A stretch of 63,442 nucleotides of DNA, filler included, from Octopus bimaculoides (lineage: Eukaryota), in NCBI RefSeq assembly GCF_001194135.2. It is 7 parts of 7 records of this genome, joined end to end, with 100 filler letters (N's around TTAATTAATTAA, not from the genome) between each part and the next. Parts side by side here need not be neighbours in the genome. Positions count along the whole stretch, not along the records: positions 33,780 to 44,150 come from NC_069004.1; 6 more parts are not named here. The stretch is one strand, 5' to 3'. The position numbers and the translations under genes were made by a program. How positions within the stretch are numbered: the stretch's first letter is position 1; each line of letters starts with the position of its first letter. The notes below the pieces were generated by a model. The model saw only the letters and a list, made by a program, of their open reading frames with translations, did no database searches and was not told the origin of the DNA. Of this stretch, positions 1 through 63,442 are shown in pieces.

Positions 1-455
1 AGAAGATCTACAGACACGGTTCGAAAACCACCGGACTGACCTGCCTGAGATGCGGTCAGAGCAACGAAACCGTTCTGCACGCACTCGTGCAGTGTCCAGA
101 TATTTCAGAGCTGTGGACCTTCGTCAAACGGCTGTTGTCGCATGTTGTCACTTATCAGCCGAGTCTATTGTGAATATTGTTCTGCCACCTTCCTTTAAAT
201 GGGAAGGAAAAACGGTTTTCGTAACACTGATATCTATGGCGAAAGAATGCGTGTGGTGGACGCGTTTGAAAGGTTTACAAACAAACACTTTCCTCTCTGG
301 TCAGTCCCTCGTCAACTTTTTCAAGTACCACTTGAAAAAGAGGATGAGGATAGAGAGGAAATTGTCGAATGAAAGTTTCAATAAAAGATGGGTAAATGTG
401 GCAAAAATGGTAAGTATGAAAGACGACACCATTTTAAGCATAAACTTGTAACAAA
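1..455 (+). mobile_element. L1/Tx1-like LINE, 3' end of ORF2 (zinc knuckle and C-terminus), frameshifted
   Basis: Frame 3 from base 3 reads TCLRCGQSNETVLHALVQCPDISELW (CxxC...H...C knuckle found after RT in L1/Tx1). A second frame gives LVNFFKYHLKKRMRIERK...RWVNVAKM, homologous to the ORF at 63236-63433. Confidence 0.75.
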
Positions 456-1890
456 AAGAGACAAAAAGAGAGAAGGTACTTACTTTCATGNNNNNNNNNN
501 NNNNNNNNNNNNNNNNNNNNNNNNNNNNNNNNNNNNNNNNNNNNNNNNNNNNNNNNNNNNNNNNNNNNNNNNNNNNNNNNNNNNNNNNNNNNNNNNNNNN
601 NNNNNNNNNNNNNNNNNNNNNNNNNNNNNNNNNNNNNNNNNNNNNNNNNNNNNNNNNNNNNNNNNNNNNNNNNNNNNNNNNNNNNNNNNNNNNNNNNNNN
701 NNNNNNNNNNNNNNNNNTCGCAATCCCCTCCATTTTTTTTTCCGCGATCCCTTTTGATCGAAATTACCCCCCCCCCCCTCCAAGAAAAGCTCTACATTGT
801 ATTTTGTCTATTTTCTGTATTAAGCCCTGTGTGGCTATAATAAAAATATATCACAGTACTGGTTGCTGACAAGTTTATAGTTGAGCCTGTGACAGTGGAA
901 ATTTCCAGCATCCTTAGCCCCTGCACCACATCCCTGCTGACCGCTATCTGCAAGTGCAAGCCCTGTTAGTCAGAGTGGCTATTCCAGCACATCACCCTAG
1001 CCATCCTCTGAGGCAACACTTTTTCCATTTTATCTGCTTGGACCATGAGGTGGTCTGAATTACAGGAAAGTGAGAGAATGTAAGAATTTTGCAGCTTACT
1101 ACACAAACAATAAAATATTGAGATGATAACAATCAAACTTGTAATAGCTAGAAATCTATCAGTTATTGAATAGAAAAAAAAAATGCAATTACACTCTAAA
1201 TCTGTAGTAAAAAAAATAGATGCATTGAACAGTATTAAACAAGACTATCACTCAAGAATAGTCCATCTGACAGGTTTATGTACAACTTCAACCACAAAGC
1301 TTGGCCTGATCCAAGGCTGGAGTGAAAGATATTTGTCTAAGGATCTGTATGGTGAAATTGAACCTACAACTAAGTGATTGCAAAACAAGCTTTGTCCATC
1401 TTAGCCACTCTAACTCTCACATTTTCCCAAACAGATGCAGGGATATTTCCAAAGCTATGTTTTCAGTCCACTTTAATTTATAATTAATGTAATGTTACTA
1501 TCATTAAATGTGTATAAGTGTGGGTTTCCATACTTGTAATTAGAAGTAGTCAACGCTAGATAATAACACATATAACAATATAATATTTTGAACTGTAACT
1601 AAACAATTGGGTTAAATAAAATTTAGAAAACAGTTACCACATTTTTTTCATTACATGTTACATAATCTTGGAATTGTTTTTAATGAAGAATTATTTCCAG
1701 TTTGGTGGAAAACAAATGTTTAATGACTGGCTATTCACCCAATCACTGAATTGTAAATTGATTAGGTAGTTACTCTGTTGGCTGAAAAACAGATAAAGAA
1801 TTATAACTTACAATGCTCAAAGAAACAGTTTTTTTTTTGAGGGGGCTCTTTCCAGGTGAAGCAAAGTTTGTAGAACCTATTTCTTGGTAT

Positions 1891-1971
1891 TTAGTGAGTC
1901 AGTTCTGAAAGTGCTGTTGTTAGTTTGCTATACACCTTATTATTGCCTTCACTGATTTCAAAGAAGGGAAC
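1891..1971 (-). CDS. FASTKD5: FASTKD5-like, coding exon 6 (last): VPFFEISEGNNKVYSKLTTALSELTH*
   Basis: Acceptor ttttctatccatAG|GTT. Phase 0 matches the previous exon. 81 nt ending in TAA. Completes the RAP domain. Confidence 0.75.
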   Translation of the reverse strand, partial: VPFFEISEGNNKVYSKLTTALSELTH

Positions 1972-2263
1972 CTATGGATAGAAAATGAATAACTGTTTAA
2001 TCAATAGAAAGTGGAGATTTAATTTGTATTGATGTATGAGGAGAATTTAATGAGAAGTAATGCCAGTAATACTGATCTCTAAGCTCTGTATACTTATCTT
2101 CCTGATTTTACCAGCATGGAAGGTAGATATAAATGATGATATGCCAGTGGGTGTAACCAGCCCACTTATGAATACCGCTCATTCATTGGACAATAAACTT
2201 TGCTTGTGAAGACCTATTGAGGCAAGCGAAATCAAATCAAAATTGCTGACATGGCCAATGACA

Positions 2264-2678
2264 GTACCGCCTGATTGGCACTCATGCCAGTGGAATGTTA
2301 AAAGCACATCCAAGCGTGATCGTTGCCAGGGCCATAGATTGGCTCCCATGCCGGTGGCACATGAAAAACAACATTCGAGCATGATCATTGCCAGTGCCGC
2401 TGCGCTGGCTGCTGTGCAGGTAGCATGTAAAAAACACCTTTTGAGTGTGGTCGTTGCCAGCACCGCATGACAAGCCCCCATGCTGGTGGCACGTAAAAGC
2501 AGCCACTACACTCTCGGAGTGGTTGGCGTTAGGAAAGGCGTCCAGCTGTAGAAACTATGCCGGATCAGATTGAGCCTGGTGCAGCCTTCTGGCTCACCAG
2601 TCCTCAGTGAAACTGTACAACCCATGCCAGCATGGAAAACGGACGTTAAATGACAATGATGATGGTGATGATGATGAT
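2264..2678 (+). mobile_element. SINE/LINE-tail-like repeat family D with four ~65-bp tandem subunits and (GAT)n tail
   Basis: GGCACGTAAAAGCA..CACTACACTC...GGCGTTAGGAAAGGCGTCCAGC...GGACGTTAAATGACAATGATGATG. Related diverged copies at ~4030-4225 and ~60310-60470. Confidence 0.7.
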
Positions 2679-2789
2679 TTATTCTTTTGGTCACAAGCCT
2701 AAAGGTCTTGGGCATAGATCAACAGAGACACCAAAATTGAAATGAAAGAAGCAAATTTGACTCTTTCACTTCCCTTCTTCTGGTGACTG

Positions 2790-3085
2790 AAGCAGGAAGA
2801 TTATTGTACTGGTATCAGTAATCCTTGCATCAATTCAACTTCCTGGCTTCTCTCACTCATGAAAATGGCTCCGAGACACTCGAACTTCTCCACCTGCTTC
2901 ACTGTAGCTCCATTAACATGCAAAGTGCACTGGATAGGCTTTCTTGAGAGGACCAATGTCTAAGTCTATGCAACAGTGATTTCCATTCTTGCTGTACAAT
3001 GCCCAGTAGTAAACCTATTTGGTAAATCTATTTGAAGATTAGCTCCTGACAATTTAACTAACATCAAGTTGTCTGCAAATATCAG
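2790..3085 (-). pseudogene. LINE reverse transcriptase remnant (RTE-like)
   Basis: Minus strand translates LIFADNLMLV...LQIDL..F...VNGATVKQVEKFECLGAIF, a degenerate FADD motif followed by QVE.F.YLG, with internal stops. Lies in FASTKD5 intron 5. Confidence 0.7.
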
Positions 3086-3554
3086 TCAACTACTCTCACA
3101 CCCATCCCTTCCTCCTTGGCTGCAAATATCAATCCAGTTTATAGATAAGTTAAATTAGTAACAGAATTAATTGGATCAATACATTCTTATCTGACAAAGA
3201 AGGTCTTTTGTAGACAATGTCATCATAAAACAACTTATTAAATCAGAATGAACATTTTGTTCCTTACAAGTTGTACTTCCTCTCTTGTCTCTTCCTTGTC
3301 ACCTGTCTCTCAGTTGAACTTTCCACACCATAAAAACATTAATTTCTGTCTCAGGCACAAGGTTACAAATATTGTGAGAGAGAGAACAGTCATGACAGTA
3401 CTTGATGGGTTCTTACTTTATGAAAACACTTTCAAATGCGAGTTGATCTTGGCAGGATTTGAAACCAGAACATAAATTACTAAAATGAAGTATCACAAGA
3501 CATTTTGTCCAAAGGTCAACCAATTCTGCTAATAAATGCCAGTTCAAAACTTAC

Positions 3555-3687
3555 CTCAATAACTTTGAAACCTTTTATCTTCAACTGGCGAATTCTAGCT
3601 TTGTGAAGGCCTGTCAGAACATAGGATACTTCGTTGTTACTGTGAAACCGACAAAAAGCATTTGGGCCCAACACTAAGAGAGCCACT
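3555..3687 (-). CDS. FASTKD5: FASTKD5-like, coding exon 5 (RAP domain)
   Basis: Acceptor tatttatttgcAG|A, donor GAG|GTAAGT. Encodes VALLVLGPNAFCRFHSNNEVSYVLTGLHKARIRQLKIKGFKVIE, matching the RAP pattern of FASTK proteins (G.H..K.RQL...G..V.E). Confidence 0.88.
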
Positions 3688-4556
3688 CTGCAAATAAATA
3701 CAATATTCATTAAGTTGACTGAGCCACGGAATTAGTAAACTCTAGAATAAAATGATATTAAGAAATCAACTTCCTATTTACACATCCTGTTCTCCTGTCA
3801 GCACTCACTTCTACTCACCTTTTTAGAATCCACCTCGACACCTCACCACCACTATTTTATCTCTCCACTTCCACCCTGGTTACTAATATAAGTAGCCAAG
3901 TAGCTCCTCTACAGAAAGAAACTGGTTCTGTTCTGGCCCCTTCTTTCATACTTTAACCTCTCACCTCTTAGTATAAGTCCTACTCAGTCAAATGGGATCT
4001 TAATGTTGCAGGCTGCATGATGACCTCAGTAGTGTTGGTACCACAAAAAAAGCACCTAGTACATGCTGTAAAGTGGCTGGCATTAGAAAGGGCAGCCAGC
4101 CATAGAAATGATGCCAAAAGACATATATTGGAGCAAAATATGGTCTTTGAACTGATCAGATCTTGTCAAACCATCCAACTCATGCAACCATGAAACATGG
4201 ACATTAAGTGATGATGATGGTGATGAACACTAATGATTTCTAAATTAGGCACAAGACCAAAAATTTTGAGGGGAGGGATTCATTAAATAAATTAGCCCCA
4301 GTATTTGATTGATATTTATTAACCTAATAATTGGAATTGGAACTCAAGAGCTCAAACAACTGGAACAAAGGTAGCCAAACATTTTAGCTGACACTGCCAA
4401 ATCACAGCCTTCTTTAATCTTTTACTTGCTCCAGTCATTGGATTATGGCCATGCTGGGGAATCACATTTGAATTGGTGCTCCAGCAAGGCCATAATTATG
4501 ATGAATGCAATAATAATAATAATAATAATAAAATGAGATGACAAAGAATCTTGTAC

Positions 4557-4719
4557 CTTTGAACAGAAGAAGAAAACCCAACCATCTGCAAAAGGAGGCT
4601 GTTCAGAGCTGTTGTGGTTTTATTTAGGTCATTAGTTTTATTAACAGATTTAAAACCATTTAAAACCCACTGATAGAGAGGTAGAAGTTTGCCATCATGA
4701 CCAATCTGCATCTCTATGT
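4557..4719 (-). CDS. FASTKD5: FASTKD5-like, coding exon 4
   Basis: Acceptor tgtgttttcAG|AC, donor CAAAG|GTACAA. Encodes DIEMQIGHDGKLLPL...SSVQR. Phases 1 and 2 join exons 3 and 5 in frame. Confidence 0.82.
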
Positions 4720-6683
4720 CTGAAAACACACAAAACATTTCAGTATTAATTACAATGGAAGTGAATGATTTTGAGTCTATTGACTTTAAGGGGTTGTTGA
4801 AAATAAGGTTCTCTAAAGTAAAGTAAAGCAAAAGAGTATTGATAATTAGAAGTGTGGGGATGGGTTCAGACTACTAAATGCCCTTTTGTCTTTAATTCTA
4901 TTCTGGAACATTGGAGCTTGAAGTAGATAAGTTATAAAAAATAGCATGTAAATAATGGGTTAAAAAGAACCCAGCTTTGGACTTTTATTTCATGTTCTCT
5001 TGTAGTTTCTAAATCCTTATGACATTTTTTTATTTATTTGCTGGCTGTCTTCAGTGTCTCAAAATAATCAGACATCATAATATACAGATGCAGACATGTT
5101 TATTAGTAGTTCAGACTTGAATAGACACCAATGGATAATCAATGCTGAATTATTCAAATATTGTTTAATATTACTTCTTGTTGATGATGATCAATCCCAA
5201 ACCTGCAGTCAAAAATGTTCCACTTGTGACAATCCTGGGTATTATCATTATTATTATTAATATTTATTTATTGTTTTATTTTTCGTTTTGTTTTTCAACC
5301 AAGTATAACCAGGACTGTTTTCCAATGTGAACTTGGGGATGGGTTCAGACTACTTTTTTTCAAGACAGAAGGGTATGTGATTGGAGGAAAGTTTGGTGGT
5401 TATTTCTAACAGATCAAGACAAACATGGGTGAGTGATTAAGAAGTTTGCTTGTATCTATGTGGTTTTGAGTTCAATCCAAGTATGTGGCAATTTGGGAAA
5501 ACATCATTCACTTAAATGTTGGGAATGATTAAAGCCTTAAGAATGAAATTCTGTTGACAGAAATGTTTGGAAGGCTGCTGAAAGGACAGTCTTTTTTTTT
5601 GTTTTTGGAGTAGCAGAATTAACCCAATGTCTGTTTATACTGATAGGTTCGCAATCTGGTTCTTGAGTGCCTTTAGTAGAGTTAACTATGTTGGAAACAT
5701 TTGGCAAATATATGGGATCTGAGGAATAACTTCTCATCATCAGTCTCAGAGACCTTTTCACACCCCCAAGATCTTAACTAGAGAAAAACCAATAAAAAAA
5801 TGGTAAAAAGAAAAAAAAAAAAGAAATCTCCCACAGCTTGTAGAGCACTAATAAAGTTAGGTGAAACAATTCCATCTGGAAATCCACCAGGAACTTACCA
5901 CCAATCAACAATAAGCTATTTTGAGAAATTCTTTAAGATTCACAGAGACATTATTCAATATTAAATATGTCTTCTGGAAGATTCACTCAGGAATATGTTA
6001 ATTGCTGTTGTATTTCTTCAATGGTGAACAACTTCTTCTTTCAGACAAATGTGGGCTTATAACACATTTGATTCATTAGAGTAAGAGGACTTTGAGACAT
6101 ATCTTAATGAATTGAGTATGTTATGAATATATTCATCTGAAAGGAGAAGTTATTCTCCAATGACAAAATGTAACAGTGATTAACTAAATTCTTCATTATT
6201 TTCTAAATTAATTGTAACAAAGACAGTGTATTTTCACTGATGTATGGCAACAAAAGGGTTAATATCTTATTTTTAAAGTGTGGTTTCTATGATATTAGAT
6301 TATTAACACAAAAGCATCTAACAGTTTGTTGTATTTTCCCCACAGTAGTTCACTCCAAGGGTACCTTAACCTTTTACCCTGCAAATTACTCTGTCAAATG
6401 TGATGTTTGTTTATTCACTTTGTTTTGAATTAATCATGCATTATCTAGTAGCTTTGAGATTTCAATGCTGTAATTGTTTGTTTTTAGAATGACAATGTAG
6501 AGTAGGTATGAGAGGCCAGATACGGTCAGTATAAACCTAAAACAGGTAGAGTATTTGGGCTTGGTATGGCCAGTTTGAATACTAAGGGATTAAAATATCT
6601 TCAACTTTAGGACTCTGTAAAACATGCTCATAAAAAAGAGTACCAAAAGCTAAAAGGAAATAAAGTAGTGAAAGTATGCTTAC

Positions 6684-6840
6684 CTGCAGTTTGAAAATGA
6701 GGCAAGAAGCAAACAATTTGGTACTTCTCGTTATCATTAATTAGAGTATCAAGTTGTTTAAGAAACTTTAAAAGTAGACTTTCTCGGTGTGACAAATCTG
6801 GAGATTTCAGGTCAGGTAGTTTACAAAACACTTCATGATT
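6684..6840 (-). CDS. FASTKD5: FASTKD5-like, coding exon 3
   Basis: Acceptor aatttttcAG|AAT, donor GCAG|GTAAGC. Encodes NHEVFCKLPDL...CFLPHFQTA(D); LPH...D motif preceding the RAP region. Confidence 0.86.
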
Positions 6841-7397
6841 CTGAAAAATTCATTAAGGCTTAGAATTAATTGCTATCATAAGAAAGCAATTTCATAATCA
6901 AAAATAGAGACACAATAGCTGTGATGTCAAGGTGCAAGGTGCCCTGAGAAAGACAAAAGTTGGATTCAACTCCTGCCCTTTTAGAAAGGGCTACCAATCT
7001 CCTTTGTGTTATTTAGCCCCAGGACAGCCTGAACTGAGCAGGCCTATGATCGAAGACGTTCTAGCCATGACTGATCCATCTTATTTTCAAACATTATATC
7101 TGAGATAAAGCTATCTAACATATTTTCTATTTTAAGATAATAAATAGGGTGTGATTTGAAAGGAATTTAACTGTTATTTCTTGAAGGTTGAACAACTACT
7201 GAGGCTCTTTTGTTTGCCTGAGCATCCAGTAGAATAAACAGTTGCTCTGAATAAACAGATGCAAAGAGAGAAAATGGACATAAAAGAGTAAAAAACTGAA
7301 TGGATAAATATAAAGATACTGACAAAAATTAGTAGCAAACATACTGTAAAAAGTCTGACACATTGAAGAATAAAATGTAGCAGATTATTGGTCTTAC

Positions 7398-7513
7398 CTT
7401 TGATAAAGTGCTGAGAAAATTGTCTGGCAGAAGCGGTCCTGTATAGTTGGGCCGTTCTAGTTTGACACTTTCACTTAAATGAAACAGTTCACGGCGTAAG
7501 TCAAGTCTTTGTG
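7398..7513 (-). CDS. FASTKD5: FASTKD5-like, coding exon 2
   Basis: Acceptor ttttgtactttctcAG|CA, donor AAG|GTAAGA. Encodes QRLDLRRELFHLSESVKLERPNYTGPLLP, similar to the FAST_2-region motif (L...V..E.P.Y.G..L). Confidence 0.86.
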
Positions 7514-8004
7514 CTGAGAAAGTACAAAAGATACTCTTGTAGAGCAGTGAGACAACAAGCACAAACGCATCAACATTGCAAACTAATGAGAGAGTCTCTA
7601 TATCAGGAAATTGGGAGAACCTTATTAATACTGATGGCAAGAAGGAAATGTGTACAAAACGGGAACAGGGAGGGACCACATTGATAGTGAGAGAAATAAT
7701 AAATCCTTACAGATTCATAGTTAAGTAACTTATATATCAATTTAATGTTTTGGTTCTCAGGCTTAAGTCATTTTTTGCCTATTGGCATGCATTCCTACTC
7801 TCTGCCTATGTGGCTGCTTGACCTGCTAGAAATAGCAACCAAATCTGCCACAAATCACAACACACTACCATCTTAAATAAAGGATACATTAGACAATGTA
7901 ATCCCTGAAGTTGATAAAGATTGGATGGTCATGTTTAGAATATCTTAGACTAGCAGAGACGCCTGGCCTTGCTCGGGAATAAAATGGCATAGTTTTTTAT
8001 TGCT

Positions 8005-8255
8005 TTACTTGTTTCAGTCACATGACTGGAGCACCACTATTGGTCAAACAAATCGACTACAGGATTTATTCTTTGTAAGCCAAGTATTTATTCTATCAGT
8101 GTCTTTTGCTGAATTGCTAAGTTATGTGAATGTAAACACAGCAACATCAATTATTAGGCAATGGTGGGGGTACAAACACAGACACAAATATACGACAGTC
8201 TTCTTTCAGTTTCCATGTATAAAATCCACCCACAAGGCTTTGGTCAGGCTATAAT
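8005..8255 (-). mobile_element. SINE family C (tRNA head, internal microsatellite, 3' body), intronic copy
   Basis: TTTCAGTCACATGACTGGAGCACCACT...GGGGTACAAACACAGACAC matches copies at ~19675-19860, 56941-57140, 58703-58920 (minus) and 45471-45861, 46080-46315, 60475-60777 (plus). Confidence 0.75.
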
Positions 8256-9283
8256 ATATATATATATATATANNNNNNNNNNNNNNNNNNNNNNNNNNNN
8301 NNNNNNNNNNNNNNNNNNNNNNNNNNNNNNNNNNNNNNNNNNNNNNNNNNNNNNNNNNNNNNNNNNNNNNNNNNNNNNNNNNNNNNNNNNNNNNNNNNNN
8401 NNNNNNNNNNNNNNNNNNNNNNNNNNNNNNNNNNNNNNNNNNNNNNNNNNNNNNNNNNNNNNNNNNNNNNNNNNNNNNNNNNNNNNNNNNNNNNNNNNNN
8501 NNNNNNNNNNNNNNNNNNNNNNNNNNNNNNNNNNNNNNNNNNNNNNNNNNNNNNNNNNNNNNNNNNNNNNNNNNNNNNNNNNNNNNNNNNNNNNNNNNNN
8601 NNNNNNNNNNNNNNNNNNNNNNNNNNNNNNNNNNNNNNNNNNNNNNNNNNNNNNNNNNNNNNNNNNNNNNNNNNNNNNNNNNNNNNNNNNNNNNNNNNNN
8701 NNNNNNNNNNNNATATATATATATATAGACACTCACACATACATATACACACAGTAACTTCCAGTCACAGCTATCACTTGTTTTCATGCAACATAATATT
8801 TTCCCTAGACTTTTGAGCACAAACAGCATGATGGCTGGACACATTTTCACAAATGATACTGCTTGTATGTTGGTGACGATTTGGTTACAATCTACATGAA
8901 ATATCAAGACAAGAACACACATGACAGGCTTCTTTTACTTTCTATCAACCAACTCCACTCACAAGGATTTGGTTGGCTAAAGGCTATAGTACAAGACATT
9001 TGTCCAAGGTGCCATGTAGTGGGAGTGAATCAAAAATCATACCACCAGGAAGTAAACTTCTTAATCACAGAACCATGTTTGTGTTGTTAATTTCATTTAA
9101 TTATGCTTTGTTTGTTCATGTTACAGATTCTTTTTCAAATTAGTTTTTTCAATAACCCATCAGACAACTTAACAGAGAATTTCTAAAAGATATTTCTTTT
9201 ACCTGGAACTAATTTACAAACCTCAAAAACACAAATAGCAGATATAAAAAGGTAAATATGACAAAAATGAAAGGAATCCTTAC

Positions 9284-10817
9284 TTTTTCGTAAATCATGA
9301 ATTTGTTCCAGCATTTTAGGTTGGAAGATAAAGTCAATGAGTTGGAAGGGATAAAGATCTAGAAATGTCATGGCGACTAAAATATTTAACAAACATTGAG
9401 GGTGTTGCAAAATTTCATTCTTTCGCTTTCCAGACTCCAGTTCCTGTAGTATCTTATCCCAAAACTCAGGAATTGGTCCTAAAACAGGTTCAAGATTGGC
9501 TACAGAAAAGCAGATTTTTGTGATATCTTTCAATCTATACTTGAAAAACTCTTCAAAATTAAGTCGATTTTTTACATTTGCTAAAAATTCATCACTGACA
9601 AAATGAATGTTGTGGAAAAAAAGTATGATGTGCATGAATGTTGAGTAAGTGTATTGATGGAGGTGTTTAGAGATGGGATTTATCAGGTCATCCAGCTCAT
9701 GGAATAATGGCAACATAGTTTTATCTATAGACTTTGAACAAGATATTTGGAAACCTTTAAATATTGAAGCTACAGTCAATGAATCAGCTTGTTCAAGACT
9801 TTCATTAAGTTTTTTTGCAGAGGCTTCAAGAAAATCTGAGTTACGTATTTGTTTTTTGGTTTTGAAAAATCCAAGACAAATAATTGCAGTTTCTTCAATA
9901 GAGAGACTTTCTGAAATTGAAGGTAGACATTGAAGTATTTGAACAGTAATTTCCAAAGGCATTTGGCGGGCAAGATTGGCATAGAACAAACTGAGAACTA
10001 TTTCATGCTTGTTTAATAACCGGTCTTCAATAATTCCAAAAAATGTATGCTTGAACTTACATGTTCTATAATAATGGAGTAAAAAAAAGAAATCATTTGC
10101 TTGAAAGAATTGCTTTAAAGTAAAATCCTTTGAATGTAATACACATTGGTTATCAATGACCTTAGCCATTTGGACACCAATCTTTTGTTGTTGCTTTGTT
10201 GAGCTGGACCGGAATTCAAAATGAATTATAATGTTCATATAATGAAATAATTGCTCAGTATTCCATTTTGGCAGTTGGTCAATCAGAAGTCGACAAATTT
10301 CAAGAAATATTTTATTTGTGAATAACTTATGACGCGTTTCTGCTGAGAATTTTGATAAATTGTGGAATTTATCAAGGATCTGTGTTGGAGAATATGTCTG
10401 AAAGTTATGAAGAAAATCATTCAAGTCTGTAGTTTGGTTTTGACTACAATGTTTGATATATACCCGAGGTAAAAAGAACGACTGATATTCTTGGTTGTGA
10501 GATAAATAATTATAAAAATGCTCATTTTCAGTTTCTTGATGTTGAAAAACTGGGGTATATTTATCTTCTTGGAGGGAAGAATAACTTTTTTTCAGGAACT
10601 GAACTTTTTGATTTTTTCCTTGGACCAAATTGTTTTGATTCTGATAAAATGGTAAGTACTGATGGAGGGAAGATATTTGAAAACCAACAGTTTTCTTTAG
10701 TTGGTTGTGAAATTCTTTGAAACACAAAGTAGAAACAGACGACGATTTGTAAAGAAGGCCAAGGAATTGCAAGGAAACTCTTTTGGAACAATTTTGGCAA
10801 ATAGTTTTTAGAAGCAT
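9284..10817 (-). CDS. FASTKD5: FASTKD5-like, coding exon 1 (large; probable mitochondrial presequence, helical repeats, FAST_1 region)
   Basis: 1.5-kb open frame with FASTK-type helical motifs (LSIEETAIICLGFFKT, YRLKDITKICFSVANL, HPQCLLNILVAMTFLDLYP). Donor CGAAAAA|GTAAGG at 9283 is phase 1 and fits exon 2. An acceptor (ctctgcAG|) lies 19 nt upstream of the ATG, so an upstream non-coding exon is implied. Paralogue assignment (FASTKD5 versus other FASTKD) is from recalled similarity. Confidence 0.88.
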
Positions 10818-13619
10818 TGTCCTTTGAGATGAGAATCTGCAGAGAAAATNNNNNNNNNNAAAAAAAAAAAAAAATATAAGACAGATTTATCCATCTCAAG
10901 GTCAACATTCAAAAGTTAGCTTAGTTAACTGAATCACTGATAGAATAGGAGTATCATAGCATCTATAAATAGTTTAAACTACATTTCTTAATCTCTTCCA
11001 GCAGTCAGGGAAGACATTTTGTTCTAACAATGAGATGTACAATATACACCTAAATGGTACTAGCCTTGAAGAACACTTCTTTCATGAGTACCACTCTGAA
11101 GGAGAGATGACCTAGACTGAGTATCTACAAAGTAATTACAATTCTAAGTAAAAGGAAATTATATCTAGTTTCTATTTAATTTTGTTTTCTTGAAAACTTA
11201 CTAAACACTTTAGCTAAGCACCAATTGTTTTAATCAGTCACTAAAGTAACGGAATATTTATAGCACTCCATTATAAATGAAGTATTCCATTTATAAGATG
11301 TAATAAGATATCCTCATGATTTTAGCTATAGTGGAATTGGATTAAATAGAGGTACTGGTAGTATATGGCATATGGGTGAACATTAACCTTGAGAATAACT
11401 CAATTTTGTCTTTTAGACCCAGGACCATTTTTGAATGACTGTTTTGGCAGAAAAGTAGGCAAGTGTTACCATACTTCAAAGCAGAAAATGCAAGTTTTTT
11501 TTTGATTCTTGGCTGAAACAATTTCACTTTATATACACTACAAATGACCCCAAGAAGGTCATTAATATCACACATCCATTGTTTGTTTCCCAGATGACAT
11601 CATTTGCATAATAGGAACACTCATTTACAACTATCTCATGATGTCAAGACAAGGAGACACAAACACACACACACATATATAAATATATGTATATGAGTCT
11701 TTTCTGTTTTTGTCTACCAAATCCACTCACGAGGCTTTAGTCAGCCTGGAACTGTAGTTGAAGATACTTACCCAAGGTGTCATGCAGTGGGACTGAACCT
11801 GAAACCATGTAGTTAGAAGCGAACTTCTTAACTGCAAGTGATATCTACACCTAAAAACAATATCTTTACAAACTGAAGGTACAGCACAGTTTCGAATCCA
11901 AGAGGAAATACTACAATACCTAAATAGCTTTATGTTTAATCTCAGGTCAGTTTTGATGAAAGGTATTCCAATAGTGACCTTCCTATCTTATTTCAGACAT
12001 GGTGCATCCTAGCACCATGTTATAGAATGGGGCCTTACTTTTTAAGGATGTAATTGGAAAGAGATTTGTTTGTTATATTTAGTAAGTTGATAGAGCACAT
12101 AGAGGACAAACCAGCCTCTCAGAAATTTAGACTTGAAATTTGACAGCAAAAAGTATCAGAACCAGTTATTCAATATAAATAATTCAATCAATTATTGCTG
12201 ATCAATGGATTTTATCATTTGCTTTGCTTTATGGTATGTGCTCAATCCTACTAACTCTGCTTCTTCATAACTTTTTAAAAAATGCTTATTTTTTAATGAA
12301 ATTTTCCAGAGATACATTTTTGATGGTGTAGATGATGATTATATTGTGGTATAATCATAATCTACACCATCAGGAACATGTTTGTAGAAAATTTTATTAA
12401 AAAATATTCATTTTTCAGAAAGTTATGAAGGAACAAAGTCAAGGGAGAATGCCTTCCTTTTAGTACCAACTCACCTAAGACCACCTCCAGTTCTAAATTA
12501 ATTGAAACAAAAACAAATATAATAATAATAATGTTAATAAACAACAGAAACTAAACACTATACATAAATAAACTGATACTGCAATATGTAAAGATGAGAC
12601 TGCTATTTTTAGCAGTTTGAAAGCCTATGCAGAGGCACTGTCAGTAGGAGCCTTTAAATAATTAAACCTCAGGTCAACTCTGATGCAGAAACCTACAATT
12701 AAAGACACTCCAGCAGTAACCATCTCGTTGGTTAGGATTTGTAGTGCTACATTATATGACAATTTCCAAATTACATGTGGTAATATCTCTAAACCCCACT
12801 TTTTTGTAGAAACTGGAGTCTAAGTCACAAGGTGTTGATAAACATCTGAAACGATTTTGAGCATTAAGGGTGCCGAATTATTAATGAACTAATTCTAAGG
12901 CTTAAAACTCACTAATTTCCAGTGAAACATCAATGTCGTAACTAGTATTCACCAAACATATATTTCACATGAAATATTCCAACTAATGACTGAATTTTTA
13001 TTGCTCTTTATTAATTTTTGTTAAGTATTTTCATTAAATTTCTTTAAACATTTCTTATTAAAACAGTAATGACACAAAATAATGAATGAATTGTATTTAT
13101 ATTAAGAAATTTTTTATTAATTATATTTTGGGATTATATTTTAGAAATTTCCATGATGTGGGTCTATAAGTTACACAAGTCTGCATTTTTAAATGAAGTA
13201 AATAATGATTCTGAACTGTTTTTTTAATGCTGATTTCAAATGTGTATTTAGTTTTTGCTTATCATGTACAGATTTTGTCCAAATGGCTGCCAAAGATATG
13301 ATGATTTTTCTTGTCATTCATTCCCTTTTGTGGCATACTTTTAGATAAAAGTATGATGAAATTAAGAAAAAATGACTACAATAATAATAAAAAAGATATG
13401 AATAATGTATGTAGGCTTACATATTGACTAAATATATATTTTTAATGCACTTACCATGGCCTTAAATGTAATTTTACTATTTTTCAAACTTCCTTTTCTT
13501 TTGATTTCCTTCCAGCTTTTGATAGTTGCTTGCAGTCTCTCTTTAGCAGTAAACTGCTATCATGTTTACATTCCACCTGCCCTGGTACCTCCGCTCCATT
13601 TCTTTAATGTTTTGGTGAA

Positions 13620-15120
13620 ATCTCTCAGTGTGCTCTTCACTTAGATTGCCAGGGTCCTCTGGGAAATAGTCAAGGAGTGAAGAAAGTGCATTTTAACACT
13701 CATGTTACACCCAAGCATTTTGAAGTTTTGCAACATGGTATCAACTATGACTTTGTAAGTTGAACACTTATTGTTTCCCAAAAAGTTCTCGACAACACAC
13801 CTGAAGCTCACCCCTGCCTGTTTTTTGAGATTCATTCATGGATTTCTCATAATCTGAGTCTTCCATTAGTTTATGAATGTCAGGACCAATAAATATTCCT
13901 ACTTGAATTTTCTCACTGGTTATATTTGGGAATTTTTTTGAGAGATACTGCAACCACGGTCCATCTGCAGGCAAAGATTTAACAAACTGTTTCATCAGAC
14001 CCAGTTTGATGTGTAAAGGAGGTAGCAGTACTTTTGTGGGTTCAATCAAGGGCTCATGCAGAATGTTATTGGATCTAGGAAAAACACTTCTTTGTGACCA
14101 GTTTTTAACCATCCAGTGCTTTTCTTTAATTCTGCTATCCCTCTCACATAAGAAACAGCATTTTTGTGTAGTTTGCCTGCTGGCCTAAAAGCATGCATAT
14201 AATTCTAAAATCTTCACACACTTGCCAGTGGTATTTTGCATACTTTATATTTTACAAAGTTTTTTTTTTTTTTACATTTTCATACGTTTCCTTTAGTTGT
14301 ACAGAATGTACCACTGGAATGGATGAATACTTATTTCCATTGTGTAGCAAGACAGCTTTCAAACTCCCTTTGGAGGAATCAATGAATAGCCTCCATTCTG
14401 AGGGATTGTTCTCGATCTCAAAATAGTTTAGCAGGTTTGGAATATTACAGCAAAGCACCATTGATTCATCCTCAGCAAAGAATGGTAACAACTCATGTTC
14501 CTTGTGATGATACCAAGAGAAGGTTCCTGGTAACAAAAGCCTAAATCCAAGAAGTTCTGCTGCATCCTGTGGTAGGTTCAAATTTCACATCAAATCATTG
14601 AGCTCTTCCTGTGTAAATAATTGCGGATTTTCGATTTCGTCAAGAGTGTAGTCATCACCTTCTTCTGCACATTTGTCTTCTTCATCACTATCTGATGCAA
14701 CATTCTCTAAAACAAGTGGCGGGAGAGGAAATGGAATGTCAACTCCATGTGCAATAAGCCGTATGTATAGCCGAGGGAACACTTTGATACATTATCCTAC
14801 GTTTATATTTTGCACTGTACCCATCAACTTTACTAATGCAGAAATAACAATCATCAACTTGGTTACTCGGCTCTCGCCATACCATTGGTATTCCAAAGGG
14901 TGTTTCTTTTTTCTTATCGACTTTCCAGAGTCTCAGCCCCTGACTGTGAAGCTCAAGGTTTGTCTTCATCACCGAATTTGACACCAAAATAAGTGAAATA
15001 TAAATTTTTTAGAAGATCAGTTATATTTTGTTTCTGCTTAATGACAACATACCTGCCACAAATGTAGCAGAATATGTTTGGATTGTTCACGCACTTACGT
15101 CTATATGTATACATTTTAAA
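13620..15120 (-). pseudogene. Chapaev-type transposase pseudogene (multiple frameshifts and deletions)
   Basis: Fragments FCYICG, PFGIPMVWREPSNQVDDCYFC, EWRLFIDSSKGSLKAVLLHNGN, LLPPLHIKLGLMKQFVK, GIFIGPDIHKL and LGCNMSVKMHFLHS. The LH and H(4)H-type motifs are those described for Chapaev transposases. The ORFs at 14953, 14739, 14585, 14252, 13768 and 13641 are pieces of one protein. Confidence 0.85.
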
Positions 15121-15224
15121 TGTAAATATTATCAACGACTGATGTACACAGCTTTTCAAAGTCACATCGTCTGTTAATTAGACGACTGTTTAATAAACTT
15201 TATATTGGCTGCTATTTTACCTTT

Positions 15225-15597
15225 GTGGAGGCGCAATGGCCCAGTGGTTAGGGCAGCGGACTCGCGATTTCGATTCCCAGACCAGGCGTTGTGAGTGTTT
15301 ATTGAACGAAAACACCTAAAGCTCCACGAGGCTCCGGCAGGGGATGGTGGCGAACCCTGCTGTACTCCTTCACCACAACTTTCTCTTACTCTTACTTCCT
15401 GTTTCTGTTGTGCCTGTAATTCAAAGGGTCAGCCTTGTCACACTGTGTCACGCTGAATATCCCCGAGAACCACGTTAAAGGTACACGTGTCTGTGGAGTG
15501 CTCAGCCACTTGCACGTTAATTTCACGAGTAGGCTGTTCCGTTGATCGGATCAACTGGGACCCTCGACGTCGTAAGCGACGGAGTGCCAACAACAAA
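15225..15597 (+). mobile_element. tRNA-derived SINE family A, full copy with 11-bp TSD
   Basis: A box TGGCCCAGTGG, B-box-like TTCGATTCC, tail GACGGAGTGCCAACAACAA. TSD ATTTTACCTTT at 15214-15224 and 15598-15608. Other copies at ~43830-44150, 61020-61320, 61700-61966; tail only at 17135-17265; head only (minus) at 55393-55441. Confidence 0.9.
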
Positions 15598-16762
15598 ATT
15601 TTACCTTTACTAATATTAGATCAGAATTGGTTTATAGCAATCTATTTTGTTGAGCAAAATAAATCAGATAATCACCGTTATATGTCTGATACGATAATAC
15701 AGAAAAACTAGACGTGAAGGAGAAAAACTAATAACAAATCTGAAATCAACGTAAAAAATTACTATAGAAAGTAATGTAGACATTTAAACAGAAAACCATG
15801 CAGACTTGTTATCAACAATCCCGTGAAGAGGTCAATAGCATAAGTTTGCCTACTGCCTCCCGGTCTAGTGTGTTTGTTTATTTTGTGTTTAGTTAGTAAT
15901 GTAATTTAACACATACGTTTAACAAAAGATACACAAAAATACTCCTAACATACAACTATATAATAAATATTAATCGGGTGTTGGACACCACAGGTAATGC
16001 TATGCTGGAGCACCGTCGTATTAGTATTAAGATAAAAGAAAATCTTATAAAATCTTTATAAAAGATATATAAAAGGCTTCTAATTTTATGAAAAGAATAA
16101 TAATGTAGAATTCTTAATTTAAAACTATTTTTATATTCCACTTCAACAGGATATCGTGTTTAAAAAAGTTATTTTATTATGCTGCACTAACAAGTCACAC
16201 ATTATAAAATATTGCTATAACTTAAAAGCAACTCTAAAATAATCGAAATTACTAAAAAAACTGTGAGAGAAATTATAGTTACCAATTTTCAATAATGAAT
16301 TTTAAAAGTCATAATAATAGTTATAAAATATACTGAAGTAAAGGACGGACGAGGGTAAATACCGAAACATTGGATTTCGGACATTTAAAATCACACGTGA
16401 TACGTTGTGACTTATGTCCCTTTACATGATTGTTTAGCCCAGTGTAGCTCTTGTGAGCTCCGATCGAGGAAATCAGTCCTGTTCTTGTGATCATCATAGT
16501 GTTTCCGAAATTTTCTAAGGATTTGTGCATTATGAATACCGACGATTATGATTCTGCAAAAAAAAATTTTTAATTACAATTTATTTCATTTGAAGCATTT
16601 GGTGCTGAATTGAAATTTTTCTTTCTTTCTTCCTTTTTTTTTCTCCTTTGTGTTTCTTTTTTCGTTCATGCTTTAGTTTTCGGTTTTGGATTTGTATCTT
16701 AATGTGATTTTATATTATATATGTATCATATACATACTTGTTATATATGTTATAAAATAATT

Positions 16763-17097
16763 GGTACTTTTTGGCTATCTCACCCCCATTAAAAAATTGG
16801 GTTATCTCCCTCAAATAAAAAAAATTGTTAAACCCTCAATAAAACAAAAAAACAAAAAAATGAAAAATTAATAAACATGAAAAGGGAAAAGATTAGACAT
16901 TGAATCTGATAATATTTTTATAACAAATCATACAAAACTGAAAAAATTAATAAACATGAAAACTGAAAAAAATTAATAAAAGGGAAAACTGAAAAAGTTA
17001 AACATCTTATTGAAACTGATAATATTTTTATAACACATCAAACCATGCCTATTGAGGACCCAATTTTTTAATGGTGGTGAAATAACTAAAAAGTACC
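16763..17097. mobile_element. Non-autonomous MITE, Merlin-like (GGTAC termini, 8-bp TSD)
   Basis: ~45-bp TIRs GGTACTTTTTGGCTATCTCACCCCCATTAAAAAATTGGG / CCCAATTTTTTAATGGTGGTGAAATAACTAAAAAGTACC. TSD AAATAATT at 16755-16762 and 17098-17105. A-rich internal duplications. Confidence 0.8.
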
Positions 17098-17747
17098 AAA
17101 TAATTAATATAGTAAAAAAAAAACTAGACATTCTGTGTTGCGCTTAATCTCCCTGAGAACTACGTTAAGAGTACGCGTGTCATTCACTTGCACTTCAATT
17201 CACGAGCAAGCTGTTCCCTTGATCGAATCAACTGGAACCCTCGTCATCGTAACCGACGGAGTGCCTTTTTTTTTTTTTGATATTTGAACCCATGTTTTGA
17301 GAGGGTTGATGTAAGAGATAAATTAGTTGTGCAGTTATCTCTAATGAAGGGTGGGAGAATTTGATTGTGATGCTATTTATTCTGTATTAGAAGATTGTTT
17401 ATGGATTGTTGTAGTGTGAGAAAGCCGTGTAGGTTCAGAGTGAAAAGATTGAATACAAAAAAAAAAAAAAAAAAAAAAAACCTGGCCGTTATGGTGCTTA
17501 ATCTGGGAAACGGTAAATTCTAAGCGTTTTGGTGCTGCCTAAATGGCGTCGCTGACTCGACACAGACATCAAACATGTTTCCCACGCCTCGCTATTCATC
17601 TCTCCCTTCCTCTGTTTATGTATGTGAGCATCTAGCTATGTTCGTACGTATATGTAATCTCTCTCTCTCTCCTTCTCACTACATCTCTTTCTGTGTCTAT
17701 ATTTTTGCGCATACATATGCGTGTATGTATGTATGTATGTATGTATG

Positions 17748-17781
<34 letters not shown>

Positions 17782-18582
17782 TGTATGTATGTGTGTGTGT
17801 GTGTTTGCCTCCTATGCCAAAACGTACTGTCATTAAGACATGTTAAATCTCCAGTCAACCATGCCAAATCGTTGGCGTCAATCAGCTGCGCCCAATCAGC
17901 TCATTCTGAGTTAGCTACTCCTTGTTTTGTGGTATTGTTTCTTAAGGNNNNNNNNNNNNNNNNNNNNNNNNNNNNNNNNNNNNNNNNNNNNNNNNNNNNN
18001 NNNNNNNNNNNNNNNNNNNNNNNNNNNNNNNNNNNNNNNNNNNNNNNNNNNNNNNNNNNNNNNNNNNNNNNNNNNNNNNNNNNNNNNNNNNNNNNNNNNN
18101 NNNNNNNNNNNNNNNNNNNNNNNNNNNNNNNNNNNNNNNNNNNNNNNNNNNNNNNNNNNNNNNNNNNNNNNNNNNNNNNNNNNNNNNNNNNNNNNNNNNN
18201 NNNNNNNNNNNNNNNNNNNNNNNNNNNNNNNNNNNNNNNNNNNNNNNNNNNNNNNNNNNNNNNNNNNNNNNNNNNNNNNNNNNNNNNNNNNNNNNNNNNN
18301 NNNNNNNNNNNNNNNNNNNNNNNNNNNNNNNNNNNNNNNNNNNNNNNNNNNNNNNNNNNNNNNNNNNNNNNNNNNNNNNNNNNNNNNNNNNNNNNNNNNN
18401 NNNNNNNNNNNNNNNNNNNNNNNNNNNNNNNNNNNNNNNNNNNNNNNNNNNNNNNNNNNNNNNAAATGTAGGCGCGTGTGTACATGACATAATAAGGGAA
18501 TCATTTATGTTCTTTTTATGCGCCTGTATTGACTATTTCTGATGCGTAACTGGGGCTTGTATTGTTACGTTGTCTTATAATG

Positions 18583-19345
18583 CGACGAGCTGGCAGAATC
18601 GTTAGCGTGCCTGCCAAAATGCTTAGTGAGATTTCATTCGTCTTTACGTTCTGAGTTCAAATCCTGCCGAGGTCGACTTTGCCTTTCATCCTTTCAGTGT
18701 CGATGAAATAAGTACCAGTTAAGTACTAGGGTTAATGTAATCGACTATCCTCCTCCCAGCAAATTTCAGGCCTTGTGCCTATAGTAGAAAGGATTATTAC
18801 GTTGTCTTATAATGAGGCAAGCCGGCAGAATCGTTAGCACGCCGGACGAAATGCTTAGCAGCATTTCTTCCGGTTTTACCTCCTGAGTTCAAATTCCACG
18901 TCGGTCTACTTTGCTTTTCATTCTTTCGGGATCGGTAAAATAAGGATCAGTTAAGCAATGAGAGTCAATGTAATCGACTTAACCCCTTCCCTCAAAAACT
19001 ACAGGTCAAGTATAATAATTTGAAACCGTTATTATGTTGCTTCACGGAATAAGTCGTCGAATTCTGAAAACGTCTATTCGGTTGCGTAGTGCAGCTCGTA
19101 CCATTGTCATTTCTTTATTGCCCACAAGGGGCTAAACATAGAGGGGACAAACAAGGACAGACAAAGGGATTAAGTCGATTTCATCAACCCCAGTGCGTAA
19201 CTGGTACTTAATTTATCGACCCCCGAAAGGATGAAAGGCAAAGTCGACCTCGGCGGAATTTGAACTCAGAACGTAACGGCAGATGAAATACCGCTAAGCA
19301 TTTCCCCCGGCGTGCTAACGTTTCTGCCAGCTCGTCGCCTCGAAC
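18583..19345. mobile_element. Cluster of three tRNA-derived SINE family B copies (18583-18796 +, 18815-19020 +, ~19112-19345 -)
   Basis: Consensus GAGCTGGCAGAATCGTTAGC...GAGTTCAAAT(T)CC...GTCGACTTTGCCTTTCATCCTTTCGGGGTCGATAAA.TAAGTACCAG. About 20 copies in the window, mostly at 44-63 kb. First copy has an 18-bp TSD TTACGTTGTCTTATAATG (18565-18582, 18797-18814). Confidence 0.9.
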
Positions 19346-20230
19346 CCTTGTGCTTATTTGAAATTTATTTTGTGATCTTTTCATCGATGTGCAAGTGCAT
19401 CTTGGTGGTGATAATTGATTGGTGACCTACGGAAACTTGTGAAATTCTTTGCTTGATGGTTGTGTCAGCAAGACGCACGGAAGAGAAGGTGATATTTATT
19501 GTTAATTTGGTTGGGTACATTTGATAGTACAGTGAACTCATACTAAACAATGCTATTGTAAGGGAGGCAACTTTACTGTACACATGGGACATAACTGTGC
19601 ATAGCATATCTTGGCGTTCAAAGTCATTTTATTGCGTTTAGTATCGTACTTGTAATCTTTTGTCTTGTATTTATTTCTCTCATTGGACTGCGGCCATACT
19701 GGGGCACCACCTTGAAAGGTTCACCCTAGTACTTATTTTCTAAAGCCAGATCTTTATTCTATCGGTTTCAATTTCCAGAACTGCTAGATTACGGCAGCAT
19801 AAACAAACCAACACCAGTTACTAAACGGTGGAGGGGCTCAACACAAACATAGAAACATACATATTTCGATATATATATATATATGTAGTGGATCTTGCAT
19901 GCATGAAGTGGATTCGATCCACCATAGCCAAATTTAAATTAACATTGCAACAGAACTTTTCCCACGGTGGAACAATGGGTTTTCTCTGACAGCAGTTTTA
20001 CATTTTCCAGATGCCTTTAGCTAGGCCGAAACAATGTCTTCACCACTTGACCCTTTCTAACCTCTTCTACTTCACCAAAAGCTAGAATAGAGATAAGAAG
20101 ACCACCAACTAAATCTATTGTTCTCAATGATATGTCTATCCTTCTGGATAGTTATAAAAGCAAGAAACCCCAAGCAAAAATAAGTTAGTCACCAGTCGGT
20201 GACGACTCTATTTTTGACGAGATAGTGCGA

Positions 20231-20244
20231 TAGAGAGAGAGAGA

Positions 20245-20283
<39 letters not shown>

Positions 20284-20699
20284 NNNNNNNNNNNNNNNNN
20301 NNNNNNNNNNNNNNNNNNNNNNNNNNNNNNNGAGGGAAAGAGAGAGAGAGAGGGAGAGAGAGAGATAGTGCGAGGGAGAGAGAGGGGGAGAGAGAGAGAC
20401 AGAGATAGTGGGAGAGAGAGAGAGGGAGAGAGACATAGATAGAGCGAGAGAGAAAGAGAGAGTGAGAGAGAGAAAGAGAGGGAGAGAGAGAGAGAGAGAG
20501 GGAGAGAAAGAGAGACAGAGATAGTGCGAGGGAGAGAGAAAGACAGAGATAGTGGGAGAGAGAGGGAGAGAGAGAGATAGAGCGAGAGAGAAAGAGAGAG
20601 ACAGACAGACAGAGATAGAGTAAGAGAGAGACAGAGATAGAGTGAGAGAGAGACAGAGAGACAGAGATAGAGTGAGAGAGAGACAGAGAGATAGAGAGA
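20231..20699. repeat. Complex (GA)n/GACA microsatellite
   Basis: Direct reading; interrupted by an N gap. Confidence 0.95.
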
Positions 20700-21136
20700 A
20701 CGCGTTTTCAGTAATTGAAATTCACAATTCTAATCAGTGTACATGAACGTCCAACCTATGATTGATCTTGAACAGTTTCGATTAACATTCTTGTGTCGCC
20801 AATACAACAACCGCACTACCATATATTTTTCTTTTAAGGCGAGGTTATACCACAAATAAGGTTCCGTGACTACATGGGGCTATGGGTACACACGTGAAGT
20901 TAGTTTTACAATATCGACCCGCAAAATCCTTAGCATCGTATTGTTTTTGGGTTGTTCTCACTTTTTTTTGTTTTTGGCATTTTATTTTTTTTATTTTTNN
21001 NNNNNNNNNNNNNNNNNNNNNNNNNNNNNNNNNNNNNNNNNNTTAATTAATTAANNNNNNNNNNNNNNNNNNNNNNNNNNNNNNNNNNNNNNNNNNNNTT
21101 CTTGAGTGAATTTTTCCGGTGTCTTTGTCTTAATAT

Positions 21137-21408
21137 TTATGGTTCTGTAGGTGATAGTTTTTTTTCTATGTTTATTTTAAAGTCCGCAGGTGTTTGAAGA
21201 TGGACTGTAACGTCCTTTTTACTTAGCATGCTTTTACATGCGAGTAATTTCTCTTTCGATATATTCAATATTCTTTTTATGGGCTTGAAAGCCTCGGCAA
21301 AGTTCGTGTTTGTTGTGGTGGTGGCGGCGGTAGTGGTCGTGTCAGTGGTGAGGACAGTGGTTTTGTTAGCAAGGACATATGTGTCCTTGTTGTTGCTGTT
21401 GCTGTTGC

Positions 21409-21449
<41 letters not shown>

Positions 21450-21634
21450 TTGTTGTTGTTGTTGTTTTCACTGGTGACGGTGGCAGGCAAGACTGCTGTA
21501 GCAGCGGAGTTTTTACACGTAATGGTGGTAGTAGTGGTGGTTGAGGCAGCAGCAGTAGATTCACAATCATTGCTCTTCTCCACCACCTGTCTGCGTTCAT
21601 GCGGAACGTCATTAAGTTCTTTCGCCTCTGGCAT
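21137..21634 (-). CDS. Putative Asn/Thr-rich low-complexity ORF or exon of an unknown gene
   Basis: 165-aa open frame with unique-looking sequence either side of poly-T/poly-N tracts (MPEAKELNDVPHERRQVVEK...AEAFKPIKRILNISKEKLLACKSMLSKK). No recognisable domain. Confidence 0.45.
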
Positions 21635-22647
21635 TAGAGGCGGGAAATCGGCTTTGTTTTATACCATAGCCATATTCGTTTTACAGAATATGGCTAGGAA
21701 CGAGGAAGATGTGTTTGAATTTTTGGAAATAAGGCTCTAAATAGAGCTATTTCCGATTTGAAAAATATATGTTCACGAAGTGTTTTGTGTTATACACAAC
21801 TTATACAAAATTTAAAAACAAAATAGGTCTTTTAAGAGGTGAAAAATGCAACATACATGGGAGCCGATGTGTCTACCGTCCGTCCATGATGAGATATAGA
21901 TAGATAGACATACAGGCACGAGACGGAAGGGAGGAGGAGGGATAATTGGATTGTGTATAAATAGATATGTACTTCTTTTATGCATACGTGTGGGTGCTAC
22001 TGGATATCTTTAAACAAGTTCAAACTATTTAGTACTAACTTATTGACAGTTAATCTGTGAAAGTATTCAATTCAAGTAACACTATATATGGTTTGAAGCG
22101 GTTTATGCATAAGAACTATTAAAGCAAATTATATTATTCACATACGTCGCAGTACAACACATACAAATTGCAATGTCTTTTCAAATAGTGATTTTGTATC
22201 CAGGCACAAGACGCAGTTTAGAATTTATATATTCAAAGCACTTTATAAAAGAATTCCAAATGAAGTGGAGAGTTATTGTTATAATTTTTCTACAGTACGG
22301 AGTGAGACATTTTCTACAATGATTATTCCCATTTTTATATCGGGTATAGAAATTTCCAGTCGTTCTTAAACAGTGGTTTGAAGCAAATTTGTGAATTGAT
22401 TATATCTACTATGTTTTCCTCTATATATGTCTGTGTGTGTGTCTCTGTGTCTGTGTGTATATNNNNNNNNNNNNNNNNNNNNNNNNNNNNNNNNNNNNNN
22501 NNNNNNNNNNNNNNNNNNNNNNNNNNNNNNNNNNNNNNNNNNNNNNNNNNNNNNNNNNNNNNNNNNNNNNNNNNNNNNNNNNNNNNNNNNNNNNNNNNNN
22601 NNNNNNNNNNNNNNNNNNNNNNNNNNNNNNNNNNNNNNNNNNNNNNN

Positions 22648-22690
<43 letters not shown>

Positions 22691-23944
22691 CATATGATGC
22701 TCAGTGAATACCATCAAATCGCTGAAATAGCACATTGAATTAAAACTTCCATTCGTGCATCTGACTAAATGTAATGTGTATATATATATATATAGTTAAA
22801 TCCAGTTATAAGTGGTATCTGAGAGAAAACTACTGATTTCACTTCAGTTAAATGACAACTCTAAAGTACGGCGGCACGTATTTCTCGTTCACAGGAATCA
22901 TTGTTGCAACGATGTCCCCCATCGATCGACTACATATTGTGCTTTTAATAAAACTTATTAATGAATACATTTTCTATCAGAACCAATATCATGCAACCCG
23001 GCATATTAAGAACCCGAAAGGCTTACTGCTATATGTATGAATTTAATATTCACTATTTCTTATATATTGGAAGTATAGATATTATTTTCTATTCTCAGCA
23101 CAAGGCTCGGAATTTTGAGTGAGGGGCCAATCCTGATAGGATGAAATGCAAAATCTACCTCGACAGAATATGAAATCAGAACGTAAAAGCAGGGGCAATA
23201 AGCATTTTACCGGGCTTGCTAACCTTTCTGCCAGCTCACCGCCTTATCTAATTATATATATTGCCTCAACAAGTGACAAATTGTTGCATGCATCGACATG
23301 CTCAATGGCGAAATAACTGCATTTTATGTGAGTGAATTCTGCAACGATGCTCATCTCTTTCGGATATGTATTGTGTTGTTAACACTACTTGTCCATGAAG
23401 AGTTTTTGTTTGCGAGAAAGAAAAGCACAGCATCGGGATTTATCAGAGTGCAAATACATTTATTATGTTAGTTGGATTACAATGAGATGTTTTTCCTTTT
23501 TCTTATAATTTTTTTTGAACTTCGACGTGGGTGAACAACCAAAACCTAGCACTCGGGATTCACTGTTCATATTGTACTTTTTACCCTTTCCATTGCTGAA
23601 CACATAGCGTGGCTCGCGAATCTTCCGTTCAGCTGATTTCCTTGAGTCACCATCTCATATTTTTATGCCAATACATCACAATGTTACCCATTTGCGGCTT
23701 AGCTGACTGAAGTAACATATAATGAAGCGTTTTGTTCCAGCTCGTAATGCACAACCGGTCTGGCAATCGAAACCCTGATCTTAAGATCGTGAGTGCAACA
23801 TCCTGACCACTAGAGCACGCGCTTTTAAAATGGCGATAGAAACATATGTGAGTATTTATGTAATTATGTTCTCTTTGTATTTTCAATTTAGAATAAACTT
23901 TGACTGGACAATGTTGTGAAAGGAAGTATCTTGATTTTGTCATC

Positions 23945-24385
23945 GTCTTTAAATCTCAAGGTGATGCAGATTGTTATTGGCCCAGTTAGCGGGATCATTT
24001 TTAGTGTATAAATTAAGGATTTGCATTCTCTGCCCAAAATCAAAGTTTAACCATTCTTTGTAGCAGGTGGGTTCGTATGCATCCTGAAGATCCGATAATT
24101 ATTAGTACGACGCTGAAAATTTATCTTTTGTACTGGATTTGCATAGATTTACTGGATATCCATAGATATCCTTTTTCTTTTATATTATTTAAAACCACAT
24201 TGGTGTCTAGAAAGCAGCTAATTTCCAGAACGGAATATATATATTTTGTTACGGTCCTTTACAACTATGTCTGGCCGGCTGTGCATTAAATTGATAGCTG
24301 TTTCGACCTTTATGTTCCACCAGTATTCTTTTGAAGCATCGGTTTCAATGTAGTCAACTTCTTTAGTCGGTGTTTTATTTTTTGT
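23945..24385 (-). mobile_element. Restriction-like-endonuclease (REL) non-LTR retrotransposon, 3' fragment, degraded
   Basis: EYWWNIKVETAINLMHSRPDIVVKDRNK (RPD motif), LEISC.LDTNV...EK..YG and VVLIIIGSSGCI resemble the PD-(D/E)xK domain of R2/R4/NeSL-type elements; stops and frameshifts. Confidence 0.7.
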
Positions 24386-25229
24386 TATCCTATAATGCAT
24401 GTATGTATGTATGTATGTATGTATGTATGTATGTATGTATGAAGAATATATGTATATATCCATATAATTATGTATGCTAGTATGCAAATGCATAAATATA
24501 TATGCATTTATGTATGTATGCATGTATGTGTATTTGATTATTTGGGGAAAGAGAGAGAACGGGAGAGGACAAACACACTAAGTCAAACTCATTGACCCCA
24601 ATTGTATGTAAATGCATCTATATACAATACAGTCATTGATAATTACCAAATTGCTATTGAAACTATTATTTTCGTCTCCGTATTATCCACCACCTGTTGT
24701 TGTGAAGTAATTTTTTTTTAGTTATATAGCAAGTAACAGGTGAGTGCGCTGCTTCACTGCATCATTCGTCCCGTTACTGACTGTTGGAATTTTCGTAAAT
24801 CTAGAGAGAATTGTCATAAAATAATTTCCGCTTTTATTTGATGTTGGTATCTACATTCCAAACAATACTGCTTTCAAATTTACAGTCTCTCCGAAGATGA
24901 ATGTGCATATGTGCATATGTATATGTATATATCTGCATATAAATATATTATTTATATTATTGTTTAATTGAATGCCACGCGTCTATTTCCAACTATGTTT
25001 ATCTTAATGATTTTGATGCGACTATACTGTAAACTATTTTCTCCCATCCTTCTCTAATTCTCCTTTTTTCCCTTCATCGTTTTTCTCTCTCTCTCTCATC
25101 CTTCCCAGTTTCCCTTTTCTCTCCCTCTCATTGCTCATACTTAACCATCGTCCATCTTTCTTTTCCTCAAGTGAATATATATTTTTCTTGCACGGACGTT
25201 CTAATGACTGGACGTCTTCTACCTCTCTC

Positions 25230-25520
25230 TTCTATCATTTCTATTTTCAAAGAAAATATTTCTTCTAGAGTCCACTATCTTTCCCCACGTTCTGTTCTAA
25301 CGATTCTTCTTGTTTCTGTTCGTATTCTTTGTATATCTCCACTGTCTTGTTTTTGTTCCCAACTTTGACCCTCCATAAAATACTAAATATATTTTGGAAG
25401 TGATGGGAGCAACTGACTACGAAAACTCATATTGCCGTAGAATGCTCGAAATGAGGAATACATAGAGAGCCGACAACTGATGAAGGGTCATTCTTTGTGT
25501 TACTTGTCCTATTTTCAATT
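25230..25520. repeat. Interspersed repeat, copy 1 (inverted homologue at ~31880-32125)
   Basis: Shared segments ACTCATATTG..GAAT..CGAAATGA..GACAA..TGAAGGGTC.TTC..TGT.T.ACTTGTCCT and GGTCAAAGTTGGGA.CAAAAACA.GACAG.GGAGA between the two loci. Confidence 0.75.
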
Positions 25521-25603
25521 TTTCGCTCGCGTTGTTTGAGGATTTAACTCGGTTGTTTTGTATTTCATATTGCTCACAGTTGTTCACGGCCTGTACCCAT
25601 ACA

Positions 25604-25643
<40 letters not shown>

Positions 25644-27691
25644 TACTAACATACGCAGACTGACACACGAATATGTGTATACATAGATATTTGTAGATAT
25701 ATACGCATATATATATATATATATATATACATATATATACACATATATGTGCGTGCGTATATATTTATACATACATACAACCAGACATACATAGATGCAA
25801 ACATACATACCTACATACATATATGTTAATATATATTTATTTCTTTAGAAAATGTATTTTCCAGTTTGTACAGTACAATTATACTGCTACGTTTATTTAT
25901 TTCGTCTTTTGCTTATTTTTTCATTGCTTTAAGCTTTTGGCTTATTTCCAATGCTATTCTTTTTTTATATTAAGCTCTTGTCTACAGTTGTCATCGTCTC
26001 ATTTCCTAATGCATTTGTTGTGATGCTTCTTATTTGACATTTCTCGCTGTTCTTTATCTGTTTATTTAGTATTCTCGATCATGTGTTTTTTTAGTAATCT
26101 GAATAGTTCCCGTTAGCCTATTTTATTCCCGTTTGTTCTAATTCAAGCTGTCACCCTTATTCAAAAGAGGCATTTTATGTATATTAGAACTCACTAAATA
26201 GAAACGGTGTCTTAGAAGAGGGAAATATTAGCATATTCTTTTCGTTTGCCAATTATTGTGATAGTTGCCTAATTATAAGCATTGTAGTTCGTCCTTGTCA
26301 CTTTCCAAATCCTTGCCTTCTCAGTTGTTTACTTTCTTTGCTTCTCGAATTATTTAGTGTATAAAATTCACTGTAGTATCTTCAAAATAGCATCACTTTT
26401 TAGGGGCCAGGGTTTAAGAAGCATGTTCTTTTACCCATACAACTTAATGCAAATTGTGAAGCTATGCAAACTATTACCTAATTTATCTAAGGAGATGAAT
26501 AGCCTATTAATTTCTAATTTATATTCATATTCCTTTTAATCCTATTTCGGTAGAGTATATGTTTCTCCTATAGACAATGCAGAACTTGCGTATGTTTTGT
26601 GTATCTAACTACGAACATTCTGCTATTTTCTCCGATTAACGTGTTGTGCTTCTTAACTAGTAATCACAATGCATTATTTAATTTCTAAAGAAATGTTTAT
26701 GTAAGAGTTAGGCTTTTCATCTGTTGTACTTCCATCTATTTTGTAGAAGACCATTTGTGCAAAAGTAGAAACATCCAACTGTACATGACAAACATTTTAA
26801 TATGGTAATCCATATTTTGTATTTTAAAAATTCATATCAAAATAAATTGTTTCACTTTCTGTTCAGCTTCTCAAAGAATATTGGAGTAAAAAAAAAATTA
26901 ACGAAACAAATATCCATATCACTATACACAGAAAGAAAACCAAGAAACTTTTCAAAAATGTGAATAAGATGTATTATGAAAAACATAGGAAAATATTTCG
27001 AAAAACTTCCAACTTATTAGGTGGTTAGATTCGATCTTGTAACTATATCAGGACAACCTAAAGTATGCTCCACTAGTCCTGCATATCTAACAATCCTAAT
27101 TATCGCTAGATTATTAATCTGATCGTTTTTAGACCATTCATTATAAAATGATGAGATTCGTGACAGAAATGAACAAAGTTGAAATCTTGATTTATTTGCA
27201 ACGAAGCCAAGCATTTTCCATTCGATTTCCATTCTCTGCTCGGCATACACAATGACAGTGATACGCTATATCCCTAGGATATAAAATGAAACACGATATT
27301 TTGAAATACTATCAATCGTGAACGATAAAACATTTCCGTAAATTATTTATGAAGCGGTGTTAGAAGCTTTCAAGCTATGAAAACGAACAAAAGAAAATAA
27401 ATGTAATCGATTAAGAAATGAGGTCACAACCACTCATTTCATGTATCTTAATAAAAACTGGGACATACTGAATTGTTAAACGCCATTTTAAGCACGGAAC
27501 TTTGTCAGTGAACACGTCGCAGTCTCGAAGCGACGACAATATTTTGGTAAATTAAATTTAAATGTTGAAGTGAATCTAACGTTTTTTGTGTGTTTCTTAA
27601 ATGGCTTATAAACACCTTCCACGCTGCAATTGTTTTTGTTGCAGCACACAATCTCAGATCAGGTCACTTGCTACACAAGTACATCTCCGTA

Positions 27692-27723
<32 letters not shown>

Positions 27724-28115
27724 ACGGTGTACATAATGTGGCATAACATTCTTAAATATATCAGTTCATGTACCCTGAAGTGGATTTTTTTCATCTCATA
27801 TTTTTACTCAGGCGGGAAGGCAGTGTCTATCATGTCTACTTGGCGCACATGGCCTGTGGTTGTGAGGCATGATGAATGTCTGCGCATTGGACATCTGACC
27901 TGAATACTTGTAACGGATATAACGATGGTTACGGTGCCAGATTCTATGTGGGTATGTAAAAGGGAACAGGGGTTAAGTATAGCACCCACTTACGGCTCAA
28001 TAGGATTTATAATTGGAAGGCAAAGACTCAGATAACCAAAAAGTTACAAGAATCCGAATCGGACTTATACGATTCATTCAATTTATCACCCTGGGTTGAT
28101 ACTTATATTCTTTTC

Positions 28116-28404
28116 TACTCTAGGTACAAGGCCCGAAATTTTGCGGGACGGGGCCAGTCGATGAGATCGACACCAGTACGCAACAGGCACTTAATTTATT
28201 GACCTCGAAAGGATGAAAGGCAAAGCCGACCTCGGCGGAATTTGAACTCAGACCTGTCTTTATGTTCTGAGTTCAAATTCCGCTGAGGTCGACTTTGTAT
28301 TTCATCTTTTCGGGGTCGATAAATTAAGTACTAGTTGCGTACTGGGATCAGTCTAGTCGACTGGCCCTCTCCTCCAAAATTTCGGGCGACTTGTGCCTAG
28401 AGTA
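28116..28404. mobile_element. Two headless SINE family B copies fused into an inverted repeat
   Basis: Arm 28116-28252 is the reverse complement (with mismatches) of arm 28266-28404; 13-nt spacer. Confidence 0.85.
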
Positions 28405-30929
28405 AAAAAGGATTGATACATATATTATCGACCTCTCGTTAAACTTCAATCACAGAGAATTTAGCAACATTCAAGAGGCATTCTATCCGATGCTGTAAAG
28501 AATGTCAAATCGACGACTTAGCATATTGTGTTATAAACAGGACATTTTTATATCAACAAAACCATAAATGTACCGTTATATTGAGTGCTATCAAAAATAC
28601 AAGTCCACTGATGTACATATATCAATAAGAGAACCATAGAAATTACATAACATATCATATAACTTGTAGATTAATGCATTTTAAAAATATAAGATATAAC
28701 ATACTTCGAAATTATGTTACGTCAGAAAGCATATTAACTTCTTTCGTCAGATGAGTAATATATATTAAGACGTATAACACCAATAATATTTATATGCAAT
28801 ACGATTAATACGATCTTGTATTGATTTAATCTTTTGAAAGTAGTATAGTATATTAAATCGTATTCCGAGACATATATTGCCAAATCGGCGAAACTGGACG
28901 ATTTATTAATAATATCGAAATGTGCACATCCATTTGGACTATGAGATCAGATATGTGTATGAGTGCACGGAATATTACCGGTGTCTGATTAGCTTCATAT
29001 ATTGAATATTCTCCAGGAGATGGACAGAGATGTTCTCTCACTATAGACACGAATGAAAAATACGTGTTCAAAGCGAGTCTCAATCTGCAATATTTTATCA
29101 AATATCTAAATTAATATCTACTTTAGATTGTTATATAAGGTTCCTAGGACAGACACAAGCATGACTTTCAGATCAATGAGTTGACTCTGCCACTTAGTAG
29201 CTTCGAGTTCAGCGTCTTCTACTATGACTCTTGTCCATTCAATACCTTGTGGAAGACTTTGGTAACTGTAAATTATGTACGTATGCATATGTGCGTATGC
29301 GTGTGTGTGTGTGTGTGCGTGTGTGTGTGTGCGAATGTGCGTGTGTATGCGTGCGAACGGGCGAGCGTGTTTATGCGTGTGAGTGTGCGTGTTCATCATT
29401 TTATCTTTGCTTCCTGACTGTTTGAGAGCAGATGTTGGATTGTTTATAACCCTGTTAGCGAGCGGTTCAGCAAAATCGACGAATAAAATAAGTATCAGAT
29501 TTAGAGATTTCTCACTGTATGGAACTGATTGATCAAAATCATACCAGCCCGTGCACCAAGCAGCGTCGCCGCTTTTCAATAACTGCAACGAGTAAATTAT
29601 GAAAGATAAGGAATTTTGAGAAACTAGGACTTAGAAAAGAAGTATCTCAATAACAGTATTTTTACCAAGTATATGTTTATCCAACTAGTGGGTAGCTATA
29701 CCGTCGCTTGCCCTAATATAGTAGATAAGTCTCTCTCATATACACGGGTTAATCTCCTAAATTTAGTTAGTTATATTGGATAGTGTAAAACTGAAAGCAT
29801 ATTTCGTGTAAATAACGGGTGTAGATCTGTTAAATCAGGTTTCGTTTGGGTTTAAGAACAAGAAAGTAAGATATAGTAGCTCTTTCTATTTGAAAGTTTA
29901 TATTTAATGTTGATTTCCAATTTTTGCAGAAGGCCAGCAGTTTTGGGCAAGGGGATAAGTCGATTACATCGACCCCAGTGTTCGAGCGGCACTCATTTTA
30001 GGAAGTCTACTGCGGCGGAATTTGAACTGAGAACGTAATGATAGATGAAATGCTGATAAACGTTTTACCCGACATGCCAAGGATTCTACCAGTTTAGCTC
30101 CTTTACTTCTTTGATACAAATCAATTTCTGATTATATTCCAAACATTTTCAGTACACCTTCCAAAGTAAACTCGTCAATATGTCTTGAGTATCTTAATGT
30201 ACTTTCTATTTCTTCATGCATTTTCTTTAAATAGCTTATATAGTTAAATCTAGCTATATTATAGGCGCAACCACTCCGGAAAGTAGTGAATCAATAATCT
30301 GTATCGTAGTTTGACAATGCAAAAGCATACAGCCAAAATCTTTCTCACTAGAATTTTTGAAAAGAAAGGACGCACGGCAGTTATAGATATATCATTTCTG
30401 AAAAAGCAATTCAAGGTCTCGTTTGGAAGACATCTATCATATATTTCCTTGACAAGGACTTACCTGAGCTTATAGACGACAGGACTTCGAAGATGGAGCA
30501 AACAGTGCACCTAAAAATACTTTACACTGTTAGGAGTTTCAATGACTGATCCAAGGGCGAGCTAGAGTTATATAAATAATTTTATATAATTTATAATATA
30601 ATTAAAATGATAATTTAATATTTAAATTAATTAAAATATAATTAAAATATTTTTAGAATTAAAATATCTATATAAAATATAATTAAAATAATAATTAATA
30701 TTTAAACTGCTATAGTAATAATTTAAGCATGATTTTATATTACAGCTAATCATATATCTGATTCCTGAATTAAATTTTGGTATGAAATATGGGAAGGTGT
30801 GCTATGGTTTTGGAATGTTATGTACACACGCATATTTGCACACACATATGTGTGTGTGTAGATGTATATAATTATGCATATCCATGTGTATCTATCTATC
30901 TATCTATCTATCTATTTATCTATCGTCAA

Positions 30930-31228
30930 ACCGCGTGGCTTAGAGGTTCGGGCATTCGGCTCAGGATCATAAGGTGGTGAGTTCAATTCCCGGCGGCGCG
31001 AGGTGTCTTTGAGCAAGACTTTTTATTTCGCGTTGCTCCAGTCCACTCAACAGGCAAAAATGAGTAGTGCCTGTATTTGAAAGGGCCACCCTTGTCACAC
31101 ATTCAGAGCTACGTTAAGGGCACAGGTGTCTGTGGAGTGCCTAGTCGCTTGCACGTTAATTTCACGAGCAAGCTATTCCGATGATCGTATCAGCTGGGAC
31201 ACTCGTCGTCGTAACCGACGGAGTGCAA
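30930..31228 (+). mobile_element. tRNA-derived SINE with a different head/body but the family A 3' tail
   Basis: Head GTGGCTTAGAGG...GAGTTCAATTCCC, body CTTTGAGCAAGAC, then CACGTTAATTTCACGAGCAAG...CGTAACCGACGGAGTGC shared with family A. Confidence 0.75.
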
Positions 31229-31488
31229 AAACATCACGAAATATCACACAAAAAAACTGCTACTCAAAGTTTCACGTCCCCGTCCATCGCCCAGTTGTAA
31301 TCAAGTTTGATCTCAATTACCCGACGAACAGGAACGTGAGAATCTGAGTAGTAATTTGTTTGTAATGCTTTTGCAGTTTCAATAATAGACTATATTACTC
31401 TACTTCCGGTATTCGACTACTATTTTTGCCACCATGTCTCGCATTTATGCGCTTACTCATGTGTGTGTCAATATATATNNNNNNNNNN

Positions 31489-31519
<31 letters not shown>

Positions 31520-31648
31520 ATGTATGCCTGCATGTATGTATGTGTGTGTATGTGTGTATATATGTATGCATGTATGTTTGCATGTTTGTATGTATACCTG
31601 TATGTATTATTATTTATGCATGTGTGTATGTATATTCACCTTTAAGTG

Positions 31649-31694
<46 letters not shown>

Positions 31695-33315
31695 CCTCTC
31701 TCTCTCTATTTATATACATTTAGTCAAAATTTGGAACATACCATTCAAAATTAAAATTGTTTTTGCCCAAGTACAGATAGACTCAAATATATACGAAGTA
31801 GAGAAATACTTACCTAATAAATGATGCAATGCTTCATTTAGAAGATATTGTACCAAACAACGTGAAAAAAAAAATAGAAAGCAGGACAAGTAAACACAGA
31901 GAACGACCCTTCATATCTTGTCGGTTGTCTATCTACTCATCATTTCGGGGATTCACTGACAATATGAGTCTTTAAAGACAGTTGCTCCCATAAGTTGTAA
32001 AATAAAATTTTGGGATTTATGGATGGTCAAAGTTGGGACCAAAAACAGGACAGAGGAGACATGCAAGGAAACCGAGCGAAACAAACATGAAGGGTCGTTA
32101 GAACTGAACGAGAGGAAAATAGTGAACGCTGGGTAAAAGAAAGATGGTGCAGGAAAAGAAAGATGGTCGCGTGAAGAAAAGAAAGATGGTCGCGTGAAGA
32201 AAAGAAAGATGGATGATGGTAACGTGTGAGTAACGAGAGAGAGAGAGAAAAAAAGAAATAGGGGTAGAGAGAGAGACAGATAGAAACCGGTGAATGGGGG
32301 AAAAGGGAATTAGAGATGGTTGGTTGAAAACAGTATACAGTAGAGCCGCAGACATAGATTAATTGTTAGATTGATAGTTAGATAGATAGAATGATAGATA
32401 GATACATACATACCTACATACACAGACAAACACACGCATTTACATGTCACAAGAAGTTTCCTAGTATTTTTACCGTTTAAGAAAAAATATATATAATTTC
32501 AGTGAGTCCCACAAACATTCTATGTGAAAGACGCAGATTCGTCACGGTTAGACTCTTGAATCAGAGATGATATTCGAGTGAATGTGCAAGTCACAACTGA
32601 CTCAAATAAAGAGCAAGAAAGTTTGTGTGCGTGTGTGTGTAGTCGTGTGTGTGTAGTCGTGTGTGTGTATGCCTGTTCTAGTGTATATATGTAGGAGTGT
32701 GCTTACGTGAGAATGTACGTTTGTGAGTGCTTGTGTGTGTTTTTGTGCGACTGTGTGCATGTGTGTGTGCCCTTATGCTGGTGTTGTTCTTGGTTCCGAC
32801 ATTCGACTATGGAGTGGGAGAAACGCAGCTATGATATATGTCCGTTATAATCGGTGAAAATAACTCATAATTTTATGAGTCATTTTGGCAGCGTAGGAAT
32901 TATGTCTTTGAATATTCTAGACGAAATAACATTTGGCTGACTACAAATTACACGTTAAAGCAATTGTCAGTTGAATGCTTAATTATATGTTCTTCCTCAT
33001 GAAAAAATATGACCGAAACCTGAACCCTTCTCGCTAAATACTCATGTTATTTTTAGCAATTCCCAAAGCGATCATTTTAGTAGGAATGACTCGTGTTTGG
33101 AAAAGTTACGCTAATTGACGAATACAAGCTCTCACGCACACACTCACAGACCAACACGCCACACTATCATCCACTTTCAAATGGATAATCACATACATGG
33201 ACGGACGCACATACAACTATATACATACGCAGATATAACTCACGGAAAAACGTACATCTACTTAACAATCTACAAAAATAGATGGATAGATAGATACATA
33301 GGCAGACAGACAGAC

Positions 33316-33400
<85 letters not shown>

Positions 33401-33404
<4 letters not shown>

Positions 33405-33679
33405 CCTAGTGCCTTCAGTCGCTCCCTGTAGTTCATCTGTTGGACTGTGGCGATCTTTTTTGTATAGTGCCGCTGAATTGCCTCGAGTTCTGCTCTCCGC
33501 TTAACACTGTGTGGTGACCACAACTGAGAGCAATAGTCTAGGGGGCTCAGAACAAATGTCTTCCATAGAGTCAACATGACTTTTTGATCCCTTGTACGGA
33601 ATGTCCTCAGTATCCACCCTGCCAGTTGTCTGCACTTTGCTGTCAACTTGACAATGTGCATGTGAAATGATGCATCACT
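33401..33679 (-). mobile_element. CR1-like LINE ORF2 3' fragment
   Basis: WILRTFRTRDQKVMLTLWKTFVLSPLDYCSQLWSP...LEAIQRHYTKKI...YRERLKALGLY, a typical post-RT CR1/L2-group motif; truncated at a (GATA)n run. Confidence 0.85.
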
Positions 33680-33779
33680 NNNNNNNNNNNNNNNNNNNNN
33701 NNNNNNNNNNNNNNNNNNNNNNNTTAATTAATTAANNNNNNNNNNNNNNNNNNNNNNNNNNNNNNNNNNNNNNNNNNNN

Positions 33780-36700
33780 TCGATGGTCATCCATTCTCCT
33801 GACATGCCCCAGCCACCTCAGTCTTCTCATACACAAGATAGCTGTCATGCTTTGAAGATTCGCCTGCGCCAGCACTTCAACATTGGTGACCTTGTCGTGC
33901 CATATTAGGCCTAAGATCTTGCGGAGGCATCTGAGATGGAAAATGCCGAGGCTTTCCTGTCTGCGGTACAAGGTCCATGTTTCAGATCCATAGAGGAGTA
34001 TTCTGAGAACACATGCTTCATAAATCCTGATNNNNNNNNNNCCAGCCACCTCAGTCTTCTCATACACAAGATAGCTGTCTTGCTTTGAAGATTCGCCTAC
34101 GCCAGCACTTCAACATTGGTGACTTTGTCGCACCATGTGAGGCCTAAGATCTTGCGGAGGCATCTGAGATGGAAAATGCCGAGGCTTTCCTGTCTGCGGT
34201 ACAAGGTCCATGTTTCAGATCCATAGAGGAGTATTCTGAGAACACATGCTTCATAAATCCTGATCTTTGTCTTCATGTCTAATCTCTTGTTTTTCCAAAC
34301 TCGTTTTGTCAGCCTTCCCAAAGTTGTTGCTGCCTTCTCTATCCTGACATTAACCTCATCATCAAGTGAAGTAGTAGAGGAAATGGTAGACCTTAAATAG
34401 CAGAACCTGTCCACTGTCTCAAGCTCTTTGTCATCAAGCTTGATATGGCTTTTCACTGCGCCCTCCCGAGTGAGAACGATTGTCTTCTTTACACTGATGA
34501 CCAAACCGAAGGCCTTGCATGCTGATGATAGATGGTCCATCATTATTTGTAGAGTTAATTCACTGTGAGCAACAAGTGCCGCATCGTCGGCGAAGAGAAA
34601 GTCTCTTATTGTTGCTCTATTGATCTTAGTCTTGGCCTGAAGTCTAGAAAGATCAAAGAGTGACCCACCAGTTCTCCAACAAAGGTAGACATCTCCCAGC
34701 AACTCTTGGAATGCATACTGCAGCAATACAGCAAAGTAAATGCTGAAAAGGGTTGGTGCTAAGACACAACTTTGTTTTACTCCGCTGTTGATGTTGAAGC
34801 TATCTGATATTAAACTGCCAAACTGAATGGTGGCCTTCATGTCATCATGGAACGAAACAATGAGCTGTAGTAGTATTGGGGGACAACCACATTTTCCAAG
34901 CACCATGTATAGTCCTGATCTGCTGACTGTATCAAATGCCTTCGTCAGATCGACAAATGTTATATATAGTGGTAATTGCTGCTCCCGGCATTTTCCTTGT
35001 AGTTGACGAATGGAGATCATATCCATTGTTGAGCGGTTAGATCTAAGACCGCACAGGCTCTCTGGTAGTACTCTTTCTGCTAGCTTCTGAAGTCGTTTCA
35101 GAATGATTCTCGCAAAAGCTTTTCCAGTGATGCTCAGAAGTGAGATACCTTTGTAGTTATTGCAATATCCATTGTCCCCTTTATTTTTGTAGAGAGTGAT
35201 GGTCTTGGGATCTCTCATATCCATTGGAATTTTTACTTCCAACCAACACGTCTTTAGCAACTTGTATAAATATGGAAAGATGGCATCTTTGTTCTCTTTC
35301 AACACTTCAGCAAATATATTGTCATTTCCGGATGCTCTTCCACTTGCAAGTTCATCGATTGTAGTGGAGAGTCCTTCTTCCGTTGGTGGGATATCAAGTT
35401 CTGTCATTTCGGGCAGCTGAGGAATGGCCTCATCAAGCTATCAACATCTCACTCCTTTGTGTACAATTGAGAGTAATTTTCCACCCATCTTTCCATTTGT
35501 TTCTTCTTGTCCGTCAGCTGGTCATCTGTTGCAGACTTGAGAGGTGCCACTTTACTCACTGTTAGTCCGATAGCAACTCCAATCTTCTCATACATTTTCC
35601 TGATATTACCCATGTCACTCGCCTGTTGAATTTCTAAGCATAATTTATCCCAGTACTGGTTGGCACATTTTCTAGTTTCTTTTTGAAGGTTGGATTTTGC
35701 AGCACGTAGCTGTTGCTTTGTACTTTCTGTTGGCTTTCTATTGTGCTTTATGAAGATCTTGCGCTCTTTCTCAAGTAATGGCATAAGTATTGATGCATTG
35801 GCTTCGATACAGTCCTCCTTGGAAAGTCGATCCGTTCCAAAGGCCCTCGACGCAGAACCATATATTGCTGATTTCATGTTGTTCCACATGTGGTCAGGGG
35901 ATATGCTATCTAAGTTTTGGAGCTGTTCTTCAACATATTCTTGAAATTTGGTTCTTATCGCTGGATCTTGGGTGTATTTTGTGTTGGTCTTAGGTTTCTT
36001 TGATTTTTCGGCTCTTGGTGTTTTCTTTGTGACTATCTTTACCTTGGCTATAACCAACAGATGATCTGTATTACAGTCTGCACTTTGAAAGGATCTTGTT
36101 TGCTTCACAGTGTTGACATCATTCTTTCTGACGATGACGAAGTCAATCTTGTGCCAATGACCTGATCTTGGATGGCACCAAGAAACTTTATGCCGGTCTT
36201 TGTCATTATAAAAGGTGTTTGCGATGCACAGGTCATTACTTGTGCAGAATTCTAAGAGTCTCTCGCCATTCTCATTGATTTTCCCCAGTCCAAACTGTCC
36301 AAGGTAGTTGGACGATGCTTAGTGATCAGCGCCTACTCTTGCATTGAAATCGCCCATGAGAAAGAGTTGATCTGCCTTTGGGGCACTGTTGATCACATCC
36401 TGAAGTTCCTCGTAGAACTGATCTTTCTTCTCATTTTCTGCTGTTAGAATCGGGGCATAGGCACTAATGAGATGGGCCCTTGCAGTTTTAGTCCCCACTT
36501 CTATGATAGTGATGCGCTCAGATATGCCTCGAGGAGTACTAATCTTGTTCAGCAATCTGTTGTGTACTGCGAATCCCACACCATGGATTCTCCTCTCATC
36601 TTCCCCAAGCCCCTTCCAGAAGAATGTGTGATTTCTTTCCCTAATGGAACCAGAGTCAGCAAGTCTTGTCTCTTGCAGGGCAGTATGTCTACATTCAGCC

Positions 36701-37075
36701 GTGTGAGCTCCCTGTCAATGATTGCCGTTTTCCTAATGTCCTCTGTTTTGTCCAGTTCAGTAATGTCCATTCCAGTTGTCATTGTTCTTACATTTCAGGT
36801 CCCCAGTTTCAATAGAGTCAATTTCAATTTTCTTCGTCTTTTGCCAGGTGCTGGCCTTCACGTCTGCTTTTCGGTTTTTGTCCTAGCTCCATACACCCTG
36901 AGCAGCGGACAGACGAGGTGGATCAGCACGTTACTGACTGGGGACTGCCCAGTTTAAGACGGGCGGTAGCTGATCAGTGCGATTGAATAATCATTCCCAT
37001 CGTAAACTGCCACTTCCGTGTTGTTTCCCTTGCCTGTTGCAGCAAGGATGAAGTGTCCTCTCCACATGCTCCCTC
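33780..37075 (-). mobile_element. RTE-clade LINE, near full length (APE endonuclease + RT), few lesions
   Basis: APE motifs (NVRTM, GVGFAV, ISAYAP, MGDFNARVG, IDFVIV, TDH) at 36800-36050. RT ORF 35407-34097 (YKGISLL, FVDLTKAFDTV, GVKQSCVLAPTLF, LFADDAAL) and RTE C-terminus (LLYGSETW, RLRWLGHV). At least two stops and two frameshifts. The 5' boundary is approximate. Confidence 0.95.
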
Positions 37076-37879
37076 TCCCTCTTTTTTTTTTTGCCGCGTC
37101 CTCCCAGAAATTCTAAGTCCTTGGCTAAGCTAAATGCCTGAGCTCTGAATGTATGGAGGACATGCCTTACCCAATTTGCACGATCCCCCTCTCGACTTCA
37201 CTGATTTATTCCAAAGGAGAGACAATGTCATTACATTTGGAACCAGCAAAGTTGCAGGGGCTGCCAGAAAATAGTTTGGATCATTCCTCCCCATCAACTG
37301 CCTTAGGGGCCCTCTCTCCGGGTTTTCTGTTTGGGTTTACCCCCTTAGCCTTTCATACTCCTGTGTGTGTCTACAAGGCAGCAGAAACAGCCGCAGGTTG
37401 TATCATCTACTGTCATTTTGGTAGCAGCACTAGTCTGACCTCATACACACAGACACACACACACACAAACACAAGGATATACATAAAAAATAAATAAAAT
37501 AAAAATAAAGTGTAAAATGATATATATAGATAAGATATGCCATTGAGAAATTGAAGATAATATATATACTTAAAAGTAAAAATATGTAAGTAGAAATTTA
37601 AAATTTAAAATATGACATATATATATATTACAGATATTCTTTTCTTTTTCTTTTTCTTTTTACAAACGTTTTGTTGGATGGCCGTTGACTGTTCATGGAG
37701 TTCCTCCGCCCTTTGACGGGTCTTATTTTTTATCCTGCAGGGTGTCCAACACACCCTCCTCACCAAACAAGCCTGATGGGGTTGCCAGTTTAGTCGCCGA
37801 CGATCCGACCATGCAGCAGGTTGTACTGGGTTACATGTTATCAGTAGCACTCGAGAGCGACCTGACTCTCTCACTCACA

Positions 37880-37914
<35 letters not shown>

Positions 37915-38014
37915 NNNNNNNNNNNNNNNNNNNNNNNNNNNNNNNNNNNNNNNNNNNNNNNNNNNNNNNNNNNNNNNNNNNNNNNNNNNNNNNNNNNNNN
38001 NNNNNNNNNNNNNN

Positions 38015-38560
38015 TGGCTGGACCTCAAAGATTCCAGACACACAGATCCTGAGGACAGCTGATACCTTGAGTAGGCGATAGTGAACAAGCACCGGTTACG
38101 TTGGACTGGACACGTTATTAGAATGAAGGATAGCAGGATCTCTAAGCAGATGCTCTATGGAGAACTTGTGAATGGAAGGAGACTCCGGCAGAAACCAAGG
38201 CTGCGCTTTAAGGACTGTGTCAAATCCTCATTAAAGGCCTGTGATATGCAGGACACTGACTGGGAGAACAATGCCTGTTATCGCCATAGATGGAGGAAGC
38301 AGGTTAAGGAGGGGATCAACACTTTTGAGAGAGCACGTATCCAGCATGAAGAACTTAAGAGAGCTGCACGAAAGTGCACGGCTCGTATAGTGAATGGGGA
38401 AAGCTTAATCTGCAATGTTTGCAGTCGTGTATGCTGGTTAAGAGCAGGGCTCATTAGCCACCAACGGAGCCGTAAATGCAAAATGTAAGTTAGTACTAGA
38501 GCGCAGAATGTTCCTGAAGGTCGGCAATGGTCTTCCTTGGTCACGAGTGGACGGCCATCA
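38015..38560 (+). mobile_element. RTE-clade LINE 3' end (second family)
   Basis: HRLRWTGHVIRMKDSRISKQMLYGELVNGRR..QKPRLRFKDCVK plus C-terminal CxxC...GLISHQR zinc finger; ends at a (TA)-rich run. Confidence 0.9.
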
Positions 38561-38645
38561 TATGTACGTATATATATGTATATATATGTATATGTATGTA
38601 TATATGCATGTATATATATCTGTATGCATATATATATATATATAT

Positions 38646-39772
38646 TGATGCGACCACCGAAAATACAATTAGCGTTATATCCCTATCTCCCGGGCTGGGT
38701 TTTGAACCCGTACTCTGGTCAGTTGGGGACAATGGTATTTCCTTTGTCTTGTCGGCAACCACAGCTATTTTTAGCGTAGCTGCCTCCTTTCTGGTCACCG
38801 AAAGTTCAGCAGGCAGGACAAGAATTGTACCGAACCGACCCAGCTTTGGGAGGGGGTAAAGTAACACTATGAGCTATGGTATTTGGGATGAATAGGAGAA
38901 CAGGAATTGGCGGGAAGAAGTCGGCCGAAGCAGTTGGCCGGGAGGATTTGGCGCAGTCGAGTGGTAGCAGTCAGCCGAAGCAGTTGGGGACAGCAGTTTG
39001 CCCGAGGAGATGGGGCCAGTCGAGTTGGATGAAGTCAAGATGAAGAATGATAAGTCTGACAGATAGCCTATACTCAGAAAGCTATAGTCAGCAGAAATGC
39101 ATAGAGTCTCAGAGAGAGAGAGAGANNNNNNNNNNNNNNNNNNNNNNNNNNNNNNNNNNNNNNNNNNNNNNNNNNNNNNNNNNNNNNNNNNNNNNNNNNN
39201 NNNNNNNNNNNNNNNNNNNNNNNNNNNNNNNNNNNNNNNNNNNNNNNNNNNNNNNNNNNNNNNNNNNNNNNNNNNNNNNNNNNNNNNNNNNNNNNNNNNN
39301 NNNNNNNNNNNNNNNNNNNNNNNNNNNNNNNNNNNNNNNNNNNNNNNNNNNNNNNNNNNNNNNNNNNNNNATGTGTAACTGAAAAGAGAAAACGAAGAAA
39401 AGAAAGAACAGAAAGAACTTTTGATGGACTTAATGATTGCAAACCCTTGATTATGTTCACGCAATGTCACACCATTATATGCTATTGAACTGTTATGTAA
39501 TGTTTTGAAATGTATTCTCATGTTTATGTAATGCTTTATTCTCATGTTTTTGATGTTATGTAAAAAGAAAAGGTTACCCAACGCATGGTCTTCGTGTTGT
39601 TTCTTCCACCCCTCCTTTTGCCTGTGTTGTTCTTCGTTCCGTGCTCCAGCCGGGGCTTATTATTGGTCAGGTGACCGAGGCGAGCTGCTAACTCACCGAG
39701 CGTTCGACGTTCGCGCGCGCGCGAGTTCTCTCTTCGGTTAAGGAGATGCTTCGCGTGCGGGCGTTCGTAACA
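38646..39772. mobile_element. Probable solo LTR (TG...CA, 4-bp TSD) in a (TA)n tract
   Basis: Begins TGATGCGA and ends TCGTAACA (imperfect inverted termini). ATAT flanks at 38642-38645 and 39773-39776. GC-richer than flanks; no coding capacity; contains a gap. Confidence 0.6.
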
Positions 39773-39902
39773 ATATAAATATATGTATATATGCATAGAT
39801 ATGTATAGATATACGTATATATATGTATATATATATATCTATATATTATACATATATGTAAATATATCTGTAAAATAATATGTGGCAATTATTCGGTTGC
39901 CA

Positions 39903-39966
39903 TTATAAAACTCCGAGTTTCGGATGTCGGGGCGGAAATCTGCACCGGCATCCCGTCAGTCAATAA
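39903..39966 (-). ncRNA. Degenerate type I hammerhead ribozyme-like motif at the PLE 3' end
   Basis: TTATTGA-CTGACG-GGATGCCGG...CCGACATCC-GAAA-CTC-G-GAGT-T-TTATAA: stem II and stem III form, stem I has a bulge, and core A9 is missing. Confidence 0.5.
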
Positions 39967-40177
39967 GACAAAACAAAAATGGTATGAAAATGACCGTTAA
40001 ACAAAGGGAAATTACTCTGAAGTTAACCGTTATTAAAATAAACAAAAGAGCTATTAGTATGACCGTTAAGTAAAGGAAAAAAACTCGTAAGTAAAAAACC
40101 GCTCATAGGATTCGCGTATGCGCGCATGTACATGTATATACATGCGTGTACGCACACCCACGCACATGTGCATATAT

Positions 40178-40553
40178 ACATATGCTCACTCACACTCGCG
40201 TGAAACACATACATGCACACCCACACACACACCTACATGTATGCATATATATGCAACAGTACACATGTACACATATAGATATCCGCACACACGCACACAC
40301 GTATATAAACCCATACCCGCACAATTATATTCATATACACGTCTAAAATACGCATATGCTATATATATATGCATATGCTCACTCACACTTGCGTGAAACA
40401 CATACATGTATACCCACACACACACCTATATGTATACATATACATGCAACTATATACACGTACACATATAGGCACCCGCACACACGCACACACACGCACA
40501 CGTATATTTACCCATACGCGCACAAATATGTTCATATACACGTCTATATACGC
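40178..40553. repeat. Two ~190-bp tandem copies of a complex CA/TA-rich unit inside the PLE 3' region
   Basis: CATATGCTCACTCACACT(C/T)GCGTGAAACACATACATG...ATACACGTCTA(A/T)A(A/T)ACGC at ~40178 and ~40371. Confidence 0.85.
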
Positions 40554-41690
40554 ACATGCATAAAAAGCAGGGTGAAAGGTAAAATACAGTAAAAATATGT
40601 AAAAATATATAAAGCAATAAAAAATATATAGAAATATATATAAAAATATTTAAAAATATAGAGATAAAATGCTTGTACGTGGACACAATATAAAAAGCAG
40701 GTTCTATCTGTGTTCTTGGGGGGACCAAAAACGTAACAAATATTTAGCCATACGTGGACATGATCCAAAAAGCTCAGTTCTTGAATTTAGACATGTAGCG
40801 GGGTCTAAGCTGTTTTACCAGATGAGCCATCTTTCCATATCACAAAGACTGCACTTTCCACTGCCGTTGGTGCTTGCACTTGGCTAAGATCTCCCAACGG
40901 ATGTTGTAATTGACACCTTTTTCTTTTAAGGACCATATGTAACTGGATAATTTGGTTGTTTTTCGTTTTTTCCCAGTGTCTGAAGCTCAATGTGGTATTG
41001 TTGAACCTGGATCTAAAATTTCCCTCTGTGAGACCCACATATTTCTTTGACGAAACTATGTCCTTAGTGGTTGTAGAGTCTACGGTGGCTTCATAAATGA
41101 TGGTCTCGGACATACAACCTCCATTTAGCGGGCACAAATTTTTATTCCTTCATGAACTGCTGGTGTCATTTTGTTGTTTTTGTGTGTTGTGCGCGATTAT
41201 ATTTTTAAAATTGGCAGTTGAGCTAAAACTGATTTTTAAGTTATGTATATTGAAGAGCTTTCTATAATTATGACTGATTGGAAAATTCCTACCTATAAGT
41301 GTTAATAAATATTTACCTATATTAAAGGTCACTTCGGGAGAGTAAATGGGTGTAAACCAGATAGTTTTCCTATTCCTGTTTCCTTTTCTTTATTATTGGA
41401 CTGGTAACAGGTGTACAGGTTATTTCCTCGCTGAATCCACTATCTTTTAGAGCATTATTATATACTGGGGCAACACTATCAACAATGTCCCTATCGGAGG
41501 AGAGACTAGAAAATTTTTTGCTAATGTTTTTAACTAAATTTTTAAACACTATGGGGAGATGGCAGGAACCTACATTAATATAACTAAGTCTATCGTTGGG
41601 CTTCCTATAAGGTTTTTAAATATTCTTATTTAAATCTAAGGATACAGCTAGGAAATTTACGTTTGACGGATATTTGTCCTCATCGTGTTT

Positions 41691-41918
41691 GATGTAGCGG
41701 TTAAGAACACGGCTACTAAACCCAAGATTCCGAGTTCGATTCCAGACAGTGACCTGAATAATAATAACATCCCGGTTCGAAATTTCCCCAAGACACCTGA
41801 TGAAGGCTGGAGGGTATATCAGCCGAAACGTTGTGTTAACAACAAACAAGTCGAGGACAAATATCCGTTAAATGTAAATAATGTACATAATTCCTCATCT
41901 CTTAAATATAGAACTGTA
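41691..41918 (+). mobile_element. tRNA-derived SINE carrying a hammerhead ribozyme (family E)
   Basis: A-box-like TGTAGCGGTTAAG, anticodon-arm-like GGCTACTAAACC, B box GTTCGATTCC (41734-41743), (AAT)n spacer, HHR core, AT-rich tail ...AAATGTAAATAATGTA. Confidence 0.8.
41792..41837 (+). ncRNA. Minimal type I hammerhead ribozyme (dimer type)
   Basis: GACAC-CTGATGA-A-GGCTG(gagggtatat)CAGCC-GAAA-CG-T-T-GTGTT. Stem I GACAC/GTGTT, 5-bp stem II, palindromic ACGT stem III with no loop, cleavage triplet GUU. Confidence 0.75.
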
Positions 41919-41961
41919 TTATGTGTATATATACGTATATATGTGTATATATGTCTATCTG

Positions 41962-42026
<65 letters not shown>

Positions 42027-42077
42027 NNNNNNNNNNNNNNNNNNNNNNNNNNNNNNNNNNNNNNNNNNNNNNNNNNN

Positions 42078-42148
<71 letters not shown>

Positions 42149-42273
42149 ATAGTATCAAGTAAAGGTAATAAACCTCACTAAATGATCATAAATCCAATGA
42201 AAATATTGGTTAGTTATCAATCTATAGACAGGTCATCTATAAGGTAACAATATAAACCGTGATTCATATATTT

Positions 42274-42590
42274 ATATATTCAAAGAATAAGGAGAAAACA
42301 GAGAGGTAATTAATAAAATTATTTATTAATTATAAAATATGACAACATCAGTGACAGCTGTTTCGATTCAGAAACCGTTAACAGTTTACAGCTTTTATCT
42401 CACTATGTATTCTAATCGGTATGTCCTTACTACCTCTGAAGAGGTTCATCTTATAATGATTTTAATTTTATAAATTAATTATCTAAAGATTTCTGAATCG
42501 AAACAGCTGTCAGAGACGTTGTCATATTTTATAATTAATAAATAATTTTATTAATTACCTCTCCATTTTCTCCTTATTCTTTGAATATAT
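42274..42590. mobile_element. ~101-bp inverted-repeat element with an HHR-like core (inverted PLE pLTR-like structure)
   Basis: Arms 42274-42374 and 42490-42590. Contains CTGAAGA-GGTTC...GAATC-GAAAC-AGCT-GTC at 42436-42511. Confidence 0.7.
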
Positions 42591-42763
42591 GTATATATAT
42601 ATATGTATGTATACATATATATGTATATGCATATNNNNNNNNNNNNNNNNNNNNNNNNNNNNNNNNNNNNNNNNNNNNNNNNNNNNNNNNNNNNNNNNNN
42701 NNNNNNNNNNNNNNNNNNNNNNNNNNNNNNNNNNNNNNNNNNNNNNNNNNNNNNNNNNNNNNN

Positions 42764-43630
42764 GGATCTGTTGGCTGTTGTCCAATGGGCAGAAAAAAAA
42801 CAATATACTTCTAAATGAAGATAAGTTTAATTTGATCCCCTTTGGAAAAGAAGATACTCTGAAACTACCATATACTCTTCCCTTGGGTAACTCCCTAGTG
42901 TCATCCAACAACACAAAAGACCTTGGAGTAATTGTTGATAACAATCTAAGCTGGAGTTCCCACGTAAACAGCAAGGTTGACTTGGCCCGCAAGATGTGCT
43001 CCTGAATTCTGAGAACTTTCTGGTCTAGAGATGCCCACCCCATTATCCTTCTCAATTCTACTTTTGCCTGACCCCAGCTTGAATACTGTTGCCTAGTGTG
43101 GTCTCCCCATACGAAGCAACTCATTATGAAAGTGGAAGCACTCCAGAGGTCATTAACAAGAAATATAGACAGTATGACACGTATTGACTATTGGGGTCGC
43201 CTGAAAAAACTCAATCTCTATTCTCTCCAATGCCGCCGGGAGCGCTACATTATTTGTGAGATGTGAAAAATATTCCATCAATATTGCGCAAATGATTTTG
43301 GCATCAATTTTAAAATCCACCCAAGACTTGGCCCCCATGCTATCCGCCCACTACAAAAATCGAACTCAGGACACATAACAACATCAAGTCACAGCTACGT
43401 TGCCTGCCCGGCCCAGCTCTCTTTAATACCATATCAAAATACATCAAAACGGAAATGGATCCCATAAAATGCAAAAGTTCAGTGGAGAAATTTCTTCAAA
43501 AACTCCCGGACCAGCATCTTACACCCCGATGACTTCAACAATATTAACTTTTTGCTAGAGTGGGCCATGGTGTCCCATATGTGACTGAAAGACTTCACTA
43601 GGTGATGCTATTGACCGAAACCTATCAAAG
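42764..43630 (+). mobile_element. CR1-like LINE, 3' portion of ORF2 with 3' UTR, degraded
   Basis: DLLAVVQWA...NEDKF...KDLGVIVDNNLSWSSHVN...ILRTF...LEYCCLVWSP...RLKKLNLYSLQCRRER; stops and frameshifts. Confidence 0.9.
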
Positions 43631-45470
43631 TTATATATGTATATATATGTGTGTGTATATATATACGTATGTATGTGTGTATATATATGTATATATATAT
43701 ACGTATATATATGTCTGTATACATATATATGTATATATATATGTATATATATATATATAAATATGTGTGTGTATATATATGTATGTATACATATATATGT
43801 ATATACATGTCTGTATACATATGTATGTGTGGAGGCGCAATGGCCCAGTGGTTAGGGCAGCGGACTCGCGGTCATAGGATCGCGGTTTCGATTCCCAGAC
43901 CGGGCATTGTGAGTGTTTATTGAGTGAAAACACCTAAAGCTCCACGCGGCTCCGGCAGGGAATGGTGGCGAACCCTGCTGTACTCTTTCACCACAACTTT
44001 CTGTCACTCTTATTTCCTGTTTCTGTTGTACCTGTATTTCAAAGGGCCAGCCTTGTCACTCTGTGTCACGCTGAATATCCCTGAGAACTACGTTAAGGGT
44101 ACACGTGTCTGTGGAGTGCTAAGCCACTTGCACGTTAATTTCACGAGCAGNNNNNNNNNNNNNNNNNNNNNNNNNNNNNNNNNNNNNNNNNNNNTTAATT
44201 AATTAANNNNNNNNNNNNNNNNNNNNNNNNNNNNNNNNNNNNNNNNNNNNTTGTTTTTTTTTTTTGTCAATTTCATTCGAATCGATACTGTTACATACTC
44301 ATAGCAGAACACATCCCAGTCTGAAGTTATGCCAAATTTTATACCAATCAGTAACTCCAGAGTTTTGATTAGGGTTTCAGAACAAGATTATAACGATACC
44401 TCCAAGCGTTAGAGATAGGGGCTACTAATTGGCAAAAACTATTTTCCATCAATTCTACTTGTATTTTTATTCACTACTTCATATCCAGTGACTGAATTTC
44501 TAATTTTTCATAAAGCCATTTTATCTCACTTAGACATCGTAATATCCTTGAATAGAAGTAGCAGTAATGTCATAATTGAACCACAATCATCTTCTGTTAA
44601 AACGGAAGGACGCATTAAACAGTGTTCTTCGAAATACACAGTTATTGAAAAGAGACAAAATAGGCACAATTTGAATCTATTTTATCATGTTTGCTCAATC
44701 CAGACCGAGCTAAATAATTATTTCTACACTAGGCACAAGGCTCTGGGAAAGATAGTCGATTATATTGACCCCAGTGCGTAACTGGTACTTATTTCATCGA
44801 CTTCGAAAGGGTAAAAGGCAAAGTCGACCTCGGCGGAATTTGAACTCAGAGCGTAACGGCAGATGAAATACAGCTATGCATTTCGCGCGGCGTGCTAACG
44901 ATTCTGCCAGTTCGCTGCCTTGAACCGACCTAAATAATAACAACTATGGCAATGATATTTATTGCGAACCACGGGATTATACATTCCCAAGAATTCGAAG
45001 TCCTATGCTTGTATTAGTTACCTACATTATATGAATTAAATACGCAATTTAAGGAAGATCCAGTGACGATGGAAGAGAGATACACATCTCTTAACTGATT
45101 ATCACCATTAAACCGGAATTAAATGCTGGTTATTATGAACCTTTGGTGATATTAGTGACACTTCATCCTGAATAAAGTCTAAATTGCTGGTTAGATCTTA
45201 AGCCCGTGCGAGATAATGATGTCTTCGTAATTAAAGTCGTGTATTTATTGATGTTAACGTTACACGACCAAATAAGAAATACCGAATGTTTGTTGATATT
45301 TATCAGACGTAAAATACGGGATTGTGACATTAACAGAACTAATGAGGTTCAGTAAGACAAGCGTAGCTATGTGGTAAAGAGATTCGCTTCACGGCTATTA
45401 GGCTGGGCGTTCGATCCTGTTGCAGGGCATTTTTTGGGGAGGTGATGGTAGTGGTGGTGGGAAAGTATAG

Positions 45471-45861
45471 GTGCAGGCGTGGATGGGTGGTAAAAAGTTT
45501 GCTTCCCAGCTATATGGTATCGGGCTCAGTTCTGCAGTGTGGGACAAATGCCTTCTACTATAACCTCAGGTTGACCAAAACCTTATGATTAAGCGGAAAC
45601 TGAAAGAAGCCTGTCGTGTGTGTGTGCGTGCGTGTACGTGCATGTGTGTGTGTGTGAATCTATATCTGTGTCTTTTTGCTGGCATTTGTCTCCCAGCACT
45701 GCTTCACAACCGATGTTAGTTTATTTACATCTCCGTAACTTAGGACTTCGACAAAGGAAACCGATTGAATAAGTACATGGGTTGATTTGTTCGATTAGAC
45801 CCGTTAAGGTTTTGCCCCTCCATGGCTGCAATCCAATGGCTGAAACAAGTAAACGATAAAA
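45471..45861 (+). mobile_element. SINE family C, full copy with internal (GT)n
   Basis: tRNA-like head, CTTCTACTATA..C.CAGG..GACCAAA, GGAAACTGAAAGAAGCC.GTCG, microsatellite, 3' body ending TGGCTGAAACAAGTAAA. Confidence 0.75.
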
Positions 45862-47182
45862 AATATGTCTTCTATCATAACTTTTGAACCAATCAAAACT
45901 TTGTGAGTGAAACTATTGTAGGCAGAAACTGTATGGAAGCCCGTCAGATATTTTATTCCTGCAATTCGATGACACACTTAAGTCATCATCCAATTTAACA
46001 CCACCAACTGACTTTTGTGGTCTTGAAAGAAGCCGATCGTGTGTATGTGTGTATGTATGTATGTATGTGTGTGCGTGTGCCTGTATGTGTGCTTCTGTGT
46101 GTCCGTGTCTGTGTTTTCCCTACCACCGCTTGACAACCGGTGTTGGTGTGTTTATGTCCCCATAACCTAGCAGGTCGGCAAAAAGGAGCTAATAGAATAA
46201 GCACCAGGCTTATAATAAAAATAAGGGCTGGAGTCGATTCATTCGACTAAAAATCCTTCAAGGTGGTGCCCCTGCATGGCCGCAGTCTAATGACTGAAAC
46301 AAGTAAAGGATAAAAGATACACACATATACATATATATCAATATATGCGCGCGCGCGCAAACACACTCACACACACGCATACAGGTCTTTCTCTAGAGTG
46401 CTATTAACCTCTAAATTTATTTTCTGACAAAGCTAAATACGCTTCCTTATGACAAATTAATTAATTAATTAATGTATTTATGTGATTCATTGTGTCTCGT
46501 AATTATTGTCGTGTAATGTTATAAAATTCCAAAAAGTATTAGCGAAAACACTTTTTCTCAACTGTCTACCTATACCAAGCGATGTATAATATCTATTAAT
46601 ATCGGAGATCAACGACTTTCTATATGAATCTATTCACCATTTTGCCGATGTATTGAAAAAAAAAACATTATTTTCCTTTTTAACTTGAATTAATAGTATT
46701 TTTCTTTCATTATAATTTCTAATTTTCTTTTTGGCTTCATTTAAAACGAAGTGAAGGTTACAACCAAAATTATATTTCAGCATAATCACAAAATTACATC
46801 GAAATTCGATTAAATTGAATTGAAGCAAAAAAAAAAAAGATATAATATAAAAAAATAAAAACAGCAAATTAATATAATATCGTAAGCGACCAGAATTAAT
46901 GATACTCCATGCGACATTAAGTAATTAAACGATAACTTGAGATTATAGTCTAAACTTAAAAATTGACAAATTAATTAAACCTTTTTATACAATTATGTAG
47001 GAATTACCATCTTCCGTGTGAAATTCTGCAGAGATTACAGTCATCTTTCTTCATTAACTTAGGAATTTGAGTTTGACGAAAAGAAGAAAGCTGCGTTATA
47101 TAGATATGTACAGTGTGTGTGTGTGTATGTGTGTGTGTGTGTGTGCGCGCGCACGCATGTGTAATATATGTATCTGTATGTA

Positions 47183-47403
47183 CAAGAGGGCGTGCTGAAA
47201 AGTTCTAGGTTTTGGGTAAAAGAAAATACAGGAGGATCAGTGAATTATGATTTTATTCAGCATATTCCCTTACCAGATTCACACACTCATTGCAGCGGTC
47301 CTTCAGTTTTTTTCTCAGTCCTGTAAAAAAAATCGGTAGGCTGTGCCTCCAGCCAAGCCTTTCACGAAACCCTTAAAGCCAGGAACTTTTCAGCATTCCC
47401 TCG
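47183..47403. mobile_element. Tc1/mariner-derived MITE with TA TSD
   Basis: TA|CAAGAGGGCGTGCTGAAAAGTTCTAGGTTT ... AAAGCCAGGAACTTTTCAGCATTCCCTCG|TA; ~30-bp imperfect TIRs. Confidence 0.85.
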
Positions 47404-48139
47404 TATATGTGTTTATACAAAAAACAAATATGAACAAGAAGGATAAACAATACTCAATACAGAAAATATTTGATATTGTATACATTGAAATAACGATATG
47501 CATTCCGCTTCTAATAAATGTCATAGATAGACGCAGAGAGAGGAGGGCAGACAGACAGACAGACACACACACACACGCACACACAGTGGGGGAACCTAAT
47601 GTTTAGAGCATTGCACTCACGATCGCAAGGTCGTGCTCTTGATTTCCAGGCCGGCAGTGCGTTGTGTTCTTGAGCAAAATGCTCCATTGTTTCAGTCTAT
47701 TCAGCTGAATATGGGCAACACTGCAACAGACTAGGCTTCCGTTTACTGGGAACGTCGGCCATCTCATGTAGGCAACGGAGTGGCATCATTTTAAAGCTAC
47801 AAAAATGCAAGGAAGCGCACGCACTTGGTAGTCTGATCGATATAGTGACGCGCGCACGGCGGTGAGCTGGCAGGAACGCTAGCACGCCGGGCGAAATGCT
47901 TAGCGGTATTTCGTCTGCCGTTACGTTCTGAGTTCAAATTCCGCCAAGGTTGACTTTGCCTTTCATCTTTTCGGGGTCGATTAAATAAGTACCAGTTACG
48001 TACTGGGTTGATAGAAGAAGAAGAAGAAGAAGAAGAAGAAGAAGAAGAAGAAGAAGAAGAAGAATCCTGCATGAAATTTGGGGAGGGGTAGTCGATTACA
48101 TCGACCCCTGTACTCAGCTGGTACTNNNNNNNNNNNNNN

Positions 48140-48249
<110 letters not shown>

Positions 48250-49828
48250 CACCAGGTAGCGGCTCTCATGGCTTCTTATCTTAACTGATTGGAAGTGTTA
48301 TCATGTACATCGCTTTGTCTTGGTATAAAATATGGGCTACAGCAAATATTCTGCTCAATACCACAGATTTGCTTCTCAGTTGTTTGACCTTAACCAGTTG
48401 AGCATGTCCCTCAGTGACTGACGATATGTGCATCTCTGATCAAGAACAGAAGTAATGTTAGCCATGTGTTGAGAGGAATTCTTTGGGGTTTGAATAATTC
48501 ACCTTTGGAAATATGGGTGCTTCGTTCAACATCTTCGTGAGCTTCCCTCACCGGGGTTAACAGCTAATATACAACCCACGCAGATGCATGTAGATGTATG
48601 AACAAATGTACATCAACCATGTATTTCTTTACTGGGTTCCTACCAAAATAAGATTACAGCCTTCTGAGCGGAGTCTCATTAGTTGACACCACAACCTAAC
48701 CATCTAAAGTCGTTTAAGATGAAAATCTATGTAGTAACTCCATGGAATTTGAACTCAGAAAGTCAAGAATCGAAAAATAAATATTGACTCTTTGCAATAA
48801 AAAATAATAATAGTTTTTCTCATTCCTCTCATTTTATTAGACGAAACTTTAAATATACTCATTCTCCTCACAACTTGACACACATAACTCGTGTATTTTT
48901 ACGTTAGTCGAAATAACTGTAAATGAAAATAGAAAACGAGTCGCCTAGTCATCTTCCGGTAGATTACCAACTACTCTACGCCTACTGTTTGCCTAAAAAT
49001 AAATGAACTGTTATGTTAAATTGTTATTATATGAGAGACACTAAATGATTAGAGATGTTACATTGCTTGAATCTTCCTCGTCTTAAAGCCGTCCTAACAC
49101 CACAACTGTCATCTTACTACTACTACTACGACTACTACTACGACTACTACGACTACTACTACTACGACTACTACTTCTACGACTACTACTATTACTATTT
49201 CTTGACTACTATTTCTTGACTATCACCGATCGGCAATTTGTAACACTTATAACACGAGGAGAATCGTTCACATTTTGCGTTCTATCAAACCACCTAACTG
49301 CCCCACTGATAATTCAGTAGTGTTAACTCTCAGAGCAACATCACACAGTGTGTTTCCTCTACAATTTGAGCGGATGGGGTGATGAAGGAGCGAGAAGAAG
49401 AAAAAATCAAAAGACAGACGTGACCAGAATTAACAACAGTGCTGTGTACTTCTGAATAAATGGCCAATGTAACAACATTAGTATTAACCACTCGAGTTGA
49501 TCAACCGAGAATATACAAGAGTCTTCAACGATGTTACTGAAACACTTCAAGTAAATTAGCCACTTATCCGTTTAATAGTAATTTTAACCCTCTCATACCG
49601 CTAATCATTATCTGTTTCAAATGTTGGGCGTAGATTTGTCTGTGTTTGATGAAGTAGTTCGCTTCGCAGTCAGTTGGTTTTTGAGTTTCTCAGTGCAACG
49701 CAGCAGTATTTGAGGGGGAAATATCTTCAACCTCAGCTTCATATCAAGTATACCATAACCTCATAGGGCATCCATCTTTCGACATCTCTTTTTCTCTCCC
49801 TCCCTATCATATCTCTTCTCTCCCCTCT

Positions 49829-49876
<48 letters not shown>

Positions 49877-49978
49877 CTCTGTATCTATCTGTCTTTCCAT
49901 TTACCTAGCTATCTTAATTTCTGTTCCTCTACTTCATCCTCCTCCTTCATATCGAATCTACCCTTCCCCTCTTCCCAC

Positions 49979-50020
<42 letters not shown>

Positions 50021-50091
50021 TACACACACACATACACACCTTGTTTCCAATCCTGTATATATCTCTACACATCGGTATACACTTCTAATTT

Positions 50092-50267
50092 TATTTACGT
50101 TATTTACATTATTTATATTTGACTAATATTTGACCTCATCTTGTTTGTTGTTAACACAACGTTTCGGCTGATATACCCTCCAGCCTTCATCAGGTGTCTT
50201 GGGGAAATTTCGAACCTGGGTTCTCATTCCTAGGGTATTTTTCAATATTGTTATTATTATTATTATT
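50092..50267 (-). mobile_element. Second copy of the family E HHR element (head absent)
   Basis: Reverse complement of 50153-50198 is identical to 41792-41837. Shares GGTTCGAAATTTCCCCAAGACAC upstream and AACAACAAACAAG..GAGG.CAAATAT downstream. Confidence 0.85.
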
Positions 50268-50571
50268 GTTCAATAGTTTTATTTTTATAACGTGCTTTCA
50301 CTTCACTACCAAGCGCAGCTCTGTGCGCCTTGCGTATGTGCTGTGGTTTGCTGTGATGCTCTTCTGGTTACTGTATTGAAAGTGTTTTGCGTAGGATGTG
50401 TACAGTGCCCAGTAGTGCAATTTTCTGTATGTTATATATATTTGTAAGTCCTGGTGTTTTTGTTATGTATTTGTCTGAATATTTTTTTATTATACCTAAG
50501 GCACCTACTATGATAGGAATTGTTTCTGTTTTTAGATTCCACATTCGAGTTACCTCTATTTCCAGGTCTTT
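50268..50571 (-). mobile_element. R4/Dong-like REL retrotransposon 3' end in a (TAA)n tract
   Basis: DLEIEVTRMWNLKTETIPIIVGALGII...IQKIALLGTVHILRKTLS* followed by a 3' UTR; (TTA)n on both sides (50251-50267 and 50572 onward). Confidence 0.8.
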
Positions 50572-50619
50572 GTTATTATTATTATTATTATTATAATTAT
50601 TATTATTATAATTATTATT

Positions 50620-50652
<33 letters not shown>

Positions 50653-51670
50653 AATGATTATATACCCCGCTGGTGTTTGATCAGGAGTTAAGGCTGGATG
50701 AGTATGCAACCATGCTATTGTTCCAGTCCCAAGTTGAATTCCAACTGCTGGCCAATTTGTCCCAAAGTTTTTATCTGCAAGTAAAATTAACGAAGCGAAT
50801 GTCAATTATCTCCCCCTTCATCTGTGACGTCATCTGACAAACTCCAAGTAAGATGGCGTGAATTAGCCAAGATTTACCTGCTAGAAGTAACAACCCAAAT
50901 ACTTTTAAATCAGATCCCAATCCTGGATGTTCAAGAACCAACTTGAGGGCTGGTTTTCAATACCGGGTTCATTCTCATTCCAAAAACCTATAATATGTCT
51001 ATGTAGAGCAAATGGAGACTGAGATAGACAAACAGACAGACAGACAAAATTTTGCCCTCATTATAATTGAAATATCAAGAAAATATTATCAGACATTTTA
51101 ATAGCAGCAAACTTGTTTTATTTAAAGACTTACCGAGGATATAACCCTAATCTTTACGTTTACCCGTAGACTATATGTTGAGTGACCATTAATCGTGTTC
51201 ATAAGGCGGTGAGCGGCAGATTAGTTGGCACGCCAGCGGTATTTCCTATGCCTTTGCGATCCTAGCTCAAATTCCATCGAGGTCGATGGTTCCCTTGATC
51301 CTTTTGTTGTTGATAAAATAAATGACAGTAAAGCTTTTGGGTCATTATGTACGACTAGTCACTCCTCCAAATTTCAAGCCTTCTTCCTATAGTAGAAAGG
51401 GATATTTCATGTACAATTTTTATTTACCGAACCTTACTATCATATCCCCTTACAATTACACGCTTCTTTAAAGTGAAATATTGTGTGAAAACATCGAGAG
51501 TGAAGTATCGTTTCTGGTTGGAACCTCCAGGTTTCCTGTCCTGAAATTGCCTGGCTAAGAGTTCATACGGTTGAAGGAACAATACCGGACACCTTGTAAC
51601 TATGTTATGGTACCAACCAGCATGTTACAGAGGGTGTTTAAGAACTCAAAGGTGCATAAAACGGCAGACC

Positions 51671-52045
51671 CACACAATTGTGTCCCCTACGTTGTTTCCT
51701 GATAACTTCCAGAAAAATGGGAATAGTTCTAAAGAAATTTTCTACAAATACTTCTCAGATGGCGTACATTACGATTATATCGAAATTTAATGTGAAAAAA
51801 ACAAAAGAAAAAATTTGCGAAATTACACACATATATACAGACACACACAACATACATATCCACAAAATGGAACTTGTAATTTTGAAAATAAATTGGGATG
51901 TGTATCAGTATATATGTGTGCACAACCTCTCTTTTTTTCACATTAATTTCCGATATAGTCATAACGTACATCTGAGAGGTATTTATGGAATATTTCCTTT
52001 AAAGATATCTATTTTTTCTGAAAGTTATGAGGAAACAATTGTGTG
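51671..52045. mobile_element. Foldback MITE with ~120-130-bp imperfect TIRs, class unknown
   Basis: CACACAATTG..TTTCCTGATAACTTCCAGAAAAAT...CTCAGATG...AATGTGAAAAAA versus the inverted TTTTTTCACATT...CATCTGAG...TTTTTCTGAAAGTTATGAGGAAACAATTGTGTG. Confidence 0.75.
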
Positions 52046-53789
52046 GAGGGCACACTTGTGAGGGTCCGCTCAAAATATCCCCACAAACACCAAAAACAAG
52101 GTGAAGATGACTCTGACTTCACTCTAGTCTTCAGGTGTCCGGGTACGTCCCCCGACGCACACATTCCCTAGCCTCTAATCACCGCGAAAGGTTGAAAGAG
52201 ACTGAATATTATTTGAAACGAATGTCTTGGAGAAAACGTTTCCGATATTGTGACGTCATAATGGAAGTGTGAAGAAATATAGAAATCTCTGGACGAGACG
52301 AGAAATTCTTGAATGAACTTCACATATAGACGCTACACGCGCACGCACACAATAGCACACACACACAAACAAATATTTATGTACACAATTTATGTACACA
52401 AACAAATATTTATATATATGATATATGTATTCAGATGAATGTAAGGGTGTGCGTGTGTGTGTATGTGTGCATGTGTGTGTCTGTGTGTCTGTGTGTGTGT
52501 CTGTGTGTGTCTGTCAACAAATATAAATATAAAGGCGGTGAGATAGCAGAGTTGTTAGCACAACGGGCAAAATTCATTTCGTCCGTCTTCGTGTTCTGAG
52601 TTCAAATTCCGCCGTGGTCGACTTTGCCTTTCATCCTTTCTGGGTCGGTAAAATAAGTACCAGTTGAGCACTGGGATCTATGTAATGGACTTACGCCTAC
52701 CCCGAAATTACTGGCCTTGTCTCAAAATATGAAATCAATATATATACTGACCTAGAGGCAGCGAGCTGGTAGAATGGTTAGCATGCGGGGCAAAATGCCT
52801 GACGGCATTTCTTTCGTTTCTACCTTCTAAGTTCAAACGCGGCTTTGTCTTTCATCCTTTCGGGGTCAATAAAAAGGGATCAGTTCAGCACTGAGGTTGA
52901 TGTAATAGAGTTTCCCCTTCCACTGAAATTCTGACAGTTTGAAACCAATATACACAGGTATATGCGTATATGTGTGTGGATTATTTCTGTATGTAAATTG
53001 GGACTTATCTTTTCCACCAGCTTATTTCCTGGAAGGGTTACGAGGACACAGTCCCCGAGCCCGTCTTCCATTGAGTCCCATCAGAAGCAACCGCCTCCAG
53101 TTGAACCTGCTTAATCCCCAAACGTGACCAACCGAGCGCATGGGTCTTATGCAAACAACTTTCTCATTGTCTACCTGTGGGATTCCTCCTTGTTTCTTTT
53201 TTTGTTTTTTGTTTTTTTGTTTTTTTTNNNNNNNNNNGGGGGGGGGTGCCCGTGAAACCTCTCCATTGATTCTTTCCTGGGGCATTCTTACCACATTTCC
53301 GTAATATCGGAGTGGAAATGGAGTGGAAATTGAACCAGTGAGTGTGTTAGTTAGTAAGTCATTAAAATAGAATGACTCTCCCCAGACACAAGATATGCTT
53401 CAACACACGAATTCATATAAAGAATCTTGCAAACCAAATACAAAAATGAAATGTATATGTGTGTGTATATGTGCCACTTGTGTGTGTGTGATGTGGGTGC
53501 ACGTGTGCGCCGTATGTGTGGGGTGTAGTTATATGCATTATATTTTCATATCCATCAAACCCGATACAATATACATACGCTTCTATATTACAACACACAT
53601 ATATCGAAACATCTTTACAGCGATATGTGATATATATATATATGTATATAGATAGGTACAACGCTTATAGTGTATGTCAAAGTTATCGTTTTAACGATTT
53701 GCAATACACAGATGCAACACATATTTTATATCCAAATATCGTTTCATCAAATCGCAGTATGTGGATACCCAATATATTTGAGTGCTCTT

Positions 53790-53945
53790 AATAATAATAA
53801 GTTCTTGACTATGGATTTATACTACTTCAACCGTTCCACCAAAACCATTCTGAGTCCTTCGAATAATCTCTACATCGTGAAATTACAGGAGAAAATCGAA
53901 GACTAACTTAAACGCATTCAGTGGAAAGAGATCTGTTTTAACTCT
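53790..53945 (+). pseudogene. Penelope-like element N-terminal remnant
   Basis: RSTKTILSPSNNLYIVKLQEKIED*LKRIQWKEICFN resembles the PLE N-terminal motif S.KNIP.PS...Y...LIEK.E...KRMRWKA.FF. Confidence 0.55.
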
Positions 53946-54648
53946 GACATGACGTCTCTTCGTAAATCTATGATATCAAAACATCGAACTGTATCCCGAG
54001 AATTAAGGTTCTAAGGCTCTTCGAATCCGACTACCTAGATTTAATAGCGAACATTAAATTTCATAAACAAAAAGAAAAAAAAACGTAAATGTGCCATAAA
54101 GCAAATTAAGAAATTTAGTGAAGCAGTATTTTAAATGATAAACAGAAGTAGAAGCCTAAAGAATACAGATAAGATACTATGCAAACAGTTACTCGGTAAT
54201 AACATTATACAAATCTACGTTAAAATAAGCATCAACACATATAACAATAAAACAATGAAGCTGGAATGGCGAGCTGGCAGAATCGGTAGCACACCGGCCA
54301 ATATGCTTAGCGACATTTCCTTCATCTGTACGCCCAGTGTTCAATTTCTGCCGAGGTCGACTTCGCCTTTCGGAGTCGATAAAATAAGTACCAGTCGAGC
54401 ACTGGGATTGATGTAATCGACGTATCCTCTCCTCCAAAATTGTTAGTTTTGTGCCAAAATGAGAAGCCAATATCAATAATGTTAATACGCTAACTTTTTT
54501 GCTTTTGTACGTACCTGTTGTGTGCGTCACACTTACTTCAAAGAAGTGGCAAAGTATTTTTATAGTCAAGCAGATGGTGTTGCCTGCTTCACTTTCCCTG
54601 GTCTGTTACAATGTCTAACAACTAGTTAACAGCATTATTGGGCGATTG

Positions 54649-54864
54649 GAAGGCGGCGAGCTGGCAGAATTATTAACACGTCGGGCAAAATGTTTAGCGG
54701 CATTTCGTCCGTCTTTACGTTCTGAGTTCAAATTCGGCCGAGGTCGACTTTGCGTTTCATCCTTTCGAGGTCGATAAATTAAGTACCAGTTGAGCACTGG
54801 GGTCGATATAATCAACTAATACCCCTCCCAAAAAATTTCAAGCCTTGTGCCTATAGTAGAAAGG
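54649..54864 (+). mobile_element. SINE family B, full copy with 15-bp TSD
   Basis: TSD ATTATTGGGCGATTG at 54634-54648 and 54865-54879. Confidence 0.9.
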
Positions 54865-57779
54865 ATTATTGGGCGATTGACATCAAGAAGTGGGGGGAAA
54901 ATGGAGACATTTATGCTTTTCCCAAGATCGTTAGTGTAATAAACAATGGAGAATCGAAACTGGGTCGCCAATTTAGCTTAGAGAAGAAAGCTTCAGTTTA
55001 TACCACAATGCTGGTCATCACTTTATCAAAAATGTTTATGAAACATTGCTTTCTAACATTGGCACGAAGGTGACGAGTTTTGAAAGAAACGGGTACTCTA
55101 TTTTATCTACCCAGGAGAGATGAAAGGCAAAAGAAATTCTAATAACGTTTGAATTTAAAACTAGAAAAAAGGTTATATAACCAAGTGTGGCGTCCTATAC
55201 ACAGCAGTGTTACTGACGCTTATAGCCCCAGGAAGACATCTTCTCCAGCTGGCTAACGACACACATTCTGTGTTCGATTAGTTTTTACGAGGGGAGGTCA
55301 TCGCTCTCATTTCTAGCTTTATATGATACACACGGACTCGAGTTTCTGGTTGGTTACCCGTCCTCAGGGAAAATTCATTCCGCTTGCAAAAGAGTCCGCG
55401 ATCCTATGACCACGAGCCCGCTGTCATAACCACTGGGCCATAATATTGCAATGTATACATTTATGAATACACAACTAAGAGAATAGCTTGCAATATCTCT
55501 AAGTTGCTTCTGTAGTTTTTATGTGGGGAAAATTATCTCTGATATTTATTTCACCTTAATTGCTTTAATTTTTTTTCTTTCTTGCTTCTGTTTTGTGGCT
55601 TTGGAATTGAACCTATTCGAATAATATTGATCTTTTCATCAGAGTAGCCGAACGTCACCACAGTACTTTCTCCAAGTCCACCTTTGTTCATCCATTAATG
55701 CTTGTGGTGGTCATGAACAAAAACACTGGTTGGAAAAATTCCCTTTGGCATTGTTTTACGTTTAAAAATTAGTAAAGATGCGAGTTTTGTCCAGTTTCTA
55801 CTTTAAACTGAAATAAAAGTCTAAAAGTATAGAGTATGTTCACACCTTGTTGTTTTTATAGATACCGTCTTTACACCATAATTTTCGGTGTTTTTCTAAT
55901 ATCGGATTCAAATTTTGGCACAAGACCAGTAATTCTGGAGGAGGAGGTAAGCCTTTTACATCGACCTCAGTGATCAACTGGTACTTATTTTATCGACCCC
56001 GAAACATTGGAAGGCAAAGTCATCCCCGGTGACATTTGAACTCAGAACGTAACGACGGACAAAATGCCTCTAAGCATTTTGGCCGGAGTGCTAAAGATTC
56101 TGCCAGCTCACCATCTTACGTTTTCCTTATATTAAGAGCATTTCATCCATTTTGCTTCGTCACCTTATTTCTATAGTTTGTTACCTTTCTGGCGTCGATC
56201 ACACATTTTTGAGTCACCAGGATTTCTCCTTCATTTTCTTCAAACATATTCTATGCAAGTCTAATCTTTACTATCATTCTTAGATCATGCTAAAGTAGAA
56301 TTAAGATGAAGATACAGCAATCTCATCTGCTGGAATTTGTTCCTACTCTGCCAATCTCTTGGCCCCGCATATTATCTGTACAGAAAGTCTTTTAATATTC
56401 CATTCACATAATATGAGTGGAATACTAAGAAGCTACATCAAATTTATAAAATATCGTGGAGAAAAATATTCGTCAATCTTTTTTTTTTTCTTTTTTTTTT
56501 TCGTTTTTGTTAAGTACAACGAATGACAGATATAAAAATGTTTCGACTGATAGAGTGTCATCAGCTAGTGTGGCGTAAACTTTACGTAACTTGCCGAAGT
56601 ATTTGTGACCTGGAACCATTGAGTAAATGTATAGAAATACGTAATTTTTGGACGTCGTAAAAGAAAACTGTCTGAAAATTAAATGAACTCCCTGATTAAA
56701 ATTAATGCATTATATAGCTCATCAACTAACTATTGCTTTTTCTCTCGATCTATTATTGATACAGGATTGTCTTCTCAATGTTTCATTCATTAAATATATC
56801 TGTTTAGTTGTGTATATGCATGTATGCATGTATGCATGTATGTATGTATGGATGGATGTATGGATGGATGCATGCATGCATTATGTATGTATATGTATGC
56901 GTTATGCATGCATATATCTCTCTCTTTTACTCTACTCTCTTTTACTTGTTTCAGTTATTTGACTGCGGCCATGCTGGAGCACCGCCTTTTAGTCGAGCTA
57001 ATCGACCCCAGGACTTATTCTTTGTAAGCCTAGTACTTATTCTATCGGTCTCTTTAGCCGAACCGCTAAGTGACGGGGAGGTAAACACACCAGCATCGGT
57101 TGTCAAGCGATGTTGGGGGGACAAACACAGACATACATACNNNNNNNNNNNNNNNNNNNNNNNNNNNNNNNNNNNNNNNNNNNNTTAATTAATTAANNNN
57201 NNNNNNNNNNNNNNNNNNNNNNNNNNNNNNNNNNNNNNNNTATATATATATATATGCATATTGATATATATATATATATATTTGTGTATACACTCAAACA
57301 TATGCATACACGCACTCATAGAATCAGACACACACACACACACGCACACATACACAAATAAAAAATATATTTTTGTCTTATTTTTCTGATACCAACATTA
57401 CCCAGTGACTATGCTGGAGTCCGCCTTCAAAAGTTTCGTCTATCATACCGACGCAGTTCTTATTTTGTCTGGTACTTATTTTATCGAACTGTATTTGTTG
57501 AATCGATGTGTGTGTGTGTATGTATGTATGTATGTACGATTGGTATGTACAAGTGCATATGCGCGCGCGCACACACACACACGCATGTAGATAAAAAAGG
57601 AAACAACAAAATGGTTCTGCATTGATATACAAAGTTGAATTAGTAAATCGATAAATAATTTGATAAAAAATTTCCGAAGGAACTCGAATATGAAACTACC
57701 CATTCTCGCTTCTGCCTGGAAATTTAATATATTTTTTAATCAGTAATATTTACACCATATCTGTCTGTTTGTCCGTCTG

Positions 57780-57820
<41 letters not shown>

Positions 57821-58955
57821 AAATAATATTTACACTCCTATATCTCTTTCTCCCCCCTCCCCTGAGAGGGGAATATGTTGAATAAAATCTTAACTAACTG
57901 ATTCTCCTGTATTTTCTTTTACCCAAATCCAGATACTTTTCAGCACAACCTTCGTATGTATATACTATGCATGTCTAAATAATATATATATAGATACTTG
58001 TACTATCATACATTTTTGCTGTTCAAATATATACCACTAGCCACTTTATTTCTAACTCATTTTCGTTTTCTCTAGGCTAATTACGTAAGTCATAAATGTG
58101 TTCTATTCCTTTTTATGTAAGTGTCCCGTTTGTCGAAGATAAGATAGGACGACGTCTCTCATGATGAGGCTTACTGAGGCAGAAACGTTAGCACGCCGGG
58201 CGAAATGCTTGGTATTTCGTCTGCCGTTACGTTCTGAGTTCAAATTCCGCCAAGGTCGACTTTGCCTTTCATCCTTTCGGGGGTCGATAAATTAAGTACC
58301 AGTTACGCACTGGGGTCGATGTAATCGACTTAATCCCTTTGTCTGTCCTTGTTTGTCCCCTTTATGTTTGGCTCATTGTGGGCAATAAAGAAATAAGAAA
58401 CGCTTGTCCACAATTATTCTCTTGTCTTCCGACAGTCAGACTCTTTCGTTTTCTTAATAGCATGTCAATTACGGAGAAATCTTCGCTATGGAGATGATCT
58501 CTACTCATTTCAAGTCCATCTTATCTGTCACCAAACGATTGTTCAACCATTCTTCGAAGGGAAATAATTCAATAGTTCAAGAGTATACCGTGCATGGTAT
58601 TGAATAGACTTATGTTCATCTCTGCTGCTCAAATATATACCACTGGCTATTCTGAGTTAGTTTTCGCGGCTCATTTTCGGATCCAATATATATTCTTTAT
58701 TATTTACTTGTTTCAGTCATTTTGACTGCGACCATACTGGAGCACTGCCTTGAAGGGTTTTAGCCGAACAAGTAGACCCCCAGGACTTATTTTTTAAAGC
58801 CTGGCACTAATTCTATCGATCTCTTTTGTCGAACCGCTAGATTACGGGAACGTAAACACACCAAACCAGTTACCAAGCGGTAGTGGTGGACAAACACAGA
58901 TATAAAGACACACACACACACGTATATTTATGTATGCATGCATACATGTACATAC

Positions 58956-58990
<35 letters not shown>

Positions 58991-59544
58991 NNNNNNNNNN
59001 NNNNNNNNNNNNNNNNNNNNNNNNNNNNNNNNNNTTAATTAATTAANNNNNNNNNNNNNNNNNNNNNNNNNNNNNNNNNNNNNNNNNNNNTCTTCTACTA
59101 TAGCCCTGGGCCGACCAAAGCCTTGTGAGTGGATTTGGTAAATGGAAACTGGTATAGATCTATGACAGACAGACTTATGGGATCCTTATGGTTTGACGGC
59201 CAACATTTTTTTATGTCGTGTTTTTGGTACCGAAACACTTTCAAACTTCCAATACTTGTATATTTTGTGTTATAGAACAGATAAAAAATTTTGTATTCGA
59301 AGTTATTTCATGTAAAAAATTGTCGTATTTCGGTAATTTCAACCAATCCGACTTATGATCAAAGATGTTCCAGCTTTGACCATCCCGTCTTTTATTCAGG
59401 CATAGTGTATCTAGGACTACATTATTTAATGTACTGTATAATAGTTAGTGTTCAACAGAATCACACTGTTTCTGTTCACAGAGAAAGACAACAAAATAAA
59501 GCCGTTGGATAAAGGATTACATTTGTTCAAGTAAATATTTATGC

Positions 59545-60305
59545 GAAAGGATGAAAGGCAAAGTCGACCTCGGCGGAATTTGAACTCGGAACGAAGCAGC
59601 CGACGAAATACCGCTAAGCATTTCGCCCGGCGTGCTAACCGTTCTGCCAGCTCACTACCTTTAATATTCTTTTATTCTCTAGGCCCGAAGTTTTTGTGGA
59701 GGGGGCCAATAGATTAGATCGATCCCAGTACGCAACTGGTACTTAATTTATCGATCTCTGCGGAATTTGAACTCAGAACGTAAAAACGAACGAAATACCG
59801 CCAAGCATTTCGTCCGGCGTGCTAACGATTCTGCCATCTCAGCGCCTTTAATATTCTTTCATTCTCTAGGCACAAGTCNNNNNNNNNNNNNNNNNNNNNN
59901 NNNNNNNNNNNNNNNNNNNNNNNNNNNNNNNNNGAATCACACTGTTTCTGTTCACAGAGAAAGACAACAAAATAAAGCCGTTGGATAAAGGATTACATTT
60001 GTTCAAGTAAATATTTATGCGAAAGGATGAAAGGCAAAGTCGACCTCAGCAGAATTTGAACTCAGAACGTAGCGGCAGACAAAATACCTATTTCTTTACT
60101 GCCCACAAGAGGCTACCCACAGAGAGGACAAACAAGGACAGACAAACGGATTAAGTTGATTATATCGACCCCAGTGCGTAACTGGTACTTAATTTCTCGA
60201 CCCCGAAAGGATGAAAGGTAAAGTCGACCTCGGCGGAATTTGAACTCAGAACGCAGTGGCAGACGAAATACCGCTAAGCATTTCGCCCGACATGCTAACA
60301 TTTCT
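59545..60305 (-). mobile_element. Array of tandem and nested SINE family B copies
   Basis: At least four minus-strand copies (~59545-59660, 59675-59878, 60025-60090, 60093-60305); includes the extended tail GGACAAACAAGGACAGACAAA also seen at ~19115-19170 and 58335-58400. Confidence 0.85.
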
Positions 60306-61019
60306 ACTTCTGGTGCTATGTAAAAAGCACCCAGTACACTCTGTGAACTGACTGGTGTTAGGAAGGGCATCCAGCCATTGGGACCGTCCCGAAGCAGACA
60401 TTTGCAGCCTGGTCAGTTCTCAGACTGGGCAGCTCCTATCAAGCACCCCAATCAATGCTAGTATGGAAAACGGAAGCTTGCTTCCCAGCCACATGGTTCT
60501 GGGTTCAGTTCCACTGCGTGGCACACCTTGGGCAAGTGTCTTCTACTATTGCCTCGGGCCAATCAAAGCGTTGTGAGTGGATTTGGTAGAGGGAAATTGA
60601 ATGAAGCCCGTCGTGTGTTTACCACCCCTTCCATCGCTTGACAACCGATGTTGGTGTGTTTACATCCCCATTAGATAGTGCAACAGCTAATGGTGATAGA
60701 AAAAGTACTAGGCTTACAAAAGATAAATCCTGGCGTCGATTTCTTCGACTAAAAGGCAGTGCTCCAGCATGGCCGCATTCGAACAGCTGAGTGGTGTGGG
60801 TGGTGCCCTGTGGCTCTTCAGCGAAACACTTCATCTCTTGCTGCCCTGTGAACACTTCGTCACTTGAGACGTGGTACACTTGTGCAGATGTTCAGGAAAT
60901 GTCGATTTGATGGCAGGAGTTAGTTAATGTGCAGGACATGCACTTGATCACTGTAAGCAAATTGTTTGTTCCGGTCGTTTGGCAAAGGCTGAATGCTCAT
61001 ATGTCATCTTCAATGCATG

Positions 61020-61320
61020 TGGAGGCGCAATGGCCCAGTGGCTAAGGCAGCCGACTTGCAGTCATAGGATCACGGTTTCGATTCCCGGACCGGGCGTTGT
61101 GAGTGTTTATTGAGCGAAAACACCTAAAAGCTCCACGAGGCTCCAGCAAGGGGTGGTAGCCACCCCTGTTGTATTCTTTTGCCCTAACTTTCTTTCACTC
61201 TTTTTTTCCTGTTTCTTGAGTAACGCTACGAGGGACTGGCGTCTCGTCCAGCCAGGAGGAACTCATACGCCACAGAAACCGGGAAACCGGGCCCATGAGC
61301 CTGGCTAGGCTTTAAAAAAG
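61020..61320 (+). mobile_element. SINE family A head/body with an alternative 3' tail
   Basis: Matches family A up to TTCCTGTTTCT, then CAGCCAGGAGGAACTCATACGCCACAGAAACCGGG...GGCTTTAAAAAAGGGGGGCAT instead of the usual tail. Confidence 0.8.
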
Positions 61321-62925
61321 GGGGGCATAAATAAATAAAATGCATGTGTTTTTGTGTCTGTGTTTNNNNNNNNNNNNNNNNNNNNNNNNNNNNNNNNNNN
61401 NNNNNNNNNNNNNNNNNNNNNNNNNNNNNNNNNNNNNNNNNNNNNNNNNNNNNNNNNNNNNNNNNNNNNNNNNNNNNNNNNNNNNNNNNNNNNNNNNNNN
61501 NNNNNNNNNNNNNNNNNNNNNNNNNNNNNNNNNNNNNNNNNNNNNNNNNNNNNNNNNNNNNNNNNNNNNNNNNNNNNNNNNNNNNNNNNNNNNNNNNNNN
61601 NNNNNNNNNNNNNNNNNNNNNNNNNNNNNNNNNNNNNNNNNNNNNNNNNNNNNNNNNNNNNNNNNNNNNNNNNNNNNNNNNNNNNNAAGTTCTGGGGTTG
61701 ATTTATTTCAATTCCCAGACCGGGCGTTGTGAGTGCTTATTGAGCGAAAACACCTAAAAGCCCCACGAGGCTCCGGCAGGGGATGGTGGCGAACCCTGCT
61801 GTACTCTTCCACCACAACTTTCTCTCACTCTTACTTCCTGTTTCTGTTGTGCCTGTAATTCAAAGGGTCAGCCTTGTCACACTATGTGTCACGCTGAATA
61901 TCCCCGAGAACTACGTTAAGGGTACACGTGACTGTGGAGTGCTCAGCCACTTGCACGTTAATTTCACTTGACAACCAATGCTAGATATAGCAGCCAAAAA
62001 TTGACTCTAAAACCACATTGAATGTTCTCTCCTGGTGCTGTATGAACATTTAAAGGGTCAAGACCCCCTTCGGTCATGGGATTGTACCTAGAAAGTTCCC
62101 TTCTCAGGCACAAGTCCAAGCAAGGTTGTTTATGGAAGACCAGCAGTCATCTATTCATACCAGCCTCTCTTCTCCACACTACCGATGTTATCCAAGGGAA
62201 AGGCATGGAACCAATGAAATTGCAACTCATTTCTACAGATGAATGAATTAGAACAACGAGAAATAAAGTGTCTTGCTCAAGAACACAACACACAGCCCAG
62301 TCTNNNNNNNNNNNNNNNNNNNNNNNNNNNNNNNNNNNNNNNNNNNNTTAATTAATTAANNNNNNNNNNNNNNNNNNNNNNNNNNNNNNNNNNNNNNNNN
62401 NNNCCCACACACACACACGCATACGTACATGCACGCATGCACGCAAAAGACAACAAAAAAAAAAGAGATGGACAGCATTGATTTTGCTGCAGAGACAGAG
62501 CAGCACCATCCGAAATTGTTATGTACCTAAACAAAAGGAGATTGCAGAACGCTAACCCGGTTGTGCTTATCCTGCATAAGGTATTTGCTGCTTTTCAGAG
62601 AGATTCACAAGACGGAAAGAGAAAGACAGGAGAAAAAACTTTGTAAAAGGAAATGAAATGGATAATAATAAAATAATAATAATGATAATTACAATGATAG
62701 CTTGAAATTTTGCCACAAGGGCAGCAATTCTGGGTACTTATTTTATCTGTAAACTGGTTCTTATTTTATCGACCCTCAAAAGGATGAAAGGCAACGCCGA
62801 ACTCGGCGGAATTTGAACTCAGAACGTAGCGATGGGAGAAGTACCAGTTTACTAACGGTTCTGCCAGCTCACCGCCTTAAATAATAATGATAATAATAAT
62901 GATAATAATAACAACAACAACAATA

Positions 62926-62968
<43 letters not shown>

Positions 62969-62999
62969 TCTGTTTTATTGGCCACAAGGGCTAATATAA

Positions 63000-63442
63000 A
63001 TCAAAAACATGTAAGGACAAAGACAGGACGAAGGTTACATAGGGTTTTGTCCGAAAGGTAGAAAACTTTCGTGTAAACAGAGGAAAAACAGAGAAAGATA
63101 TAATAAATAAAACCCCCAATAGGGGGAGGCGCTTCGAAAGGTTACACGTGGAAAAAACCCATAAAAGCCACGGGAGCCTGGTCAGAAAAATAAGAAAGGG
63201 GTAGAGAGCCCTTTCTCCTTTTACATTACCTTTTTCTACAGGTGTATTCTCAGAATTGGTCCGTTCATACTGGCCATTCTTCCAGCAGTCACCCATCTTT
63301 CAACAAATTTGCTATGAGACAGCACTTCCCTCTCTACTCTCATCCTCCTTCTCAAGTGGAACTTGAAAAAGTTGATGAGGCCTTGGCCAAATAATATATT
63401 CACAGACACTACAGAGCTGGGACCTATATACACTGGAAGCTA
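63000..63442 (-). mobile_element. L1/Tx1-like LINE 3' end (same family as 1-455)
   Basis: GQGLINFFKFHLRRRMRVEREVLSHSKFVERWV aligns with GQSLVNFFKYHLKKRMRIERK.LSNESFNKRWV. Confidence 0.75.

What the first reader, a model, noticed from the sequence alone, without database searches (positions are those of the whole stretch)
41640..41880. SINE-PLE chimeric junction: inverted copy of the SINE tail fused to a truncated PLE RT
Seen: 41655-41690 is the reverse complement of the family E tail (AAACACGATGAGGACAAATATCCGTCAAACGTAAAT versus AACAAGTCGAGGACAAATATCCGTTAAATGTAAAT at ~41846-41879). It abuts the 5'-clipped SINE head on one side. On the other it runs, through a shared GTAAAT (41655-41660), directly into PLE coding sequence (VNFLAVSLDL). 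Established: PLE insertions often carry an inverted, 5'-truncated terminal repeat. Inference: one reverse-transcription event with template switching between PLE RNA and SINE RNA, which would be physical evidence of the partner relationship.
Basis: partly seen in the sequence, partly recalled or inferred. Interest (0 to 1): 0.72.

Follow-up and report, generated by a model that had tools for sequence, protein, structure and literature searches.

The report
SINE fragment fused to truncated Penelope element
A short backwards piece of a tRNA-derived SINE joins that SINE head-to-head to a truncated Penelope-like retrotransposon, probably in an octopus genome. The SINE also carries a Penelope-type hammerhead ribozyme motif, so the two elements may share one copying machinery, but a single old locus cannot prove it.

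Summary
The inverted repeat is real. Arms 41655-41695 and 41839-41879 are 41 nt long and 85% complementary, with none expected by chance. It lies between a near full-length tRNA-like SINE (+, 41691 to about 41915) and a 5'-truncated, decayed Penelope-like element (PLE) on the minus strand (41660 down to about 40704). The PLE belongs to the 'Hydra' clade. PLE homology starts inside the shared GTAAAT.

- The repeated segment is not the SINE terminus. Octopus bimaculoides copies show the SINE runs about 36 nt further.
- The adjacent PLE copy shares no 3' sequence with the SINE.

New evidence linking SINE and PLE:
- The SINE holds a complete minimal type I hammerhead motif (41792-41837) of the kind found in Hydra-clade PLE 3'UTRs.
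- Related copies elsewhere occur as tandem arrays and as head-to-head palindromic dimers, which is PLE-like behaviour.

Best reading (about 0.45): one PLE-enzyme event primed from both DNA ends, with a template jump from PLE RNA onto SINE RNA and microhomology at both joints. Independent insertions or later rearrangement remain serious rivals. The decisive step is a genome-wide census, which these tools could not run.

The parts
40704..41660 (-). 5'-truncated, decayed ORF fragment of a Hydra-clade Penelope-like element. It runs from RT motif 7 (VNFLAVSLDL) through the linker to the GIY-YIG endonuclease (IIYEATV...YVGLTEGNF...KCSLCDMER...NSRTELFGSCPR), ending ...KYLLRFWSPQEHR*.
   Evidence: 35-44% identity over 97-98% of the stitched translation to P0001-P0009. 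tblastn places it at 41663 down to 40728. At least 3 frameshifts and several in-frame stops are present. Hydra-clade motifs are seen in the homologues and match the description in PMC8557442.
40560..40703 (-). AT-rich remnant of the PLE 3' flank or UTR. No hammerhead core and no similarity to the SINE.
   Evidence: No CTGANGA on the minus strand of 39900-40720.
40100..40559 (.). CA/TA-rich complex microsatellite, which reads as TG/TA in the PLE's own sense. It contains a 193-bp tandem duplication.
41655..41660 (-). Junction microhomology GTAAAT. It is the last 6 nt of the inverted SINE segment and also codes Val-Asn of the PLE motif VNFL(D/A)V.
41655..41695 (-). Inverted internal SINE segment of 36-41 nt (ACATCAAACACGATGAGGACAAATATCCGTCAAACGTAAAT). 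It is consensus-like (codes KHDEDKYPSNVN). Its inner 5 nt (GATGT on the + strand) overlap the SINE head.
   Evidence: Consensus inferred from P0010, P0131, P0136, P0146 and P0152.
41691..41915 (+). tRNA-like-headed SINE, nearly full length. B-box-like motif at 41732-41743. The 3' end at about 41915 is set by copies from Octopus.
41792..41837 (+). Minimal type I hammerhead ribozyme motif inside the SINE. Helix I is GACAC/GUGUU, then the CUGAUGA core, helix II GGCUGG/UCAGCC, GAAA, and a palindromic ACGU helix III. Cleavage is predicted after U41832.
   Evidence: It is the only full-pattern hit in the piece; 23 of 40000 shuffled strand-scans gave a hit. Core plus helix II alone: 1 hit against 0.04 expected. 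The MFE fold keeps helices I and II. One helix II pair covaries, U-A versus C-G. The same architecture occurs in PLE 3'UTRs of L122 and L124.
41839..41879 (+). Direct arm of the inverted repeat, internal to the SINE. It starts 6 nt after the predicted hammerhead cleavage site and carries private substitutions relative to other copies.
41916..42140 (+). TA/TG microsatellite following the SINE 3' end, interrupted by an assembly gap at 42027-42077.

Best explanation
This is the scar of one complex retrotransposition event made by a Penelope-like (GIY-YIG plus RT) enzyme that used two RNA templates.

Inferred sequence of events:
1. The enzyme opened both DNA strands at the target.
2. The 3'-OH on one side primed a cDNA on PLE RNA. 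That cDNA got about 1.1 kb, as far as RT motif 7.
3. The 3'-OH on the other side primed a cDNA on a SINE RNA and copied almost all of it.
4. The stalled PLE cDNA, ending ...ATTTAC-3', jumped onto a SINE RNA at the internal site GUAAAU. It copied 36-41 nt through the AC-rich stretch, stopping 6 nt short of the hammerhead cleavage site.
5. Its new end (..GTTTGTTGT) annealed through 3-4 nt to the end of the SINE cDNA (complement of GATGT). Each strand was then filled in on the other.

The result is two elements head to head, each with its own TG/TA microsatellite on the outside, with a short backwards SINE piece at the seam.

Shown directly: the anatomy, the truncation point, the microhomologies, the PLE clade, and the hammerhead motif in the SINE.

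Inferred: that it was a single event, that the enzyme was the PLE's, and that this SINE family normally uses PLE machinery.
For: - The repeat is real and non-random.
- The PLE stops exactly at the seam, and no upstream RT sequence is present anywhere in the piece.
- GTAAAT is shared by both partners. GATGT/GTTGT overlap at the other joint.
- The PLE enzyme is reported to cut and extend both strands and to start reverse transcription internally in an AC-rich stem-loop at two sites 30-40 nt apart, which defines the 'tail' (PMC11167929).
- An inverted 5'-truncated copy and a 30-40 bp tail are PLE hallmarks not seen with LINEs (PMC8557442).
- The SINE carries a PLE-type minimal hammerhead, like those 85-265 nt downstream of the stop codon in Hydra-clade PLEs.
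- A helix II pair covaries.
- Relatives of the SINE's 3' half occur as tandem units of about 129 nt and as antisense-sense palindromic dimers (P0132, P0134, P0150).
- The arms are 15% diverged, so this is old genomic sequence and not an assembler's duplicate.
Against: - There is only one locus, and it is decayed.
- The inverted piece lacks the SINE's last ~36 nt, so the jump must have landed internally.
- The inverted piece matches the family consensus better than the neighbouring direct copy. This is compatible with a different RNA or a separate event.
- No sequence is shared between the SINE and the preserved 3' flank of this PLE copy, which also lacks a hammerhead.
- LINE 3' ends in the same piece carry the same kind of microsatellite, so the outer microsatellites do not single out the PLE enzyme.
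- Rfam does not call the hammerhead, although it also misses a clear PLE hammerhead.
- Target-site duplications cannot be read in microsatellite flanks.
- Evidence from other copies is at protein level only.
Confidence: 0.45

Rival explanations
1. Successive, unrelated insertions. An old PLE copy was already 5'-truncated about here. Later a SINE, mobilised by a LINE or any other RT, landed at its edge. The free DNA end of the target (...ATTTAC-3') primed briefly on the SINE RNA at GUAAAU, in a twin-priming-like side reaction. That left a 36-41 nt backwards filler.
For: SINEs make up about 11.6% of an octopus genome, so adjacency is common (PMC13282606). A 6-nt primer-template match is enough for internal priming. 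The inverted piece and the direct copy differ at 6 of 41 positions. LINE 3' ends in the piece carry the same microsatellite type as the SINE. The SINE shares no sequence with this PLE's 3' flank.
Against: It needs the PLE's truncation point and the SINE insertion point to coincide within a few bases. If the SINE had entered an intact PLE, the upstream RT should lie to the right of the SINE, and it does not. Classical twin priming inverts the RNA segment upstream of the direct part. It does not duplicate a stretch that is also present in the direct copy. It also leaves the hammerhead and the palindromic or tandem relatives unexplained.
Confidence: 0.3
2. A DNA-level rearrangement after insertion. 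Candidates are filler DNA captured during end joining, or a replication fork template switch, that placed a 41-nt SINE fragment between two pre-existing repeats. No reverse transcription would be involved at the seam.
For: Both joints have short microhomology, which also marks microhomology-mediated end joining and fork switching. The region is rich in microsatellites, gaps and other inverted or tandem duplications: 42266-42598, 40172-40493 and 33809-34264.
Against: The fragment's limits are not arbitrary. It starts at the PLE truncation point and ends 6 nt from the predicted ribozyme cut. Its size falls at the upper edge of the 30-40 bp PLE 'tail' range. Relatives elsewhere show the same head-to-head habit.
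Confidence: 0.13
3. An assembly artefact: a false join of reads from different repeats in a gapped draft assembly.
For: Assembly gaps lie nearby (42027-42077, 42635-42763). PLE inverted structures are known to trouble short-read assemblies (PMC8557442).
Against: The two arms are 85%, not 100%, alike, and their longest exact match is 16 nt. The joints rest on only 3-6 nt, too short to mislead an assembler. There is no gap inside 40560-41920.
Confidence: 0.05

Closest known systems
Complex PLE insertions: pseudo-LTR tandems, an inverted 5'-truncated copy at the 5' end, and an optional 30-40 bp 'tail' (Evgen'ev & Arkhipova 2005; Craig et al. 2021, PMC8557442; Frangieh et al. 2024, PMC11167929)
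   Same: Head-to-head arrangement, 5' truncation, and a short segment of about 30-40 bp at the seam. The enzyme is known to prime from both strands and to initiate internally. Flanks are microsatellite.
   Different: Here the two arms are different elements (PLE and SINE). The short segment comes from the SINE, not from the PLE itself.
Template-switch chimeric retrocopies made by LINE-1 RT (U6-L1 and similar chimeras; Buzdin et al. 2002; from my own knowledge, not checked here)
   Same: A 5'-truncated autonomous element is fused in the same orientation to a piece of a small pol III RNA. This is explained by the RT jumping between RNAs.
   Different: Those chimeras carry the small RNA copied to its 5' end and are made by a LINE enzyme. 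Here only 36-41 internal nt were copied, an inverted full SINE follows, and the autonomous partner is a PLE.
Sm-alpha / Sj-alpha SINE-like elements of Schistosoma (Ferbeyre 1998; Laha 2000; reviewed in PMC6765202)
   Same: Short, pol III-type, non-coding retroposons that carry a type I hammerhead motif and tend to occur in tandem.
   Different: The host phylum differs. The octopus motif is the minimal, probably dimeric PLE type.
Metazoan non-LTR retrozymes (Cervera & de la Pena 2020; PMC7761336; bioRxiv 10.64898/2026.07.22.740005)
   Same: Small non-autonomous repeats with type I hammerheads, proposed to depend on PLEs. Relatives of the SINE's 3' half occur as tandem units of about 129 nt.
   Different: The window copy is single and dispersed, with a tRNA-like head. 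Published retrozymes are said to have no promoter and to be 150-300 bp tandem units.
Non-autonomous Chlamys PLE derivatives such as MRC1 of Chlamydomonas (PMC8557442)
   Same: Non-coding elements that form pseudo-LTRs and head-to-tail arrays and depend on a PLE.
   Different: Those share their 3' ends with the autonomous family. No such shared 3' end could be shown here.

Membership tests
Penelope-like element, Hydra clade (Craig et al. 2021) | C-terminal GIY-YIG endonuclease without the CCHH motif between GIY and YIG | tested here: met
   The window has IIYEATVDSTTTKDIVSSKKYVGLTEGNF with no Cys pair between the motifs. Homologue P0005 gives a weak Pfam GIY-YIG hit, E 0.004, below the cut-off.
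Penelope-like element, Hydra clade (Craig et al. 2021) | [quoted passage not shown] | tested here: inconclusive
   Homologues have CNCRKKETC, C.LCL.EK and N.RSE...CRH. The window copy keeps KCSLCDMER and NSRTELFGSCPR, with H replaced by P, but the CxC part is lost to decay.
Penelope-like element, Hydra clade (Craig et al. 2021) | N-terminal RWK motif and DKG changed to DKT | not testable with these tools
   The window copy lacks the N-terminal two thirds. Full-length relatives show RMRWK / RMRWR and ADKT / ADKS.
Penelope-like element, Hydra clade (Craig et al. 2021) | Reverse transcriptase domain | tested here: inconclusive
   Only motif 7 and the thumb side are present in the window. Relatives show YRDDG and FDV.MGS.DGAE, but Pfam RVT_1 and PDB searches find nothing. 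The published description says RT4 is very divergent in this clade.
Penelope-like element, Hydra clade (Craig et al. 2021) | Canonical hammerhead in the 3' region or pseudo-LTR | tested here: not met
   No hammerhead core lies downstream of the window's PLE ORF. One is present in relatives L122, L123 and L124. The window copy's 3' end is probably lost or overgrown by microsatellite.
Penelope-like element, Hydra clade (Craig et al. 2021) | Insertion into (TA)n | tested here: inconclusive
   The 3' flank is a mixed TA/TG microsatellite. LINE 3' ends in the piece have the same, so it does not discriminate.
tRNA-derived SINE | Internal pol III promoter (A and B boxes) in a tRNA-like head | tested here: inconclusive
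   B-box-like GAGTTCGATTCC at 41732-41743 and a weak A-box-like TAGCGGTTAAG. ARAGORN and Rfam call no tRNA.
tRNA-derived SINE | Many dispersed copies in the genome | tested here: met
   Spurious or exonised translations of other copies occur in Octopus bimaculoides (P0131, P0146), O. sinensis (P0010) and unnamed assemblies. The evidence is at protein level only.
tRNA-derived SINE | 3' tail shared with a partner LINE | tested here: not met
   No similarity to any LINE or PLE 3' end within the piece. A genome-wide test is not possible with these tools.
Type I hammerhead ribozyme, PLE-type minimal variant | Core CUGANGA ... GAAA with helix II between, helix I closing the motif, A15.1-U16.1 and a non-G at position 17 | tested here: met
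   41792-41837 fits the full descriptor. 23 of 40000 shuffled scans hit it. Helix II has 6 bp and helix I has 5 bp. Helix III is the palindrome ACGU, as in dimeric minimal hammerheads.
Type I hammerhead ribozyme, PLE-type minimal variant | Structure kept by compensatory change | tested here: inconclusive
   One helix II pair is U-A in octopus-type copies and C-G in the tandem family. 23 of 25 units are pairable, but this is inferred from amino acids and assumes Arg is coded CGG.
Type I hammerhead ribozyme, PLE-type minimal variant | Match to Rfam hammerhead models; self-cleavage | tested here: not met
   No Rfam hit even at E 10. The same search misses the clear hammerhead of L122. Cleavage cannot be tested here.
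LINE-1-type twin-priming inversion | The inverted part is the RNA segment immediately upstream of the direct part, with no large overlap | tested here: not met
   The inverted 41 nt duplicate positions 41839-41879, which are also present in the near full-length direct copy.
Metazoan non-LTR retrozyme | Tandem repeats of 150-300 bp, each with a type I hammerhead | tested here: not met
   The window holds a single dispersed copy. Relatives with about 43-aa (129-nt) tandem periodicity exist (P0132-P0148).

The most novel reading that the evidence does not exclude
This abundant octopus SINE family, and its relatives that occur as tandem units of about 129 nt, are tRNA-headed, hammerhead-bearing non-autonomous partners of Penelope-like elements. 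They would be copied by the PLE enzyme through internal initiation and double-ended priming. A large share of cephalopod 'SINEs' would then not be LINE-dependent at all, and this locus would be a caught-in-the-act chimera of partner and parasite.
Probability: 0.3. Interest if true: 0.75.

Novelty: new variant of a known kind. Interest (0 to 1): 0.55.

Why it matters
SINEs are defined by their dependence on LINEs. Animal PLEs are so far credited only with promoter-less retrozymes as dependants. A tRNA-promoted SINE that carries a PLE-type ribozyme and is found welded to a PLE would extend the SINE concept to a third class of retroelement. It would help explain the thousands of 'orphan' minimal hammerheads scattered in animal genomes. 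It would also give a natural substrate for the newly available in vitro PLE system. Octopus genomes are about 12% SINE, so the question bears on what built a large part of them. The locus alone is a single fossil; its value is as a pointer to a testable genome-wide pattern.

Tried and rejected
- **Metagenome scan for other SINE copies.** A 16-mer from the repeat gave 120 loci, all chance matches of 16-27 nt.
- **Viral and prokaryote collections.** A 24-mer from the conserved core gave 0 hits in each.
- **Fetching more of the source genome.** The window's intact LINE ORF is not on record, and its best relative is only 71% identical. The source species is not in the protein collection. P0010 is not on record either.
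- **Hammerhead cut site at the GTC of the direct arm (41850-41852).** Rejected: other copies read GAT there, so it is a private substitution.
- **Longer inverted repeat reaching into the tRNA-like head.** Rejected: not significant.
- **PLE inserted into an existing palindromic SINE dimer.** Rejected: the missing 36-nt arm end is not found to the left of the PLE.
- **L121 as a second SINE-PLE chimera.** Downgraded: its tRNA-like part looks like a real tRNA gene with a T-run terminator caught in an inverted duplication.
- **Ceph-domain identity.** The motifs quoted in PMC5786205 match only as short reverse-strand words in the wrong order. A nucleotide string search of the paper library found nothing.
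- **Pfam and PDB on the PLE relatives.** These gave only a weak GIY-YIG hit.

Full report
**1. Observation**

The piece is AT-rich animal DNA, full of TA/TG microsatellites, assembly gaps and retroelement debris.

The inverted repeat is there. Arms 41655-41695 and 41839-41879 are 41 nt long, 85% complementary and 143 nt apart. The 27-nt core occurs only at these two sites, with none expected in shuffles. A gapped local alignment gives the same 41 nt. Any extension inward is no better than chance.

**2. The left partner**

Translating the minus strand from 41666 downward gives VNFLAVSLDL..YRKPND..SYINVGSCH. After frameshifts it continues RKTIWFTPIYS...IIYEATV...KKYVGLTEGNFRSRF...KCSLCDMER...NSRTELFGSCPRMAKYLL.

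The stitched translation finds nine proteins at 35-44% identity over nearly its full length. They carry YRDDG, FLDV..D, CNCRxxxxC, IIYEAT..YVGLTEG, C.LCL.EK and N.RSE..CRH. Full-length relatives add RMRWK and ADKT/ADKS.

These are the traits Craig et al. 2021 list for the 'Hydra' clade of PLEs (PMC8557442):
- no CCHH motif;
- a CxCX5C linker;
- CxxC and CxH around the conserved E and N;
- an RWK motif, and DKT in place of DKG;
- short elements with hammerheads that insert into (TA)n.

Relatives L122, L123 and L124 have minimal hammerheads 85-265 nt after the stop codon.

In the window, homology starts at 41660-41663 and ends near 40728. No upstream RT is encoded anywhere in 33780-44150. The copy is old: it has at least three frameshifts and several stops. 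Its 3' flank has no hammerhead core.

**3. The right partner**

From 41691 the + strand reads as follows:
- a tRNA-like head with a B-box-like motif at 41732-41743, although ARAGORN and Rfam call no tRNA;
- an A-rich spacer;
- a conserved 3' half.

No eukaryotic DNA collection was on hand, so I searched with the stop-free reading frame through the element. This finds spurious or exonised translations of other copies:
- O. sinensis P0010;
- O. bimaculoides P0131 and P0146;
- several unnamed assembly contigs.

The window is therefore most likely cephalopod, probably octopus.

Three things follow from the tblastn back-alignment:
- P0131 and P0150 share ...NVNNVHNSSS(L/F)KYRT with the window.
- The consensus over the repeated segment reads K(H/Q)DEDKYPSNVN. 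The inverted piece matches this. The direct arm has private changes (GAT to GTC, TCA to TTA, AAC to AAT).
- The same domain occurs in another family as tandem units of about 43 aa, or 129 nt (P0132-P0148).

**4. A hammerhead in the SINE**

Positions 41792-41837 read GACAC-CUGAUGA-a-GGCUGG(8 nt)UCAGCC-GAAA-CG-UU|GUGUU.

A descriptor for a type I hammerhead required helix I of at least 5 bp, helix II of at least 4 bp, A15.1-U16.1 plus one further pair, and a non-G at position 17. It hits the piece once, here. It hit 23 of 40000 shuffled strand-scans. Core plus helix II alone gives one hit against 0.04 expected.

Helix III is only the palindrome ACGU. That is the mark of the minimal, dimer-acting hammerheads of PLEs (PMC7761336). 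L123 (AGCU) and L124 show the same design.

The MFE fold keeps helices I and II. One helix II pair is U-A in octopus copies (W..Q) and C-G in the tandem family (R..R), with U.G intermediates. In all, 23 of 25 units are pairable. This is inferred from amino acids.

Rfam finds nothing. It also misses the textbook minimal hammerhead of L122 when given only 111 nt, so its silence carries no weight.

**5. Behaviour of relatives**

P0150, P0132 and P0134 read antisense and then sense through the same unit, with both arms cut at the same point. These are head-to-head palindromic dimers. Together with the tandem arrays, this is how PLEs and their dependants insert (PMC8557442). It is not how LINE-driven SINEs usually look.

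**6. Mechanism**

In vitro, a PLE enzyme cuts and extends both target strands. It starts reverse transcription inside its RNA, in an AC-rich stem-loop, at two sites 30-40 nt apart that define the optional 'tail' (PMC11167929).

Read against this, the locus looks like two cDNAs that met:
- One cDNA was primed from the left on PLE RNA.
- The other was primed from the right on SINE RNA.
- The PLE cDNA end ...ATTTAC-3' is complementary to GUAAAU inside the SINE.
- 36-41 nt were copied from there, across the AC-rich GUUAACAACAAAC region, stopping 6 nt short of the predicted ribozyme cut.
- The new end overlaps GATGT of the SINE head by 3-4 nt.

Both elements carry TG/TA microsatellite on their outer, 3' sides in their own sense. 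The two LINE 3' ends in the piece do the same, so this feature does not identify the enzyme.

**7. Limits and rivals**

One decayed locus cannot tell a single event from an old truncated PLE that later received a SINE with a short twin-priming-like filler. It also cannot exclude end-joining filler DNA.

Points against the partner idea:
- the SINE shares nothing with this PLE's preserved 3' flank;
- the jump must have landed internally;
- the consensus-like state of the inverted piece allows a different RNA or a different time.

An assembly error is unlikely. The arms are 85% alike, their longest exact match is 16 nt, and there is no gap between 40560 and 41920.

My weights are about 0.45 for the single PLE-type event, 0.30 for successive insertions, 0.13 for later rearrangement and 0.05 for an artefact.

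**8. Comparison and novelty**

The closest known things are:
- PLE complex insertions;
- LINE-1 template-switch chimeras;
- the hammerhead-bearing Sm-alpha SINE-like elements of schistosomes;
- metazoan retrozymes;
- non-autonomous Chlamys elements.

The locus differs from each. The arms are heterologous, the enzyme class differs from the LINE-1 case, and the element has a tRNA-like head and is dispersed.

In the held literature I found no report of hammerheads in octopus SINEs or of SINE-PLE chimeras.

I rate it a new variant of a known kind, of moderate interest. The interest comes mainly from the genome-wide hypothesis it points to.

Noticed in passing
window 42266-42598: A 115-nt inverted repeat (92% complementary) with a 103-nt spacer, bounded by TA-rich microsatellite. 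It looks like a MITE or foldback element.
   Followed up: no
window 43832-44150: A second, unrelated tRNA-derived SINE (GGAGGCGCAATGGCCCAGTGGTTAGGG...GGTTTCGATTCCCAGACC). It starts directly after a TA/TG microsatellite and runs off the piece. ARAGORN does not call it.
   Followed up: no
window 33780-36108 (minus strand): A LINE with an intact 436-aa RT ORF (34097-35407) and a 233-bp tandem duplication (33809-34031 / 34042-34264, 97%). The best database relative is only 71% identical, so the source species is poorly represented in the protein collection.
   Followed up: partly
window 38488-38650, 43600-43830, 41916-42140, 40560-40100: All four retroelement 3' ends in the piece (two LINE fragments, the SINE, the PLE) are followed, in their own sense, by the same TATG/TG-type microsatellite. 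This suggests tails added or seeded at insertion and not a pre-existing target.
   Followed up: partly
window 40172-40493: A 193-bp tandem duplication (89%) inside the CA/TA-rich stretch next to the PLE 3' side.
   Followed up: no
L121 9512-10750 (ENA ERZ26858540 contig, another species): A tRNA gene-like sequence (ARAGORN tRNA-Leu) with a T-run, then (TA)n, then a PLE hammerhead half. These lie in an inverted duplication (82 nt at 99%, 38 nt at 100%) directly abutting a 5'-truncated Hydra-clade PLE. Homology among the three hammerhead halves stops exactly at GAAAU|H, the predicted cleavage site.
   Followed up: partly
L122 1316-1375; L123 11679-11720 and 2331-2372; L124 11662-11704: Clear minimal PLE-type hammerheads that Rfam 15 does not report, even at E 10 on a 111-nt query. 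Rfam-based hammerhead counts in invertebrate genomes will miss this class.
   Followed up: yes
proteins P0132-P0148 (ENA contigs of 150-350 kb): Tandem repeats of about 43 aa (129 nt) homologous to the SINE's hammerhead-bearing 3' half. They look like a retrozyme-type satellite in an unidentified organism. Only protein-level evidence was accessible.
   Followed up: partly
window 41616-41849 (minus strand): A 77-aa ORF reads in one frame through the antisense SINE, the inverted piece and into the PLE. It is a chance open frame, not a gene, but such frames explain why SINE copies appear as 'proteins' in public collections.
   Followed up: yes
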